From Negativicutes bacterium (GTDB taxonomy: Bacteria; Bacillota; Negativicutes; UBA1444), in the NCBI GenBank assembly GCA_963665275.2, contig CAXXIN010000007.1, positions 128,001 to 192,000 of the forward strand: 64,000 nucleotides of DNA, in the 5' to 3' direction. Position 1 is the stretch's first letter, and each line of letters starts with the position of its first letter. A program made the position numbers and the translations under genes. The notes below the pieces were generated by a model. It searched no databases, was not told where the DNA came from, and worked only from the letters and a program-made list of their open reading frames with translations. Shown here in pieces: positions 1-64,000 of this stretch.

Positions 1-1235
1 AGTGAGTTTCCATAAACAATCTGCTTGCGTCCCGGATCAAGAGTTTCAAGTATAATCAAATTGATTTTTGAGTGAGGGTTTTTTTCGACAATATTTTTGA
101 CATTTCCAATCACCTGTTGGCATAATACATCAAACGCCGATGCCATTTCTTCATAGTCCGACGGATCATCTAATATCTTTGCAAGAAACGCTTCATTTTG
201 TGGATCATCAGTCAAATATGCAAGTAGTAAATTGGGCTTATCACGATTACTATCCGAAACAGCTTTCCATGTTTTGCCTACTCTTTCCTTATGCGTCAAG
301 AATGCGAGCGCATCACTGATCATTGCGACTTCATCTTTACCCGCTTGAAACCCTTTGGTCCCGTTCATCTCATAACGAACTAAACAAGGAATATCAGCAT
401 TTTTCGCGTACAAATATGTTTGCCCAAGAATCGGGATGTTGGGATTAGGAAACTTTTCACCTATACCATCCTGACTCTTTCCTGAAAGCACACCCCGCAA
501 AGATCGCGTTGTCTGCTTTTCCAACAAATTTTGTTGGTTGAGTAGCGCAATTAAAGCATGCAAAGTGTCTTGATCAATCACCTTATTGCGAAAATTGCTT
601 GTTTCATACACGTCGTAATAGGTCATGCAACCTGCAACATACTGTTTTGATTTTTTATCCCAAGTACCTACAAGTATTTCCTTGATAAAATCAATGTTTT
701 TTTCATCGCCACAAGTCGGAATGTAATCCTTTAGAAACAATACGAGTTTATTCTCGAACTGCACTGCTTCGGTTGATTTGGGAAAGCAACCAATCAACTG
801 CCGAAATGAGGCTAATTCACTGTTATCACTTAGCAAAACCGGTCTCAACTCGTTCAGCGACCATTCGGAAATATGGAGGCCTAACTCTGCTTCATTTAAT
901 TTATCCAAACACAAGGATGATAGCAGAGATCTTTTGAGAGGAACTGCGGATTTCTTCCAAATAGCATCATCTATTTTTTCACTCTCATCAACGGACAACA
1001 ATGGTTTCTGAATTCTTATCGCCGGAAACGAGTTATGATTCCCCTTACTATGTTTCCATAAACGAGAAGTATCATCTTTCTGTAAAAAGCGAATCGCGCG
1101 AACGATTCCGCATCGGTCAAGTTCAATCAGCATGCACATAGACTTTCCAACAGTGCCTATACTGGGATGCGTTGTAGATTGCAACAGTCCGTGATGATCC
1201 AGTGCAACTGCAAGTTCATACAATTCATTAAGCAT
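1..1235 (-). CDS. Cas8c-like large subunit of a type I-C-like effector complex (3' end beyond window)
   Basis: ATG at 1235 overlaps the cas5 stop. The frame is open to position 1: MLNELYELAVALDHHGLL...GVLSGKSQDGIGEKFPNPNIPILGQTYLYAKNADIPCLVRY...LDPGRKQIVYGNS. Position after cas5c is where cas8c lies. Absent from the ORF track because it runs off the edge. Confidence 0.72.
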   Translation of the reverse strand, partial: MLNELYELAVALDHHGLLQSTTHPSIGTVGKSMCMLIELDRCGIVRAIRFLQKDDTSRLWKHSKGNHNSFPAIRIQKPLLSVDESEKIDDAIWKKSAVPLKRSLLSSLCLDKLNEAELGLHISEWSLNELRPVLLSDNSELASFRQLIGCFPKSTEAVQFENKLVLFLKDYIPTCGDEKNIDFIKEILVGTWDKKSKQYVAGCMTYYDVYETSNFRNKVIDQDTLHALIALLNQQNLLEKQTTRSLRGVLSGKSQDGIGEKFPNPNIPILGQTYLYAKNADIPCLVRYEMNGTKGFQAGKDEVAMISDALAFLTHKERVGKTWKAVSDSNRDKPNLLLAYLTDDPQNEAFLAKILDDPSDYEEMASAFDVLCQQVIGNVKNIVEKNPHSKINLIILETLDPGRKQIVYGNS

Positions 1236-1830
1236 AGTGCAGCACCCCTTTGTCGATCATTACATTCTGCGTAAACTTTGGGGCAACTGACCCTGCGGTT
1301 GGTTGATCGTACATCGTATTAAGCATAGATGGAATGACAAGGCTAATAGACGTATCTGCAAAGGTTTCCGCGCGAATTGGGCCGAAATAGGTCGGTACAA
1401 ATTCTTTCCAACCCAAAAATGGAGTGGAGTGAAGATGCCCTGAGGCAAGTCTGCGCATAAATACTTCTTGTAGCTGATGCTGCGGATTGTTTCCTGTTCG
1501 TGGCGGCGATTTCGAGAGAATCACGCCACGTATTTTATAGCAGACATTTTCAAGTACGGTTGCGAAGATCTGAAAATTGTTTGTACCGCTTTTTTTAAGT
1601 GGTCCACCATAATTTGTCGTATACTTATGAAATACAATTGGGTTACAAATTTCAACGCTCTGTGGCTCAAAGTACGCCATTTTTGACATAACAACACATT
1701 CAAAAATAGATTTAAGGGCCGATTTGGTAGGTGCCTGATACGACACCGGAGAAGATCCAGTATCGGGCCGCGTGAACATTGCTGCAGGCCCTGCAATTTC
1801 ATACGCGACCTGATACGCTTTTTCAATCAT
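1228..1830 (-). CDS. cas5: CRISPR-associated protein Cas5, type I-C (Cas5c/Cas5d)-like, divergent
   Basis: Motifs GPAAMFTRP..VSY.APTKSA, VLENVCYKI and FMRR..G....PFLGWKEF match the Cas5c pattern. SD AAGGAAGGGG precedes the ATG at 1830. Confidence 0.88.
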   Translation of the reverse strand: MIEKAYQVAYEIAGPAAMFTRPDTGSSPVSYQAPTKSALKSIFECVVMSKMAYFEPQSVEICNPIVFHKYTTNYGGPLKKSGTNNFQIFATVLENVCYKIRGVILSKSPPRTGNNPQHQLQEVFMRRLASGHLHSTPFLGWKEFVPTYFGPIRAETFADTSISLVIPSMLNTMYDQPTAGSVAPKFTQNVMIDKGVLHYA

Positions 1831-1925
1831 ACAACCCCTTCCTTTCAATTTTCACGTCAATTTTTTCTTTCCCTGAAATGTGTTTTTTGATCAAACCTGT
1901 GTAAATTCCCCCGTTTTTTACCCAC

Positions 1926-1966
1926 GTATCATTGATATGGGAAACATTTACCCATATCAATGATAC
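1926..1966. repeat. Perfect 16-bp inverted repeat upstream of cas5
   Basis: GTATCATTGATATGGG-aaacattta-CCCATATCAATGATAC. Confidence 0.9.
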
Positions 1967-2019
1967 CCAAGTTAAAAATACTGATTGACAACCCCATTCT
2001 TACCCGCCCACATAAAGAA

Positions 2020-2061
2020 ACGCCTCCCGTTTCGAACCGCGCAGGTCCATACGAGAGGCGT
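2020..2061 (-). repeat. 42-nt hairpin element, copy 1 (terminator-like)
   Basis: ACGCCTCTCGT...ACGGGAGGCGT followed by TTCTTT on the minus strand; 34/42 identical to 4262-4303. Confidence 0.7.
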
Positions 2062-2187
2062 CCGTGAAAGTGACAGCATGCAATATCATCACCTGTCTTC
2101 CCTGGATGGAATATTGTCCCTATTTTAGGGTTCGCCATACAGGTATGATGTCCTGCCATTTTAAAATATTTTTTTGTTCCTCCAATT

Positions 2188-2244
2188 TTATAACTCCACC
2201 CCATCCGGGCAAAGCTCGGCGATCAATCCTTCCAGTTTACTCAT
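2188..2244 (-). pseudogene. N-terminal remnant of a type I restriction specificity subunit (HsdS)
   Basis: MSKLEGLIAELCPDGVEL* matches the common HsdS start MSKLxELIxELCPDGVEY and overlaps the rhuM stop. Confidence 0.7.
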
Positions 2245-2656
2245 CCGCATTGCCGCCTTTCTGCAACAGCAGCTTCACTTCACGGTCAAAATCCGAAGTG
2301 ATCTTTTGCCTTTTATTAAATTCAGCATATTCCGCTTCCGCTTTTTCAACAGCCATTTGTTTTGAAATCTTCCCTTTATCGGATAAGATTTCATATTTAC
2401 GAAAAGCCAAAAACTCATTGATGCTAGTAGCAAATTCCTTCATCGTGAAGGAATTCTCCCGCTCGATCAAATCTTCTATGTAATCAAAATAGCCTGATAC
2501 AGCGCGTTCCAGCCGCCTGATCTGCGTTTCGAGCACCCTCCTGCTGAACTACCGAGAATTCCTCGGTAGTTGCCGTTTCATCCAATTTTTCTCGGCATAT
2601 ATGTTTTTCAAGTGCAGGGATATGTTGTCTGTTGAACAACCAAAGAGGTCTGCCAT
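2237..2656 (-). pseudogene. RhuM-family protein, frameshifted and internally deleted
   Basis: N-terminal part MADLFGCSTDNISLHLKNIY, frameshift, LDETATTEEFSVVQQEG, then joined to the C-terminal part LERAVSGYFDYIEDLIE...SDFDREVK. Confidence 0.8.
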
Positions 2657-2677
2657 TCTAAAATAATTTTTGTTCTC

Positions 2678-3676
2678 TTACCGATTTCTGAGTTTAAACT
2701 GCGGGTCCAGTACTTCTTCCAACCGATCCGTGGCTGTGCCTGGGTGCTGCGACAAACTGGAAATCCGCTCGCGCAGCGCGGCATCCATGGTGAAGTCGGC
2801 GGCAGCGAGTGAATCCTGCAATTGTGTCACATTGCGAGCCCCAATGATCGGCGCGGTGATACCCGGATGGGATTTGACCCAGCTGATGGCCAATGTTCCT
2901 GGTCGTACGCCGATTTCCTGCGCCAACTGTGCGAATCGCCCGGCCACCTCGTAATATTCGGTCGTGCTGTAGCGCTGACTATACTGGTCTTTCTCGACGA
3001 TCCGGCCGGAAACCGGTTTGACGCCTGCCGCGTATTTTCCAGTCAGCAATCCGGCCGCCAGCGGGCTGTATGAGATGACCCCCAGCTGCTCAGACTCGGC
3101 CAGCGGCAGGATTTCGACCTCCGCCTGCCGTTTTACCAGATTGTACATCGGTTCGATGCATTCGAACCGGGCCAGACCGGCGCGCTCGGAAATCCCCAGC
3201 GCTTTGGCGATCTGCCAGGCCGCCCAGTTGCTCACACCAAGGTACAGAACTTTGCCCTGGCGCACCAAGTCATCGAGTGCGCGGAGCGTTTCGTCCATCG
3301 GCGTCAATGGATCAAAATGGTGAATGAAATAAAGATCGATCCGGTCTGTTTGCAGACGCGTGAGACTCTGTTCGATGGCCTGCATGATATGCCGCCGCGA
3401 CGACCCCAGCGCATTGACGTCCTGGCCGATGCGTTGCGAAGCTTTGCTGGTGATGACCAAATCATCCCGGCAGCCCTTGATCAATTTGCCGAGAATGGTT
3501 TCAGCTTTCCCGCCGCTATAGTTGTTGGCACAGTCGAAGAAGTTGATGCCTGCGTCACGGCACTGTTTGAACATGAGACCGGATTCTTCCTCATTGGCTT
3601 CGCTGCCAAACGACATCGTGCCAAAGCACAGTTCCGATACGAGAACACCGGTTCTGCCTAATGTTTTGTACAGCAT
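2678..3676 (-). CDS. Aldo/keto reductase
   Basis: LGRTG..VSELCFGTM, FFDCANNY, RLQTDRIDLY, YSPLAAGLLTGKY. Confidence 0.95.
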   Translation of the reverse strand: MLYKTLGRTGVLVSELCFGTMSFGSEANEEESGLMFKQCRDAGINFFDCANNYSGGKAETILGKLIKGCRDDLVITSKASQRIGQDVNALGSSRRHIMQAIEQSLTRLQTDRIDLYFIHHFDPLTPMDETLRALDDLVRQGKVLYLGVSNWAAWQIAKALGISERAGLARFECIEPMYNLVKRQAEVEILPLAESEQLGVISYSPLAAGLLTGKYAAGVKPVSGRIVEKDQYSQRYSTTEYYEVAGRFAQLAQEIGVRPGTLAISWVKSHPGITAPIIGARNVTQLQDSLAAADFTMDAALRERISSLSQHPGTATDRLEEVLDPQFKLRNR

Positions 3677-3722
3677 GGTTCCAGCCCTCCTATTTTAAAT
3701 CGTCTATATTGTTTTGGTCGGG

Positions 3723-4325
3723 TTACTTTTCCCCATACCACCGCAGCGCCTTTTTCACCACACCCGCCTGTTCCTGTTCCGCCCGGCGGATGATCTCGGC
3801 GCAGGCATTAGCATCGCTGGCGGCGTCATGGTGATCGAGAGGAATCGCGAGGTGGGAAGCGACCGTCTGCAGTTGGTGATTGGCGAGGAACGGCCAGGTC
3901 CGACGGGCTACGGTGACCGAGTCGATGGAGCCTCCCTGCCAAAAACCAAGGTGATAATACTTGACCAGTGCAAAGAATACTCCCAAATCAAAGCGGACAT
4001 TGTGGGCGGCAATCACGTTGTTAACCAGATAGGGACCGATTTGCGGCCACAGTTGCCCGAAGTCCGCTTCCCTCGCCACATCGCGCCAGGTGATTCCATG
4101 GATGTAGGTGAACACAAATTGATCCGTCGGCGGCCTGATCATCCAGGATCGCCGTTCGATGATCTCTCCTGCGCGCACTACGACCAGGCCGAGCTGGCAG
4201 GCGCTGTCCGGTGATTGATTGGCAGTCTCGAAATCTATAGCGGTAAAATCAGGAAATAGAGACGCCTCCCGTTCCAAACCGTGCAGGCTCGGACGAAAGG
4301 CGTTTTTATTCGTTGCATTATTCAT
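3723..4325 (-). CDS. DEDDh 3'-5' exonuclease (DNA polymerase III epsilon-like)
   Basis: AIDFETAN, AHNVRFD, HHDAASDA motifs; SD AAAGGTGAG before the ATG at 4325. Confidence 0.9.
   Translation of the reverse strand: MNNATNKNAFRPSLHGLEREASLFPDFTAIDFETANQSPDSACQLGLVVVRAGEIIERRSWMIRPPTDQFVFTYIHGITWRDVAREADFGQLWPQIGPYLVNNVIAAHNVRFDLGVFFALVKYYHLGFWQGGSIDSVTVARRTWPFLANHQLQTVASHLAIPLDHHDAASDANACAEIIRRAEQEQAGVVKKALRWYGEK
4262..4303 (-). repeat. 42-nt hairpin element, copy 2
   Basis: ACGCCTTTCGT-CCGAGCC-tgcac-GGTTTGG-a-ACGGGAGGCGT. Confidence 0.7.
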
Positions 4326-4419
4326 CAGGCTCACCTTTCTTTTCCGGCTCAATTTTCATTCATTTAGATTCGCCGGATCGGTGCGGGTTTCCTCCCGTAG
4401 CCTGTTATTTCCGCTCTTT

Positions 4420-5415
4420 TTACAGAGCAACTTTGAGTCCCAAGTCGTCGATCATCTGGTTGTCCAGTTCCGTTCCGCGTCCCGCCGTGGTAAGGTAGCC
4501 ACCTACCAACATTCCGTTGGCCCCGCCGAACAAGGCCATAGATTGAAGGTCACGCAAGTTTTTTTCGCGCCCGCCAGCTGTCCGTATCACGGCATGAGGC
4601 AGGATAAACCGAAACAACGCCAGCGTCTTGAGGATATCCAGAGGTGGCAGCGGTGGTGCGGACTCCATCCGGGTTCCCCGAACGGGGGTCAGCACATTCA
4701 CCGGCACACAGCCGATTCCCATGGCGCGCAGCTCAAAAGCCATATCTATGCGTTGGGCGAGACTCTCGCCCATTCCTATGATACCACCGCTGCATACCGC
4801 GAGGCCCGCCTCCTGCGCCACGCTGATGGTGCGGGTGCGGTCCTCGTAAGTATGAGTGCGGCAGATGGAGGCGTAATATTCCTTACTGGTCTCAACGTTG
4901 TGGTGATAGCGTTCGATCCCGGCAGCCCCCAGCCGCTGGGCCTGTTCCGCCGTCAGCGAACCGAGGGAAGCGCACAGTTTCAGCTGGGTCTCCTCCTTGA
5001 TCCGGCGATAGGTTTCGATGATCCTCTCGAAGTTCTCCGCTTCCTGGGCATCATCCATGCCACGCCCGCTGAGCACGACGGAAAAATGGCTTACGCCCGC
5101 GGCTTCCACAGTTTTTGCATAACGCACCATCTCCTCGGTATCCATGAGGGGATATACGGCTACGCCTGTCTGATGATGCACCGACTGGGCGCAATAGGCG
5201 CAATCTTCGCTGCAATGCCCCGACCGGCCGTTGAGAATCGAACACAGATGGACTTCATCGCCCTGATATTGTTGCCGGATGGAATTGGCGGCCGCCAGCA
5301 AATAGGGGAGCTCAATATCAGCTACGGTAGACAGTTCCTGCGCCTCGGTAATCAAAAGGTCTTCGCCGTTTAACACTTTTTGCGTAAGTTCGTCGATTCG
5401 TTTACGCATGCTCAT
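4420..5415 (-). CDS. bioB: Biotin synthase
   Basis: Radical SAM motif CSEDCAYCAQS, YHHNVETS, VCSGGIIGMGE, GYLTT.G. Confidence 0.97.
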   Translation of the reverse strand: MSMRKRIDELTQKVLNGEDLLITEAQELSTVADIELPYLLAAANSIRQQYQGDEVHLCSILNGRSGHCSEDCAYCAQSVHHQTGVAVYPLMDTEEMVRYAKTVEAAGVSHFSVVLSGRGMDDAQEAENFERIIETYRRIKEETQLKLCASLGSLTAEQAQRLGAAGIERYHHNVETSKEYYASICRTHTYEDRTRTISVAQEAGLAVCSGGIIGMGESLAQRIDMAFELRAMGIGCVPVNVLTPVRGTRMESAPPLPPLDILKTLALFRFILPHAVIRTAGGREKNLRDLQSMALFGGANGMLVGGYLTTAGRGTELDNQMIDDLGLKVAL

Positions 5416-5977
5416 GTTGCGTCTCCCTCTGGGCGAAACCCGCCCGTTGGAGCGCCTTCCACAGGATAGGCGTCAGCCAGGCCGCCAAAACAATTTTCGC
5501 CAGATCAAACAGTATAAACGGATATACGGCGATAGTCAGAGCCTGCTGCACAGTCATCGGTTTTTGCAGGAAGAAGGCAAAACTGGCCATGAATCCGATT
5601 AACCCTATCGCATATGCTACAGTCATGCCGACCACCATGGCCGCTCCGATACGCACCCGTGAGCTTGCCTGATTCCGGGTCATGACCCCTACAAGCCAGG
5701 CGCAAATCACAAAGCCGGGCAAATATCCGCCAGTTGGCCCCAGCAGCACCATCGGCCCCGCTTTTCCTCCAGCGAAGACCGGCAGCCCAAAGGTGCCAAG
5801 CAATATCCAGATCACGACGCTGAGCGCTCCCATTCTGGGCCCGAGAACCGCACCGGTCAACACGATGAAAAAAACTTGCAGGGTAACAGGTACCGGACCG
5901 ATTGGAAAAATAATATAAGAGCTGACGCAGAGTAGAGCCGCGAAGAGTGAAACCAACATCTTTTGGCGTAGGGTCAT
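5402..5977 (-). CDS. bioY: Biotin transporter BioY
   Basis: PVPVTLQ, GLPVFAGG, GPTGGYL motifs; adjacent to bioB. Confidence 0.96.
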   Translation of the reverse strand: MTLRQKMLVSLFAALLCVSSYIIFPIGPVPVTLQVFFIVLTGAVLGPRMGALSVVIWILLGTFGLPVFAGGKAGPMVLLGPTGGYLPGFVICAWLVGVMTRNQASSRVRIGAAMVVGMTVAYAIGLIGFMASFAFFLQKPMTVQQALTIAVYPFILFDLAKIVLAAWLTPILWKALQRAGFAQRETQHEHA

Positions 5978-5991
5978 GAAAAAAATCCTCC

Positions 5992-6083
5992 TTGTAAACC
6001 TATGAACGCTTTTTAATTTACAATAAGGATTATATCGCTATGCAATTCGTTTGTAAATATTGTTTTTATATTTTAGTTTACAT
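5992..6083. promoter_or_regulatory. Two tandem BirA operator-like sites
   Basis: TGTAAAC-N16-ATTTACA (5993-6022) and TGTAAAT-N17-GTTTACA (6052-6082) upstream of bioYB. Confidence 0.75.
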
Positions 6084-6125
6084 TAAATATTGCACATGAA
6101 AATTTCTCTAAAGAATAAACTTTTC

Positions 6126-8174
6126 TTATACCCGGAACTTATGGACCGCCTGGGTCAACTTTTCCGCCAGTCGGGCCAACTCCTCGCTGGCGGAAGCTAT
6201 TTCCTGCGTAGTAGCCGATTGCTCCTCCGTAGCTGCCGCCACGGTCTGGGATTGGCTGGCTGAGTTCCTGCTGATTGCGTCAATATCCTTGACCGATTCC
6301 ACGATTTGCTGGGAGCCCTTGGCCATTTCCTCCATAACGACGGAGATTTCGCTCATTTGCCCTGAGATCTCGTGAATGGCTTCAAATATGTCGGTAAAAG
6401 ATTTTCCGGCGTCGCTTACCGCATCAGCACCGAAACGCACTTCCTTCGTTCCCTCGGTCATCGCTTCAACCGCTTGATTCGTTTCGGTCTGGATTTCGGC
6501 GATTAGCTGGGCTATCTGCTTGGCAGCCGCACCGGATTGTTCCGCCAGTTTTCGGACTTCATCCGCTACCACTGCGAATCCTCGTCCCTGTTCTCCGGCC
6601 CGGGCCGCCTCGATGGCCGCATTTAAAGCCAACAGGTTGGTCTGTGCGGCTATTCCTGTTATCGTAGCAACAATTTGACCAATTTCTTTGGACCGCTCCC
6701 CTAAACGTGTCACCACTTGAGCGGATTCCGAAACCGTTGTTTCGATTGTTCCCATTTGCTTTATTGCCCTATCGACAGACTGACGCCCCAACTCAGCCGC
6801 ATCGACCGATTGCGTCGCATGGCCGGAAATCGCGCCGGCATTGGCGGAAACCTGCTGTATGCCTGCCGATAATTGTCCAATGACCGAACCGGTATCGGCG
6901 ACAGCACCGGCCTGTTTTTCACTTCCCGCCGCCACTACCGCAATAGATGACGCTACCTGGTTGGCCGTCTGGGCAGCCCGTTCGGCGCCCGCAGTCAATT
7001 CTTCCGATGAAGAAGTCAGGCGCTCGCTGGCTTCACCCATTTGCTGGATCAATTTTCGCAAACTACCGGTCATTGTGTTGATCGCCGAAGCCAGCTGCCC
7101 GATTTCATCTTTTGAGGTCGCAGGAATGGCGTCTACCGCAAGGTTTCCTGCCGCAACTTCCTGCACGTTTCCCAGTATTGCGCGAATTGGATTCGCGATG
7201 CTCCTAGCAATCAGGCTGGCGCAGAAAGCGCCTACAGCCATTGTGACTAATGCAATCAATGAAATCATCAGAATCAATTTATTTCGCTCAGCCACCATCG
7301 CAGCAGTGCTTTCACCAGCAAACAGCACTCCGATGATTTTGTTGTCCACACCGACTAACGGCAGATAAGAAGTGAAGTAGTCCTCGCCCAGAACGTCGGC
7401 TCTGGCGCTATATTTTTTGCCGTCCTTGAGAACAGCCTCAGCAATTTCCGCATTGAGTTTGCTTCCGATCGCCCTTTTTCCGTCTTTGATCATCGTGGAT
7501 GCAATCCGCTCATCGCCAAGAAACAGGGTAATATCGGTTCCATACATATGCTTAACCCTATCTACAAAAGAGTCTTTGGTCATATCGTATCCGGCGGAAA
7601 CAACTCCTATAACCTGCCCCTGTTCGTTTTTTATTGGCGCCCCGGCCCGAGTTGTCAGTTTGATGATATTACCCGTCTCGGTTGTTGCAATAGTTGTTCC
7701 TTGCAATGCCTTCTGAACATTTTCCTGGTTGGCTATACTATCGCCTTTCTTTTCGTCGTGGACGCGTACAAGAACGACGCCCTTATCGTCGGTTATTGTA
7801 ACGAAGTCAATCCCGAGTTCCTTCGCAATTGGTGCGCTAATACCCAAAAGAGCCCTTGTATCCTTGAGTATCAACGCCTTGCGGATTTCAGGATTAATGG
7901 ACAAAACCGCAACGCTCTTCAATGCATCATTTTTTTGGTTTTCCACCTCATTTTTTAGTCCTTCGACCCCCTGGCGGGCGCTTTGAAAATTTGTCATCGC
8001 CAAGCTGTTCGAAAACTGGTATAAGGCAGGAACTGTCGTCGCAATGACGGCTATCGCAATTACCACCGAAATATAGAGAATCATCCGGGTCCGTAATCTC
8101 ATCGAAAGGCCCCTAAAGTTCACCACCGAAGCGCAACTGATTCCGAAGCGTTTGGACATCACTAATTCCGTCAT
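6126..8174 (-). CDS. Methyl-accepting chemotaxis protein (Cache and HAMP domains)
   Basis: [38 protein letters not shown]; two transmembrane segments. Confidence 0.96.
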
Positions 8175-8474
8175 GATACTTCACCCTTTCTTTTTCGCAC
8201 TTATCAACAGAAAACATAATCCATACGGCCATTTTCGCACCAGGAACGGGTTGTTCAGACCTTCAGACCTATCGTAGCATTATAAAAGGCTTGAAATGTT
8301 AGCAACCAGTTAGGTTCTTGTTAAGCTCAATTTTGTCCGAAATACAAAAAAGGGTTCCAATAGCGCCCCTGTTCTTACCGCATTGGCAGGAACAACCTTC
8401 TCTGGGCAGGAAAACTTCTGCCGCTTGTCAAATTCTATCAAAGTATATCTTCAATTGGGAAAGGGGACTTCATT

Positions 8475-8915
8475 TTGCAGCAACTCCATCCTTATGGCAG
8501 CGGATTCAAAAGATTTCTGGCCTTTATGATTGATTCCCTACTGCTTGGCGCCATCGGTGCTGGCGTTGACCTTGCTTTCGGCGCCTCGGCGCGATTGGCC
8601 GTCGAATCCCTCGGACAGCAGACCGGCTTCCCCGCTTTTATCAAACTTGGGTTTCATCTCTTCTACTGGCCGCTGTTTGAAAGTTCCGCCTGGCAGGCTA
8701 CTCCCGGCAAACGACTCTGCCGACTGTACGTGACCGATCTGTCGGCAAACCGACTGACCTTCGCCAGAGCATTCATCCGGAATATTGCCAAGTTGATTTC
8801 GCTGCTTCCCCTCGGCTTCGGGTTCCTGATGGTTGCTGTCACAATCCGAAATCAGTGCCTCCATGATAAAATAGCCGGAACACTAGTAATGAAAAAGAAA
8901 AAACCGTTGCAGTAA
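8475..8915 (+). CDS. RDD family protein
   Basis: GFKRFLAFMID, QATPGKR, QCLHDKIAGT. Confidence 0.9.
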   Translation: MQQLHPYGSGFKRFLAFMIDSLLLGAIGAGVDLAFGASARLAVESLGQQTGFPAFIKLGFHLFYWPLFESSAWQATPGKRLCRLYVTDLSANRLTFARAFIRNIAKLISLLPLGFGFLMVAVTIRNQCLHDKIAGTLVMKKKKPLQ

Positions 8916-9043
8916 TTAAATAAATTTTATACACTATTTATTATTATACTTGTTATATATTTTACAGTTTATATTTCAGTACTATAAGAACTTAAAAATT
9001 AGCTATTAAATCGAATCTTGAATTTAAAATTTTTCTTCCCGAT

Positions 9044-9077
9044 AAAAAACGACTTGGCCTGCGCCAAGTCGTTTTTT
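9044..9077. terminator. Bidirectional intrinsic terminator
   Basis: AAAAAACGACTTGGC-ctgc-GCCAAGTCGTTTTTT between convergent genes. Confidence 0.85.
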
Positions 9078-9104
9078 ATTCGCATATCCTGCCCGTCTTT
9101 TCGT

Positions 9105-12100
9105 CTAATGCTGTAGCAGCAACAGGACTTCCTCTTCAGGAATGGGGCGGCTGAACACAAAACCCTGAATGATATCGCACCCCAATAGTTTCAGTTTATC
9201 TGCCTGACTTTCACGCTCCACACCTTCAGCCACGACTTGTATATCGAGGGAATGCGCCATTTCGATGATAAAGCGCACAAATCGTTCCTGCGACGCATCT
9301 TCTAGAATCGGATCGATGAAGGATTTGTCGATCTTCAGTGTGTTGACAGGCAGATGTCGAAGGTAAGTCAGTGATGAGTAACCGGTTCCGAAGTCGTCCA
9401 AGGCTAAATGGACTCCCATTTTTTTTAGAATCAGTAGTTTTCGGGTGCTGTCTTCCATGGATTCGATGAGCACGTTTTCTGTGACCTCGATTTCGAGCTG
9501 AGCCGCGTCTATTCCCGTCTCTGTCAGACTGTCCTGGACCATGTCCACGAAATCTTCCGCTACCAACTGGCGAGGCGAAATATTGACAGCAACCCTGAGT
9601 CCAGGAAATCCATTTTCATTCAGCCGCTTCATGAATCGGCAGGCCTGGCGTAGAACATACTGGCCAATTGGGCGGATCAGGCCGCTTTGTTCGGCCAGCG
9701 GTATAAACCGCGCAGGAGATATGGCTCCATGTTCTGGTGAATTCCATCGCAGCAGGGCTTCGATCGCGACGATGTGTCCGTCGTTGCAGGTGAACTGCGG
9801 TTGAAAATGGAGGAAGAGTTCTTCCCTTTCAATCGCCTTGCGCAGGCTGTTGGTGAGAATCATCCGTTTGTACGATTCATCACCAATCGTGGGATCATAG
9901 AAACACCAGCAGTCTTTGCCCTTTGCTTTGGCGGCATACATCGCACTATCGGCATTTTTGAGAATATCTTCGGCGTTATCGCCGTCCTCCGGATAAAACG
10001 CAATGCCCAGACTGGCCGAAAGGTGGATATGTTCACCGGATACAGCATAGTCCATGCTGAGCATCTGAACCAGTTTATCCGCCAAGGTTGCTACTGTTTC
10101 ACGGGATCTTACCCCATAGAGATTGACGATAAATTCATCGCCGCCAATTCTGGAGACGAAAGTATCTGAATCCAGTACTGCAGCCCTGATCAAATGCCCA
10201 GCTGCAATGATGACAGCGTCGCCGAACGAGTGTCCATAATTGTCATTAACCAGCTTCAAGTCATCGATGTCGATGAAGATGACCGCTCCGCCGGAAGACT
10301 CCTTTTTCGCCCGGTTCATCTCGTTTTCGAGATGAACCGTCAGGGAATGACGATTCGCCAGACCTGTCAGCGTATCATGAAAAGCAAGGGACTGAGTTTC
10401 TTTATACAGATACGCGTTTTTTAACGCAATGGATGCCGCCCGGGCAAACTGATCCAGAACAGATAGTTGATCGTCGTCTATTTCAACAATTTCACCAAAT
10501 GTAGCCAACCCTATGACACCAATTGCTTTGCCGTCCATCATTAACGGCGCCTGAACCGCCGAGGTGATTTCATCAAAGAACGGGGCTGCGATCCGCTCAG
10601 GCCAGCCCTGATAATCTTCCAGATAAAAAACTTCTCCTGTCCTGATGACATGGGCTGCCAATCCGGTCAGAGGAATGATCGCGCCGTCCTTTTCTACATG
10701 CCGGCCTTTGACATTGGTGAATTTCAAAGTTTGCCCATCCGGCTGCAATAATAAAACGAACCCGCTGGCAATGCCGATCAGTTCCGAAGCCCTCTCCAGA
10801 ATTTCGCTCAGGATGGTTTCGATATCCAGCTGCCCGACCACAGAATTCGTGATTCGTGACAACGCCTGCAGCAACTGGTTTTGGCGCGTAATTTTCGACT
10901 GATTCACCGAACGTTCCAGCGCTACCGAAGCGAAATTTCCATATTGCCGCAAAATATCCAGTTCTTCCTGCGTCGGGCAACGAGGATTATCGACCCAGTT
11001 GGCGGACAGCACTCCCACAACCTTGCCGGCTTGGCGCAAGGGAACTGTGATGAGTGTCGTCATGCGTTCCATTGCCGCCACATTCAGGCGTTCAGGGTAG
11101 GTTCGATAATCTTCGACCCACATGACTTCCCCTGTTTGGAATACCTGACCGCGGACGCCGCCAATAGGCGATTGAGCAACTCCAATATAGGCCTCGGTAG
11201 TACCGAACGCATGATGGATAAAAAAGGCTTTCTTTCGTTCATCATACAGACCAATATACCCTTCCGGCGCTTTGATGAGTTGCAGCGCATCGCGTAGGAT
11301 AGTCTGCAGCAGTTCTTCGGTCTGATCCACCGGCTTTAAGAGAAAACTGGTAATCGCACGATACTGCCGCTCGCGGACGGACAGTTCTTCTTCTTTCTGC
11401 TGACGGATGGCGATTTCTTCTTCCAACTGTTGGTTAATGGTTTCGAGCACCTGATTGACGCTGGAGACCTCTTCGTTCATGGCGACCAGTTCCTCGTTGG
11501 CTGCTGATAGCTCCGCCGTCCTCTGATCCACCTGGGCCTCAAGTTGTTCTGTAAGTTTCTGCAAGGCCTCCTCGGCCTGTTTGCGCTCTGTAATATCGAT
11601 TCCGATTCCGGCGAAATAGGTCCTACCCCCGATCGTGAGCGGAACCGCCGTAAAGAACATGGGCAGAATCGTGCCATCCTTCTTCTTCAACCCGGCCTCA
11701 GCGTTGGCAAACCCGACCTGCATGGCTCGCTCAACTTCTTTGGAAATTCGTTCACTCGTCGCAGTATCGCCCTCGTACCAGTCCAGCAGATGCTTTTGGG
11801 CCATTTCCTCCGCCGAGTAGCCCGTCATCTCCTCGTGTTTCTTGTTCCAGCGAACGATCTTCCCTGAATCATCGTAAAGGTACAACATACCGGGCACACT
11901 GTCGAAAATGGCATCCGTGAGCGCCCGTTCAACACGCAGCGCTTCTTCGGTTTGTATGGACACAGTAATATCGCGGCCTACACCAATGATAGCCCGCGGG
12001 TTCCCAGCCTCATCACGCACCAGGTTATCCTGCCAGGCCAACCATCGCCACCCCTTGGCGGTCATGGCACGCTGTTCCAGATAGCAGTGATACGGTGGGC

Positions 12101-12329
12101 TAAATATAGTTGAAACCGCATTCGCAGTTGCCGCTCTATCGTCTTCATGCACAAGAGGCATGAATTTTTTGCCCAGCAAATCCTCTGCCGGGATACCGAA
12201 AGTCTGGCAATAAGAGGGACTCACATAAAGAAATCTTCCTTCCAAATCGACCTTCACTACCAAGTCAGTCTGGTTTTCCACCAGTAAACGGAAGTCTTCT
12301 TCATTGCCAAGAAAGTTCGAGTGTGTCAA
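9105..12329 (-). CDS. PAS-PAS-GAF-GAF-GGDEF-EAL diguanylate cyclase/phosphodiesterase
   Basis: Intact RIGGDEF, EALLRW and DDFGTGYSS motifs. Confidence 0.95.
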   Translation of the reverse strand: MTHSNFLGNEEDFRLLVENQTDLVVKVDLEGRFLYVSPSYCQTFGIPAEDLLGKKFMPLVHEDDRAATANAVSTIFSPPYHCYLEQRAMTAKGWRWLAWQDNLVRDEAGNPRAIIGVGRDITVSIQTEEALRVERALTDAIFDSVPGMLYLYDDSGKIVRWNKKHEEMTGYSAEEMAQKHLLDWYEGDTATSERISKEVERAMQVGFANAEAGLKKKDGTILPMFFTAVPLTIGGRTYFAGIGIDITERKQAEEALQKLTEQLEAQVDQRTAELSAANEELVAMNEEVSSVNQVLETINQQLEEEIAIRQQKEEELSVRERQYRAITSFLLKPVDQTEELLQTILRDALQLIKAPEGYIGLYDERKKAFFIHHAFGTTEAYIGVAQSPIGGVRGQVFQTGEVMWVEDYRTYPERLNVAAMERMTTLITVPLRQAGKVVGVLSANWVDNPRCPTQEELDILRQYGNFASVALERSVNQSKITRQNQLLQALSRITNSVVGQLDIETILSEILERASELIGIASGFVLLLQPDGQTLKFTNVKGRHVEKDGAIIPLTGLAAHVIRTGEVFYLEDYQGWPERIAAPFFDEITSAVQAPLMMDGKAIGVIGLATFGEIVEIDDDQLSVLDQFARAASIALKNAYLYKETQSLAFHDTLTGLANRHSLTVHLENEMNRAKKESSGGAVIFIDIDDLKLVNDNYGHSFGDAVIIAAGHLIRAAVLDSDTFVSRIGGDEFIVNLYGVRSRETVATLADKLVQMLSMDYAVSGEHIHLSASLGIAFYPEDGDNAEDILKNADSAMYAAKAKGKDCWCFYDPTIGDESYKRMILTNSLRKAIEREELFLHFQPQFTCNDGHIVAIEALLRWNSPEHGAISPARFIPLAEQSGLIRPIGQYVLRQACRFMKRLNENGFPGLRVAVNISPRQLVAEDFVDMVQDSLTETGIDAAQLEIEVTENVLIESMEDSTRKLLILKKMGVHLALDDFGTGYSSLTYLRHLPVNTLKIDKSFIDPILEDASQERFVRFIIEMAHSLDIQVVAEGVERESQADKLKLLGCDIIQGFVFSRPIPEEEVLLLLQH

Positions 12330-12383
12330 ACCCTCAGCTCCTTCGGTTTTCCTGCGAATACAAAGAAAAATCTATTCCAAAGG

Positions 12384-13257
12384 TCAGAACTCCACCGATG
12401 TGCCGCAGAAGGCAGGGATAAACTTCTCGCCGAATATCTGGGAGAGTCTCGCCATAACCGCAAACCCGGTACAATGGTTGGAAGCGATGAAATCAGGATT
12501 GAACCATTCGAGCGCTGCCAATGTGGCATTTTTTTGCGGATCGGAGGTGGGTCCCAGATGTGTGCCGCCCAGCAATCCATGGACTTTGATGGAGCCGGTC
12601 AGTTTCAAGCCATGATTCACCATATTGATGATTCCGGAGTGTGCGCAGCCCCCCAGCACCACGAGGCCCTTGCTGCAGCGGATATAAATGGCCATATCAT
12701 CCGTCAGCGGGTCACTGTGGAAGGGATCCTGGAGCTCACCGCCATCACAGTCGCAATCGGTGTCGGCCACTACCAGATGTGCATCCCCTTCTTCGTAAGC
12801 CGTCTCGCGCGGAACCGGACCGCTGATCCAGAGATTCGGGACCAATTCCTGCGGCTCTTCCACGCTGCGAAAATCCGCACCCAGACTCACCAGATATTCG
12901 CGGGTAAAGGGTACGCCAACAAAACGGCAGTTGTTGCCGGTCACCGAGTACCGGGGGGTGAAGATATCCGGGTGACTGAATACCGGGATTTTTTTCGCCG
13001 CCATCTTCAGCAGGTCGGCTAATCCACCGGTATGGTCATAATGTCCGTGGCTCAGAACGATGGCATCCAGTTCCCTCGGGTGGATACCCAGCAGGCCCAA
13101 ATTATGCACCACTACATCGGAGGGACCGGCGTCAAACAAAATGCGATTCGTTCCCTGTCTCGATCAATACCGCTAGGCCATGTTCCCCGCGGAACGGCGC
13201 TTTGGCTCCCGGTGGAACATTATTGTCAACAACAACAGTAACTTTCAACGAATTCAT
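12384..13257 (-). pseudogene. MBL-fold metallo-hydrolase with a +1 frameshift near 13154 (pseudogene or sequencing error)
   Basis: MNSLKVTVVVDN...GEHGLAVLIE in one frame; RILFDAG...SHGHYDHTGG...GCAHSG...HCTG in the next. Confidence 0.8.
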
Positions 13258-13353
13258 CCCCTTTCCAGAATATTTAAATTGGCTCTGCGGGGTTAAAATT
13301 CCTGCAAAAAAATGCCTTTCCCGCTAAGAAACTTATACTTTCTCGTATGGACA

Positions 13354-13383
13354 AAAAACCTGCGGCGATTCACCGCAGGTTTT
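13354..13383 (-). terminator. Intrinsic terminator after kdgK
   Basis: AAAACCTGCGG-loop-CCGCAGGTTTT. Confidence 0.8.
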
Positions 13384-13423
13384 GCATCGGTTCTGTGCGT
13401 CAGGGGCGGATCATGCGGAGCGG

Positions 13424-14446
13424 CTAACGCTGGACGCGGCCCGAGCCGTCACCCGCCATAAGCGCCTTGACTTCAGCCAGCGTGACGTGATTGTGATCAC
13501 CTTCAACACTGTGTTTCAGGCAGGAATTCGCCACCGCAAACTCCAGCGTTTCCTGCGGCGCCATGTTATTGAGCATGGCAAAAATCAGACCGCCGGCGAA
13601 TGAGTCGCCGCCGCCGACCCGATCGATGATGTGCACTGGATATTCACGGGAGAAATAATGGACGCCGTCGACGAACAGCATCGCGGCCCAAGTATTGTCC
13701 GAAGCCGAGATGCTGCCGCGCAGGGTGATGGCAACCGATTTAAATCCGAATCGGTCGGTCAGTTGTTTGGCAACATCCTTGTACCCGTCATGGCTGAGAG
13801 ACGCGCTCGTGACATCTGTACTGTGCGCCTTGATGCCGAATACTTTGTCGGCATCCTCCTCGTTGGCAATGCAGACGTCGACAAACGGCATGAACTGCGC
13901 CATCGTCTGACCGGCTTGTTCACTGGTCCAGAGGTTTTTGCGGAAATTCAGGTCGCAGCTGACAGTCAGGCCGGCAGCTTTGGCAGCCTTGCAGGCGTCA
14001 AGCACACATTCGGCGACATTTTCGCCCAGCGCCGGCGTAATTCCGGTAAAATGGAACCAGGTAGCGCCTGCAAAGATCTGCTTCCAGTCAAAGTCGGCCT
14101 TTTTCGCAGTTGAGATCGACGAAAGTTTGCGGTCGTAGACCACCTTGGACGGCCGTTGGGAAGCGCCTTTCTCCAGGAAATAGATGCCGAGACGCTCACC
14201 GCCGCGGAGCATCCAACGGGTATCGACACCATAACGGCGCATTTCGTTTACGGCCGACTGTCCAATCGGGTTATCCGGAATGCGGGTCACCAACCCGGCA
14301 TCAATGCCGAAATTCGCCAACGCCACGCACACATTGGCTTCACCACCGCCATAGACCACTTCCAGCGCCGCAGCCTGCTCGAATCGCAGATAGCCGGGAG
14401 GCGCCAGTCGGAGCATGATTTCCCCAAAACATACAACTTGTGACAT
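13424..14446 (-). CDS. kdgK: 2-keto-3-deoxygluconate kinase (PfkB family)
   Basis: FGEIMLRL, GGGEAN, DRVGGGDSFAGG; next to eda. Confidence 0.9.
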   Translation of the reverse strand: MSQVVCFGEIMLRLAPPGYLRFEQAAALEVVYGGGEANVCVALANFGIDAGLVTRIPDNPIGQSAVNEMRRYGVDTRWMLRGGERLGIYFLEKGASQRPSKVVYDRKLSSISTAKKADFDWKQIFAGATWFHFTGITPALGENVAECVLDACKAAKAAGLTVSCDLNFRKNLWTSEQAGQTMAQFMPFVDVCIANEEDADKVFGIKAHSTDVTSASLSHDGYKDVAKQLTDRFGFKSVAITLRGSISASDNTWAAMLFVDGVHYFSREYPVHIIDRVGGGDSFAGGLIFAMLNNMAPQETLEFAVANSCLKHSVEGDHNHVTLAEVKALMAGDGSGRVQR

Positions 14447-14459
14447 TATTTCGCGCCTC

Positions 14460-15107
14460 CTATTTTTCCCGCGCTTGGCGGACTTTTTCTACGAATTGCC
14501 GGCCGATGTCGGTGATGGACTGATAATCCCCTTTCTTGGCGCCGGCTGTTAAATTTCCACCTACGCCAACCGCTACGCAGCCGGCTTTGATCCACTCGGA
14601 AACGTTTTCCAGACTCACGCCGCCGGTCGGCATCAACGGAGCCTGCGGCAACGGTCCTTTCACGGCTTTAACGAAAGTCGGCCCCAGGGTTTCGCCCGGG
14701 AATACCTTGACGATGTCGGCGCCTGCTTCCATCGCTTCGATGATTTCCTTGATCGTCTGTGCTCCCGGCATACAGGGAACCTGATAACGGTTGCACAACT
14801 TCACCGTTTCCACGTTAAGCGAGGGACATACGATATATTGGGCTCCGGCGAGGATCGCCAAGCGTGCGGTTTCGGGGTCCAGCACCGTGCCGGCGCCTAG
14901 TATCAGCTCGCCTGACTTGTAGGTGGCTGCCAATTCCTTGATCACGTCGGCTGCGCCCGGAACGGTGAACGTGATCTCGATCGCCGCGACCCCGCCTTTG
15001 ATGCAGGCATCGGCGATTTTCTTCGCCTGATCGGCATTTTCAGCCCTCACTACGGCAACCACACCTGAAGCCATCAACTGCTCCAACAATTTCAATTTCG
15101 GAATCAT
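14460..15107 (-). CDS. eda: KDPG/KHG aldolase
   Basis: VAVVRA, EITFT, GAGTVLD, KVFPG, MPTGGV. Confidence 0.95.
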   Translation of the reverse strand: MIPKLKLLEQLMASGVVAVVRAENADQAKKIADACIKGGVAAIEITFTVPGAADVIKELAATYKSGELILGAGTVLDPETARLAILAGAQYIVCPSLNVETVKLCNRYQVPCMPGAQTIKEIIEAMEAGADIVKVFPGETLGPTFVKAVKGPLPQAPLMPTGGVSLENVSEWIKAGCVAVGVGGNLTAGAKKGDYQSITDIGRQFVEKVRQAREK

Positions 15108-15128
15108 ATTATCTCCTCCTTATTTTAA

Positions 15129-15140
15129 TAAACCGGTTTT
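15129..15140. promoter_or_regulatory. LacI-family operator upstream of eda-kdgK
   Basis: Palindrome AAACCGGTTT with central CG just before the eda SD; adjacent LacI gene. Confidence 0.65.
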
Positions 15141-15201
15141 GTAAATTTCTATTTCTCCACGAAAATCAAAAAATCCTGCTACAAATCACTAATAGTGAAA
15201 A

Positions 15202-16230
15202 TTACTCCCCTTTTTCGCCGCACGAACTGCGAATGATCAGCGTCGGTTCATAGTATTCCAGGGACGGTTGCACATCCTCCAGTTCACCCCGGATTCGCTG
15301 GACCAATCTCTCTGTAGCCCGACGCCCCATTTCATAGGATGGTTGGGCCACAACCGTTATCGGCGTGAGCAGGTAAGGCGCCCACTCCCAATCATCGAAG
15401 CCCATTACGGCCATATCTTGAGGAATGCGGATATGCCGATTCGTAAGCAGCCGCACCAGAGACATCGTCATCAGGTCATTAGCGCCAAACAACGCTGTCG
15501 GTCGGGGTCCGGGACCTTGAAGAAGCCGGTCCAGTCGCTCGGAAAGAACGGTCTCTTCATTGGCTGTCTCGACCAGCCATTCCTCATGGAAAGGCAATCC
15601 ATACTCCTGCATGAAATCCCGATAAGCCTGCGTTCTGTCGCGTCTGGGCGTCACCGGACTTTCGCTGTAGGGAAGCACAAAAAAAGCGATCCGGCTATGC
15701 CCCTGCGCCATCAGATGGCGGATTCCCATTCCGATTCCGGCACGGTTATCCACGGTTACCGTGTCGACGCCAATCTCCGGCACGTGACGCGAAAACAGCA
15801 CGACTGGCGTTCCGTTGGCGTTCAGTTCCCGCAGAACCTCGTTATTTCGCCCGGTTGTACTGATGAGGATGCCGTCGATCTGCTTGGATTCCAGCGTATG
15901 GAGGTATTCCAGTTCCTGCTGAGGATCATCGTCCGCATTGCACAGGATCAAGTGAAAGCCCGCTTCCTTGCAATAGTCTTCCGCTCCCCGGATCGTATTG
16001 GTCATGAAAGGGTTCAGGATACTGGAGACGACGGCCGCTATGGTATGCGTCTTTTTTTGTTTGAGGCTTCGCGCCAGCGCATTGGGGCGATATTCCATCT
16101 CCGCGATAACCTCTTTGATCCGCTGCCGTGTTTCCACACTCATATACTCGTATCTCCCGTTGAGATACTGTGATACCGTGCTTTTGGAAACCCCAGCCGC
16201 ACGGGCTACATCATTGATTGTTACTGCCAA
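15202..16230 (-). CDS. LacI-family regulator (KdgR-like)
   Basis: TINDVARAAGVSKSTVS helix-turn-helix, YRPNALARSL hinge. Confidence 0.93.
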   Translation of the reverse strand: MAVTINDVARAAGVSKSTVSQYLNGRYEYMSVETRQRIKEVIAEMEYRPNALARSLKQKKTHTIAAVVSSILNPFMTNTIRGAEDYCKEAGFHLILCNADDDPQQELEYLHTLESKQIDGILISTTGRNNEVLRELNANGTPVVLFSRHVPEIGVDTVTVDNRAGIGMGIRHLMAQGHSRIAFFVLPYSESPVTPRRDRTQAYRDFMQEYGLPFHEEWLVETANEETVLSERLDRLLQGPGPRPTALFGANDLMTMSLVRLLTNRHIRIPQDMAVMGFDDWEWAPYLLTPITVVAQPSYEMGRRATERLVQRIRGELEDVQPSLEYYEPTLIIRSSCGEKGE

Positions 16231-16306
16231 TCCAGCTACACCTTCTTCCTGTTTCAGCTTATGCCGATTTCGGGATTCTAATGCAAAATTCGTGCTGCGA
16301 TCCCAT

Positions 16307-17041
16307 TCATGCCGGCGTATTTAGCCCTCTTGCCGCCTCTTGATCCAGGAGCCAGAGCATTTGTCGGGCTGCTTTGATTTTTCCGGCCGGATACTCTGGT
16401 CCCTTTTCCCCTCCGCCCAGCACGGCTTCAAGCAAATATCTCTTATCCGCACCGGTTACCAGGAACAGGATCGTATCGGTCGCATTCAACAATGGGAGTG
16501 TCAGGCTGATTCTCTGCCTCACACCAGTTGGCGACAGCGTCGCTGCGACCCAATGTGTCATCTCTCCGAGCGCAGGGCTGCCTGGGAACAGGGATGCTGT
16601 ATGTCCGTCGGTTCCCATTCCCAACACCGTCAGATCCAGAGCAGCTCCCAGGCCAAGGGTTCCCCTTAGTTTGGCCTCATACGATGCGACCGCTTCGGCA
16701 GGCTCCAACCCTTCGGTGGGAATCCCATGCACCTGCGCCGTATTCACCGGAACTTTTGAGAACAACGCCTCATAGGCCACGCCAAAATTACTGTCGGGAT
16801 GATCATACGGAACCCAGCGTTCATCGACCCAAAACCAGTGAATCCGGTCCCAGAGTATCCGCTCCCGCCAGGGACTCTGCGTCAGCCGCTCATAAACGGC
16901 CACCGGAGTACGGCCGCCGGACAAGGCCGCACAAGCCGTTCCCTTTGCAGACACTGCCGCTTCCAATACCCGCGTGATTTCTTCCGCAGCGTCGTCTATC
17001 CAGGCGCGGATATCCGGCGCAACCTTTACAACAGTCGCCAT
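16307..17041 (-). CDS. pgl: 6-phosphogluconolactonase
   Basis: LSGGRTP, DERWVP..HPDSN, LGMGTDGHTASLFP. Confidence 0.95.
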   Translation of the reverse strand: MATVVKVAPDIRAWIDDAAEEITRVLEAAVSAKGTACAALSGGRTPVAVYERLTQSPWRERILWDRIHWFWVDERWVPYDHPDSNFGVAYEALFSKVPVNTAQVHGIPTEGLEPAEAVASYEAKLRGTLGLGAALDLTVLGMGTDGHTASLFPGSPALGEMTHWVAATLSPTGVRQRISLTLPLLNATDTILFLVTGADKRYLLEAVLGGGEKGPEYPAGKIKAARQMLWLLDQEAARGLNTPA

Positions 17042-18576
17042 GACCTGCCATCCTTCCGCAAAAGCTCCTCAGCTGCTGTTGGTCCAAATTCTCCAGCCGG
17101 ATACGAGTGTAGCGGAGATGATCCGCCCGGTTCCTGCCACGCCGCCATCACCGGCGCCAAAATCGACCAGGCAAGCTCCACTTCTTCCTTTTGCACGAAC
17201 AAAGTCTGATCACTGGCCATACAGTCGAGCAGCAAGCGTTCGTAAGCATCAGGGGAAGCCTCATGACAAACATCCCGGTAATCAAAGTCCATCGATAGGG
17301 CGCTGATGCAGTTTTTGGCGCCGGGCCGTTTGGCTTCCAGCGTCAGACCCATCCCCTCCGCCGGTTGAATCTTCAGGACCAGCGTGTTCGCCGTCAATTG
17401 CTCCGGTGTCATCGGACTGAACATCGAGTGCGGCACGCGTCGAAAAACGACGGCGATCTCGCTGACCCGCCGGTTCCAGCGCTTGCCTGAGCGAAGGTAA
17501 AACGGCACTCCTTCCCAGCGCCAATTGTCGATCATCACCTTCAGCGCGGCTGTCGTTTCCACCTGGGACTCAGGATTGACCCCCGCTTCCTGCGTATATC
17601 CCGGCACGCTCTTCTCGTCGATAATTCCTGCCGTATATTGACCCCGCACCGCAAAGTCATGCAGTGTTTCGCATGTAAACGGCCGAATTGCCCGCAACAG
17701 TTTCAGCTTCTCTTCCCGATAACGCTCGGCGCTAAATTCCGCCGGCGGTTCCATCGCCACCAGGGACAGCATCTGCAGCATATGATTCTGGAACATGTCG
17801 CGCAAAGTTCCGGCCTGTTCATAATACTGAGCCCGCGAACCGACCCCGTCCGACTCTCCGACGGTGATTTGCACATGATCAATAAATTGCCGGTTCCAGA
17901 CCGATTCGAAAACAATGTTGGCAAAGCGCAGCACCAAGATGTTTTGTACGGTTTCTTTGCCCAGATAATGGTCGATGCGATAGATCTGGGATTCCTGCCA
18001 GTACTCGGCAAGGGCGGCCGTGAGCACGGATGCGCTGGCGCTATCATGTCCGAACGGTTTTTCGATGACCAGATGGGGCCAATGACCTGGTCCTGGAATT
18101 TCACGAGCCAGTCCCATCTGTCCCAGGCTCCGGGTAATGGGCAAAATCAAATTGGGAGGCGTCGAAAGATAGAACATGCGCCGCCCACCCGTCCCCTGAC
18201 ATCTTTCCAGCTCTGCCAGACGCTCGGCAAGACGCTGATAAGTTGCGGCATCATCATAAGCAATTTCCAGATAAAACAGATGCCGGTTAAAAGCCGCGCT
18301 GGCGGCAGCCGCATCATTATCCGAACGATTCAGGAGATCCTCGATATTCTTGCGGTAGGAATCATCAGTCATTTGGGCCCGGGCGCAACCGAGCACAAAA
18401 AAATGTTCCGGCAGGAGACCCCGACGGAACAAATTAAACAAAGACGGTATTAACTTACGATGGGTCAGATCGCCGGACGCTCCGAATATAACGATAGCGC
18501 AGTCGTCGGCCTTGACTTCCAGACAGTATTCGGCCCGCGCCTCATCGAATTGCACAATCTCGCGGGAAGTTACCAT
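17026..18576 (-). CDS. zwf: Glucose-6-phosphate 1-dehydrogenase
   Basis: GASGDL, EKPFG, RIDHYLGKE. Confidence 0.97.
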   Translation of the reverse strand: MVTSREIVQFDEARAEYCLEVKADDCAIVIFGASGDLTHRKLIPSLFNLFRRGLLPEHFFVLGCARAQMTDDSYRKNIEDLLNRSDNDAAAASAAFNRHLFYLEIAYDDAATYQRLAERLAELERCQGTGGRRMFYLSTPPNLILPITRSLGQMGLAREIPGPGHWPHLVIEKPFGHDSASASVLTAALAEYWQESQIYRIDHYLGKETVQNILVLRFANIVFESVWNRQFIDHVQITVGESDGVGSRAQYYEQAGTLRDMFQNHMLQMLSLVAMEPPAEFSAERYREEKLKLLRAIRPFTCETLHDFAVRGQYTAGIIDEKSVPGYTQEAGVNPESQVETTAALKVMIDNWRWEGVPFYLRSGKRWNRRVSEIAVVFRRVPHSMFSPMTPEQLTANTLVLKIQPAEGMGLTLEAKRPGAKNCISALSMDFDYRDVCHEASPDAYERLLLDCMASDQTLFVQKEEVELAWSILAPVMAAWQEPGGSSPLHSYPAGEFGPTAAEELLRKDGRSWRLL

Positions 18577-18669
18577 GAATACACCCCCTGCGCCTCACCA
18601 TCGGCTGCAATGGATAGTATTCCACGGGAACAGGCAAAAACCTGCAGCCATGATAATTCAGCAACGGGA

Positions 18670-19374
18670 TTATTCCCCTCGGCTCCGCTCGTTAACCCGA
18701 ACGGGAATGAGTACCGGTCGATTCTTCAGCCACCCACTTCCGAGCACGCCAGCCACTGCAGACGCCATGACCATCCACTGGATCGCAGGAGTCGGATCGA
18801 ACCAGGCCGCCACCAAGGGCTCGCCGACGATCATCTTGGCTGCAGTCCATGCGAGGATACCGGACCCGATATAGATGACCACCGGATATTTTTCCACACA
18901 GGTGATAAAGAAGGTACTTCCCCAGACGATGATCGGGACACTAATCAAAAGACCCATTACGACCAGAAGCATATTGCCGTGCGCAGCGCCGGCAATACCC
19001 AATACATTGTCGATCCCCATCACTGCATCCGCCACGACGATCGTACGAACCGCCGCTATCAAGCTGTCTTTCGCATCGATCTCATGTCGGTTTTTCTGAT
19101 CTTCCGCCAATAATTTATAGGCGATCCAGATCAGCAGAAACCCTCCGGCCAACAGCAGCCCAGGAATCTGCAACAGCCACACTACGCCGCCCGTAGCGGC
19201 CATTCTAACCAATACGGCGCCGCCCATACCGAGCAAAATGGTTTTGCGCCGTTGTTCGCGAGGAACGTTGCGTGCCGCCATGCCGATTACAATGGCGTTA
19301 TCTCCCGCCAGCACCAAATCGATCATGACCACCGCGAACAAACCCAACAGAAAATCGCCGGAAAACAGAAACAT
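18670..19374 (-). CDS. TerC family membrane protein (YjbE-like)
   Basis: IDLVLAGDNAIVI, ADAVMGIDNVL; downstream of a Mn riboswitch. Confidence 0.92.
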   Translation of the reverse strand: MFLFSGDFLLGLFAVVMIDLVLAGDNAIVIGMAARNVPREQRRKTILLGMGGAVLVRMAATGGVVWLLQIPGLLLAGGFLLIWIAYKLLAEDQKNRHEIDAKDSLIAAVRTIVVADAVMGIDNVLGIAGAAHGNMLLVVMGLLISVPIIVWGSTFFITCVEKYPVVIYIGSGILAWTAAKMIVGEPLVAAWFDPTPAIQWMVMASAVAGVLGSGWLKNRPVLIPVRVNERSRGE

Positions 19375-19454
19375 TGCTGATAACCCCTTTCTCACTTACA
19401 GTTCTCTTAGCAATAGTGTTCCCCGTCATAGCCGGTTCACCTATGGCTGCAAAC

Positions 19455-19566
19455 AAAAAGACCTCGTTCCGCTTGGAACAAGGTCTTGCCTACAACCATC
19501 AAGCTGCCAACAGAACCGGGGTTACCCCGTCTTGACGATTCTGTTGTCCCGGCTACTCCCCCTGTA
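19455..19566 (-). ncRNA. yybP-ykoY (Mn2+) riboswitch with terminator
   Basis: AGGGGAGTAGC...CGTCAAGAC...GGCAAGACCTT, then hairpin GACCTTGTTCC/GGAACGAGGTC and a U tract, ahead of TerC. Confidence 0.9.
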
Positions 19567-19686
19567 GAGGGTATAGTCTTTATTCAGTTATAGTTTGATT
19601 CTAATTTAAAATTCTCAGCCTGTCAATAGAAAGCTGTTGTTCATAGAACTTTCACTGCCCCATCTCCGGTTGCACCACATAAGCAA

Positions 19687-20694
19687 TCAACCAAGGCTAT
19701 TCAACTTGATTGTCAGATAAATTACATATGCAGAAAAATAAACAAAACCTGTCTTCCTAGAAATTCTGCCAGAGAAGAAAATGGAAATAAAAAGCAAGAT
19801 TGAGGCGCCAATCATTACAAAAAGATCCAATACAATATCAGAAGTTACCTCAATCGGATGCAGTACCCCGCTCATTCCCAAAACAAACAGCACATTGTAT
19901 ATATTGCTTCCGATGATATTACCGACTGCGATTGCCGCTTCTTTTTTATGAACAGCAGCTAGGCATGTGCTGAGTTCCGGCAGTGATGTGCCGAAGGCTA
20001 CAATGGTCACTCCAATAAATGCTTCGCTCAAACCCAGGCTGTGAGCAATCTGGGTGGCACTGTTGACAGCAAGATTTGCTCCGGCAATGAGTCCTGCCAA
20101 GCCGAGAAAAAGGAAAAACAGTAGCTTGGGCATTGATTCATTATGTCCTTCGTGTTCAGACGGCTTTTCATACAGCAACTCTTCCTGCGTTTCAACATAA
20201 CTGAAGGCTTCAGGCGCGAACACCGTGACAGATTTTTCTTTTTTTGAATGGTTTTTAAAATTTATATAAAAATACCCAAAAAATAAAAATAGCCCTACTA
20301 AAAGTGCAACCGCTTCCATCCTTGATAATGTGTTATCAGTAAAAATCATAATAAACAAGCACACTTGAACAAAGATAGAAATCAATATTTCTTTTTTAAA
20401 CAGAACGGATTCCATTTTAAAGGGGAAAATCACTGCGGTAATACCGAGGATAACTGTAATATTTACTATGCTGCTCCCGACAACATCTCCCAACGTTATG
20501 ATATTATTTCCTTGGATTCCTGAGATGACTCCAATCGCTGCTTCCGGTGCGCTTGTTCCCATTGCGACAATAAAAATCCCAACGATGAATGAAGGAACAT
20601 TCAAAAAAACAGCTATCTTGGCGGCGGCATCAACAAAAGCATCTGCTCCTTTCACCAAAATGAGGAGTCCAATACCCAGCGTTAAATAAATCAT
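19687..20694 (-). CDS. Ca2+/Na+ antiporter (YrbG family)
   Basis: GTSAPE and GTSLPE repeats, GNIIGSN; SD AGGAG before the ATG at 20694. Confidence 0.92.
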   Translation of the reverse strand: MIYLTLGIGLLILVKGADAFVDAAAKIAVFLNVPSFIVGIFIVAMGTSAPEAAIGVISGIQGNNIITLGDVVGSSIVNITVILGITAVIFPFKMESVLFKKEILISIFVQVCLFIMIFTDNTLSRMEAVALLVGLFLFFGYFYINFKNHSKKEKSVTVFAPEAFSYVETQEELLYEKPSEHEGHNESMPKLLFFLFLGLAGLIAGANLAVNSATQIAHSLGLSEAFIGVTIVAFGTSLPELSTCLAAVHKKEAAIAVGNIIGSNIYNVLFVLGMSGVLHPIEVTSDIVLDLFVMIGASILLFISIFFSGRISRKTGFVYFSAYVIYLTIKLNSLG

Positions 20695-20845
20695 ATAAAT
20701 TTGCTCCTGTTCAGCAAAGGATATGTTATTTTTGCTGCCACAAATATCGAAAGGCCTCTCAAAAATCCGCCTTGCACGGTACCAAAAAGCTGGCGCGCGA
20801 TCCACCTCCAGCTTATAAGGACCTTCCCGCACAAGCCTGTTGCCG

Positions 20846-21754
20846 CTACTTGGCGACTATAACAGGCATCTGGGCCAAGGTGACCAGGTTTTTAGCCACG
20901 CTGCCCACAAGGAGTTCGTCCAACAGGCCTTTGCCCAGCGTTCCGGCGACAATGATATCAGCCTTTTCGTTCTCTGTGTAATGTACAATCGCTTCAGCAA
21001 TGTTCCCGCCAGTCAGTAGTATGGATTCAACTTCTACGCCCTTACTTGCGCCCATCGCCTTGGCGTCGTCCAAGATTTTTTTGTCGGCTTCATCCTGTTC
21101 AATCAAATAGGTTCCAATTTTTATTTCCGAACCAGGTTGCACTTTACTGTATATCATCGCAAGTTCCACGGGATCGAGCACCTTGGCAACCACGAGACAT
21201 GCGCCGGCTTTCTTGCCGATATCAATCGCCAGTTCCAACGCCTTTTTAGCATAGGCCGACCCATCATATGCGACGATAATTTTTTTCAAGGCCGCCGCTT
21301 CCCGTTGGTCTGTTACAACCATGACCGGCGTCTTCGCAAGAGCTACCAAACTGCTGGTTACACTTCCCACAATTATTTCTTCAAGCAACCCGTGCCCTTT
21401 TGTCCCGGCAACGATCATATCGAACCCGTTTTTCTCGGCATATTCCAACAGAGTGGCTGCCACTGGTCCTTTGAGAATTTTCGTTTTCACAGCAACATCG
21501 CATGTGTTCGTTTTAAAAAGTTTTGCCTCCTCCATCATTTGCTGATCTGCTTTTTCCATTTCATCAAACTGCTCGGCAATCCTTGTCGCAATATTATAAT
21601 CTCCGCTGGTATAATGTCGAACTATAGGCTCAAACACCTTGACTGCTTCAATTTCAGCGCCGGTAAAACATCCCAGCATGATTGCCCAATCTAGAGCCGC
21701 TTTACTATGAGACGATCCATCGTAAGCCACGAGATATTTAGGTGATTTTTCCAT
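20846..21754 (-). CDS. Universal stress protein, two Usp domains
   Basis: Two VAYDGS starts and two G.G....GSV motifs. Confidence 0.93.
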   Translation of the reverse strand: MEKSPKYLVAYDGSSHSKAALDWAIMLGCFTGAEIEAVKVFEPIVRHYTSGDYNIATRIAEQFDEMEKADQQMMEEAKLFKTNTCDVAVKTKILKGPVAATLLEYAEKNGFDMIVAGTKGHGLLEEIIVGSVTSSLVALAKTPVMVVTDQREAAALKKIIVAYDGSAYAKKALELAIDIGKKAGACLVVAKVLDPVELAMIYSKVQPGSEIKIGTYLIEQDEADKKILDDAKAMGASKGVEVESILLTGGNIAEAIVHYTENEKADIIVAGTLGKGLLDELLVGSVAKNLVTLAQMPVIVAK

Positions 21755-21851
21755 AACCGTACACCCCTCCTAATAGTATAAGCTGCAATTGTTGGAGAAT
21801 TCTGTCTGACAGGCTTCTTCTTTTTATTTTGCTTTTCATAGACGAATGCGA

Positions 21852-22745
21852 TTACAGTTGCTCCCGTTGGGAAACAAGATGCTGCCACAGAGCCAGACTG
21901 ACAGGCATCTGTGTTTGTGTATCGCACAGTGCGTAAAAATGCCGTTTGATCTGCAGCCCTTGTACTGAAACCTGTACCAGAGTCCCTTCCACGAGTTCTC
22001 TTTCAACAGCCCGCCGAGAGACGAATCCGATTCCTGCGCCCGCCTGCACAGCCTTTTTCAACGCTTCGTTACCGCTGACCTGCAAAACAATATTGCAAAA
22101 CTCCCTTGAAACGCCGAGATCGTGCAAAGAGCGCCATACGGATCCCATGGAAGAAGAACTCTCGTGACGCACAACCAACGGATATTGGCAAAGTTCCTGC
22201 GGTAACCAGGGAAATCCGGCAAGATGCATCTGTGATGAAGCCACCGGAATGATTTCATCGGTCCACACGATCTGCACATCGGGAATTCCCGGCGGCAAAA
22301 AGCCAAGCACACAAATGGACACTCGGCCTTCCTGCCAGGATTGAAAGACCGACTGGCTATCACCTGAAATCAAATTTACGGATACCCCCGGATGTTCCTG
22401 CAGAAATACCGCCAGCAATGGTGGCAAAATATACTCTCCGGGGATGGTCCCTGCCCCGATCGTTACCTGACCGGCCACGCCCCGGCACAAGTCCTTTATT
22501 TTTCGTTCGGTGCGATCCAATAGGTCCTGTACCGTGCGGGTATTTTCGTATAAAGTCCTGCCGTATACCGTAAGTTCCGCGCCCCGGCGGGTACGCACGA
22601 ACAGGGGGCAGCCAAATTTTCGTTCCATGCCGTCGATATGAAACGAAACGGTAGGTTGGGTCAGAGACAGCTTTTTGGCAGCCGCCGAAAAACTTTTTTC
22701 CTCCGCTACTGCGATAAACACTGCCAAAGCCTGTAGATATGACAT
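21852..22745 (-). CDS. LysR-family regulator, selenium-metabolism-associated type
   Basis: SFSAAAKKLSLTQPTVS helix-turn-helix, TIPGEYILP; divergent from yedE. Confidence 0.88.
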   Translation of the reverse strand: MSYLQALAVFIAVAEEKSFSAAAKKLSLTQPTVSFHIDGMERKFGCPLFVRTRRGAELTVYGRTLYENTRTVQDLLDRTERKIKDLCRGVAGQVTIGAGTIPGEYILPPLLAVFLQEHPGVSVNLISGDSQSVFQSWQEGRVSICVLGFLPPGIPDVQIVWTDEIIPVASSQMHLAGFPWLPQELCQYPLVVRHESSSSMGSVWRSLHDLGVSREFCNIVLQVSGNEALKKAVQAGAGIGFVSRRAVERELVEGTLVQVSVQGLQIKRHFYALCDTQTQMPVSLALWQHLVSQREQL

Positions 22746-22860
22746 GGATATCCTCCAGTTCTGCTCCGGTTTCCTGGCAGCAGCTACTTTTCATTGTTAA
22801 TCTTTTCGCGGTTTCCGATTATTTTTCCTTTGTCGGCAGGATTTTACCATGATCGAATTT

Positions 22861-22901
22861 AATTATAATAAAGATAGATTCTATCTATTGCTATTATAAT
22901 T
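22861..22901. promoter_or_regulatory. LysR box at the yedE promoter
   Basis: ATAG-N7-CTAT (22874-22888) flanked by the inverted pair AATTATAATA/TATTATAATT. Confidence 0.65.
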
Positions 22902-22922
22902 TAGTGTAAGGAGTGGTTCATT

Positions 22923-23993
22923 TTGTCATGGGTTTGGATTTTGGTCGCCGGTCTCTCTTTCGGGTTAGGAGCCGTCCTGCTGGTACAGGCAGGAAACCCC
23001 GGTAATTACGGATTCTGCGCAGCCTGCCACTTGCGGGATATCGCAGGTTCGTTGGGAATCCACAAAGTAGCGACGCTGCAGTATGCCCGCCCGGAAATCT
23101 TCGGCTGGATCATCGGCGCTTTCGCCATGTCGAAAGTCAGCGGTGAATTTCGTCCCCGTGGCGGTTCGGCGCCTCTAATTCGTTTTTTTCTCGGCGCCCT
23201 GATGATGCTGGGCGCCCTGGTTTTCCTCGGTTGCCCGTTGCGCGCGCTGCTTCGCCTTGCTGGCGGTGACCTCAACGGCCTGACGGCCCTGGCAGGCTTT
23301 CTCGCCGGAATCGGCTCCGGCATCCTATTCCTGAAAAACGGGTTCAGTCTTGGCCGCGCCCGCACGATCGAAGGCACTGGCGCAATGGCCGGCTATTTGC
23401 TGGTCATCGCCGCCGTCCTCCTGACTGCCGCCGTGGCCGTCGGAGCAGGGTTCCTGTATTTCTCCAAACAAGGCCCAGGATCCCAGCATGCTCCGATCTT
23501 GATCAGCCTCGTGGCCGGTCTCGTCACCGGCGCTGTTGCCCTGAAGACCCGCATGTGTCTCAGTGGCGGGTTCCGGGACTTCTTCCTGGTCAAGGATACC
23601 TTTCTACTGAAAACTTACGGCCTGATTTTCCTCAGCGCCATGGCTGCCAACTTCTTCTTCGGAACGTTCAAACTCGGCTTCACCGGACAACCTCTGGCGC
23701 ACACAATGCACCTCTGGAACTTCCTCGGCCTCTATCTCGTTGGCGTCGCCGCCACACTGCTGGGAGGCTGCCCGTTGCGGCAGCTCATCATGGCGGCTGA
23801 CGGCAATACCGATGCGGGTGTCTGCGTACTCGGCATGCTGGCGGGCGCTGGAGTCGCCCATACGATCAATCTGGCCGGCAGTGGCGCAGGCGTTCCGGTA
23901 AACGGACAGATCGCCGTCGGTATCGGCATCGCTATTACGTTCACCATCGGCTGGCTCTTCCGTGAAAAGGTTCTGGTAGAAGCTACAGCCTAA
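22923..23993 (+). CDS. yedE: YedE-family putative selenium transporter
   Basis: GNPGNYGFCAACHLRD, RPRGGS, two GCPLR motifs. Confidence 0.92.
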   Translation: MSWVWILVAGLSFGLGAVLLVQAGNPGNYGFCAACHLRDIAGSLGIHKVATLQYARPEIFGWIIGAFAMSKVSGEFRPRGGSAPLIRFFLGALMMLGALVFLGCPLRALLRLAGGDLNGLTALAGFLAGIGSGILFLKNGFSLGRARTIEGTGAMAGYLLVIAAVLLTAAVAVGAGFLYFSKQGPGSQHAPILISLVAGLVTGAVALKTRMCLSGGFRDFFLVKDTFLLKTYGLIFLSAMAANFFFGTFKLGFTGQPLAHTMHLWNFLGLYLVGVAATLLGGCPLRQLIMAADGNTDAGVCVLGMLAGAGVAHTINLAGSGAGVPVNGQIAVGIGIAITFTIGWLFREKVLVEATA

Positions 23994-24023
23994 ACGAAAA
24001 TTAACGAGAAGGAGATTTCGCTG

Positions 24024-24233
24024 ATGAAAAAGAATTTAGATATGCGCGGTTATAGCTGTCCCATCCCGTTGCTCCGGACTCGTGACGCCCTGGTGAATTG
24101 TGATGACCTGACGGTCTTGATCGACGAACCGGCCGCCCGGGAAAACATCCTCAAGTTCGCGGCATCCCAGAACTACAAGGCTGAATGCGCAGGCGACAAA
24201 GGGGAATGGACGCTGCATATCGTGAAACCGTAA
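24024..24233 (+). CDS. TusA/SirA-family sulfur or selenium carrier
   Basis: LDMRGYSCPIP motif. Confidence 0.9.
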   Translation: MKKNLDMRGYSCPIPLLRTRDALVNCDDLTVLIDEPAARENILKFAASQNYKAECAGDKGEWTLHIVKP

Positions 24234-24248
24234 AAGGGAGATTTCCAT

Positions 24249-24485
24249 TTGGCTGAAGAAATTCGGATCATCACCTTCCCTTCTGTCTGGCATGCGTTCC
24301 GGGCGGAAAAAATTCTCAAGGCAGCCGAGGTTCCCTGTACGCTCATACCGGTCCCGCGGGAACTGAGCAGTTCCTGTCAGGGCCTGGCCGCCAAACTGGA
24401 AGAATCTTGGTTGGACAGGGCGCTAGAGCTCTTGGACGCCCAGCAGGTTCTGATGGAAAAGCGCGGAGTCGCAATCAAAAGGTAA
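24249..24485 (+). CDS. DUF3343 protein (putative Se/S carrier)
   Basis: TFPSVWHAFRAEK, IPVPRELSSSC. Confidence 0.85.
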   Translation: MAEEIRIITFPSVWHAFRAEKILKAAEVPCTLIPVPRELSSSCQGLAAKLEESWLDRALELLDAQQVLMEKRGVAIKR

Positions 24486-24489
24486 ACAA

Positions 24490-24532
24490 AAAGAAGGCGA
24501 ATTCACCGGTTAACCGGGGATCGCCTTCTTTT
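24490..24532. terminator. Bidirectional terminator
   Basis: AAAGAAGGCGA...TCGCCTTCTTT between convergent operons. Confidence 0.8.
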
Positions 24533-24566
24533 ATAATTTCAGCCCAAAATAACCGTGGGCAGCATC

Positions 24567-26047
<1,481 letters not shown>

Positions 26048-26107
26048 ATCGTTATGAAGTTTTATTGCTAAAATTCTATGCCAATCACAAGGTTTTGTCA
26101 ATGCAAA

Positions 26108-27319
26108 TTATTTGTGGTAAACGCTCGCCAGAACTGCCGTCAGTTTTTTGATCATGAGGTCGATATCTCCGGTTGTCACAATCAGTGGCGGCATCAGCCG
26201 AACCATGGAGGGCTGGGGCGAGTTGATCAATAGTCCGCTCTGCAAACATTGCGCCACGACTTCACTGCCGTTCTCCTCCGGCAGGTCGAACGCGATCAGC
26301 AGGCCCATGCCACGAATGTTGGCGAGACCGAACCGGGAAGCAATACCTTGCAATTGATGCTGAAGATATTCTCCTTGCTTGGCCGCATTCGCCGACAAAT
26401 CCTTGGACAGTATCTCATTGACCACTGCATACCCAACTTCCATGCCGAGAGGTTGGCCGGAATAGGTGCCCCCCTGATCCCCGGCTGCAAAAATATTGAA
26501 TTTTTCCTTGACCAAGAGTGCCGACAATGGGAACCCGCCGCCAATTCCCTTGGCCAAGGTCATGACATCCGGTTCGATACCGTACTGCTCATAGGCGAAT
26601 AATTTGCCGGTACGGCCGAGTCCGGTCTGAACTTCATCGGCGATCAGTAGAATGTCCGATTCGTCGCAGATGGCGCGCAGCGCCTTCATATAAGCGGGAT
26701 CTGCTGCAAATACGCCCCCTTCTCCCTGAACCGGTTCCAGCATGATCGCACAGGTTTTGTCGGTAATAGCTGCCTTCAGAGCGGCGAGATCATTCAGGGG
26801 AACGTGGATAAAGCCGGGAACCTTGGGTTCGAATAAATCAGCCCATTTTGCCTTGCCAGTGGCCGACATGGTCGCAAGGGTGCGGCCGTGAAAGCTGTTG
26901 ACCATGGTGATGATTTCATAAGCGCCCTGTTTATGGAGCGAACCATATTTCCTGGCCAATTTGATGGCGCCCTCATTGACCTCCGCACCGCTGCTGCCAA
27001 AGAAGATTCGGTCAAAACAAGAGTGGTCGGTCAGCAGTTTGGCAAACTTCAACTGGGAAACGTTATAAAATGCGGGACTGGCATTGACGAGGCGGCGGCT
27101 CTGGCGTTCGAGCGCTTCGGCTATGACAGCCGGACTGTGCCCGAGCGAAACTACGGCCCAGCCCCCCACAAAATCCAGATATTCTTTTCCATCTGTATCC
27201 CATAAATACATACCTTCCCCACGGTCCATGATCAATTCGGGGCGGGATGTTGTGAACAGGATGGATTTTTTCGCTTCTTCCATTTGCTCAGCCGACAATT
27301 CCTGATTAGGGTTGTACAT
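26108..27319 (-). CDS. argD: Acetylornithine aminotransferase
   Basis: Class III PLP motifs SFHGRT, EPVQGEGG, DEVQTG, LAKGIGGG; ARG boxes upstream. Confidence 0.9.
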   Translation of the reverse strand: MYNPNQELSAEQMEEAKKSILFTTSRPELIMDRGEGMYLWDTDGKEYLDFVGGWAVVSLGHSPAVIAEALERQSRRLVNASPAFYNVSQLKFAKLLTDHSCFDRIFFGSSGAEVNEGAIKLARKYGSLHKQGAYEIITMVNSFHGRTLATMSATGKAKWADLFEPKVPGFIHVPLNDLAALKAAITDKTCAIMLEPVQGEGGVFAADPAYMKALRAICDESDILLIADEVQTGLGRTGKLFAYEQYGIEPDVMTLAKGIGGGFPLSALLVKEKFNIFAAGDQGGTYSGQPLGMEVGYAVVNEILSKDLSANAAKQGEYLQHQLQGIASRFGLANIRGMGLLIAFDLPEENGSEVVAQCLQSGLLINSPQPSMVRLMPPLIVTTGDIDLMIKKLTAVLASVYHK

Positions 27320-27363
27320 GATATCACTCCTTACCTTCAATCGATACATTTATTTTACAAACT

Positions 27364-27402
27364 TTATTTTAAATATGCAACAATAATTAATATATATTCA
27401 TT
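27364..27402 (-). promoter_or_regulatory. Tandem ArgR boxes
   Basis: AATGAATATATATTAATT-3nt-GTTGCATATTTAAAATAA upstream of argD. Confidence 0.65.
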
Positions 27403-28444
27403 TTATCCTGTCCAGAATGAACTGCGGCGTGATGCCACGGACGAATCGTTGGATTGCCTCATATTTATTGTGATACACCCAGCCGAGATACACTACCGCC
27501 AACCCCAGGACAGTGAGCCAGAACGGGAATGCGATAGAGTTTTTAAACACATCCCATGACAGGTATCCGAGGTAGCCGAAAAAGCCGATACCGCCAAAAA
27601 CCAAAAACACCTTGCGATTGAGCAGTACCCCGCAGAACATCATGAATACATTGATCAGGCAATAAATGAACTTCGACAGTTCGGAATCCGAACGCAACAG
27701 CGATAAGCCGCCCCAAAACGTGATCGCGCCGAAAATGTAGAGCCACTTCGCATAATCCACCTGTTGCCGACGTTCTACCACGGTAGCCGTCGCAAGCATA
27801 ATCAGACCGAAAACAAGGGAAACCTGTTTTCGCATATTCCAATTGTAATCCGGTCCCATCAGAAGCGGCGCAATGTCCATCGACATGAACCAGAGCGTGA
27901 ATGCAATCGGCGCCATCGCAAAAGGAATCCGGCTAAAGCGCAGAGACAGCACCCCAGCCACGATGGTGGCGATTTCTATCGAAAACCATCCACCCCGGAT
28001 ATATCGGTAGAAGCTGCGATAAGATCCGGGATCTTCATAAGGCCAGAGGTTCAGCCCGGCCTGAAGGCCAAAAACGCCAAGCGGAGTCATGCACACAGCC
28101 ATCACTACGAAAAGGCCACTGAGCACTGTCGATTTTTGGCGAAAATAGCGGGCCAGCCAACAAAAAACCGCTGCATACCCTGCCGCAATCGCGAACAGAC
28201 CGAACCCCCGGAACTGTTCCCACGCGGTGTTCATCAGCCAACTCATAGCGCCAATGACGATCAGCGCCCCAAGATAATAGAGAAACTTGCTCATCGGCGC
28301 ACTACGTTCCTCCAGAACTGGCTCAATGGGTGATTCTTCCTGCCACAGCCGCTGCAAGAGGTCTGCCTGCGCCTGCGTGATAATGCCTTCCTCAACGCCT
28401 TGTTGCAATTTATGCTGATATATATCCACTCTTCCACCTGCCAA
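27398..28444 (-). CDS. DUF2157-like multi-pass membrane protein
   Basis: GIITQAQAD.L, FLYYLGAL; about ten hydrophobic segments. Confidence 0.75.
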   Translation of the reverse strand: MAGGRVDIYQHKLQQGVEEGIITQAQADLLQRLWQEESPIEPVLEERSAPMSKFLYYLGALIVIGAMSWLMNTAWEQFRGFGLFAIAAGYAAVFCWLARYFRQKSTVLSGLFVVMAVCMTPLGVFGLQAGLNLWPYEDPGSYRSFYRYIRGGWFSIEIATIVAGVLSLRFSRIPFAMAPIAFTLWFMSMDIAPLLMGPDYNWNMRKQVSLVFGLIMLATATVVERRQQVDYAKWLYIFGAITFWGGLSLLRSDSELSKFIYCLINVFMMFCGVLLNRKVFLVFGGIGFFGYLGYLSWDVFKNSIAFPFWLTVLGLAVVYLGWVYHNKYEAIQRFVRGITPQFILDRIK

Positions 28445-28481
28445 TTTTTAGAATATTTCGCACCAAACCACTGGCTATATT

Positions 28482-29099
28482 TTAACCCGGCAATACATAA
28501 AAATATACAGTGACAAAATGCGCCAGGCTCCCGGCCAAAACGAACAAATGCCAAATCGCATGATTGAACGGTACCTTGCCGCTCAGAAAGAACACTGTAC
28601 CGGCACTGTACAGTACGCCCCCCGATACCAACCAGATCAGGCCCGGTGTCGACAATGCCGCCAGTAAGGGTTTCGCCAGGAAAACAATCATCCATCCCAT
28701 CAACAGATACCCAACCGTCGACAGGATTTTAAAACGTTGCGCAAACACCGTCTGAAAAATGATGCCAGCTACCGCCAGTCCCCAGATCACACCAAACATA
28801 ATCCAGCCGAAAGTGCCGCGAAGCAAAATCAGCAGGAAGGGTGTATACGTTCCGGCAATCAATACATAAATCGCCGCATGGTCGATGATCTGAAACACCT
28901 GTTTTACCTTGCGGCCCGTAAAACTGTGATAGAGTGTCGACGCCAGATACAGCAACACCAATGACCCACCATATATTACCGCGCTGGTTACGCACCAAAT
29001 ATCATTACGAACTTGGACCGAAGCCAGCAAAGCCATCAAACCGATCAGCGCCAAGCCGGTTCCCACTCCATGGGTTACTGCATTTATTTTCTCTTCCAT
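28482..29099 (-). CDS. Hemolysin III/PAQR family membrane protein
   Basis: EEKINAVTHG, STLYH, DHAAIY..IAGTYTP, HAIWHLFV. Confidence 0.93.
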   Translation of the reverse strand: MEEKINAVTHGVGTGLALIGLMALLASVQVRNDIWCVTSAVIYGGSLVLLYLASTLYHSFTGRKVKQVFQIIDHAAIYVLIAGTYTPFLLILLRGTFGWIMFGVIWGLAVAGIIFQTVFAQRFKILSTVGYLLMGWMIVFLAKPLLAALSTPGLIWLVSGGVLYSAGTVFFLSGKVPFNHAIWHLFVLAGSLAHFVTVYFYVLPG

Positions 29100-29304
29100 A
29101 CCAACCTCCATTAACAACCTCTTGTTTCTAGTAAACACCTTACCGCCCGAATACGCAACAAAATTTTTGCATTTTGCATATCGACTATTTTGAGACCATT
29201 GCAAAACCCATTGTCTGTGATATTTATTCACGCGGCCCATCGGCTAAAAAAATATGCCGCCGTAGACGAAGGACTCGTCTGCAGCGACATCATGCCTGTT
29301 CGAC

Positions 29305-30246
29305 CTATGCTTCCGGTTCGGTATATAACGGTGTGGACAGATAACGTTCGCCGGTATCCGGCAACAGCACTACGATCACTTTCCCCTTGTTTTCCGGACG
29401 TTTGGCCACCTGAGCCGCTGCCCAGGCTGCCGCGCCACTGGAAATGCCGACCAACAGCCCTTCCGTCTTCGCCAGTTCGCGCCCTGTTGCCATCGCTTCG
29501 TCATTGCCCACGGGAATGATTTCATCGATAGCAGCACGATTGAACACGTCGGGAACAAATCCTGCGCCAATCCCCTGGATTTTGTGGGGGCCAGGCTGTC
29601 CTCCCGATAAAACCGGCGATGCCGCAGGTTCAACCGCGATCACTTGTACCGAAGATTTATAGGCTTTCAATACCTCACCCACCCCGGTCACTGTCCCGCC
29701 TGTTCCTACACCGGCAATGAAAATATCCACCTTGCCTTCCGTATCACGCCAGATTTCTTCCGCCGTTGTCTTCCGGTGTATTTCGGGATTGGCAGGGTTT
29801 TTGAACTGCTGCGGCAAGAAGGAATTCGGGTTTTCCGCAGCCAGTTCTTCCGCTTTTTTGATGGCGCCATTCATGCCTTCCGGTCCGGGTGTGAGCACTA
29901 GCTGCGCACCCAACGCTTTCAGCAGATTCCGCCGTTCAATACTCATCGTCTCCGGCATCGTCAAAACAAGCTTATAGCCTCTGGACGCCGCGACGAAAGC
30001 CAGCCCGACGCCGGTATTTCCGCTGGTCGGTTCAATAATCAGCGTGTCTTTGTTAATTTTCCCAGCGGCTTCACCCGCCTCAATCATTGCGAATGCGATT
30101 CTATCCTTCACACTGCCCAGTGGGTTAAAGTATTCAAGCTTCGCTACCACGGTTGAAGGTAATCCGGCATGCTGGCTAAAGCGATTCAACGCCAGCAGCG
30201 GAGTATTCCCAATCAAGTCTGTCACTGCCTGTGCAATTTTGCTCAT
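29305..30246 (-). CDS. cysK: Cysteine synthase A
   Basis: [29 protein letters not shown]. Confidence 0.97.
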
Positions 30247-30365
30247 TATATTGTTCCTCCTCTTTTTCAGCTTTCAGAAGCGACAAAGGCTCAAAAAACC
30301 CTTCAGTTTGAAGTGTTCTTTGAGCCTTCAGTTTCCTGATCAGCTACTCAATTAACTTATATCTT

Positions 30366-30394
30366 ATTATTCCACTCAGATATCGATTTGTCAA
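30366..30394 (-). promoter_or_regulatory. Sigma-A promoter of cysK
   Basis: TTGACA-17-AATAAT. Confidence 0.65.
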
Positions 30395-30493
30395 TACGCT
30401 CCAACAATACTATCTCAAGAATCGCTCATTGACGAATCCCTTATAATTACATAAAATATAAAAAGAATTCCTGTGAGAAAGGAGGTCAAGAGT

Positions 30494-30655
30494 GTGAACA
30501 GCGTTTTCGGACGTCGCTTGCCAGAAGTAGAATCACCTGTTTGTGCAGTCGTTTTAGGCTCAAAGGGGATAAGTCTGTCCTTTTTTAAGCAAATCAAACA
30601 CCGAAAATGGCTACTTAACTCTCTTGGCTGCAGTACGCCCCTCACGGCAAGATAA
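30494..30655 (+). CDS. Putative 53-aa leader or small protein upstream of MATE
   Basis: SD AAAGGAGGT then GTG; promoter TTGACG-17-TAAAAT starting near 30429. Confidence 0.4.
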   Translation: MNSVFGRRLPEVESPVCAVVLGSKGISLSFFKQIKHRKWLLNSLGCSTPLTAR

Positions 30656-30704
30656 CAATCCGTTTCCTGCCTAAAAGGTTCAACTGTAATATTCCATCTG
30701 ACTG

Positions 30705-30738
30705 CAAGGCGCCGATGATTCGGCGTCTTTACTTTTTT
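30705..30738 (+). terminator. Terminator in the MATE leader
   Basis: AAGGCGCCGA-tgat-TCGGCGTCTT-ACTTTTTT immediately before the MATE SD. Confidence 0.65.
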
Positions 30739-30755
30739 ATCAGGAGGTTGTACTC

Positions 30756-32063
30756 ATGGAACAAATCATCAGCTACAAAAGAATCGGGGCATTGGCATTC
30801 CCGATTATTATTTCACAATCCGTCGTTTTACTAGATGGCATGATCGACCTGGCCTTCATCGGGCCTCTAGGCACGGACGCGATTGCCGCCGTGGCAATTG
30901 CCAATGCAATCTGCGCTACAGTATTTAATTTTCTGGAAGGCTTTCGAATCGGCACCACAGTTTTAATTGCCAAAGCATCTGAGAGCCAAGACCCTGCCAA
31001 AGGAGCAGCCGTGATAAATACAGGATTGTTTCTAACAGCTCTCATCGGAGCGGTGCTCATCATTTTTGCTTCAGATATCAGCACTATGGTTTATGACAGC
31101 ATCGGCAATGAGCAAATAAAATATCACGGCGTGGCTTATCTGACGGTATGGCTCTGGACGATTCCGCTCATCCTGTTTTCCTATGTTTTGGTCGGATTAT
31201 TCCGGGGACTGCGTGACACTGCCACTCCGCTTTTCAGCACCATCGCCAGTTGTATTTTGAATGCCATATTTACCTATCTGTTTGTTTACGGTGGATGGGG
31301 ATTCCCCGGTCTTGGCGTGGAAGGATCGGCCTGGGGAACTTTTGCCGCCAGTCTGGTTGGTTTGCTGATCATAATCTATCTGGCGATAAAAAACCCTCTT
31401 ACCGCGCAATATATTCGCTGGAATCAGTCGTTTCTCAAACAAACGCCGGAATACGTTTCTCTGGCAATAGACATCGGTCTCAATACGGGCTTTACCCTGT
31501 TGGCCCTGCTGGCGTTTGTCTATGTCATCAAGCCGTTGGGTTCCGTGGCGCTGGCAGTTCATCAAATCACCTTGCAAATTTTCAACTTAGCCTACTTGCC
31601 GTCCATCGGGTTCTTGATCACTGCCTCCATCCTTGTCCCGCGGTTGGTTGAGCCGGAAACCAATCATCTCCTGAAACCAACAGTCAATCGCATAGGTCGG
31701 ATGAGTCTGGGCGTGATTTGCCTGACTAGCGGTGCGTTGTTTCTATCCGCGTCGGCAGTCAGTCGTTTTTTTAGTCCCGCTGACGCGATAGTAGCGGAAC
31801 AAGCCGTTAAAACACTAAAGCTGGTCTGTTGCGGGCAATTGTTTTCTTCTGTGTACATGGTATTGCGTGGGGCATTGACCGGCTGTCGAGATACCCGTTT
31901 TATCATTTATGAAGGGTTGCTATCCAGCTACCTCGTTTTCCTTCCGTTGGCCTACTTGTTGGCGATCCAACTGGGTTATGGCGTCTACGGAGGTTATGTT
32001 GCTTTCCTATTATGGTGCATAACCGATTGTCTGGCACTCGCCTTTCGGTTTTATCGACACTAA
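30756..32063 (+). CDS. MATE-family efflux transporter
   Basis: LAFPII, FRGLRDTATP, LGVEGSAWGT; about 12 transmembrane segments. Confidence 0.92.
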   Translation: MEQIISYKRIGALAFPIIISQSVVLLDGMIDLAFIGPLGTDAIAAVAIANAICATVFNFLEGFRIGTTVLIAKASESQDPAKGAAVINTGLFLTALIGAVLIIFASDISTMVYDSIGNEQIKYHGVAYLTVWLWTIPLILFSYVLVGLFRGLRDTATPLFSTIASCILNAIFTYLFVYGGWGFPGLGVEGSAWGTFAASLVGLLIIIYLAIKNPLTAQYIRWNQSFLKQTPEYVSLAIDIGLNTGFTLLALLAFVYVIKPLGSVALAVHQITLQIFNLAYLPSIGFLITASILVPRLVEPETNHLLKPTVNRIGRMSLGVICLTSGALFLSASAVSRFFSPADAIVAEQAVKTLKLVCCGQLFSSVYMVLRGALTGCRDTRFIIYEGLLSSYLVFLPLAYLLAIQLGYGVYGGYVAFLLWCITDCLALAFRFYRH

Positions 32064-32626
32064 CGCTTTCTCCAATCAGACTTCAACAAAGAATAGCAAT
32101 ACTGATCATCGAACTTGCCCCGGTTAAATTCGTATTCCCTCAGTAGGCCGTCAAGTTTGAAACCCATCCGTTCCAGGAAGCGGGTCGATCGGAAATTGCC
32201 ATAATTGACGAAAGCTTCAATTCTATTGTATTTCATGTGGCTGAACCCATAATCGAGAATTGCGGTGATGGTTTCATCGATGATGCCCTGACCCCAATAC
32301 GCTTTTCCCAGCTCATATCCCATTTCAGCCCGGAAATGTTCAGGTTTATGATTGTGGAAACCGCAGGTTCCAAGCACTTTTCCATCCGTTGCTCTGGTGA
32401 TCGCCCAGCGGATGCCTTGGTTATTTTCCGGCATGCTGTTCAGCAGAGCGATCATCTCCAACGTTTCTTCCACTGTTTTAAACGGGTCGAGTGAAAAATA
32501 CTCAGTTACGTTTGTGTCTGACCAATATTGATGCAATATCTGAGCATCCTCGTTCGTTATCTGGCGACAAACCAGTCGATCTGTTTTTATAATGGGAAAC
32601 CCATCCCCACAATTCTCGTTTTCCAC
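32060..32626 (-). CDS. RimJ/RimL-type GNAT acetyltransferase
   Basis: KTDRL, AEMGYEL...YWGQG, NRIEA, ERMGF..DGLLR; SD GAGGAGG before GTG. Confidence 0.9.
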   Translation of the reverse strand: MENENCGDGFPIIKTDRLVCRQITNEDAQILHQYWSDTNVTEYFSLDPFKTVEETLEMIALLNSMPENNQGIRWAITRATDGKVLGTCGFHNHKPEHFRAEMGYELGKAYWGQGIIDETITAILDYGFSHMKYNRIEAFVNYGNFRSTRFLERMGFKLDGLLREYEFNRGKFDDQYCYSLLKSDWRKR

Positions 32627-32656
32627 AATCAAACCCCTCCTCATCAATCAAAAATA

Positions 32657-34534
32657 ATCGAGTAGGAGGGGGCGGCGAGCCCCCGACCTCTCACACCACC
32701 GGACATGCGGGTCCGCATCCGGCGGTTCCCAAGGATTGACGAAGTTTTCCATAGTGTGCAAGCAAACTCAACAGCCCTTGACGTTCCCAATAGGTAACGT
32801 CGAGGGCATTATTTGTGTTGCGGGCCATGGCCCAGGGTCCCTTGCTGGATTTGGCCATCATCCACGCCGCCCACTCCGGTACGCCCAGCGCCCGGAGGTT
32901 TCGGAAACGTGTCCACGCCCTCTTCCATTGTTTCCAGAGGCACATGCGCAGTCGCCGCCGTAACCATTGGTCCAGTTCCCCGCAATGCTTCTTGGCCGAT
33001 GCCACATGGAAATATCCAATCCAGCCCCGCAGATACTGGTTAACCTGCCGGATTCTTTCTTCCATCGCCACGGACCATGTTCGGTTCGTGAGTTGTCGGA
33101 TTCTCTCCTTGCAACGCTCCAGCGTCTTTGGCGCTAACCGGATGGTTCCCGCTTTGTCGTTCAAGAAACTAAAGCCAAGAAACTTTCGCTTCCACGGTCG
33201 GTCTACTGCACTCTTCTCCCGGTTTACCTTGAGTTTGAGCTTGCCTTCCACAAACCGGACCACCGATTCCATCACCCGAACTCCTGCCCGCCTGCTTCGC
33301 ACGAACAAGTTGCAGTCGTCCGCGTAGCGGACGAACCGATGCCCGCGCCGCGCCAGTTCCCGGTCCAAGTCATCGAGCAGAATGTTCGACAATAGCGGAC
33401 TCAACGGACCGCCCTGCGGCGTTCCCTCTGTTGTCCTACTTACTACGCCACATTCCATGACTCCGGCGCTTAAGTAACTGCGGATGAGTTTCAGAACTCG
33501 TTTGTCTCCCACTCTTCGCGCCACCCGCGCCATCAACATGTCGTGGTTGACCCGGTCGAAGAATTTCTCTAGGTCCATGTCCACGACAAACCGATAGCCT
33601 TCCCGGATGTGTTCCTGCGCCCGCCGGATTGCGTCATGCGACCGTTTCCCCGGCCGGAAGCCGTAGCTTTCCGGGCTGAAGTAAGGATCGAATATCTGGG
33701 TCAGTGTCTGCAGAAGGGCCTGCTGGATCAGGCGATCCAATACGGTTGGGATACCCAGCGCCCGCGTCCCGCCTCCGGGTTTTGGAATGTCCACCCGTTT
33801 CACGGGTTGCGGCCGGTAAGTTCCCGTTCGGAGCTGTTCTTTAGTTGTTTCCCAGTTGGTCTGGAGATATCCCGCCAGTGTGGCGGTATCCATCCCGTCG
33901 ACGCCGGGAGCTCCTCCGTTTTGTTTCACCCGCTGGTAGGCGCGTTTCATGTTTTCCCGCTCCAGCGTTTTCTCCAGCAGTTCACCAGGGTCTTCGCGAG
34001 AGGGCAGGTCCACTTGTGCCGGTGATGGGCTCAGCGCTCCGGCATACTTTTGCGGCTTCACCGCTACTTTTTGCCGTAAGCCTTCTTCTGAAGTTGGCTG
34101 CTGTAATTGCTCATCACGCGAACGCATAGTTTCCCTCTCTTTCTTTGGGTTCGGCCCTTCCGGCGCGGCGTCCCGCTCTCCGTACTATGGCCTCGGCTGA
34201 CTCCTGCGATTTCAGCGCCGCCTCACGGCGGCGGTTGCCGACTCAGTCGGCGTGACCGCAGGCCTCCCCGGATAAGAACGTCATCTTTCCACTCATGCAC
34301 CTGCCCAAGTTTACTGCTTCAGCCCTTGGCGGCTTCGGACTTCGTCTTCTCGTGCAGACTCGTCCGGCTGAAACAGCCTCAAATTGGGTTCGTATACCTC
34401 AGGTCGAGCATTTGCCTCCAGCTTCCTTCAGATTCCGTCTCGCGACGGACACCCTTGCTCTTGGCTAACGGTAGGCGCTCGCCAGCCCCCGCTCGGGACT
34501 TTCACCCTATAGACGACGCCCATGCCGGGCGTAC
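32657..34534 (-). mobile_element. Complete group IIC (bacterial class C) intron
   Basis: 5' end GTACGCCCGGCATGGG; domain V AACCGCCGGATGCGGACCCGCATGTCCGGTGGT; domain VI ending CCTACTCGAT; inserted a few nt after a terminator stem. Confidence 0.95.
32691..34127 (-). CDS. ltrA: Group II intron reverse transcriptase/maturase (no endonuclease domain)
   Basis: LGIPTVLDR, SYGFRPG, GTPQGGPLSP, RYADD; ORF ends inside domains V-VI. Confidence 0.96.
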   Translation of the reverse strand: MRSRDEQLQQPTSEEGLRQKVAVKPQKYAGALSPSPAQVDLPSREDPGELLEKTLERENMKRAYQRVKQNGGAPGVDGMDTATLAGYLQTNWETTKEQLRTGTYRPQPVKRVDIPKPGGGTRALGIPTVLDRLIQQALLQTLTQIFDPYFSPESYGFRPGKRSHDAIRRAQEHIREGYRFVVDMDLEKFFDRVNHDMLMARVARRVGDKRVLKLIRSYLSAGVMECGVVSRTTEGTPQGGPLSPLLSNILLDDLDRELARRGHRFVRYADDCNLFVRSRRAGVRVMESVVRFVEGKLKLKVNREKSAVDRPWKRKFLGFSFLNDKAGTIRLAPKTLERCKERIRQLTNRTWSVAMEERIRQVNQYLRGWIGYFHVASAKKHCGELDQWLRRRLRMCLWKQWKRAWTRFRNLRALGVPEWAAWMMAKSSKGPWAMARNTNNALDVTYWERQGLLSLLAHYGKLRQSLGTAGCGPACPVV

Positions 34535-34540
34535 ACGAAA

Positions 34541-34574
34541 ATGCCGCAGGTGGACAGATATCCGCCTGCGGCAT
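34541..34574 (-). terminator. Stem-loop serving as the intron target site
   Basis: ATGCCGCAGGCGGA-tatctg-TCCACCTGCGGCAT followed by TTTCGT and then the intron. Confidence 0.85.
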
Positions 34575-34609
34575 AGCTAAAGCCGATTCTATATACGCCC
34601 CTACGCATT

Positions 34610-34638
34610 AGTATAGTAGTCGAACGCATAATTATCAA
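34610..34638 (-). promoter_or_regulatory. Sigma-A promoter firing toward the intron and GNAT
   Basis: TTGATA-17-TATACT. Confidence 0.6.
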
Positions 34639-34705
34639 TAACACGTTAGATTACTCTCCCGACCGCGTTGATCAATTTGTAGGAATTTAAATTATTGTCT
34701 TATGC

Positions 34706-34728
34706 ATTAGTTGCATTATGCAATTAAT
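34706..34728. promoter_or_regulatory. Putative MarR operator
   Basis: Palindrome ATTAGTTGCAT-T-ATGCAATTAAT upstream of the MarR gene. Confidence 0.6.
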
Positions 34729-34779
34729 TATTGTACTATTATTTTGTTGAAACATCACAACCGAAGGGGCGATCATTCC

Positions 34780-35223
34780 ATGAATTCATCAATACAGGCT
34801 GCTACGCTCCGTGAACTGCTGCGAACCTTAATCCGCAAGCTTGGTATCCTGGACCGAAGCGAGGCACTCTGCTGCGACATGACTCTCAGCCAATGCACTG
34901 CCATGATTGAAATAGGGCGGGCCGGCTTCCTATCGGTCAATCAATTGGCAGAGCGTCTGGACTTGGACAAAAGCACGGTCAGCCGATCCTCGGACCGGCT
35001 CGTTGTCGAGGGTTTGTTGCTACGTGAGGAAGACCCCGCTGATCGCCGCTATGTGGTCTTAAAACTCAGCGAAAAAGGCAAGCAATCCTATTTCAAGCTT
35101 GAGCAACGCATGGCTTCCTATTTTGAAAATGTCATTGCCGAAATTGATCCCCATGAGCGTGAGCAAGTGTTAAAAAGTTTGCAACTTCTATCTTCAGCTC
35201 TCAAATCAGAAAAATGCTGTTGA
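34780..35223 (+). CDS. MarR-family regulator with Cys pairs (arsenic-associated type)
   Basis: LAERLDLDKSTVSR, DPADRR; CC near the N-terminus and at the C-terminus; upstream of arsM. Confidence 0.88.
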   Translation: MNSSIQAATLRELLRTLIRKLGILDRSEALCCDMTLSQCTAMIEIGRAGFLSVNQLAERLDLDKSTVSRSSDRLVVEGLLLREEDPADRRYVVLKLSEKGKQSYFKLEQRMASYFENVIAEIDPHEREQVLKSLQLLSSALKSEKCC

Positions 35224-35242
35224 TTACGAATGAAACGAGGAG

Positions 35243-36496
35243 ATGATGACAGTGAATAAGGTGAACAAAGAAGAAATCCGGGACAAGGTACGCGAACGAT
35301 ATGCAAAAGCGATTACTGCAAAAAGTGGTTGTGGCTGCAGCGGAAGCTCTTGTTGCGGCTCTGGTCCCAGCAATGCAACACAGGCCGTTACCGGAAATCT
35401 GTATACGTCAGAAGAAGTTGCCGGGCTGTCCCCGGAATTAGTCGAAGCCTCATTCGGTTGCGGCAACCCAACGGCCCTCACCCCTCTTCATGCCGGGGAA
35501 GTGGTGCTGGACCTTGGCAGCGGCGCCGGACTGGACGTGATTCTGTCAGCCCGCCGGGTAGGTCCCGCCGGCAAAGCGTATGGTCTGGATATGACGGACG
35601 AGATGCTGGCCGCCGCCAATGCGAATAAAGCAAAACTCGGCATCACCAACGCCGAATTTCTCAAAGGACATATCGAAGCCATCCCGTTACCTGACAACAG
35701 CGTCGATGTCGTTATTTCCAACTGCGTCATCAACCTATCCTTCGACAAGGATGCCGTGTTCCGTGAAATCCACCGGGTCCTCAAGCCGGGAGGTAGAATG
35801 GCGGTATCCGATATTGTAACCCTGAAACCGCTGCCGGAATGGCTGCGAAAGAATCTGGCCGCCTGGACAGGCTGCCTGGCTGGAGCTCTTGGCGTGGACG
35901 AATTCAAAAGCAAGCTGACAACAGCCGGTTTTACCGATCCTGAGTTGGAAGTGATCCGAATTTATGACCCAGTCGATCTTGGCTTTGATCCGCAGGAAAC
36001 GAAGGATGCCATTGGCAGCGCTTTCATCCGGGCCCAAAAAACAAAAATACTATTGCAGCCTGGAATCGACTACCGCATCAAGCTAGCACCCCCTGATGAT
36101 TTTCCGTCCCTGCATGAGTTGTTGACGTCCAGCAATCTGACTACGGCAGGTGTCACCCCAACTGAAGGTGTTTATTTCTCTGCAATCAGCCAGGAGCGCA
36201 TCCTGGGTATGGTCGGGTTCGAGCAATACGGCTCGGCAGCCCTGCTGCGCTCGTTCGCCGTCCGGCCCGAGGTCCGCAAGTCGGGGCTGGGCGCCGCCCT
36301 GGTCCAGCATTTGCTGGAGCATTTGAAAACAGTCGGCCTTTCGCCGGTCTTTTTGCTGACCAACACCGCTGAAGATTATTTTTCACGGCTGGGGTTTGTG
36401 AAAATTGACCGCCAGGAGATCCCCGCCTTGGTTTTAAAAAGTTCCGCCCTGGGGAACAGTTGCCCCGCAACCAGCATTTGCATGAAACTGGGTTAA
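35243..36496 (+). CDS. arsM: Arsenite methyltransferase fused to a C-terminal GNAT (ArsN2-like)
   Basis: [31 protein letters not shown]; then [34 protein letters not shown]. Confidence 0.9.
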
Positions 36497-36511
36497 GGAA
36501 CGTTCGCCCGC

Positions 36512-36547
36512 GCCAGCTCCGAAATACGGAGCTGGCTTATTTTTTTA
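36512..36547 (+). terminator. Intrinsic terminator after arsM
   Basis: GCCAGCTCCG-aaata-CGGAGCTGGC-TTATTTTTTT. Confidence 0.85.
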
Positions 36548-36556
36548 TCCGGCTTG

Positions 36557-36609
36557 TTGACTTTATGATAAGCAAAACCTATACTTTATATATACCATAC
36601 GGGGGTATA
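36557..36609 (+). promoter_or_regulatory. Promoter and CsoR operator
   Basis: TTGACT-17-TATACT; TATACCATACGGGGGTATA at 36591-36609. Confidence 0.88.
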
Positions 36610-36630
36610 GTAAAAATAAGAAGGTGCAAT

Positions 36631-36900
36631 ATGCTAGTCGATAAAGAAAAAGCAGATCTGAAGCAACGCTTGAAAAAAATATCCGGCCAGATCAACGGCA
36701 TCGATAAAATGCTGGATGATGGACGGTATTGCGTTGATGTGGTGCAGCAGATTCTTGCTGCCCGAGCCGCCCTGAACAAAGTAGCGTTGATGATCGTGGA
36801 GAGTCACGCCAAAAGCTGCGTGGTCACGGCAATCAAAGAAGATCGAGTCGACCAGAGTATCGACGAGCTGATGAATGTTTTGAAGCAGTTCACGAAATAG
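36631..36900 (+). CDS. csoR: Copper-sensing repressor
   Basis: RLKKISGQINGI, YC, H...C fingerprint. Confidence 0.92.
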   Translation: MLVDKEKADLKQRLKKISGQINGIDKMLDDGRYCVDVVQQILAARAALNKVALMIVESHAKSCVVTAIKEDRVDQSIDELMNVLKQFTK

Positions 36901-36924
36901 CTCTCTGCGGCCGCTAAAAAGGAT

Positions 36925-39360
36925 GTGATAACGGTGGCACAAGAAACAACTGAAAAAAAACTAAACTCGGTAAACATGAAAATCACCGGCATGACCTGTG
37001 CCGTTTGCGCCAATCGGATTGAGAAGGGTCTCGGAAAATTGGCGGGAGTTGAGAAAGCAACCGTAAATTTCGCCGCTGAAAAAGCCAGTGTGACTTATGA
37101 TCCCGCTCAAATCAGCCTGAAAGCGCTTGCCGATAAGGTCGAATCTCTCGGCTATCAGGTCGTTGCCGACAAAGCCGAGTTCAAAATCTCCGGTATGACC
37201 TGCGCCGCTTGCTCCGCCCGGATCGAGAAAGGTCTCAATAGCCTGCCTGGCGTCTATAGCGCCACCGTCAATCTGGCGGCGGAAAAGGCAACGATCGAAT
37301 ACAACGCTCAGGACTTGAGTCTCGTGCAGATTCAGAACAAGGTCAAGAAACTGGGTTACGAAGCCCATAACCTGGCGGATGCCAGCGACGTCGACCGGGA
37401 GAAAAAAATGCGGCAGGAAGAGGTCCGTGCCCAACGCCTGCGTCTGACCCTGTCGGCGGTGCTTTCATCCCCCTTGTTACTGGGGATGATATTGCATTCG
37501 TTCGGCATCATGAAGGATATCGGCATGATTCTGATGAACCCCTATCTGCAGCTGGCGCTGGCAACCCCCGTGCAGTTCGTGGCGGGCTGGCCTTTCTATC
37601 GGGGCGCCTGGTCGGCATTACGCAACGGCAGCGCCAATATGGACGTATTGGTGGCTCTCGGAACCTCAGCCGCGTATTTTTATAGTATCGTGAATGTGTT
37701 GACCGGCGATCCTCATCTGTATTTTGAAACTTCGGCCATCCTCATCACCCTGATCATCCTCGGCAAATTGCTGGAGGCAATCGCCAAAGGCAGAACCTCT
37801 GAGGCCATCAAGTCCCTGATGGGTCTGCAACCTAAGACGGCCCGCGTGATCCTGAATGGCGCTGAGTCGGACGTACCCATCGAATTGGTTCAGGTCGGCG
37901 ACTTGATCGTGGTCCGGCCTGGCGAAAAAGTCCCAGTCGACGGCGTAATCACTGAAGGGATCTCAACTTTGGATGAGTCCATGCTGACAGGCGAAAGCCT
38001 CCCTGTAGATAAAAAAGCCGGGGACGCCGTGGTTGGCGCGACCATCAACAAATTCGGCTCTTTCCGGTTCACAGCGACAAAAGTCGGCAAAGACACTGCC
38101 CTGGCCCAGATCGTAAAGATTGTTGAAGATGCCCAGGGGTCCAAAGCGCCGATCCAACGGTTTGCGGATGTTGTGTCAGGCTACTTTGTCCCGTTCGTTG
38201 TAACCGTTGCCATGCTCACGTTCATCGGTTGGTATTTCCTGTTTGATCCGGGCAATTTCTCCCGGGCTTTGGTGAATTTCACGGCCGTGCTTGTCATTGC
38301 CTGCCCCTGCGCTCTGGGTCTTGCCACCCCGACTTCCATCATGGTGGGAACCGGCAAAGGCGCGGAGTATGGCATCCTGATCCGGGGAGCCGAACATCTC
38401 GAGAACGCCCACCGGTTGACAACAATCGTGCTCGATAAAACCGGCACAATCACCAAGGGGCAGCCGACCGTGACGGATATCATCCCGTTATCCGACCTTG
38501 CCGAACCAAGCCTGTTAACCTTGGCGGCGCAGGTGGAGAAAAATTCCGAGCATCCTCTGGCGCAGGCGATCGTAAAATACGCGCAGGAACAGAACCTGGT
38601 ACTGGCAGCCCCTGAATCATTTATCGCCATCCCTGGGCAAGGTGTGAAAGCCTTTATCACAGGACAGGAAATTCTCGTCGGTACCCGCAGACTGATGCAG
38701 GAAAACCAGGTCCCCTTCGAAACAGCCATCCCTGAAATTGAAAAACTCGAACAGCAAGGGAAAACCGTCATGTTGCTTGCTGCGAACCGGACATTGAAGG
38801 GTTTGATCGCCGTAGCCGACACAGTGAAAGAAAACTCGGCTCAAGCTATAGCCGATTTGCAAAAACTCGGCATCGAAGTGTGGATGATTACCGGCGACAA
38901 TGCTCGCGCCGCGCAGGCTATCGCGGAAGGCATCGGAATTCGGAATGTACTGGCGGAAGTGTTGCCTGAACACAAGGCGGAAAAAGTGGCCGCGCTGATG
39001 AAAGAAGGCAAGGTCGTCGGCATGGTGGGGGATGGCATCAACGACGCTCCCGCACTGGCTACAGCCGATGTCGGATTCGCCATCGGCACGGGAGCCGATG
39101 TGGCAATCGAAGCGGCGGATATCACGCTCATGCGCGGCGATTTGAATGGAATCGTGGCTGCAATCAAGCTGAGTAAGGCAACGATGCGAAATATCCGGCA
39201 AAACCTGTTCTGGGCGCTCGTCTACAATTCGCTGGGCATCCCGATCGCTGCGTCGGGTTACCTTTCCCCGGTGTTAGCCGGTTCTGCCATGGCCTTCAGC
39301 TCTGTCTCCGTCGTTCTGAACGCTCTGCGCCTGAAACGGTTCAATCCCTATTCGGGATAA
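36925..39360 (+). CDS. copA: Cu(I)-exporting P1B-type ATPase
   Basis: Two GMTCxxC domains, [20 protein letters not shown]. Confidence 0.96.
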
Positions 39361-39458
39361 TTAACCCGGTTAGCATCCTTTAGCAAACAGGCCAATTTGC
39401 ATACTATCCGACTACTATCGGCACTCCATCCTGGGCCACAGATATCGGCGCATCAACA

Positions 39459-39500
39459 AACAAAGACGGTTCCGGGTATTTTGCCGGGACCGTCTTTGTT
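39459..39500. terminator. Bidirectional terminator
   Basis: AACAAAGACGGTTCCGG...CCGGGACCGTCTTTGTT. Confidence 0.75.
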
Positions 39501-39548
39501 CCTATAGCACGTAGGCATGATAAACTTTGAATAGTTCTTCGGTGATCC

Positions 39549-40409
39549 TTATTTGATCACATTTGCCTCAATCTCACCAACGACGCGTTCGATTTCTTCC
39601 AATTGTTTTTTTGTTTTTACAGAATTCTTAACCGCCACGCCAGTAATTAAAAAATCGGCCACAAACAAAGCGCCAATTTCTGAATGGTGAAACGCCAAGC
39701 TCTCAAAAGCACACCCCAGAAACACATCAGACATTAAAGCCAATGGTGAAGAATATCCATCAGTAATTGACAGGATTTTCGCTTTTCTATTCTTGGCAAC
39801 TCGCACAATTTCAACTGTCCGCCTGGCATAACGGGGCAAACTGATGGCAATCACTAAATCAGTAGGTTGCAGTCGGGCCATTACCGCCTGGATACGTCCA
39901 GTATCCGGCACGATTACTTCGCAATCGACTCCAAGACGATTTAGCCCCTCATTTAGATAGTTGGCTACGGCAAAACTGCCCCGGACGCCGATTACATAGA
40001 TCTTTTGAGCTTCAAAAATCAACTTGAACGCCTGGTCAATGTTTTCTTCCGATAAAAATTCCACTGTTTTGCGAATGTTTTCAATCTGGAGTTTGGCACA
40101 GTCGATCAGCAGTTTGTTTTTGCTAAGTTTTTTCACATTGGCTTCCAGTCGATTGGGGGGCGAGACGCGATCCCGCAATACTTCCTGAAGTTCTTTCTGA
40201 AACTGGGAATAGCCGGTATACCCGATGGAATAAGCCAGCCGCATGATGGTAGCGACACTGACCCCGGTAAGTCCTGCCAGCTGTTCGATCGTAAGAAAAG
40301 CGGCTTCCGTGGGGTGTTTCAAAATGTAGTCCGCTACTTTTCGTTGCGATGGAGTAAAGTTCTCAATTTTTTCTTCTAATGCACGCAACGTACTTTTCCC
40401 CAACGGCAA
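39549..40409 (-). CDS. RpiR/MurR-family regulator
   Basis: TPSQRKVADYI, GVSVATIMR..GY.GY; SIS domain. Confidence 0.92.
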   Translation of the reverse strand: MPLGKSTLRALEEKIENFTPSQRKVADYILKHPTEAAFLTIEQLAGLTGVSVATIMRLAYSIGYTGYSQFQKELQEVLRDRVSPPNRLEANVKKLSKNKLLIDCAKLQIENIRKTVEFLSEENIDQAFKLIFEAQKIYVIGVRGSFAVANYLNEGLNRLGVDCEVIVPDTGRIQAVMARLQPTDLVIAISLPRYARRTVEIVRVAKNRKAKILSITDGYSSPLALMSDVFLGCAFESLAFHHSEIGALFVADFLITGVAVKNSVKTKKQLEEIERVVGEIEANVIK

Positions 40410-40480
40410 ACGCCACCTTTGTCAAAAAATCTTGCCATACCTGCATTATATGCGTTACTACCTGAAGTGTAAATTTTGCT

Positions 40481-41476
40481 CTACCAACCCATTGTTTTCT
40501 TCAGATTGACTTCCACATCTTTCATAAACGCTTTATAATCCTTGGAGTCCATATAATGAATTTCCAGGCCCATTTTTTCCATCTCGGCAATATGTTCCGG
40601 GTCTGCCAAGATTTTCTTGAAAGCGGCTTCCAGTCGTTTCACTGCAGCCGGGTCCGTATTGCCGGGACTGGCAAAACCGCGTAAGGCAAAGGCGTTTACA
40701 TTAAGTCCGGTACTCTCGGACAAGGTTGGCACATCGGGCAGAAATTTCGACCGTTGCTTGTCCAATACAACCAATGGACGCATCGTACCTTCCTTGGCCG
40801 CATTCCGAATGTCTCCGGCGCCCATGGAAACGATGTCCACATGCCCTCCCATGGCTGTTGTCAAGGCTTCCGACACTCCCGTGGTATGAACCGCTCTCAT
40901 TTTATAGCCCAATTTTTCGAGTGCGATGAGCGCAATATGATGCTGTGTGTATACACCCGAAGTAGCTACCGTTACTTTTCCGGGGTTGGCTTTTACATAC
41001 TCCATCAGTTCCTTGATGTTTTTGTAGGGTGAATCCGGTCGCACCGCCCAGGCGGTCACGTCCCAGACATGATTGGCCAGTAGTGTGAGACTATCCAGGT
41101 TCATATCCCGTTTATTTTCCGGGTTCAAATAAGAAGTAATGAAGGTCATGTTCAACAACGACAGGGTGTATCCGTCCGGTTTCGACTTGGCCATTTTTGT
41201 CCAGCCGATCCAGCCGGCAGCTCCGGTCACATTTTCCACCACAACAGGTTGGCCCAATTCTTTCTCCAGCCGTTTGGCCGCCAGCCGTGCGCCTACATCA
41301 GAGCTGCCACCGGCCGAATAAGGGACAATCAGGGTAATCGGCTTATTGGGGTAGTTGCTCTCTGTCGCTGGTTTCTTGGCCGCCGGAGCCTGCCCTCCGC
41401 ATCCGGTCAGAACGATTCCCAGTAAAAATGACCCCAGTAACATACAGAGCATTTTTTTCGCAGTCGTCTTCATCAT
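40481..41476 (-). CDS. tctC: Tripartite tricarboxylate transporter binding lipoprotein (TctC)
   Basis: Lipobox LTGC, YPNKPITLIVPYSAGGSSD, PDGYTL, PDVPT. Confidence 0.92.
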   Translation of the reverse strand: MMKTTAKKMLCMLLGSFLLGIVLTGCGGQAPAAKKPATESNYPNKPITLIVPYSAGGSSDVGARLAAKRLEKELGQPVVVENVTGAAGWIGWTKMAKSKPDGYTLSLLNMTFITSYLNPENKRDMNLDSLTLLANHVWDVTAWAVRPDSPYKNIKELMEYVKANPGKVTVATSGVYTQHHIALIALEKLGYKMRAVHTTGVSEALTTAMGGHVDIVSMGAGDIRNAAKEGTMRPLVVLDKQRSKFLPDVPTLSESTGLNVNAFALRGFASPGNTDPAAVKRLEAAFKKILADPEHIAEMEKMGLEIHYMDSKDYKAFMKDVEVNLKKTMGW

Positions 41477-41493
41477 TTCTCCCCCTTACTTTT

Positions 41494-43000
41494 TTAAATT
41501 TCACTGTCACCCTCGATTCCTTTGTCTTTTGACCCTAAATATATGCTAACCACAATAATGGTAATGGCGATAATCAACAACGTTGCGGAAATCGGTCGCT
41601 GGAAAAATCCCAGAAAATTGCCGTTGAAAATGGTCAAGAGATTTCATCAGCGAGCTTTCCAAAATCTTGCCGAGCACAAAGGTCAGCAGAACCGGTCCCA
41701 GCGGAAATTGCGCTTTTTTCATGAAATAACCCAGAATTCCAAACACCAGCATCATGCCGACATCAAACAAGCTGTTATTAATACTGTAGGCGCCCAGTAT
41801 CATAATAATCATTATATTGGGCAACATAATTTTGAATGGCACCCTGGTGAGTTGAGCCCACATATTGGCCATCGGCAGATTCATAACCAACAGCATTGCA
41901 TTGCCGATGAACATGCTGGCAATAACGCCCCAGACGAATTCCGGATTTCTTTGCATCAACGTCGGTCCGGGCGTCAATCCGTGCATGATAAAAGCCCCCA
42001 GCAATACGGCAATCGAAGGTGAGCTGGGAATCCCGAGCGTAAACAGGGGGATCAGCGCCGCGCCGGCATACGCATTGTTGGCGGTTTCCGGTCCCGCCAC
42101 TCCTTCGATGGCCCCTTTCCCAAATCGGGAAGGATCAGCTGCTATTTTTTTCTCGATGGAGTAGCTGAGAATTGTCGGAATCACTGAATTGGTTCCGGGA
42201 ACCAAGCCTAGCAGTACGCCTATGCCGCTGCCTCGTAGAATCGCTTTTAACGAAGGACCCCACTCTTCACGTCGCGGCATCATATTTTGTATTTTAGGAA
42301 TTTTTGCAGCCTGGGTATTCAAATTTTCTTCCGCAGTCATAAATATCTCAGAGAGGCCGAACAATCCCATCGCCAGAGATACAAACTCGAGTCCGTCTTC
42401 TAAATTTTCCTGGCCAAAAGCAAATCGAATGCTTCCTGTCAGCGGGTCCATTCCCACAAATGCCAGTGTCAAACCAAAGAGAGCGGCAATCAATCCCCGA
42501 AGCAAGGATTTACCCATCAAGCCAATCAACAGAGACAATCCGACCACCACAAGGGCGAAGTATTCCGGCGGACCAAACTTGAGCGCCTGAGATGCCACTA
42601 TGGGCCCCACGAGAATCAAGATAGCGAGAGCGATCATGCCCCCGATGAAGGATCCAATCGCTGCGACTCCGAGTGCGGTTCCCGCCCTTCCCTGTCTGGC
42701 CATTGGATATCCATCCATGCAAGTGATCAGAGAAGCTGATTCACCCGGTACGTTGATCAACACGGAGGTAATCGTCCCACCATACATTGCGCCATAATAA
42801 ATCCCGGACAACATGATGACCGCCGAAACCGGCTGCATGCCAAAAGTCAAGGGTAACAGAAGAGCTGTGCCTGCAGTCGGCCCCAGTCCCGGCAACACGC
42901 CAACAAACATTCCGAAGCTTACCCCCACCAGTGAGTAAAGCAAATTCCATCCGCTGCATGCCGTTTCAAAACCGTGCAACAAGTAGCCAAAACTTTCCAT
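41494..43000 (-). CDS. tctA: Tripartite tricarboxylate transporter permease TctA, +1 frameshift near 41638
   Basis: GVLPGLG, YYGAMYGG, PETANNA, GIP; the normal tail FFQRPISATLLIIA lies in another frame. Confidence 0.88.
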
Positions 43001-43012
43001 AGCGTTTCTCCT

Positions 43013-43462
43013 TTACCACCCAAATTCATTGACAGGCAATGGCACTGTCAGTACAGAACCGAAAACGAAGAACAATATGCCAGTCACGAGGATGGAAAGA
43101 CACAGGCCTCTCCGCCATGTATATCCCCGGGAAAACAGAATGAACAACATGGCTATGCTGGATATCGTGAATCCCAGATAGGGAACCGTAACGATAAACA
43201 GAGCGTAAGCGCCGACGCAGCTTAACACGTTAATCAAGCCAGTCCCTTTAGGCAAAATATCAGCAAAAGATTTGTTGTTCTTTTTCAACGCCGCGATAAG
43301 ATTTACCGCAGACAAAACCACCATCATGCCGCTGATCCACACTGGCAATAAGCCAGGGCCCGGACCATATTCGCCATAATACTTCATGGATGACGCCAGC
43401 TGAAATATAATGGCACCAAACAGGATAAAGAAACCACTGATGTATACTTCAAGGCTCTTCAC
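43013..43462 (-). CDS. tctB: TctB-family small membrane subunit
   Basis: GPGPGLLP, LGF, L.VPLP; four transmembrane segments; upstream of tctA. Confidence 0.88.
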   Translation of the reverse strand: MKSLEVYISGFFILFGAIIFQLASSMKYYGEYGPGPGLLPVWISGMMVVLSAVNLIAALKKNNKSFADILPKGTGLINVLSCVGAYALFIVTVPYLGFTISSIAMLFILFSRGYTWRRGLCLSILVTGILFFVFGSVLTVPLPVNEFGW

Positions 43463-43485
43463 TGGCTGCCCCTCCCTCGTACTAT

Positions 43486-44184
43486 TTACCGGCAATATCC
43501 ATCAATCAATTCACACCCGCGGGCTTTTAAATCCCGATCAATCCATGCTTTATCTCTTGTTCCCGCTTCAATAGCCCGAAAGATTTCCTGTTCTTTCTGA
43601 AACTTGGCCTGGGCTTTTACCAGAATCTCTGAAGCATCTTGGGGAGTGATCACGACGATACCGTCTGCGTCACCCACGATAATATCGCCGGGGTTTACCA
43701 CCACGCCACCGCAGCAGATCGGCACGTTGATTTCGCCGGGGCCGTCTTTATAAGGACCTTTGGGCGTAACCCCGGCTGCATATACAGGCATGTCCATCTC
43801 GTGCAGGGCCTGTGCATCCCGAACGGCGCCGTCGATGACCACGCCGGCCAGGCCTTTCTTGCGGGCCTCTGTCATCATGATTTCTCCGGTGATCGCATTC
43901 ACCAAATCTCTCTGTGCATCGACCACGATCACATCACCCGGCTGTGCCATGTCAATAGCCTTGTGCAACAGAAGGTTGTCAGCCGTACGTGTCCTAACAG
44001 TGAAGGCCGTTCCCAGCAGCAATGCTTTATTCATGGGCTTGATGCAAGCGTCCATGCAGAAAAACCGGTTCATTTCATCCGCGATATTGGCTACTGGCAA
44101 ACCTTTAAAGCTGGCCACCAGCTCCGGGTTCGGGCGGTTAATTTTAGTATAGACACGAAATCCTACATTTGACATTTCGCTCAT
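43486..44184 (-). CDS. RraA/HMG aldolase family protein
   Basis: ANIADEM, DNL..H, GEIM, DGAVRD, PGDIIVGDADG. Confidence 0.9.
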   Translation of the reverse strand: MSEMSNVGFRVYTKINRPNPELVASFKGLPVANIADEMNRFFCMDACIKPMNKALLLGTAFTVRTRTADNLLLHKAIDMAQPGDVIVVDAQRDLVNAITGEIMMTEARKKGLAGVVIDGAVRDAQALHEMDMPVYAAGVTPKGPYKDGPGEINVPICCGGVVVNPGDIIVGDADGIVVITPQDASEILVKAQAKFQKEQEIFRAIEAGTRDKAWIDRDLKARGCELIDGYCR

Positions 44185-44237
44185 CTCTTTTCTGTTTTAT
44201 TTCTTTATTCTGGCGCCTCACGGTTTATGTATCCTGT

Positions 44238-45119
44238 TCACTGAGCGGGTTCTTCCCACGCTTTTACGACCTGCTGCCACTCTTTCGGCGTTTTTCCGCC
44301 GAATTTTTCCTTAATCTTTTTCCCAGCCAGCCAAATTAGCCGCTCATGTGTTGCTTGGGACATAATGGGCTTTACCTGAATGCTCTCCAACATCTCCACG
44401 ACGTTCTCCATCTCGTGCGCACGGCGCTCCGCGTGAACAGCGCTGCCGGTCACCAGCCGGTTCATCGTTTCTTCAAACGGACAGGCATTCATGGTAGCAG
44501 CGATTGATTTCAGGACAAGATGATCCACCTTCATCACGGAGGCTGCTTCCAGTACCTCTACCAATAACGCCGGCAATCCTTTCATGAAGATACTCCGCAC
44601 CAACTTGATCGCAGTCGCCTCCCCCGGAACGTCGCTGACTTTTTCCAAATCCATTCCGTACGGCGCCATCCGTTCGATGAACAGATCACTGCCGTTTCCG
44701 CTGACCAAGGTTGGCACCTTATTTTGATACAAGGTTAGTGAACCCAGCATGGCTCCGTCCGCGAACATTACGCCAGTTTCTTTGATTTCGTCCCAAATTT
44801 GCTGTTTGGTTTCCGGCGAGGAGGCAGACACATCTGCGTAGACCGTTCCACTTTTCAACAGACTTTTCTGTTGCCGGGCAGTTTCCAGTGCTTTCCCGCC
44901 CGGAACAGCCACGATGACGACATCTGCATTGTCCAGCACTGCCGCAGATGTGGTGCACATGGTCACTCCGGAGACGCGGACCCTTTCCGCCACCAGCGAG
45001 CCGTAAACAGGATGGTCCTGGAGTACGTCATATGCCAGTATTTCTGTTAGGCCTGCTGCGCCGAACCCTTTGGCCATTTCAAAGCCGACTTCGCCGAATC
45101 CGATAAACCCAAGTTTCAT
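44238..45119 (-). CDS. NAD(P)-dependent oxidoreductase (beta-hydroxyacid dehydrogenase-like, DUF1932 type)
   Basis: GFIGFGEVG, KLVRSIFMKG, HAERRAHEM. Confidence 0.85.
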   Translation of the reverse strand: MKLGFIGFGEVGFEMAKGFGAAGLTEILAYDVLQDHPVYGSLVAERVRVSGVTMCTTSAAVLDNADVVIVAVPGGKALETARQQKSLLKSGTVYADVSASSPETKQQIWDEIKETGVMFADGAMLGSLTLYQNKVPTLVSGNGSDLFIERMAPYGMDLEKVSDVPGEATAIKLVRSIFMKGLPALLVEVLEAASVMKVDHLVLKSIAATMNACPFEETMNRLVTGSAVHAERRAHEMENVVEMLESIQVKPIMSQATHERLIWLAGKKIKEKFGGKTPKEWQQVVKAWEEPAQ

Positions 45120-45163
45120 CTTTTTCCCTCCCATTTGTAAGGTCATGTTATGAGCCGATTTCA

Positions 45164-46312
45164 CTATAACTCCAGGCTCCGGTAAAGCACTTTGCCACGG
45201 CTTACCGTTAATTGAGGAATCAGCAATTGATTGCAGGCGAGAGATTGGCCCGTAACGTCTGTGAAGGCAACCTGCTTTTCCACCAGCCGAAAAACTGCAA
45301 CATCGGCGCAAGCTCCCGGAATCAGCGTCCCCAGTTTACCTTCCATTCCGATCATCTTCGCAGGAATCGCCGTGCATGCTTTTACGACAGCATCCAGTGG
45401 AATGCCCAATGCCAGATATTTGGACATGATGAGCGGCAACCCGAAAACCGCCTGCTCGTAAACATTACCGCCGGTCAGGTCCGTGCTGATGATATCCGGC
45501 GCAAATCCGTCCGCCAGAGCTGTTTTGGCCACATCCAACGCATAATGACCTCTACCATCCGCCGTGTCAAATAGTACGCCCCGTTTCCTGGCCCGATGTA
45601 CTGCCACATCCACTTTTCCCATATTATTGATTATGGACCTGCCTTTTCCCTGGTACATGTGTGTAAATACATCTCCTGGCCGCAAAAGGTCCGCCAGTTT
45701 TCCCACAGCATCCGGAGGATTTGTCGTATGCACCACTACCGGGCAACCGATCTCCTCCGCCATTCGAATCGTTTCTTTCAATGGCATCAATCCGAAGTCG
45801 CCGACGATTTCAAGGCTCTGTCGAATTTTCAGACCGAGCACCCTGCCAGCATACTTTTGGAACAGCGCACGCGTACGCTCCAGATCATACAGAACCGGAT
45901 CAACAACCTCGGAGCTCGACGGCAATGATTCCAATCCGGCCTTGGCCACATGCAGATGGCAATAAATCCGGGTTTGACTGTGTGCCACAACGGTGTCAAA
46001 AAAAAGATCAACGTTAGAAACGCCAGCGCTCCCCTGATCCACCGCCGTTGTGACTCCCTGTGGCAAAAGAGCCAGATCGGGGGCCGCGCCGATACGGGTT
46101 CCGCCATAAAACAGATGCGTATGATAATCAATCAGACCTGGGAAAACATAACAGCCTGTAGCATCAATCACTTGGGCGGCGTCTATCCGCTCACCCGGCG
46201 GCGTCGCTACAGTTTCGCCGTTTTTGATCAGCACATCCGCCAGGCCGTGAAAGTTCGCCGCAGGATCGATTACCGTGCCCCCTCTGATTAACAAATCGCC
46301 TTGAGTGCCCAC
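45164..46312 (-). CDS. Amidohydrolase/deacetylase-family metallohydrolase
   Basis: PGLIDYHTH, GVTTAVDQGSAG, GLKIR, TH, ISTD. Confidence 0.88.
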   Translation of the reverse strand: MGTQGDLLIRGGTVIDPAANFHGLADVLIKNGETVATPPGERIDAAQVIDATGCYVFPGLIDYHTHLFYGGTRIGAAPDLALLPQGVTTAVDQGSAGVSNVDLFFDTVVAHSQTRIYCHLHVAKAGLESLPSSSEVVDPVLYDLERTRALFQKYAGRVLGLKIRQSLEIVGDFGLMPLKETIRMAEEIGCPVVVHTTNPPDAVGKLADLLRPGDVFTHMYQGKGRSIINNMGKVDVAVHRARKRGVLFDTADGRGHYALDVAKTALADGFAPDIISTDLTGGNVYEQAVFGLPLIMSKYLALGIPLDAVVKACTAIPAKMIGMEGKLGTLIPGACADVAVFRLVEKQVAFTDVTGQSLACNQLLIPQLTVSRGKVLYRSLEL

Positions 46313-46518
46313 TTACAAGTCACCTCTTTTTTGAAAAATTTTAATCATATTATAAATTTATGTAATTTTTATTACTTTTATTATAGTAACACATCTATGC
46401 CTTTGTAAAGAGCTTTATTGAATTATTCAAAAAAATAAGAAAAATATTATTCGCACGCATAAGCTGTGAATAATATAAAAAACCGGAAAATAATTTAGTA
46501 TCCAAAAAATCAAAGTAG

Positions 46519-46935
46519 TCAGTTGACTGCAGTCTGTCGCAGCTTTTCGGATTCTTTCGCCCATGCTGGAAGTGATGAACACAATACCTTGACGGAATCC
46601 GAAGGCGCAAACACGCCCTCATCGCTTTGTAATGTCTGGCAAATCCCCAATATCCATCCTACAGTCGGGGTTTTAGGCATCTCAGCCCACCACGCCAGCT
46701 GGTTTTTCTGTAGTATTTTGGCCCAAGACTCCAATAGGAGATACAGATTAGCAAAACCATGGTCTGCAATCCACTTAATTTCTGTTTTCACTTTTGCGCG
46801 AATAGCTTCAGCATGAGTATCGGATCCAAGGTCACTTAACTTCTGAAATATCTGGCTTTCTAAAAACCCCTGCGACTGGTTCTTATCAATTGGACTGGCC
46901 AAAAATAAAACAGCCACTGTCTCTGCCACCTCCAC
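46519..46935 (-). CDS. Hypothetical protein with weak DnaE/PolC palm-like segment
   Basis: EIKWIADHGFANLYL...VGWILGI resembles ELxxIxxxGFAxxYL...LGIT. Confidence 0.4.
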   Translation of the reverse strand: MEVAETVAVLFLASPIDKNQSQGFLESQIFQKLSDLGSDTHAEAIRAKVKTEIKWIADHGFANLYLLLESWAKILQKNQLAWWAEMPKTPTVGWILGICQTLQSDEGVFAPSDSVKVLCSSLPAWAKESEKLRQTAVN

Positions 46936-47043
46936 TGCTGACTATTGAGTCGATTTGACTTCAATATAGCAAGGTAGCAAGACACATGACTGTCCTCAAG
47001 TTCACGAATGCTTTCCCTTTGAAGTTTGGAAAGTTTTACAGTT

Positions 47044-47358
47044 CTAGCTGTTACACCGATCACAACTGTTATTAGCATCAAGAATACGAGTAATCGCCTC
47101 ATCGAGGTCGATACTGAAATATCCATGAACCAGAACATTGCGCATGCCGATCATCTTAGACCATGGCAACTCTGGATATTGCAGCTGTAAATCTACTGGA
47201 ACCTTAGCAGCTGCTTCACCAAGCATCCGCAGATTATGCACAACATAATTCTGTATCAGTTCATCGGAAACAAAAGCAAGCCGCCCGCGCTCAGCATATT
47301 TTTCAATCCGCTTGATCGCTTCCAGCATATCGAAGAAGCGTTCATTAACATCTCTCAC
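47044..47358 (-). CDS. HepT-like (DUF86/HEPN) RNase toxin with altered C-terminus
   Basis: GEAA, PELPW, RNVLVHGY (RX4HXY). Confidence 0.85.
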   Translation of the reverse strand: MRDVNERFFDMLEAIKRIEKYAERGRLAFVSDELIQNYVVHNLRMLGEAAAKVPVDLQLQYPELPWSKMIGMRNVLVHGYFSIDLDEAITRILDANNSCDRCNS

Positions 47359-47645
47359 AAAGTCACCGTCTCGTTGAGCACACGCGCACGGATACGGTCC
47401 CTCAACCCTCGCTCAGTGACCACATCAACCTTTGTATTCAACAACTTTTCAAGATCGATCAACAGACCACCAAGATCTAGCAAGCTACGTCCCGGCTCCA
47501 TGTCGACCAGGAAGTCGATATCACTGTCCGCATCATCCTGACGGCGAGCAACAGAGCCAAAAACGCGAACCCTACGGTCCCCATACTGTTCGGCCATTTG
47601 CAATATTCTATCCCGATTCGGCATAACCACTTCATCCAGTTTCAC
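47355..47645 (-). CDS. MntA-like minimal nucleotidyltransferase antitoxin
   Basis: FGSVAR......SDIDFLV, KVDVV; 4-nt overlap with the HEPN gene. Confidence 0.9.
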   Translation of the reverse strand: MKLDEVVMPNRDRILQMAEQYGDRRVRVFGSVARRQDDADSDIDFLVDMEPGRSLLDLGGLLIDLEKLLNTKVDVVTERGLRDRIRARVLNETVTL

Positions 47646-47738
47646 AACAATCACCTGCCTGATCACTCACGTTACAAATTTATTGTAGCATACGAACCTC
47701 TCAACTCGGGCATCCGCATTTCACTCCGGACAACAAGG

Positions 47739-47809
47739 TCACTTCAACAGTTGCAAGGCACCCTCGTTCTGCTTGTTTGCCTGTGCCAATATGTCCAGGC
47801 CAGAATATT
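47739..47809 (-). pseudogene. Flagellin 3'-end remnant
   Basis: NILA, frameshift, ILAQANKQNEGALQLLK* resembles the flagellin end NILxQA..MLAQANQ.PQ.VLQLL. Confidence 0.65.
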
Positions 47810-47825
47810 CTATAATGAAAATATA

Positions 47826-48560
47826 TCAGAATCTCTGCAACCGCAGCGGCAGTTCAAGCCGACAACCTGCCAACAGTTCCTCATTACGCAGCAGCTCGCA
47901 AGTCGGCCCGTCCGCCACCACTCTGCCATTTTGCAAAACAATAGTCCGTTCGCAGACGTCCATGGCAAAATCCAAATCGTGAGTGGCGATGATCTGGGTG
48001 TGGTTGAAATTTTGCAGCAATCCTATCAACTGGCGGCGGCTCCATGGGTCAAGTCCTGAAGTTGGTTCATCCATCAGCAGGATGTCCGGCGTCATCGATA
48101 ATACGGACGCGATGGAAACCGCCCGCTTTTCACCGGTGGAAAGACGATGGGACGACCTACGGCTCAAATGCGCGGCGGCAACGGTTTCCAGCGCAGTTTT
48201 CACGATTTCCTGCGTCTGTTCTGTGGAGAAGCCCAAGTTCAGGGGACCGAACGCAACATCATCGAATACGGTCGGCATGAACAACTGATCGTCCGGATTC
48301 TGGAATACCATCCCGATTCGCCGCCGGATATCCGCTGCTGCCCGAGGTGTCATCTCCAGCCCACCCACATTGACCGAACCGCTCGTCGGAAAAACGATTC
48401 CCACCAGCAGCGAAAGCAACGTTGATTTCCCGGCCCCATTGCCGCCGATCAGCGCAACCGATTCCCCATGAGTAATCAGAAAAGAAACCCCCTGAAGGGC
48501 CTCTGTGTTATCCGGATAATTGTACCGGACGTCTTGCATGGCAATCGTGTGATGACTCAT
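47826..48560 (-). CDS. cbiO: ECF transporter ATPase
   Basis: GGNGAGKST, FQNPDDQLF, LSTGEK, MDEPT. Confidence 0.92.
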   Translation of the reverse strand: MSHHTIAMQDVRYNYPDNTEALQGVSFLITHGESVALIGGNGAGKSTLLSLLVGIVFPTSGSVNVGGLEMTPRAAADIRRRIGMVFQNPDDQLFMPTVFDDVAFGPLNLGFSTEQTQEIVKTALETVAAAHLSRRSSHRLSTGEKRAVSIASVLSMTPDILLMDEPTSGLDPWSRRQLIGLLQNFNHTQIIATHDLDFAMDVCERTIVLQNGRVVADGPTCELLRNEELLAGCRLELPLRLQRF

Positions 48561-49372
48561 CCAAAAACTCCCCTGAATAATGTCTCCAAACGTTCTGGAA
48601 TGTTAATAAATCGGGCGCAGACGATGAAAGCCGTCCAACCCGCCAGATAACAAAAGGAACCGGCGTTCACGCTCGCCGGGCGGAGAAAACGAATTTCGCC
48701 GGTAAACCCCCTACAGAGCATCGAGTCGTATATTTTTCGCGCCCGGCCAAAAGTGCGGATCAGGAGCCCTCCTGCCAGCGAACCCCATACTTTGGGCGCA
48801 ACGCCGCGTCTGTGTCCGCCGGAGCGCAGCAAATAGGCCTGCTCGATCCGGTAGGCTTCCTCCAACAGCAGACTCAGATACCGATAAAGCAGGAGCAGTT
48901 GCAAAACCAAAATACGCGGCACTCCCGCCCGCATCAGGACGGCGCATATATCATGGATCCCCGTAGTCGCCACGAGGGCCAGCACGGCCATAACCGCCAG
49001 CAAGAACCTCAGTATAATGGACGCAAAAGAAACCCAGCCCCCTGCAATCGCCACCCCTCCCAACGTGAGCAAAGGCGCCCGATCCAGGAAAGGATTGGCG
49101 ATCGCCACGAGTAAGATGAACGGTGCGAGAAACAGCATCCGTTCGGCAAAATACCCCAGCGGCAGTCGACCCATAATGATCACCGCAACAGGATAGATCA
49201 CCAAGGGCAGCAGTCCTGCCACCTCATATTTGGCATAGGAAGCGACGATGATCAGATAGACCATCGTTGTAATGATTTTCACCGCCGGATGCAGGCGGTG
49301 AATGGTGGAATCCATCTGGGCCAGATCATCCAGACGGCGAAAATGATCGAGGTGCGCTTGAAGTCGTTGCAT
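48557..49372 (-). CDS. cbiQ: ECF transporter T component
   Basis: IHRLHP..K, YRYL, LRS, M.CRGF. Confidence 0.92.
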   Translation of the reverse strand: MQRLQAHLDHFRRLDDLAQMDSTIHRLHPAVKIITTMVYLIIVASYAKYEVAGLLPLVIYPVAVIIMGRLPLGYFAERMLFLAPFILLVAIANPFLDRAPLLTLGGVAIAGGWVSFASIILRFLLAVMAVLALVATTGIHDICAVLMRAGVPRILVLQLLLLYRYLSLLLEEAYRIEQAYLLRSGGHRRGVAPKVWGSLAGGLLIRTFGRARKIYDSMLCRGFTGEIRFLRPASVNAGSFCYLAGWTAFIVCARFINIPERLETLFRGVFG

Positions 49373-49397
49373 GCGTACCCTTTCTGTTGTTAAGAGT

Positions 49398-50405
49398 TTA
49401 TTGCGCGTTACGTTTAACCAGGGCGCGACAGCCGACGCCGACCGCTCCCGCCAATAGCAGCGTCAGGGAAGCGCCAATGAGTCCGGCGGCGGAGGTGCTG
49501 GCACTCTTTCCTTCACCTGATCCCAGCGCCGCGACCTGATAATCAGGAAACTTCGCGATTTTTTCCTGCCAGGCTGCCAATGTCGCATGAACTGGACTGG
49601 TATTCTCAACTTCTGCCTGGCCGGAAGTTTTCTGCACGGCCCATTCGAGCCCATCGGGATTGGTTGAAGCGAACCAGGAGAGCATTCCGGCAGTCAACGC
49701 AGCTGCGATCGCCACAGTAAAAATAACCCTGCGCATCGGCGAGGAATTCGCCCCGGCAATCGGTGTACTCATCGGGAAAAGTCCCGGTGCTTCCTTCCAA
49801 ACATAAGACAAAACCGCTGAAGTCACTGCGGCTTCCACCAGACCGATCACCAGATGGATCGGCAGCATAAACAGGGCAAACGTCTGAAACGGCAGTTCCG
49901 AGATGCCGGAAAGCATCGTCTCGGTGACTACCCCAAGGGCGCCCAACTGCAATCCGACCACCGTAGCCACGGTCACAGCGATGTTCCTCCGCAGTTGCGA
50001 GGAATACTCCCCTGTGATCTTCCTGTAAATTAGTGGATAAGCGATAAAACAAGGAAAAAAGGCCAGATTGATAATATTGCAGCCGAGCGCCAGCAAGCCC
50101 CCGTCTGCAAACAGCAGCGCCTGAATCGTCAAAATCGACGCCATGGTCAGGAATCCCGCATAAGGACCGAGCAGCACCGCCAAGAGCATGCCGCCGCCCA
50201 AATGCCCGCTAGATCCTGTACCAGGAATGGCAAAGTTGATCATCTGCGCAGCAAAGACAAAAGCCCCGAGCACTCCCATCAGTGGAGCTTTTTGCGCGTG
50301 GAACTCCGGTCCGATTTTCTTGGCCGAATAATAGGTGAGCGCCGCACCGGCAGTCCACAGAGTGCCGCCGACAGCCGGAGAGATGAGGGCGTCCGCCATA
50401 TGCAT
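49398..50405 (-). CDS. cbiM: Ni/Co ECF S component CbiM/NikM fused to a PDGLE domain
   Basis: N-terminal MHMAD, SSGHLGG, ASTNPDGLEW. Confidence 0.92.
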   Translation of the reverse strand: MHMADALISPAVGGTLWTAGAALTYYSAKKIGPEFHAQKAPLMGVLGAFVFAAQMINFAIPGTGSSGHLGGGMLLAVLLGPYAGFLTMASILTIQALLFADGGLLALGCNIINLAFFPCFIAYPLIYRKITGEYSSQLRRNIAVTVATVVGLQLGALGVVTETMLSGISELPFQTFALFMLPIHLVIGLVEAAVTSAVLSYVWKEAPGLFPMSTPIAGANSSPMRRVIFTVAIAAALTAGMLSWFASTNPDGLEWAVQKTSGQAEVENTSPVHATLAAWQEKIAKFPDYQVAALGSGEGKSASTSAAGLIGASLTLLLAGAVGVGCRALVKRNAQ

Positions 50406-50593
50406 CAAAATCACTCCCAAAAATAAAAATAGCCACGACGTCGCATCCCTGATTCATCAGGAAATGTGACCTTCGTAGCCACAACTATACCGGGAATATT
50501 CAATCGAACCAACCTGTAACCGTTCACAGCAAATCGAGAAACGCCTTCTGGCGAATCGGCCGACAACTTCAGTTGACGGCCCTCTCGACAAAT

Positions 50594-50953
50594 TTAGTCT
50601 TCGTATACACGGGATGGAGCACTGGACCAGAGTTTTTCCAGATTGTAAAACTGGCGTTCCTCATCAACGAAGATATGCGCCACTACAACGCCAAAATCAA
50701 GCAAAACCCAGCGCGCTTCCCGATACCCTTCCTTGTGCAGGCACTGCACCCCTGCAGCCTCCATCTTCTCTTCGACCGCATCGGCGATCGACTGAACATG
50801 GGGCGTCGACGTTCCACTGGCGATGAGAAAAAAGTCCGTAACCGGGAATACCTTCTGCATGTCCATGATGACGATCTGTTGGGCTTTCTTTTCACTTGCG
50901 GCGGCTGCCGCTATTTCCACTATCTCTGATAAACTCTTTTCGACTTCGGTCAT
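50594..50953 (-). CDS. rsfS: Ribosome silencing factor
   Basis: EKKA, DFFLIASG, WVLLDFG..VAHIF, FYNLEKLW. Confidence 0.96.
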   Translation of the reverse strand: MTEVEKSLSEIVEIAAAAASEKKAQQIVIMDMQKVFPVTDFFLIASGTSTPHVQSIADAVEEKMEAAGVQCLHKEGYREARWVLLDFGVVVAHIFVDEERQFYNLEKLWSSAPSRVYED

Positions 50954-51029
50954 CCTCTGCCTCCTCACGGTTCGGGGATAAAATCCCTCAATACTATTAT
51001 ATATGCTTTCCCTGGCCCATGCCAGCGGA

Positions 51030-52001
51030 TTATTTGTTTTTTTCTCCGGCACTGGCGGCAGGACCCGGCGGAGCAATGAACAGACGCTCCACCACTTTGC
51101 GGGTCTCACTTTGGTCAGGCGCCCAGTAACTGACGCCGCCGATGTTGGCAAAATTGCCCGGAATCATGTCGGACTGGATTTTATTGTTCTTCAGGGATGG
51201 GATGGCAACGAAGACCTGTTGGATCGTCCACGGCGTCATATTGGTCTGGACACTCTCGCCAATGATTTTCATGATTTGCGGCAGGCGGATGAGGTTGACC
51301 GGACGAATCGCCTGGGTTGCCAGAGCCTTCAAAAACTTCTGCTGTCGCCCGACACGGCCGATATCTCCCATCTCATCATGGCGGAACCGGACATATTCAC
51401 CGGCCTGTTGGCCGTTCAGATGCTGAAAGCCTTTCTTCAGATGGATCTTCAGATTCGCATACGGATCTTCATAGTTCATGTCGGCATCAACGTTCAGATC
51501 AACGCCGCCCAATGCGTCCACGATGCGTATGAACCCTTTCCAATCTGCAACCACGTAATAGTGGACCGGGATTTTAAGAAAATCCTGAATGGTTGCGATC
51601 GTCAAATCGACACCGCCATAGGCAAACGAATGGCCAAACTTATCGTTGGAACTGTGGCCGGGAATCGCTACGCGGGTATCGCGGGGAATGGATAGCAGGC
51701 TGACAGCTCCAGACCCTTTGTGAATTCCCATGAGCAGCATCGAGTCGGATCGGTGGTCACCACTCTTCAGGTCGGTCGTCTCGCCGTCATCGACACCCAC
51801 CAGCAGGATGTTGATGCGGTTACCGGATTCGCCAGGTCCCCAGGCGCTGCCGTAAAGCGCCAGATTTCTCCCCAGCAGTGCGGAGGCGGCCAAAGAGATC
51901 ACAACAAACAAAAACAGCAGAACCTTGGGCCACAGCCGCGTTTTGCGGACCGGCTTGCAATCCTCCGTCTGCAGTTGTTTATTTCTCTGTTCACTTTTCA
52001 T
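51030..52001 (-). CDS. LCP-family cell-wall transferase
   Basis: RSDSM, SIPRDT, RFRH, GDIGRVGRQQ. Confidence 0.93.
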   Translation of the reverse strand: MKSEQRNKQLQTEDCKPVRKTRLWPKVLLFLFVVISLAASALLGRNLALYGSAWGPGESGNRINILLVGVDDGETTDLKSGDHRSDSMLLMGIHKGSGAVSLLSIPRDTRVAIPGHSSNDKFGHSFAYGGVDLTIATIQDFLKIPVHYYVVADWKGFIRIVDALGGVDLNVDADMNYEDPYANLKIHLKKGFQHLNGQQAGEYVRFRHDEMGDIGRVGRQQKFLKALATQAIRPVNLIRLPQIMKIIGESVQTNMTPWTIQQVFVAIPSLKNNKIQSDMIPGNFANIGGVSYWAPDQSETRKVVERLFIAPPGPAASAGEKNK

Positions 52002-52575
52002 TACGTTTTGCTTTCATCTCCATCAACAGGAAATTGCGGCCGTCAACCGTATCGGGATGCAACAGGCCGCCGCCATCGAGCACAAACCGGATTCCCTGGT
52101 CAAAAGCCGCCAAAACAGCCGCATCGAGATCTTTCTCCGCCAGCTCTCGAATCAGTTGTACGCCGACATAATTCCGCCCCGGTTCAATACTGTCAGCGAG
52201 ATAAATTATTTTATCCAGCGCCGTCATCTGCGCAGCCCCTGTTGTATGGTTGCTGATCGCCTGCAAAACTGAAGGATCCTTGATGCCAAAACGTCGTTCG
52301 GCCAGATGTGCGCCAAGTTTCGCATGAATCAAAGCGCTTTGGCGAAGTTCGATTTCACTTGGAACCAAGCCATACTCTTTAGCGCACGACAAAAGAGCTT
52401 CCCCCTTGAGGTTTCGCGCGCAATCATGCAGGATTCCAGCCAGTCGCGCCTTTTCGATATCGGCTCCCCAGCGCTCAGCGAGCCGAACTGCAGTCCGGCT
52501 CACCTCGCGGCTATGGCGAAAACGCGCCGGCCGCAGTTCTTTTGCGAGAATTACAAGAATTTCATGATACTCCAT
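51991..52575 (-). CDS. yqeK: Ap4A hydrolase, HD family
   Basis: RFRHS, LHDCA, HTTG, YLADSIEP; follows nadD. Confidence 0.93.
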   Translation of the reverse strand: MEYHEILVILAKELRPARFRHSREVSRTAVRLAERWGADIEKARLAGILHDCARNLKGEALLSCAKEYGLVPSEIELRQSALIHAKLGAHLAERRFGIKDPSVLQAISNHTTGAAQMTALDKIIYLADSIEPGRNYVGVQLIRELAEKDLDAAVLAAFDQGIRFVLDGGGLLHPDTVDGRNFLLMEMKAKRNEK

Positions 52576-52578
52576 CGT

Positions 52579-53199
52579 TTATTTCAGGTACAGTCCTTCC
52601 TTATGAATATAGTGCTCGACGCTTTCCGGCACAAAGTAACGGATGGATTTTCCCAGCCCGACCCGCTCACGGATATCCGTAGAGGATATTTCCAGTTCTG
52701 GAGTCGCCAGGCGATGAATCCGTGCTTCGGCCTTGGGCCCCAGCCGTTCAATTTCTTCCGCGATGCTGCGAACCTTCCCGGGTCGGGACGCTGCGACAAA
52801 GTGGCATAAATCCAACAATTCATTGATGTTGTTCCACGTGTGGAGCTCCAGCACCGCATCCGTACCGGTCAGAAAATAGAACTCGGTATCCGGCCCATAT
52901 TCCGCCGCCAATGCCCGCACCGTATCAATGGTGAAGGAAGGTCCGGGACGATCTCGTTCAATCGGTGATACAAAGAAATATGGGTTGGAATAGGTGGCCA
53001 TCATGGTCATAATATACCGGTCAATCGCCGGAGTGATAGACATACTTGGTTTGTGGGGCGACGTTCCTGTGGGAATGAACAGAACCTTGGTCAGCTCATA
53101 TTCCATCCGGACGGATTCCGCCATTACCAGATGTCCCATGTGGATGGGATCGAACGTCCCACCCATGATGCCGATTTTTTGCCGATTTCCGGCCATCAT
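52579..53199 (-). CDS. nadD: Nicotinate-nucleotide adenylyltransferase
   Basis: GGTFDPIHMGH, ISSTDIR. Confidence 0.97.
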   Translation of the reverse strand: MMAGNRQKIGIMGGTFDPIHMGHLVMAESVRMEYELTKVLFIPTGTSPHKPSMSITPAIDRYIMTMMATYSNPYFFVSPIERDRPGPSFTIDTVRALAAEYGPDTEFYFLTGTDAVLELHTWNNINELLDLCHFVAASRPGKVRSIAEEIERLGPKAEARIHRLATPELEISSTDIRERVGLGKSIRYFVPESVEHYIHKEGLYLK

Positions 53200-53276
53200 T
53201 GCATCTCCCTGTCCCTAAAATTCGTACACATGCGTCTTATTATACCAAATTTGGCGGGAGATTCAATTCATTCGGC

Positions 53277-54491
53277 TCATTCATACCGCAGCGCGTCAAT
53301 TGGATCAAGCTTTGCGGCTTTTCTGGCGGGGTATAGTCCAAACACGATCCCGATTAGGACGGAAAAGCCAAAGGCGATGACGATCGTCAGAACCGAAATC
53401 AACGTGGCCCATCCGAAGATCGCCGAGATCGCGTAAGAGGAACCAAGTCCCACCACGATGCCGAGCAGTCCGCCGGTCACACCGATGACGATCGCTTCGA
53501 TCAGAAATTGGAGCAGTATATTGGAGAATGTCGCGCCCAATGCTTTGCGGATGCCGATTTCCCGGGTACGCTCCGTCACTGAAACCAACATGATGTTCAT
53601 AATGCCGATGCCGCCGACCAAGAGTGAAATAGCAGCCGTATTTCCGAGCAGCAACGTGATGGTGCCTGTCGTTTCAGCCGCCGTAGCCATGATCGCCGTA
53701 AGGTTTCGTACGGTAAAATCATCATCCACTCCAGGCGGCAGACGATGCCGCGAACGGAGCAGGGTAGAGATGTCCCTCTGCACCTGGTCGATGACTTCCG
53801 GGCTTTCCGCCTGTACGCTGATGGATTGGATGTAGGTAACGCCGAGCATCCGTTCCTGAGCTGTTGTCAGGGGAACGATGATCAGATCGTCCTGGTCCTG
53901 GCCGCCGGCGGACTGCCCCTTTGGCGCCAATGTGCCAATCACGCGGAAAGTCGATTTATTGATGCGAATGGTTTGTCCGATCGGGTTCATGTCGCCAAAC
54001 AGATTGTCGGCTACCGTTTTACCGAGAACGGCAACCCGATCGCGCGCATCGAGATTGCGCTGGGTAATGAACGAACCGTCTCCCAGCTCAAAATTGCGGA
54101 CCGTCAGAAAATCAGGCGTCGTTCCCTGCATCTGCGTAATCCAGTTCTTACCGCTGAACACTGCCTGATACTGCCGTTGGACTGTCGGCGCAACCGCATT
54201 CACGCCGCTGATTTCCCGGGCAATCATCTGGGCATCCATATAGGTAAGGGTCGATGTTGAGCCAGCCGCCACACGCACCCCCGAAGGAGCCGTAGAGCCA
54301 GGCATAACGATCAGCAGGTTGCTGCCCAATCCCGCAATGGATTTTTCCACTTTATCGCGCACGCCCATCCCGATGGAAACCATGGCAATGACCGCTCCAA
54401 CTCCAATGATGATGCCGAGCATGGTGAGGAGCGACCGCATCTTGTTGGCCCGTAGCCCTTCAAGGGCAATGACTACGCTTTCCCAGAACAA
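53277..54491 (-). CDS. MacB/FtsX-type ABC permease
   Basis: [34 protein letters not shown]. Confidence 0.95.
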
Positions 54492-55180
54492 GTGCTCTCC
54501 CTCCTCTCGTCACTGACAATCTTCCCGTCCCGGAAATGGACGATCCGCCTAGTGTAGGCGGCGATATCCGGTTCATGGGTTACCAGCACGACAGTCCGTC
54601 CTTGCTGATTCAATTCGCAAAAAATAGCCATGATCTCGTCACCGGATTTGGTATCCAGATTCCCGGTGGGTTCATCCGCCAGAATAATGGTGGGTTCGTT
54701 GACGAGCGAACGGGCGATGGCCACGCGCTGCCGCTGGCCGCCCGAAAGCTCATTCGGCTTGTGATGGATACGATCGCCCAGGCCGACACGTTCCAGCGCC
54801 AACTGCGCCTTCGCCAGTCGCTCTTTCCGTTCAACTCCGGCATAGGTCATGGGCAGCGCCACATTTTGCAACGCCGACATACGGGACAACAGATTGAAAT
54901 TTTGAAACACAAAACCGATTTTTTTATTCCGGGTGATGGCCAGCTGGTCATCGTTCAGCGTTGCCACTTCAGCGCCATCCAGCAGGTAGGACCCGCTCGT
55001 AGGACGGTCAAGGCACCCGAGAATATTCATCAACGTCGATTTTCCTGATCCTGACGGGCCCATGATCGCTGTAAATTCTCCGGTTTCGATGGCGAGATCG
55101 ATGCCGGCCAGAGCACGAACTTCCGTATCACCCATCCAGTAGGTTTTTACCACATCTTTTAATGTAATGGATTCACTCAT
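54473..55180 (-). CDS. ABC ATP-binding protein (MacB/LolD type)
   Basis: [26 protein letters not shown]. Confidence 0.95.
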
Positions 55181-55197
55181 CGCATCCACCACACCCT

Positions 55198-56289
55198 TTA
55201 TCGGGTCGGCGCGCGGAATATGTTCGCACCGCCGCCAGGGCCGCCTGCCGCCGGTGTCTTTGCCTGCGGTAGAATGATCGTGTCACCCGCCTTCAGTCCG
55301 CTGGTGACTTCAATCTTGTCGTCACCGGTTATCCCAGTGGTCACTTTAACTGACTGAGGCTGACCGTCGGCGCCCATGACCTGGACGAAACGCTGCCCTT
55401 TGTTGTCTTTGATGGCTACCACCGGGATCACCACGACATCTTTGCGTTCACCGACATGAACCGACACCCGGGCGGTCATGGTCGGTCTCAGCAAACCTTC
55501 CGCCGAGTGTACGTCAACGTAAACAGTGTAGTAAACAACGTTCTGCTGGATATTGGCTTTATTCGAAATGATGGACACGACGCCCTCAAAAGTTTTGTTC
55601 GGGTAAGCATCGACCGTAAAGGAAACTTTTTGCCCCAGTTTCAACTGTCCGATATCGGATTCGTCGATCAGCGCCTGAATCTGCATGGTTTTCAGATCCG
55701 CCACCGTTAAGAGAACCATCGGGTTGGAAATCCCCGGCGCCACTGTCTGGCCTGCCGGGATCGGTTTGCCGATGACTTGGCCGGTGATTGGCGCCCGGAT
55801 GATCGTATCATCCAGACTGGAAGAAATATCTACATACGCCGCTTTGGCGACTTCATAATTTGTCCGGTCCGTATCAAGCTGCTGCGTGGGAACGGCTCCG
55901 ACTTTTTCCAGCTGTACCGTTCTCTCATAAGTGGCTTGCGCGTTGTTCAGTCTGGCTTTGGACTGAGCGGCCTGAGCCTGCAGCTGCCTGTCATCCAGAA
56001 CGATGATCACCTGGTTGGCTTGTACGATGTCATTTTCATTGACACGGACCTCCACGATGCGGCCCGTGATCTTGGAACTGACATCAACATTATTCACAGG
56101 CGTAAGGGTCCCTGTCGCCGACACTGTAGAAACAATGTCTCCGCGCTCCACTTTGTACGGACGCCCGGTTGCGACGGGCTTGTTCTGCTGTTGCACATAT
56201 CCATAAGCGTAATATCCGCCCACTGCAACCACTAGGAGCAGCATCAGCCACCATTTGAATTTTTTCAGTACACTTAGGATATTTTGCAT
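55198..56289 (-). CDS. Efflux membrane-fusion adaptor (MacA-like)
   Basis: N-terminal transmembrane segment, V.SKITG, IRAPITG, DESDIG. Confidence 0.92.
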   Translation of the reverse strand: MQNILSVLKKFKWWLMLLLVVAVGGYYAYGYVQQQNKPVATGRPYKVERGDIVSTVSATGTLTPVNNVDVSSKITGRIVEVRVNENDIVQANQVIIVLDDRQLQAQAAQSKARLNNAQATYERTVQLEKVGAVPTQQLDTDRTNYEVAKAAYVDISSSLDDTIIRAPITGQVIGKPIPAGQTVAPGISNPMVLLTVADLKTMQIQALIDESDIGQLKLGQKVSFTVDAYPNKTFEGVVSIISNKANIQQNVVYYTVYVDVHSAEGLLRPTMTARVSVHVGERKDVVVIPVVAIKDNKGQRFVQVMGADGQPQSVKVTTGITGDDKIEVTSGLKAGDTIILPQAKTPAAGGPGGGANIFRAPTR

Positions 56290-56388
56290 AAACAGACCCC
56301 CCAATTGTCTTTGTTTCAGCTTTAGTATAGACCGAAAGCATGAAACACCTGTGACAAATCTATGAACTATTTGTGAACTATAGCTATT

Positions 56389-57654
56389 TTATGAGCGGAT
56401 CTGCCCGTTTCCGTCAATCAGGTACTTGATCGAGGTCATTTCCACCAGTCCCATCGGGCCCCTGGCATGCAATTTTTGTGTACTGATGCCGATTTCCGCG
56501 CCGAAACCGAATTCAAACCCATCGGTAAACCGTGTTGAAGCGTTAACATAAACGGCCGCCGCATCCACCATCTGCTGGAAACGACGGGCATTGGCGTAAT
56601 CACGGGTAACGATGGCTTCCGAATGCCGGGTGCTGAAACGGTCGATATGTTCGAGGGCTTCGTCCAGGCTCCCGACCACTTTCACCGACAGGATAAAGTC
56701 CAGGTATTCCGTGGCCCAATCTGCTTCTGTGGCCGGCTTCACGGCCGGATGCTGCGCCACCGTCTCGGGGCAACCCCGCAGCTCGACTCCAGCGCTGACG
56801 TAACGTTCAAGCAACAGCGGCAACAAACTGCCGACTACAGATCTGTGAACCAACAGCGTTTCCATGGAGTTGCACACTCCGGGACGGGAGACCTTGGCGT
56901 TGAAGGCAATATCCGCCGCCATCTCCAAATCGGCCGATTCATCCACAAAGGTATGACAAATGCCGATGCCGGTCTCGATCACCGGCACCGTGCTATTTTC
57001 AACGACAGTTCGAATGAGTCCGGCGCCGCCCCTGGGAATGATGACATCGATATAACGGTTCATTTTCAACATAATATTGACGGCCTCACGGTCAGTCGTT
57101 TCGATGAGCGCGAGGAAGCCCTCCGGAATTCCGGCTGCGCGTCCCGCCTGGACGAGAATATCCGCCAGCACTTTGTTGGATTCGATGGCTTCCGATCCAC
57201 CGCGCAGGAGCACTGCATTGCCTGTTTTCAGGCACAATCCGGCGGCATCGACAGTCACATTGGGCCTGGCTTCGTAGATGATGGCGATAACGCCAAAGGG
57301 GACCCGGACTTTTCGGATGTCGAGGCCATTGGGCCTTTTGCAGCCGCCGAGGCACTCACCGATCGGGTCCGGCAGCGCCGCTACCTGGCGGAGCCCTTCC
57401 GCCATCGCTACGATGCGTTCCGGCGTGAGACTCAGTCGGTCGATGAGCGCCGCCGACAATCCTTTGGTTTTTCCTGCTTCGACATCAATGGAGTTGGCGG
57501 CGAGAATCTGCGCCTGCGCCGATTCCAAATAGTCCGCCATCCCACGCAGTGCGTTATTTTTATCCGCGGTTGACAAGACAGCCAACCGACGGGCTGCCGC
57601 TTTAGCTCGCCCGCCCATGATTTCAAGTTCCGTTTTCAATTCCACACCGTTCAC
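56389..57654 (-). CDS. proA: Glutamate-5-semialdehyde dehydrogenase
   Basis: YEARPNVT, CNSMETLL, GAEIGISTQKLHARGP. Confidence 0.97.
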   Translation of the reverse strand: MNGVELKTELEIMGGRAKAAARRLAVLSTADKNNALRGMADYLESAQAQILAANSIDVEAGKTKGLSAALIDRLSLTPERIVAMAEGLRQVAALPDPIGECLGGCKRPNGLDIRKVRVPFGVIAIIYEARPNVTVDAAGLCLKTGNAVLLRGGSEAIESNKVLADILVQAGRAAGIPEGFLALIETTDREAVNIMLKMNRYIDVIIPRGGAGLIRTVVENSTVPVIETGIGICHTFVDESADLEMAADIAFNAKVSRPGVCNSMETLLVHRSVVGSLLPLLLERYVSAGVELRGCPETVAQHPAVKPATEADWATEYLDFILSVKVVGSLDEALEHIDRFSTRHSEAIVTRDYANARRFQQMVDAAAVYVNASTRFTDGFEFGFGAEIGISTQKLHARGPMGLVEMTSIKYLIDGNGQIRS

Positions 57655-57663
57655 CCCATCCGT

Positions 57664-58074
57664 CTATTTTTTGAAGGAGTTATAGATTTCCTGATAGTCC
57701 GGAGTGGGCGGGATCGCTTTGTAGAGATAAATGTGGACGCCGTTCGGATCATTGATCACGAAGCTCCGTTCACCCCATGGCTTGTCCTTGAGTTCTTCGC
57801 AGATCATGACGCCGAGGGCATTCAAGCGATCGTATTCCGCATCGACATCTTCCACTTCGAACGACAGGATCATGCCTTTGCCAGTGAATTTTTCCCCTGC
57901 CGACAAATCCGGCATGACGAAACTGACCCCCATCGTCGTGCTGCCTTCGGCCAGTAGTTCAATGTACCAGTCATTTTCGAACACCAGCTGAAAACCCAGG
58001 TATTCCATGTAGAATTCTTTCGACTGTTCTAGTTTATTGGTGCTGATGGTCAGATCCATTCTTCTTGTTAGCAT
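57664..58074 (-). CDS. VOC/glyoxalase-family protein
   Basis: FY...LGF, FEVEDVD, PWGERSF...DPNG. Confidence 0.9.
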   Translation of the reverse strand: MLTRRMDLTISTNKLEQSKEFYMEYLGFQLVFENDWYIELLAEGSTTMGVSFVMPDLSAGEKFTGKGMILSFEVEDVDAEYDRLNALGVMICEELKDKPWGERSFVINDPNGVHIYLYKAIPPTPDYQEIYNSFKK

Positions 58075-58076
58075 CT

Positions 58077-59222
58077 CTATTCCTCCGTTTCGTGTCGGCT
58101 CAACAGGACCATATTATCCCGGTGCACGACCTCATCGTAGGGCTTGTGCCCTAAAATTTCTGTGATTTCCTGGGTGTGAACTCCCTTGATCTTCCGAGTA
58201 TCGCGCGAACTATAGTTGCTCAGACCCCGGGCAATCTCCCAGCCATCCTGATTCAGAATGCTGATGGTGTTTCCCTGCTCAAAACTTCCCTCGACAGCCT
58301 GGATTCCTGCCGCCAGCAAGCTAGAGCCGTTTTTCAGCAACGCATGCGCACAACCTTTATCAACCGTCAGACGGCCCCGAATCCGGGCGCCGAATGCCAA
58401 CCAGCGTTTGCGGAAACGCAGACGGGTCTGCGTGGGAGGGAACAGAGTCCCCACCATTTCCCCGCCCAGTACCGATTGCACTACGCCATCACGGGCGCCC
58501 GAGGCAATGACCATCACGATACCGGAGTTCATCGCCATACGAGCCGCCGCCATTTTGGTGAACATGCCGCCGGTACCGCGCAGCGTCCCTGCTCCACCGC
58601 AAATCGCCTCGATCTCGGGTGTGACTTCGTCGATTTCCTGAAGCAGCTTGGCCGTGGGATCGGTTTGCGGGTTGGCCGAGTACACCCCTTCAACATCCGA
58701 GAGAATGATCAGCACATCCGCATCGACAATCGCCGCAACATTGGCTGACAACGTATCATTGTCTCCGATTTTCAGTTCGTCGATGGCAACGGCATCATTC
58801 TCATTGATGATCGGGATGACACCGATATCGAGCAGCTTCAGCAGGGTGTTGCGCGAGTTGGCGTAGCGCCGGCGGTTGACCGAATCTTCCCGTGTCAGCA
58901 GCACCTGCGCCACGACCTGCCCATATTCGCCGAACAGCTTCTCATAAGTATGCATCAGGATGCCCTGCCCAACAGCCGCAGCCGCCTGTTTCTCAGGGAT
59001 CGTCTTCGGTTTTTCCTTCCAGCCCAGCCGATCCATCCCGGCGCCTACCGCGCCTGAGCTGACCAGTATGATCTGTTTTCCTGAATTGACCGCGTTCGCC
59101 AGCTCGCGAACCAGCCCTTCAATGCGGGCATAATTCAGTTTTCCATTGGCATGAGTTAGAGTACTGGTCCCTACCTTCACTACAATCCGGTGAACCGCCT
59201 GTAGCTGACTCCTGTCGAACAT
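58077..59222 (-). CDS. proB: Glutamate 5-kinase with PUA domain
   Basis: VKVGTSTL, NENDAV, GDNDTLS, GTGGM.TK. Confidence 0.97.
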   Translation of the reverse strand: MFDRSQLQAVHRIVVKVGTSTLTHANGKLNYARIEGLVRELANAVNSGKQIILVSSGAVGAGMDRLGWKEKPKTIPEKQAAAAVGQGILMHTYEKLFGEYGQVVAQVLLTREDSVNRRRYANSRNTLLKLLDIGVIPIINENDAVAIDELKIGDNDTLSANVAAIVDADVLIILSDVEGVYSANPQTDPTAKLLQEIDEVTPEIEAICGGAGTLRGTGGMFTKMAAARMAMNSGIVMVIASGARDGVVQSVLGGEMVGTLFPPTQTRLRFRKRWLAFGARIRGRLTVDKGCAHALLKNGSSLLAAGIQAVEGSFEQGNTISILNQDGWEIARGLSNYSSRDTRKIKGVHTQEITEILGHKPYDEVVHRDNMVLLSRHETEE

Positions 59223-59239
59223 TGGCGCCGTTCCCCCTG

Positions 59240-60532
<1,293 letters not shown>

Positions 60533-60585
60533 CTATACCCATATTATACTTCGCCTTCGACTGGGAAATTCCTGTATACTGCAAC

Positions 60586-60614
60586 AAATCCCACGGTAGA
60601 AAACCGTGGGATTC
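60586..60614 (-). terminator. Stem-loop after rpmA
   Basis: AATCCCACGGT-agaaa-ACCGTGGGATT. Confidence 0.65.
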
Positions 60615-60668
60615 ATTGCAATATATATATAGCTATATATTTCTCTTACAATTAAATCAGTGATTTAT

Positions 60669-60974
60669 CTACTGCGCCTGCTCGGCGAGTACTTGTTCAG
60701 CCGGATAAATGCTGATCTGGCGCAGATAGCGACCTTTCCGCTCGAAAGCTACCTTGCCGGTAACTTTCGCGAACAGAGTGTGATCACTGCCCATACCTAC
60801 ATTACGTCCCGGATGAAAATGCGTGCCGCGTTGACGAACCAGAATGCTTCCGGCAGGCACTAGCTTGCCATCCGGCTCTTTGGTTCCGAGGCGCTGCGAG
60901 TGGCTGTCCCGACCGTTACGGGAGCTGCCGACCCCTTTTTTATGTGCAAACCGTTGAAGATCAAACAAAAACAT
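60669..60974 (-). CDS. rpmA: 50S ribosomal protein L27 with Prp-cleaved N-extension
   Basis: MFLFDLQRF|[15 protein letters not shown]. Confidence 0.98.
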
Positions 60975-60991
60975 CGGTGTCACCTCCTACA

Positions 60992-61300
60992 TTACAGAAT
61001 CCGGAGTCTGTCCGGATATATTTTTTGAATTTCCGTTAGCCCGAGTACCAGAGTAGCAAGGATCGCTTCCGTGAGATCATCGGGCGCTTCTGTCAATCGA
61101 ACCGAAATGTCGCCGCTATCGGCGTTCCACTCCAGCGATCGGTGCAGATGCCTGTCCAATCCCAGAAAGACCGAGTCGGTAAGAACCGATACCGCCGCAC
61201 AGACGATATCTTTGCCCCTAGGTCCTGCTCCCGCATGACCTTTCGCCTCAAATCCCTGAATAAGCCCCCTGGAATCCCGTTCGATTCTGACCCGGATCAT
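60992..61300 (-). CDS. prp: Ribosomal-processing cysteine protease
   Basis: GHA...G.DIVCAAVS; between rplU and rpmA. Confidence 0.95.
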   Translation of the reverse strand: MIRVRIERDSRGLIQGFEAKGHAGAGPRGKDIVCAAVSVLTDSVFLGLDRHLHRSLEWNADSGDISVRLTEAPDDLTEAILATLVLGLTEIQKIYPDRLRIL

Positions 61301-61302
61301 GC

Positions 61303-61614
61303 TTATGCTTCGATTTTTTCAATCGTAACTTTCGTATACGGTTGACGATGACCCTGCTTACGACGATAGTTGGCTTTGGACTTGTACTTGTAAACAATGA
61401 TCTTCTTGTCCTTGCCCTGTTTCATGACTTTGCCGGTCACCTTGGCGCCTTCTACGAACGGAGCGCCAATTTTGACATCCCCCTCCGAAACAACGGTCAA
61501 CACATCGGTGAACACCAATGAGTCTTCCACTTCGCCCGCAAGTTTCTCGACGAAAATCACATCGCCTTCGGACACCCGATACTGTTTGCCACCTGTTTTA
61601 ATTACTGCGTACAT
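61303..61614 (-). CDS. rplU: 50S ribosomal protein L21
   Basis: [19 protein letters not shown]. Confidence 0.98.
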
Positions 61615-61635
61615 CTTTGCACCTCCTTATTCATT

Positions 61636-61710
61636 GGACTCGCCGGATACGGTACCGCCGAGGCGGATTTGAAACCTCTCCGTGCGGTTCGGAAACCACT
61701 GCGGACAAAG
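61636..61710 (-). ncRNA. L21 leader RNA
   Basis: AACCGCAC...AGGT...CCT...GGCGAGTC ahead of the rplU SD; promoter TTGACA-17-TAATAT at 61749-61721. Confidence 0.75.
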
Positions 61711-61745
61711 CCGCATAAGAATATTAGCACAGCCAGCCGTCAATG

Positions 61746-64000
61746 TCAATCCGAGTTCTCCGGGCCGTCCTCTGACTCCGCTTCGTCCTCGGTCGGTTTC
61801 TTCTTTGTATTACTGCGCCGACGACGGCGTTTCTTTTTCACGGCGGGAACCTCTCCCCCGTCGGGGTCAACAGTTGCCGTTTCAGCCGCAACGGACGGTT
61901 CAACAGCCGCCTCTGCCACCGAGGCCGGCTCGGCGCCATTCAATCCGTCAGCCTGGATGGTCGGTTTTTTCTTGCGCCGGCGGCGTTTACTCTTTTTCGG
62001 CGGGGCGTCGGCGGTTTCATCCAAGGTCGGGACATCCGCCTCGTCACTTTCCGCAATGGGGTCAATCACATTTTCGGTGTCGACCGGATCTTCATCGCCG
62101 GTTTCCGCCGTTTCAGCATCCGTTGCCGGTTTCTTCTTTCTACGCCGGCGACGCTTGGTTTTTTTTACTGGCAGTTCCGTATTTTCCTCTGGAACCTCGG
62201 TTGAATCCTCTTCATGATCCTCGGGAATCAAGGGCTCAGTCTGAACATCGATCGGCTCTGTCCCGTTTTCCTGCGTCGGTTTTTTCTTCCGCCGGCGTTT
62301 CCGTTTGGGCTTGCCCACGACGGCTTCAGATGGAATCTCATTAGCGCCGAGCTCTTCCGATGCGGGCGCTTCCAATGTCGCCATGTCCAATGCAGGAGTT
62401 TCCGAGGCCGGCTCTGCCAAAGCCGCATTAACTTCTTTCTTAGGCTTGCGACGGCGACGCGTCTTTTTCACCGGAGCTTCTTCCGGCAGTTTATCTGTCG
62501 TCAGGGGTTCTTCCGCCGGTTCGATGACCGCAGATTTCCCGGGCAATATTTCGGCAGCGCTGGGCATCGCCATTTTTTTGCTGCGGCGACGACGTCGCGG
62601 CTTCTTCGTTTCAGTCTCTGCATTACTATCTGGAACCGGTTCCTCCGCCTCTTCATCTTCGGTGTCCATCAGCGGTTCCCAGAGGGATCCTGTCATCGCT
62701 GCCAGCCGGGACTCGAAGGTGGATACCGGATCAAAGATGGCATTCATGGCGAACTTTTCCGCCATCAGAGGGGCCAGCTCTTCCTCAGAAAGCGGTTCCA
62801 GATCTCCGCACTCTTCGTCCGAACCTTCCTGTCCCCGCCGTGCAGAGGGTTTGCGGACTTTTTTGGGTTCATTGGATCGAATCAGCGCCTTATCGCCCTC
62901 GAAAATCGCATATACTTCCGGTTGCATACCTTCGATTGCCTCAACCGTCAAATCAATTCCCAACTCTGTTTCCAGGGCGGCCAAGGCTTTCTTATCCCCG
63001 AACCGATCCGCAATCCGCGGATGCATCTGCACGACCAGATCAGCGCCGGGCCGTTTGGCAGCGAGACGGCGAAGCTGACGCCGGATCGTGATCACGAGCG
63101 TTTCCGGCGACTGGATGATTCCGCGTCCGCCGCAGCAGGGACAGCCTTCGTACAAAGTGCCCTCATAAGTTTGACGGGTTTTCTTGCGGGTCATCTCGAC
63201 CAGCCCCAGTTCCGTCAATCCCAGTACATTGGTTTTCGTGTTATCGGCTTTCAGACAGGCCTCCAACTCTAGGAGAACCGCCTTCTTGTGACTGTCTTTC
63301 TGCATATCGATGAGGTCGGCTACGATGATGCCGCCGATATCCCGCAGGCGCAGCTGACGGGCAATCTCCGCCGCCGCCTCCATATTGGTCTTGAATACCG
63401 TATCAGCCAGGTTCGAATGCCCGATAAAGCGGCCGGTGTTGACATCGATGACCGTCAGGGCCTCCGTCTTGTCGATGATGAGATACCCGCCACATTTCAA
63501 ATCCACCCGGCGATCAGCCAGACGGTTCCATTCGTCTTCGATGGCATAATGGGTAAATATCTCGGTTTTTGATTTATACAGGTGGATCTTTTTGACAAGA
63601 TCCGGCGAGATGAACTTGGCCAATTCCACCATGCGGGCATGAGCTTCGGCATTGTCGATGATCACTTCGTCGATATCATCCTTGACATGGTCCCTGATGA
63701 TGCGTACGACCAGGTCCGCGTCGCGATAAAGCAGAAATGGCGGCTTGGCCCGCTTGGCTTTGGCCGTTAGCGCTCCCCAGAGGTTCGACAGGTACTGGAA
63801 GTCCCGGCTCAGTTCTTCTTCTGTGTGCCCCTCCGCGACTGTACGGACGATGACCCCCATCCCCTTGGGACGGATTTTCTCCGCCAGAGCGCGCAGTCGG
63901 GATCGTTCTTCACCGGACTCGATCCGCCGCGACACCCCGACATAATCGACGCTCGGCATCACCACGACATAGCGGCCAGGAATCGAAAAATGCGTTGTTG
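61746..64000 (-). CDS. RNase E/G family ribonuclease with long charged C-terminal tail (5' end beyond window)
   Basis: TEALTVIDVNTG, RLRDIGGIIVAD, GLVEMTRK, CPCCGGRG. Confidence 0.95.
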   Translation of the reverse strand, partial: TTHFSIPGRYVVVMPSVDYVGVSRRIESGEERSRLRALAEKIRPKGMGVIVRTVAEGHTEEELSRDFQYLSNLWGALTAKAKRAKPPFLLYRDADLVVRIIRDHVKDDIDEVIIDNAEAHARMVELAKFISPDLVKKIHLYKSKTEIFTHYAIEDEWNRLADRRVDLKCGGYLIIDKTEALTVIDVNTGRFIGHSNLADTVFKTNMEAAAEIARQLRLRDIGGIIVADLIDMQKDSHKKAVLLELEACLKADNTKTNVLGLTELGLVEMTRKKTRQTYEGTLYEGCPCCGGRGIIQSPETLVITIRRQLRRLAAKRPGADLVVQMHPRIADRFGDKKALAALETELGIDLTVEAIEGMQPEVYAIFEGDKALIRSNEPKKVRKPSARRGQEGSDEECGDLEPLSEEELAPLMAEKFAMNAIFDPVSTFESRLAAMTGSLWEPLMDTEDEEAEEPVPDSNAETETKKPRRRRRSKKMAMPSAAEILPGKSAVIEPAEEPLTTDKLPEEAPVKKTRRRRKPKKEVNAALAEPASETPALDMATLEAPASEELGANEIPSEAVVGKPKRKRRRKKKPTQENGTEPIDVQTEPLIPEDHEEDSTEVPEENTELPVKKTKRRRRRKKKPATDAETAETGDEDPVDTENVIDPIAESDEADVPTLDETADAPPKKSKRRRRKKKPTIQADGLNGAEPASVAEAAVEPSVAAETATVDPDGGEVPAVKKKRRRRRSNTKKKPTEDEAESEDGPENSD

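Follow-up and report, generated by a model that had tools for sequence, protein, structure and literature searches.

The window analysed here (64,000 nucleotides of contig CAXXIN010000007.1, abbreviated C7, from a Negativicutes bacterium) opens at its left edge with a cas5 gene and the beginning of a large cas8-like reading frame. This pair raises the question of whether it is a Cascade that has been diverted to another use or the visible head of an operon that the window cuts. The earlier note had favoured the former, proposing a non-canonical or repurposed complex, possibly with an atypical guide or effector. The pair only seemed orphaned because the window edge cuts the operon, the rest of which lies to the left of the window on the same contig: cas7, cas3, cas4, cas1, cas2 and a standard I-C array stand directly downstream, and the proposal of repurposing is overturned. 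We conclude that the operon headed by cas5 and cas8 is part of a complete type I-C CRISPR-Cas locus that appears to be intact (probability about 0.88). Apart from its unusual gene order, it is an ordinary defence locus.

Gene content and array of the locus

The full order on the minus strand of the contig is cas5, cas8c-like, cas7, cas3, cas4, cas1, cas2, leader and a 51-repeat array. The features are as follows, with window positions where so marked.

Window 1831..1860, minus strand: 5' untranslated end of the operon, with the cas5 Shine-Dalgarno sequence GGAAGGGG, as read from sequence
C7 129228-129830 (window 1228..1830), minus strand: cas5, 200 aa, first gene of the operon
Window 1228..1235, minus strand: overlap of the cas5 stop and cas8 start, 8 nt, ATGCTTAA, as read from sequence and ORF coordinates
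C7 127139-129235, minus strand: cas8c-like, 698 aa
Window 1..1235, minus strand: first 411 codons of the Cas8c-like subunit (window 3-1235); the gene continues to C7 127139
C7 probable start 127146, end 126271, minus strand: cas7, PF05107
C7 124085-126271, minus strand: cas3, 728 aa, HD nuclease and helicase
C7 123381-124064, minus strand: cas4, TIGR00372
C7 122353-123384, minus strand: cas1, TIGR03640
C7 122053-122343, minus strand: cas2, TIGR01573
Adjoining cas2, with the array repeats beyond: leader, ~170 nt
C7 118424-121884: CRISPR array, 51 repeats

All seven cas genes are intact and closely packed, with overlapping stops and starts; the start of cas3 overlaps the end of cas7 by 1 nt. The cas5 gene starts with ATG, 5 nt after its ribosome-binding site, and this choice of start codon fits, since the Cas5 proteins of relatives are 200-204 aa long. 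The 8-nt overlap makes translational coupling of cas5 and cas8 plausible, as had been stated for cas5 and an ORF of more than 411 codons beginning MLNELY; that ORF does begin MLNELY at window position 1235 and reaches 698 aa in the contig.

Family assignments place the locus in subtype I-C. Among PADLOC models, five of the seven proteins had an I-C-only model as their best match (Cas5c, Cas8c, Cas3c, Cas4c and Cas2c); the top model for Cas1 was Cas1c (PDLC01743), and that for Cas7 was a joint I-B/I-C model named Cas7b (PDLC01614, 172.6 bits), followed by Cas7c (116.3). Cas7 also matched PF05107 at 170 bits, and its NCBIfam I-C model scored below the curated cut-off. Cas3 matched TIGR01596 (cas3_HD) at 46.3 bits against a cut-off of 43.45, the Pfam DEAD, ResIII and Cas3 C-terminal domains, and PADLOC Cas3c (E = 8e-97); it is a Cas3 with HD nuclease and superfamily-2 helicase, the mark of type I. 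The adaptation module is that of I-C, with Cas1c (494.6 bits against the NCBIfam I-C cut-off of 385), a separate Cas4 (128.8 bits) and Cas2. The textbook I-C order, cas3-cas5-cas8c-cas7-cas4-cas1-cas2, is replaced here by cas5-cas8-cas7-cas3-cas4-cas1-cas2; gene order describes this subtype but does not formally define it.

The array, the only one in the genome, has 51 repeats, each 32 nt long, and between them 50 spacers of 32-35 nt; its leader lies beside cas2 and its distal end is degenerate. Fifty of the 51 repeats are identical and 49 spacers are distinct. Protospacers of this array were absent from the phages and plasmids searched, and its spacers had a single partial match of 21 nt in the organism's own genome, which we judged to be chance. 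The arrays of two relatives (L021 and L018) gave no match among phages, and a protospacer search of 13 genomes of the order returned repeat-like or marginal matches only. The PAM of subtype I-C is of the 5'-TTC type. When folded, the repeat has a stem of 7 bp and a loop of 5 nt, followed by an 11-nt tail ending ATTGAAAC; at ~32 nt, with a GC-rich hairpin and this 3' tail, it is an I-C repeat, and its architecture is the one reported for Cas5c substrates (PMC8524198).

Effector subunits and the Cas5 RNase site

Both effector proteins encoded at the window edge are strongly diverged, as the earlier note had recognised: Cas5 falls below its NCBIfam cut-off, and searches of Pfam and NCBIfam with the Cas8 protein gave no match. 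The PADLOC Cas8c model PDLC01562 covers Cas8 residues 1-696 at E = 3.1e-160, and within PADLOC the protein matches a Cas8c model only. Pfam Cas_Csd1 detects 10 of 39 aligned Cas8 relatives (best E = 2e-9), and a profile of these 39 found no Cas8c by sequence among solved structures. Structure prediction had been suggested as a check of the large ORF against Cas8c. With the AF2 model (pLDDT 87) as query, the top nine Foldseek matches in the PDB are type I-C Cascade chains I, K or H (E = 5e-11 to 1e-4), whose length and coverage lead us to take them for the Cas8c large subunit. The C-terminal ~115 aa of Cas8 match ~115-aa I-C Cascade chains with TM 0.6-0.76 (normalised to target length), and these chains we read as Cas11c. 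The large subunit is a Cas8c (Csd1) of subtype I-C.

Within cas8, translation from an in-frame internal start at M567 would give 132 aa. This position is a start codon in 87 of 87 loci (ATG in 83, GTG in four), and it is preceded by a Shine-Dalgarno core in 86 of the 87 and by the exact AAGGAG in 74. Judged from sequence, the locus has the I-C trait of a putative Cas11 produced from an internal cas8c start, with no separate cas11.

Cas5 carries FTRPDTGSSPVSY at residues 19-31, the variant motif that had been noted in this Cas5c-type gene; the solved Dvulg-subtype Cas5 (3vzi) reads FTRPEMKVERVSY at the aligned place, in agreement with the comparison that had been drawn to the canonical motif. 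The protein scores 26.7 bits against Pfam Cas_Cas5d (PF09704; gathering score 23) and 42.6 bits against NCBIfam Cas5c, under the cut-off of 85. The PADLOC Cas5c model matches it at E = 1e-20 and solved Cas5c chains at E = 2e-7, and hhalign aligns the Cas5 of its branch with canonical Cas5c at 99.4% probability (E = 1.7e-21). For the AF2 model (pLDDT 85), the top 11 PDB matches in Foldseek are all I-C Cascade chains or free-standing Cas5c/Cas5d-type crystals (TM 0.70-0.77). It is the sole Cas5c in the genome, which is 92.6% complete and contains no Cas6 match to TIGR01877 or PF01881. A Cas5c-type Cas5 with no Cas6, as in subtype I-C, is thus present despite the NCBIfam score below cut-off.

The catalytic triad of Cas5c is given as Tyr/Lys/His, with the Lys reported as invariant (PMC8524198). 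In the present Cas5 these columns hold V47, Q119 and L120. In the branch as a whole, the Tyr column holds A at 0.69, the Lys column A at 0.65 and the His column L at 0.78, against Y 0.95, K 1.00 and H 0.90 in canonical rows (n = 20). A histidine, His118, is conserved at 0.98 in the branch; it immediately precedes the Lys column and begins the helix equivalent to the one holding the canonical Lys-His. Since the canonical Tyr and Lys are replaced, crRNA processing by Cas5 is not assured. The finding is of modest value to CRISPR biology, in part because it draws attention to a Cas5 in which the reported catalytic residues are not conserved.

By analogy with canonical I-C, each repeat hairpin in the array transcript would be cleaved at its 3' base. 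Cas5 is the presumed nuclease, because Cas6 is missing. The crRNAs would then assemble with Cas5, Cas8, several copies of Cas7 and the Cas11 translated from the internal cas8 start. The resulting Cascade would bind matching DNA and recruit the HD-helicase Cas3 for its degradation, and new spacers would be added by Cas4-Cas1-Cas2.

A variant I-C branch and a probable swap of the effector module

The effector half of the locus (cas5-cas8-cas7-cas3) belongs to a distinct, deep and widespread branch of I-C. In all 72 related loci that hold both cas8 and cas3, cas3 follows cas7; it precedes cas5 in four of four fetched loci above the cut-off and in a congener. Cas5, Cas7 and Cas3 are ~25-29% identical to canonical I-C proteins, and Cas8 escaped detection by tblastn. 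In the Cas5 tree, the branch is separate and monophyletic (SH-aLRT 99) and is not nested among canonical I-C Cas5; the 20 canonical I-C rows of the same tree are not a single clade, and two of them lie nearer the I-B outgroup. Nesting within described I-C clades, which the earlier note would have expected of a conventional system, is therefore not seen in the tree, but by profile and fold Cas5 is closest to I-C. The adaptation genes cas4-cas1-cas2 are missing in eight of the eight closest relatives with at least 2.5 kb beyond cas3, and many branch members, among them the adaptation-less L011, L018 and L021, have arrays whose repeats are of the I-C type.

The locus documents a common I-C branch that standard annotation has missed: among the 14 source-named relatives listed (NCBI, JGI), 12 bear the name hypothetical protein, and the other two are named as a flagellar protein and as Cas8c/Csd1. 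A contig scan that used this one Cas8 protein as query yielded a single relative, and among 13 genomes of the order a Cas8 relative occurs in none besides the source genome. The strong PADLOC Cas8c match suggests that profile builders have already filed the branch under I-C. In the main texts searched, the two reference classifications apart, no paper describes the order cas5-cas8-cas7-cas3, and the branch may already be described.

Solved examples of canonical I-C (Dvulg) are the D. vulgaris Cascade (7kha, 8dex, 8dej) and a second Cascade-Cas3 series (8g9s, 8g9t). Canonical I-C and the locus share seven gene families, the lack of cas6, a Cas1c above cut-off, the Cas5c-type fold, the Cas8c fold with its Cas11-like C-terminal domain, the internal Cas11 start, and the 32-nt repeat with the same stem, loop and 11-nt ATTGAAAC-ending handle. 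They differ in the position of cas3, before cas5 there and after cas7 here, and in Cas5, where the locus has Tyr and Lys replaced and the conserved His shifted by one position. Type I-B, in which cas3 follows the Cascade genes and precedes cas4-cas1-cas2, resembles the locus in this placement and in related Cas7 families; the locus differs in lacking cas6, in having cas5 first and a Cas8c-like large subunit, and in scores that all favour I-C models. The 'I-C d2' variants of the Bacillus cereus group are adaptation-less and are described as derived from intact I-C (PMC7242445). The closest relatives of the locus effector (8/8) share with them the lack of cas4-cas1-cas2, whereas the locus itself has an adaptation module. 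We took the gene order of the intact I-C behind the d2 variants to be canonical, and these variants may or may not be members of the present branch.

A congener of the same genus (G009) carries a canonical I-C system, with canonical module order, at the same chromosomal site and between the same flanking genes. Cas4, Cas1 and Cas2 of the two systems are 79%, 85% and 89% identical, against 28%, 26% and 29% for Cas5, Cas7 and Cas3; the leaders are close, and the repeats differ at two loop positions only. Close adaptation genes, leader and repeat beside distant effectors at the same site indicate that the effector module was swapped. Most likely, an effector cassette replaced the canonical cas3-cas5-cas8c-cas7 beside the resident cas4-cas1-cas2-array in the source genome, the direction being unrooted. 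The locus serves as a case from nature in which the effector module was exchanged while the adaptation module and array next to it stayed conserved.

A further interpretation, which we put forward tentatively, is that the cas5-cas8-cas7-cas3 module may belong to a deep, experimentally uncharacterised sister lineage of the I-C effectors, in which the Cas5 site was rebuilt and the hidden Cas11 was kept. Its closest sub-branch would circulate as adaptation-less cassettes able to join a canonical I-C adaptation module, leader and array already in place, as seems to be the case here in comparison with the congener. The RNase site of Cas5 would then have been rebuilt, with no canonical Tyr/Lys and a shifted His, and with Cas6 still missing; if this is true, two effector complexes ~27% identical read the same repeat.

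Alternative readings and the region upstream of cas5

The operon begins at cas5, and no cas3 or array lies upstream of it inside the window, as the earlier note had stated. The 5' side of cas5 holds the following elements, and then an aldo/keto reductase gene.

Window 1914..1978, no strand: AT-rich inverted repeat, 31-nt arms, 81% complementary, GGGAAA...TTTACCC core, 85-150 nt upstream of cas5
Window 2016-2065: hairpin element
Window 2237-2536: RhuM-family C-terminal fragment, 99 aa, Pfam 69 bits

This region had been described as holding only stem-loops and restriction-system debris; the latter is a loose term for the RhuM fragment. We also scanned 30 ORFs lying 5' of cas5, from 20 of 31 related loci with at least ~2.5 kb upstream, and found no Cas protein and no transposition protein.

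A Cascade that works without Cas3 and with an atypical guide or effector, repurposed as Cascades associated with transposons or regulation have been, would account for the empty upstream side and for the strong divergence of Cas5 and Cas8. It is hardly credible given the intact 728-aa HD-helicase cas3 after cas7, the cas4-cas1-cas2 and 51-repeat array that follow, the same order in 72 of 72 related loci and upstream ORFs that encode neither Cas nor transposition proteins. It is also very improbable that the effector module is an I-B derivative, or an I-B/I-C intermediate that lost Cas6, and that the I-C label is wrong. The placement of cas3, the joint Cas7b model at the top for Cas7 and the scattered canonical I-C Cas5 rows, two of them nearer the I-B outgroup, are points in its favour, but I-C scores exceed I-B scores for Cas5 (42.6 vs 17.4 bits), Cas7 (108.8 vs 74.6 bits) and Cas3 (Cas3c 323 vs Cas3b 206 bits). 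Cas8 matches only a Cas8c model and its fold is that of I-C Cas8c (E = 5e-11) rather than I-B Cas8 (E = 4e-3), the Cas5 fold has TM 0.70-0.77 to I-C and 0.59 to I-B, and the operon puts cas5 first, lacks cas6 and has an I-C-type repeat.

The locus might instead be a decaying or inactive hybrid in which the newly acquired effector is unable to process or use the array already present, since Cas5 is without the catalytic Lys and Tyr and the module comes from an adaptation-less sub-branch. The substituted catalytic positions, the missing cas4-cas1-cas2 in the eight closest relatives with enough flank, and the lack of protospacers in phages, plasmids and the own genome are consistent with this. 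We nevertheless regard it as improbable: seven intact genes are tightly packed with overlapping stops and starts, the near-uniform repeats (50/51) alternate with 49 distinct spacers, His118, with 98% conservation, opens the same helix that holds the canonical Lys-His, and I-C-type-repeat arrays stand beside many branch members, adaptation-less ones included. A complete type I-C locus remains our preferred reading.

Two upstream candidates were rejected. The 46-nt hairpin element was considered as a swap boundary and is absent from the congener locus; Rfam gave no match on the locus and upstream region. A regulator, second nuclease or other partner conserved upstream was also considered, and the 30 ORFs are heterogeneous, encoding transporters, metabolic enzymes, one restriction-modification pair and one WYL regulator. 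From its sequence, the inverted repeat at 1914-1978 is a candidate operator or bidirectional terminator at the head of the operon, and the congener locus has comparable GGG(T)AAA-N-TTTACCC palindromes upstream of its cas3.

The operon and array across the window edge

The earlier note had described a divergent Cas5c-type gene at the window edge, coupled to an ORF of more than 411 codons beginning MLNELY and with no cas3 or array upstream, and this observation was correct. The encoded Cas5 contains FTRPDTGSSPVSY, as read from the window sequence; the cas5 stop overlaps the start of the MLNELY ORF by 8 nt, and the ORF continues for 411 codons inside the window before leaving its edge. Pfam Cas_Cas5d matched Cas5 at 26.7 bits against a gathering score of 23, and the NCBIfam Cas5c match (42.6 bits) lay under the cut-off of 85. 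Neither cas3 nor an array was found in the upstream region. Of the upstream features listed below, the RhuM fragment, lying between the reductase gene and the locus, is what remains of a gene.

Features at the window edge (window coordinates)
1228-1830, minus strand: cas5, 200 aa, ATG start, GGAAGGGG ahead of the ATG
1914-1978: inverted repeat with 31-nt arms, upstream of cas5
2016-2065: hairpin element, upstream of cas5
2237-2536, minus strand: 99-aa ORF, C-terminal RhuM-family fragment matching only the last third of the family profile (174-249 of 252)
Upstream of cas5, beyond the RhuM fragment: aldo/keto reductase gene

The window corresponds to G000:C7:128001-192000. The continuation of the operon was examined in the 18 kb to its left (L005), where the MLNELY ORF, hereafter cas8, reaches a full length of 698 aa in the contig.

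Features following cas8, in order, all genes on the same strand
cas7: PF05107 (170 bits); start probably 8 nt ahead of the cas8 stop
cas3: 728 aa, HD domain (TIGR01596 above cut-off) and helicase domains; 1-nt overlap with the cas7 stop
cas4
cas1: TIGR03640 Cas1c, 494.6 bits (cut-off 385)
cas2
Leader (about 170 nt), followed by the CRISPR array

This HD-helicase cas3, together with cas4-cas1-cas2 and the array downstream, refutes the central inference of the earlier note, that of a repurposed Cascade lacking Cas3. The array comprises 51 repeats of 32 nt, 50 of them identical; one of its 50 spacers, which are 32-35 nt long, is a duplicate. In operon orientation the repeat is GTCGCGCCCCATGCGGGCGCGTGGATTGAAAC; it forms a hairpin with a 7-bp stem and 5-nt loop, plus a tail of 11 nt, the same architecture as reported for Cas5c enzyme substrates (PMC8524198). 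The degenerate end is the leader-distal side: repeat 51 carries two substitutions, and the distal end (contig positions G000:C7:118424-118590; L005 8424-8590) holds a shortened repeat, a single variant of 33 nt and a piece of a further repeat. About 5 kb past it, an orphan sequence (G000:C7:113273-113313; L005 3273-3313) has 85% identity over 41 nt to a mostly-repeat stretch of the array. The whole source genome (completeness 92.6%) contains one array and one Cas5c-like gene, and none of its proteins matched the Cas6 families.

Type I-C assignment of the effector subunits

Solved Cas5c proteins matched Cas5 at E about 2e-7, and a profile of Cas5 from the branch, the variant type I-C effector lineage to which this locus belongs, aligned with the canonical Cas5c profile at 99.4% probability. 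The first 11 matches of the Cas5 structure model (pLDDT 85) came from I-C Cascade entries or from crystal structures of free-standing Cas5c/Cas5d-type proteins (TM 0.70-0.77), with I-B (0.59) and I-E (about 0.5) behind.

The large subunit had no match in Pfam or NCBIfam, and a profile built from 39 relatives matched no solved Cas8c by sequence; 10 of the 39 relatives themselves reached Pfam Cas_Csd1. One distant relative is named Cas8c/Csd1 at NCBI, and most other named ones are annotated as hypothetical. The PADLOC model "Cas8c, CAS-I-C, large subunit" covers the protein end to end (E 3.1e-160), which shows that the Cas8 subfamily is already filed under I-C. The nine best PDB matches of its AlphaFold2 model (pLDDT 87) were all large chains in entries for type I-C Cascade (E 5e-11 to 1e-4), which we read as Cas8c from entries listed by title and not by chain name. 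The last ~115 residues of the model match Cas11c chains. Cas8 M567, a start at which leaves 132 aa, corresponds to an in-frame start codon in 87/87 loci (ATG in 83, GTG in 4), with a Shine-Dalgarno core 5-12 nt ahead in 86/87 and exact AAGGAG in 74/87. The upstream regions comprise 65 distinct strings, so that the 87 rows are not all independent, and the nucleotide motif is kept across proteins of just 26-30% identity. This conservation fits the internal translation reported for the I-C small subunit (10.1101/2020.04.18.045682; PMC7684278).

Of the defining I-C features tested, only two are absent: the catalytic triad reported for Cas5c and a textbook order of the genes. The remaining interest of the locus lies in the altered Cas5 site of the branch and in an apparent natural swap of effector modules.

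Gene order and Cas5 site of the branch

The Cas8 alignment, scanned against metagenomes, returned 397 stretches encoding relatives, of which 80 loci were kept; gene order was assessed in these together with the related locus L006 and six genome loci. cas3 follows cas7 in 72/72 loci having both cas8 and cas3, and no locus of the set has its best cas3 match before cas5. In a 401-genome sample of the phylum, 111 genomes matched the Cas5c model, 106 above cut-off; the six other full-length sub-cut-off matches are all ordered cas5-cas8-cas7-cas3, and cas3 precedes cas5 in 4/4 above-cut-off loci fetched. No description of the order cas5-cas8-cas7-cas3 was found in the literature searched, which lay outside the reference classification papers and supplements.

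Between branch and canonical loci, identity is 25-29% for Cas5, Cas7 and Cas3 and 44-55% for Cas4, Cas1 and Cas2; tblastn detected no similarity for Cas8. The Cas5 tree contained 97 rows (65 branch, 20 canonical and 12 type I-B) after 9 partial matches and 2 unusable I-B loci were left out and 11 identical rows merged. A split with SH-aLRT 99 separates the branch from all other rows. The tool warned of long branches in this tree, and the canonical rows, skewed to top-scoring loci of one phylum, are not a single clade.

The 20 canonical Cas5 rows carry Y-W-K-P ending helix 1 (0.95, 1.00, 0.95, 1.00) and K-H opening helix 3 (1.00, 0.90); at these sites the branch reads A/V, R/M, x, K and A/Q, L. 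Of the Cas5c triad, only the Lys is reported to be invariant (PMC8524198). One residue ahead of the Lys column, branch Cas5 has a 98%-conserved His, H118 in the window protein, at the start of a helix predicted at 116-129. Because no Cas6 is present, the likeliest reading of these sequences is that branch Cas5 has a rebuilt active site.

The congener locus and the effector module

A congener, G009, carries a canonical I-C locus at the syntenic site, and its contig C64 (L155, positions 1-14705) was compared with G000:C7:121853-141267. Flanking biotin genes and an exonuclease gene share 72-75% nucleotide identity. The congener order is VWA, WYL regulator, cas3, cas5 (Pfam 158 bits), cas8c (Cas_Csd1 614 bits), cas7, cas4, cas1, cas2 and array. 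Amino-acid identity between the two loci is 79% for Cas4, 85% for Cas1 and 89% for Cas2, against 28% for Cas5, 26% for Cas7 and 29% for Cas3. Homology starts about 8 nt inside cas4, the leader and array are alignable, and the repeat is very similar.

For the presence of cas4-cas1-cas2, related loci extending 2.5 kb or more past cas3 were compared, two pairs of which look like duplicates. The three genes occur in 0/8 of those closest to the window effector module, at a Cas8 identity of 43% or more, and in 21/22 more distant ones. The eight (L006, L008, L009, L011, L016, L017, L018 and L021) are without these genes within 2.7-7 kb past cas3; L011 and L018 have an I-C-type array directly after cas3, oriented opposite to the cas genes. 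On the simplest reading of these sequences, the canonical effector module would have given way to an adaptation-less cas5-cas8-cas7-cas3 cassette next to an adaptation module and array already in place; the direction of this replacement is inferred from an unrooted comparison.

The genome G000 has only three copies of a hairpin element about 46 nt long, with a 12-bp GACGCCTCCCGT stem and a conserved loop, all within 14 kb: window 2016-2065, window 4258-4303 and G000:C7:118271-118316 (L005 8271-8316). One copy lies just upstream of cas5 and another just beyond the distal array end; none was found in the congener locus. The element may mark a past recombination or belong to a family of terminators. 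The inverted repeat at window 1914-1978 is AT-rich and palindromic, its core being GGGAAA..TTTACCC, and between the WYL regulator gene and cas3 of the congener (L155 about 6500-6700) lies a tandem series of about five palindromes resembling GGG(T)AAA-N-TTTACCC. The palindromes of the two loci may be a shared operator type, even though the window locus, unlike that of the congener, has no WYL gene beside it.
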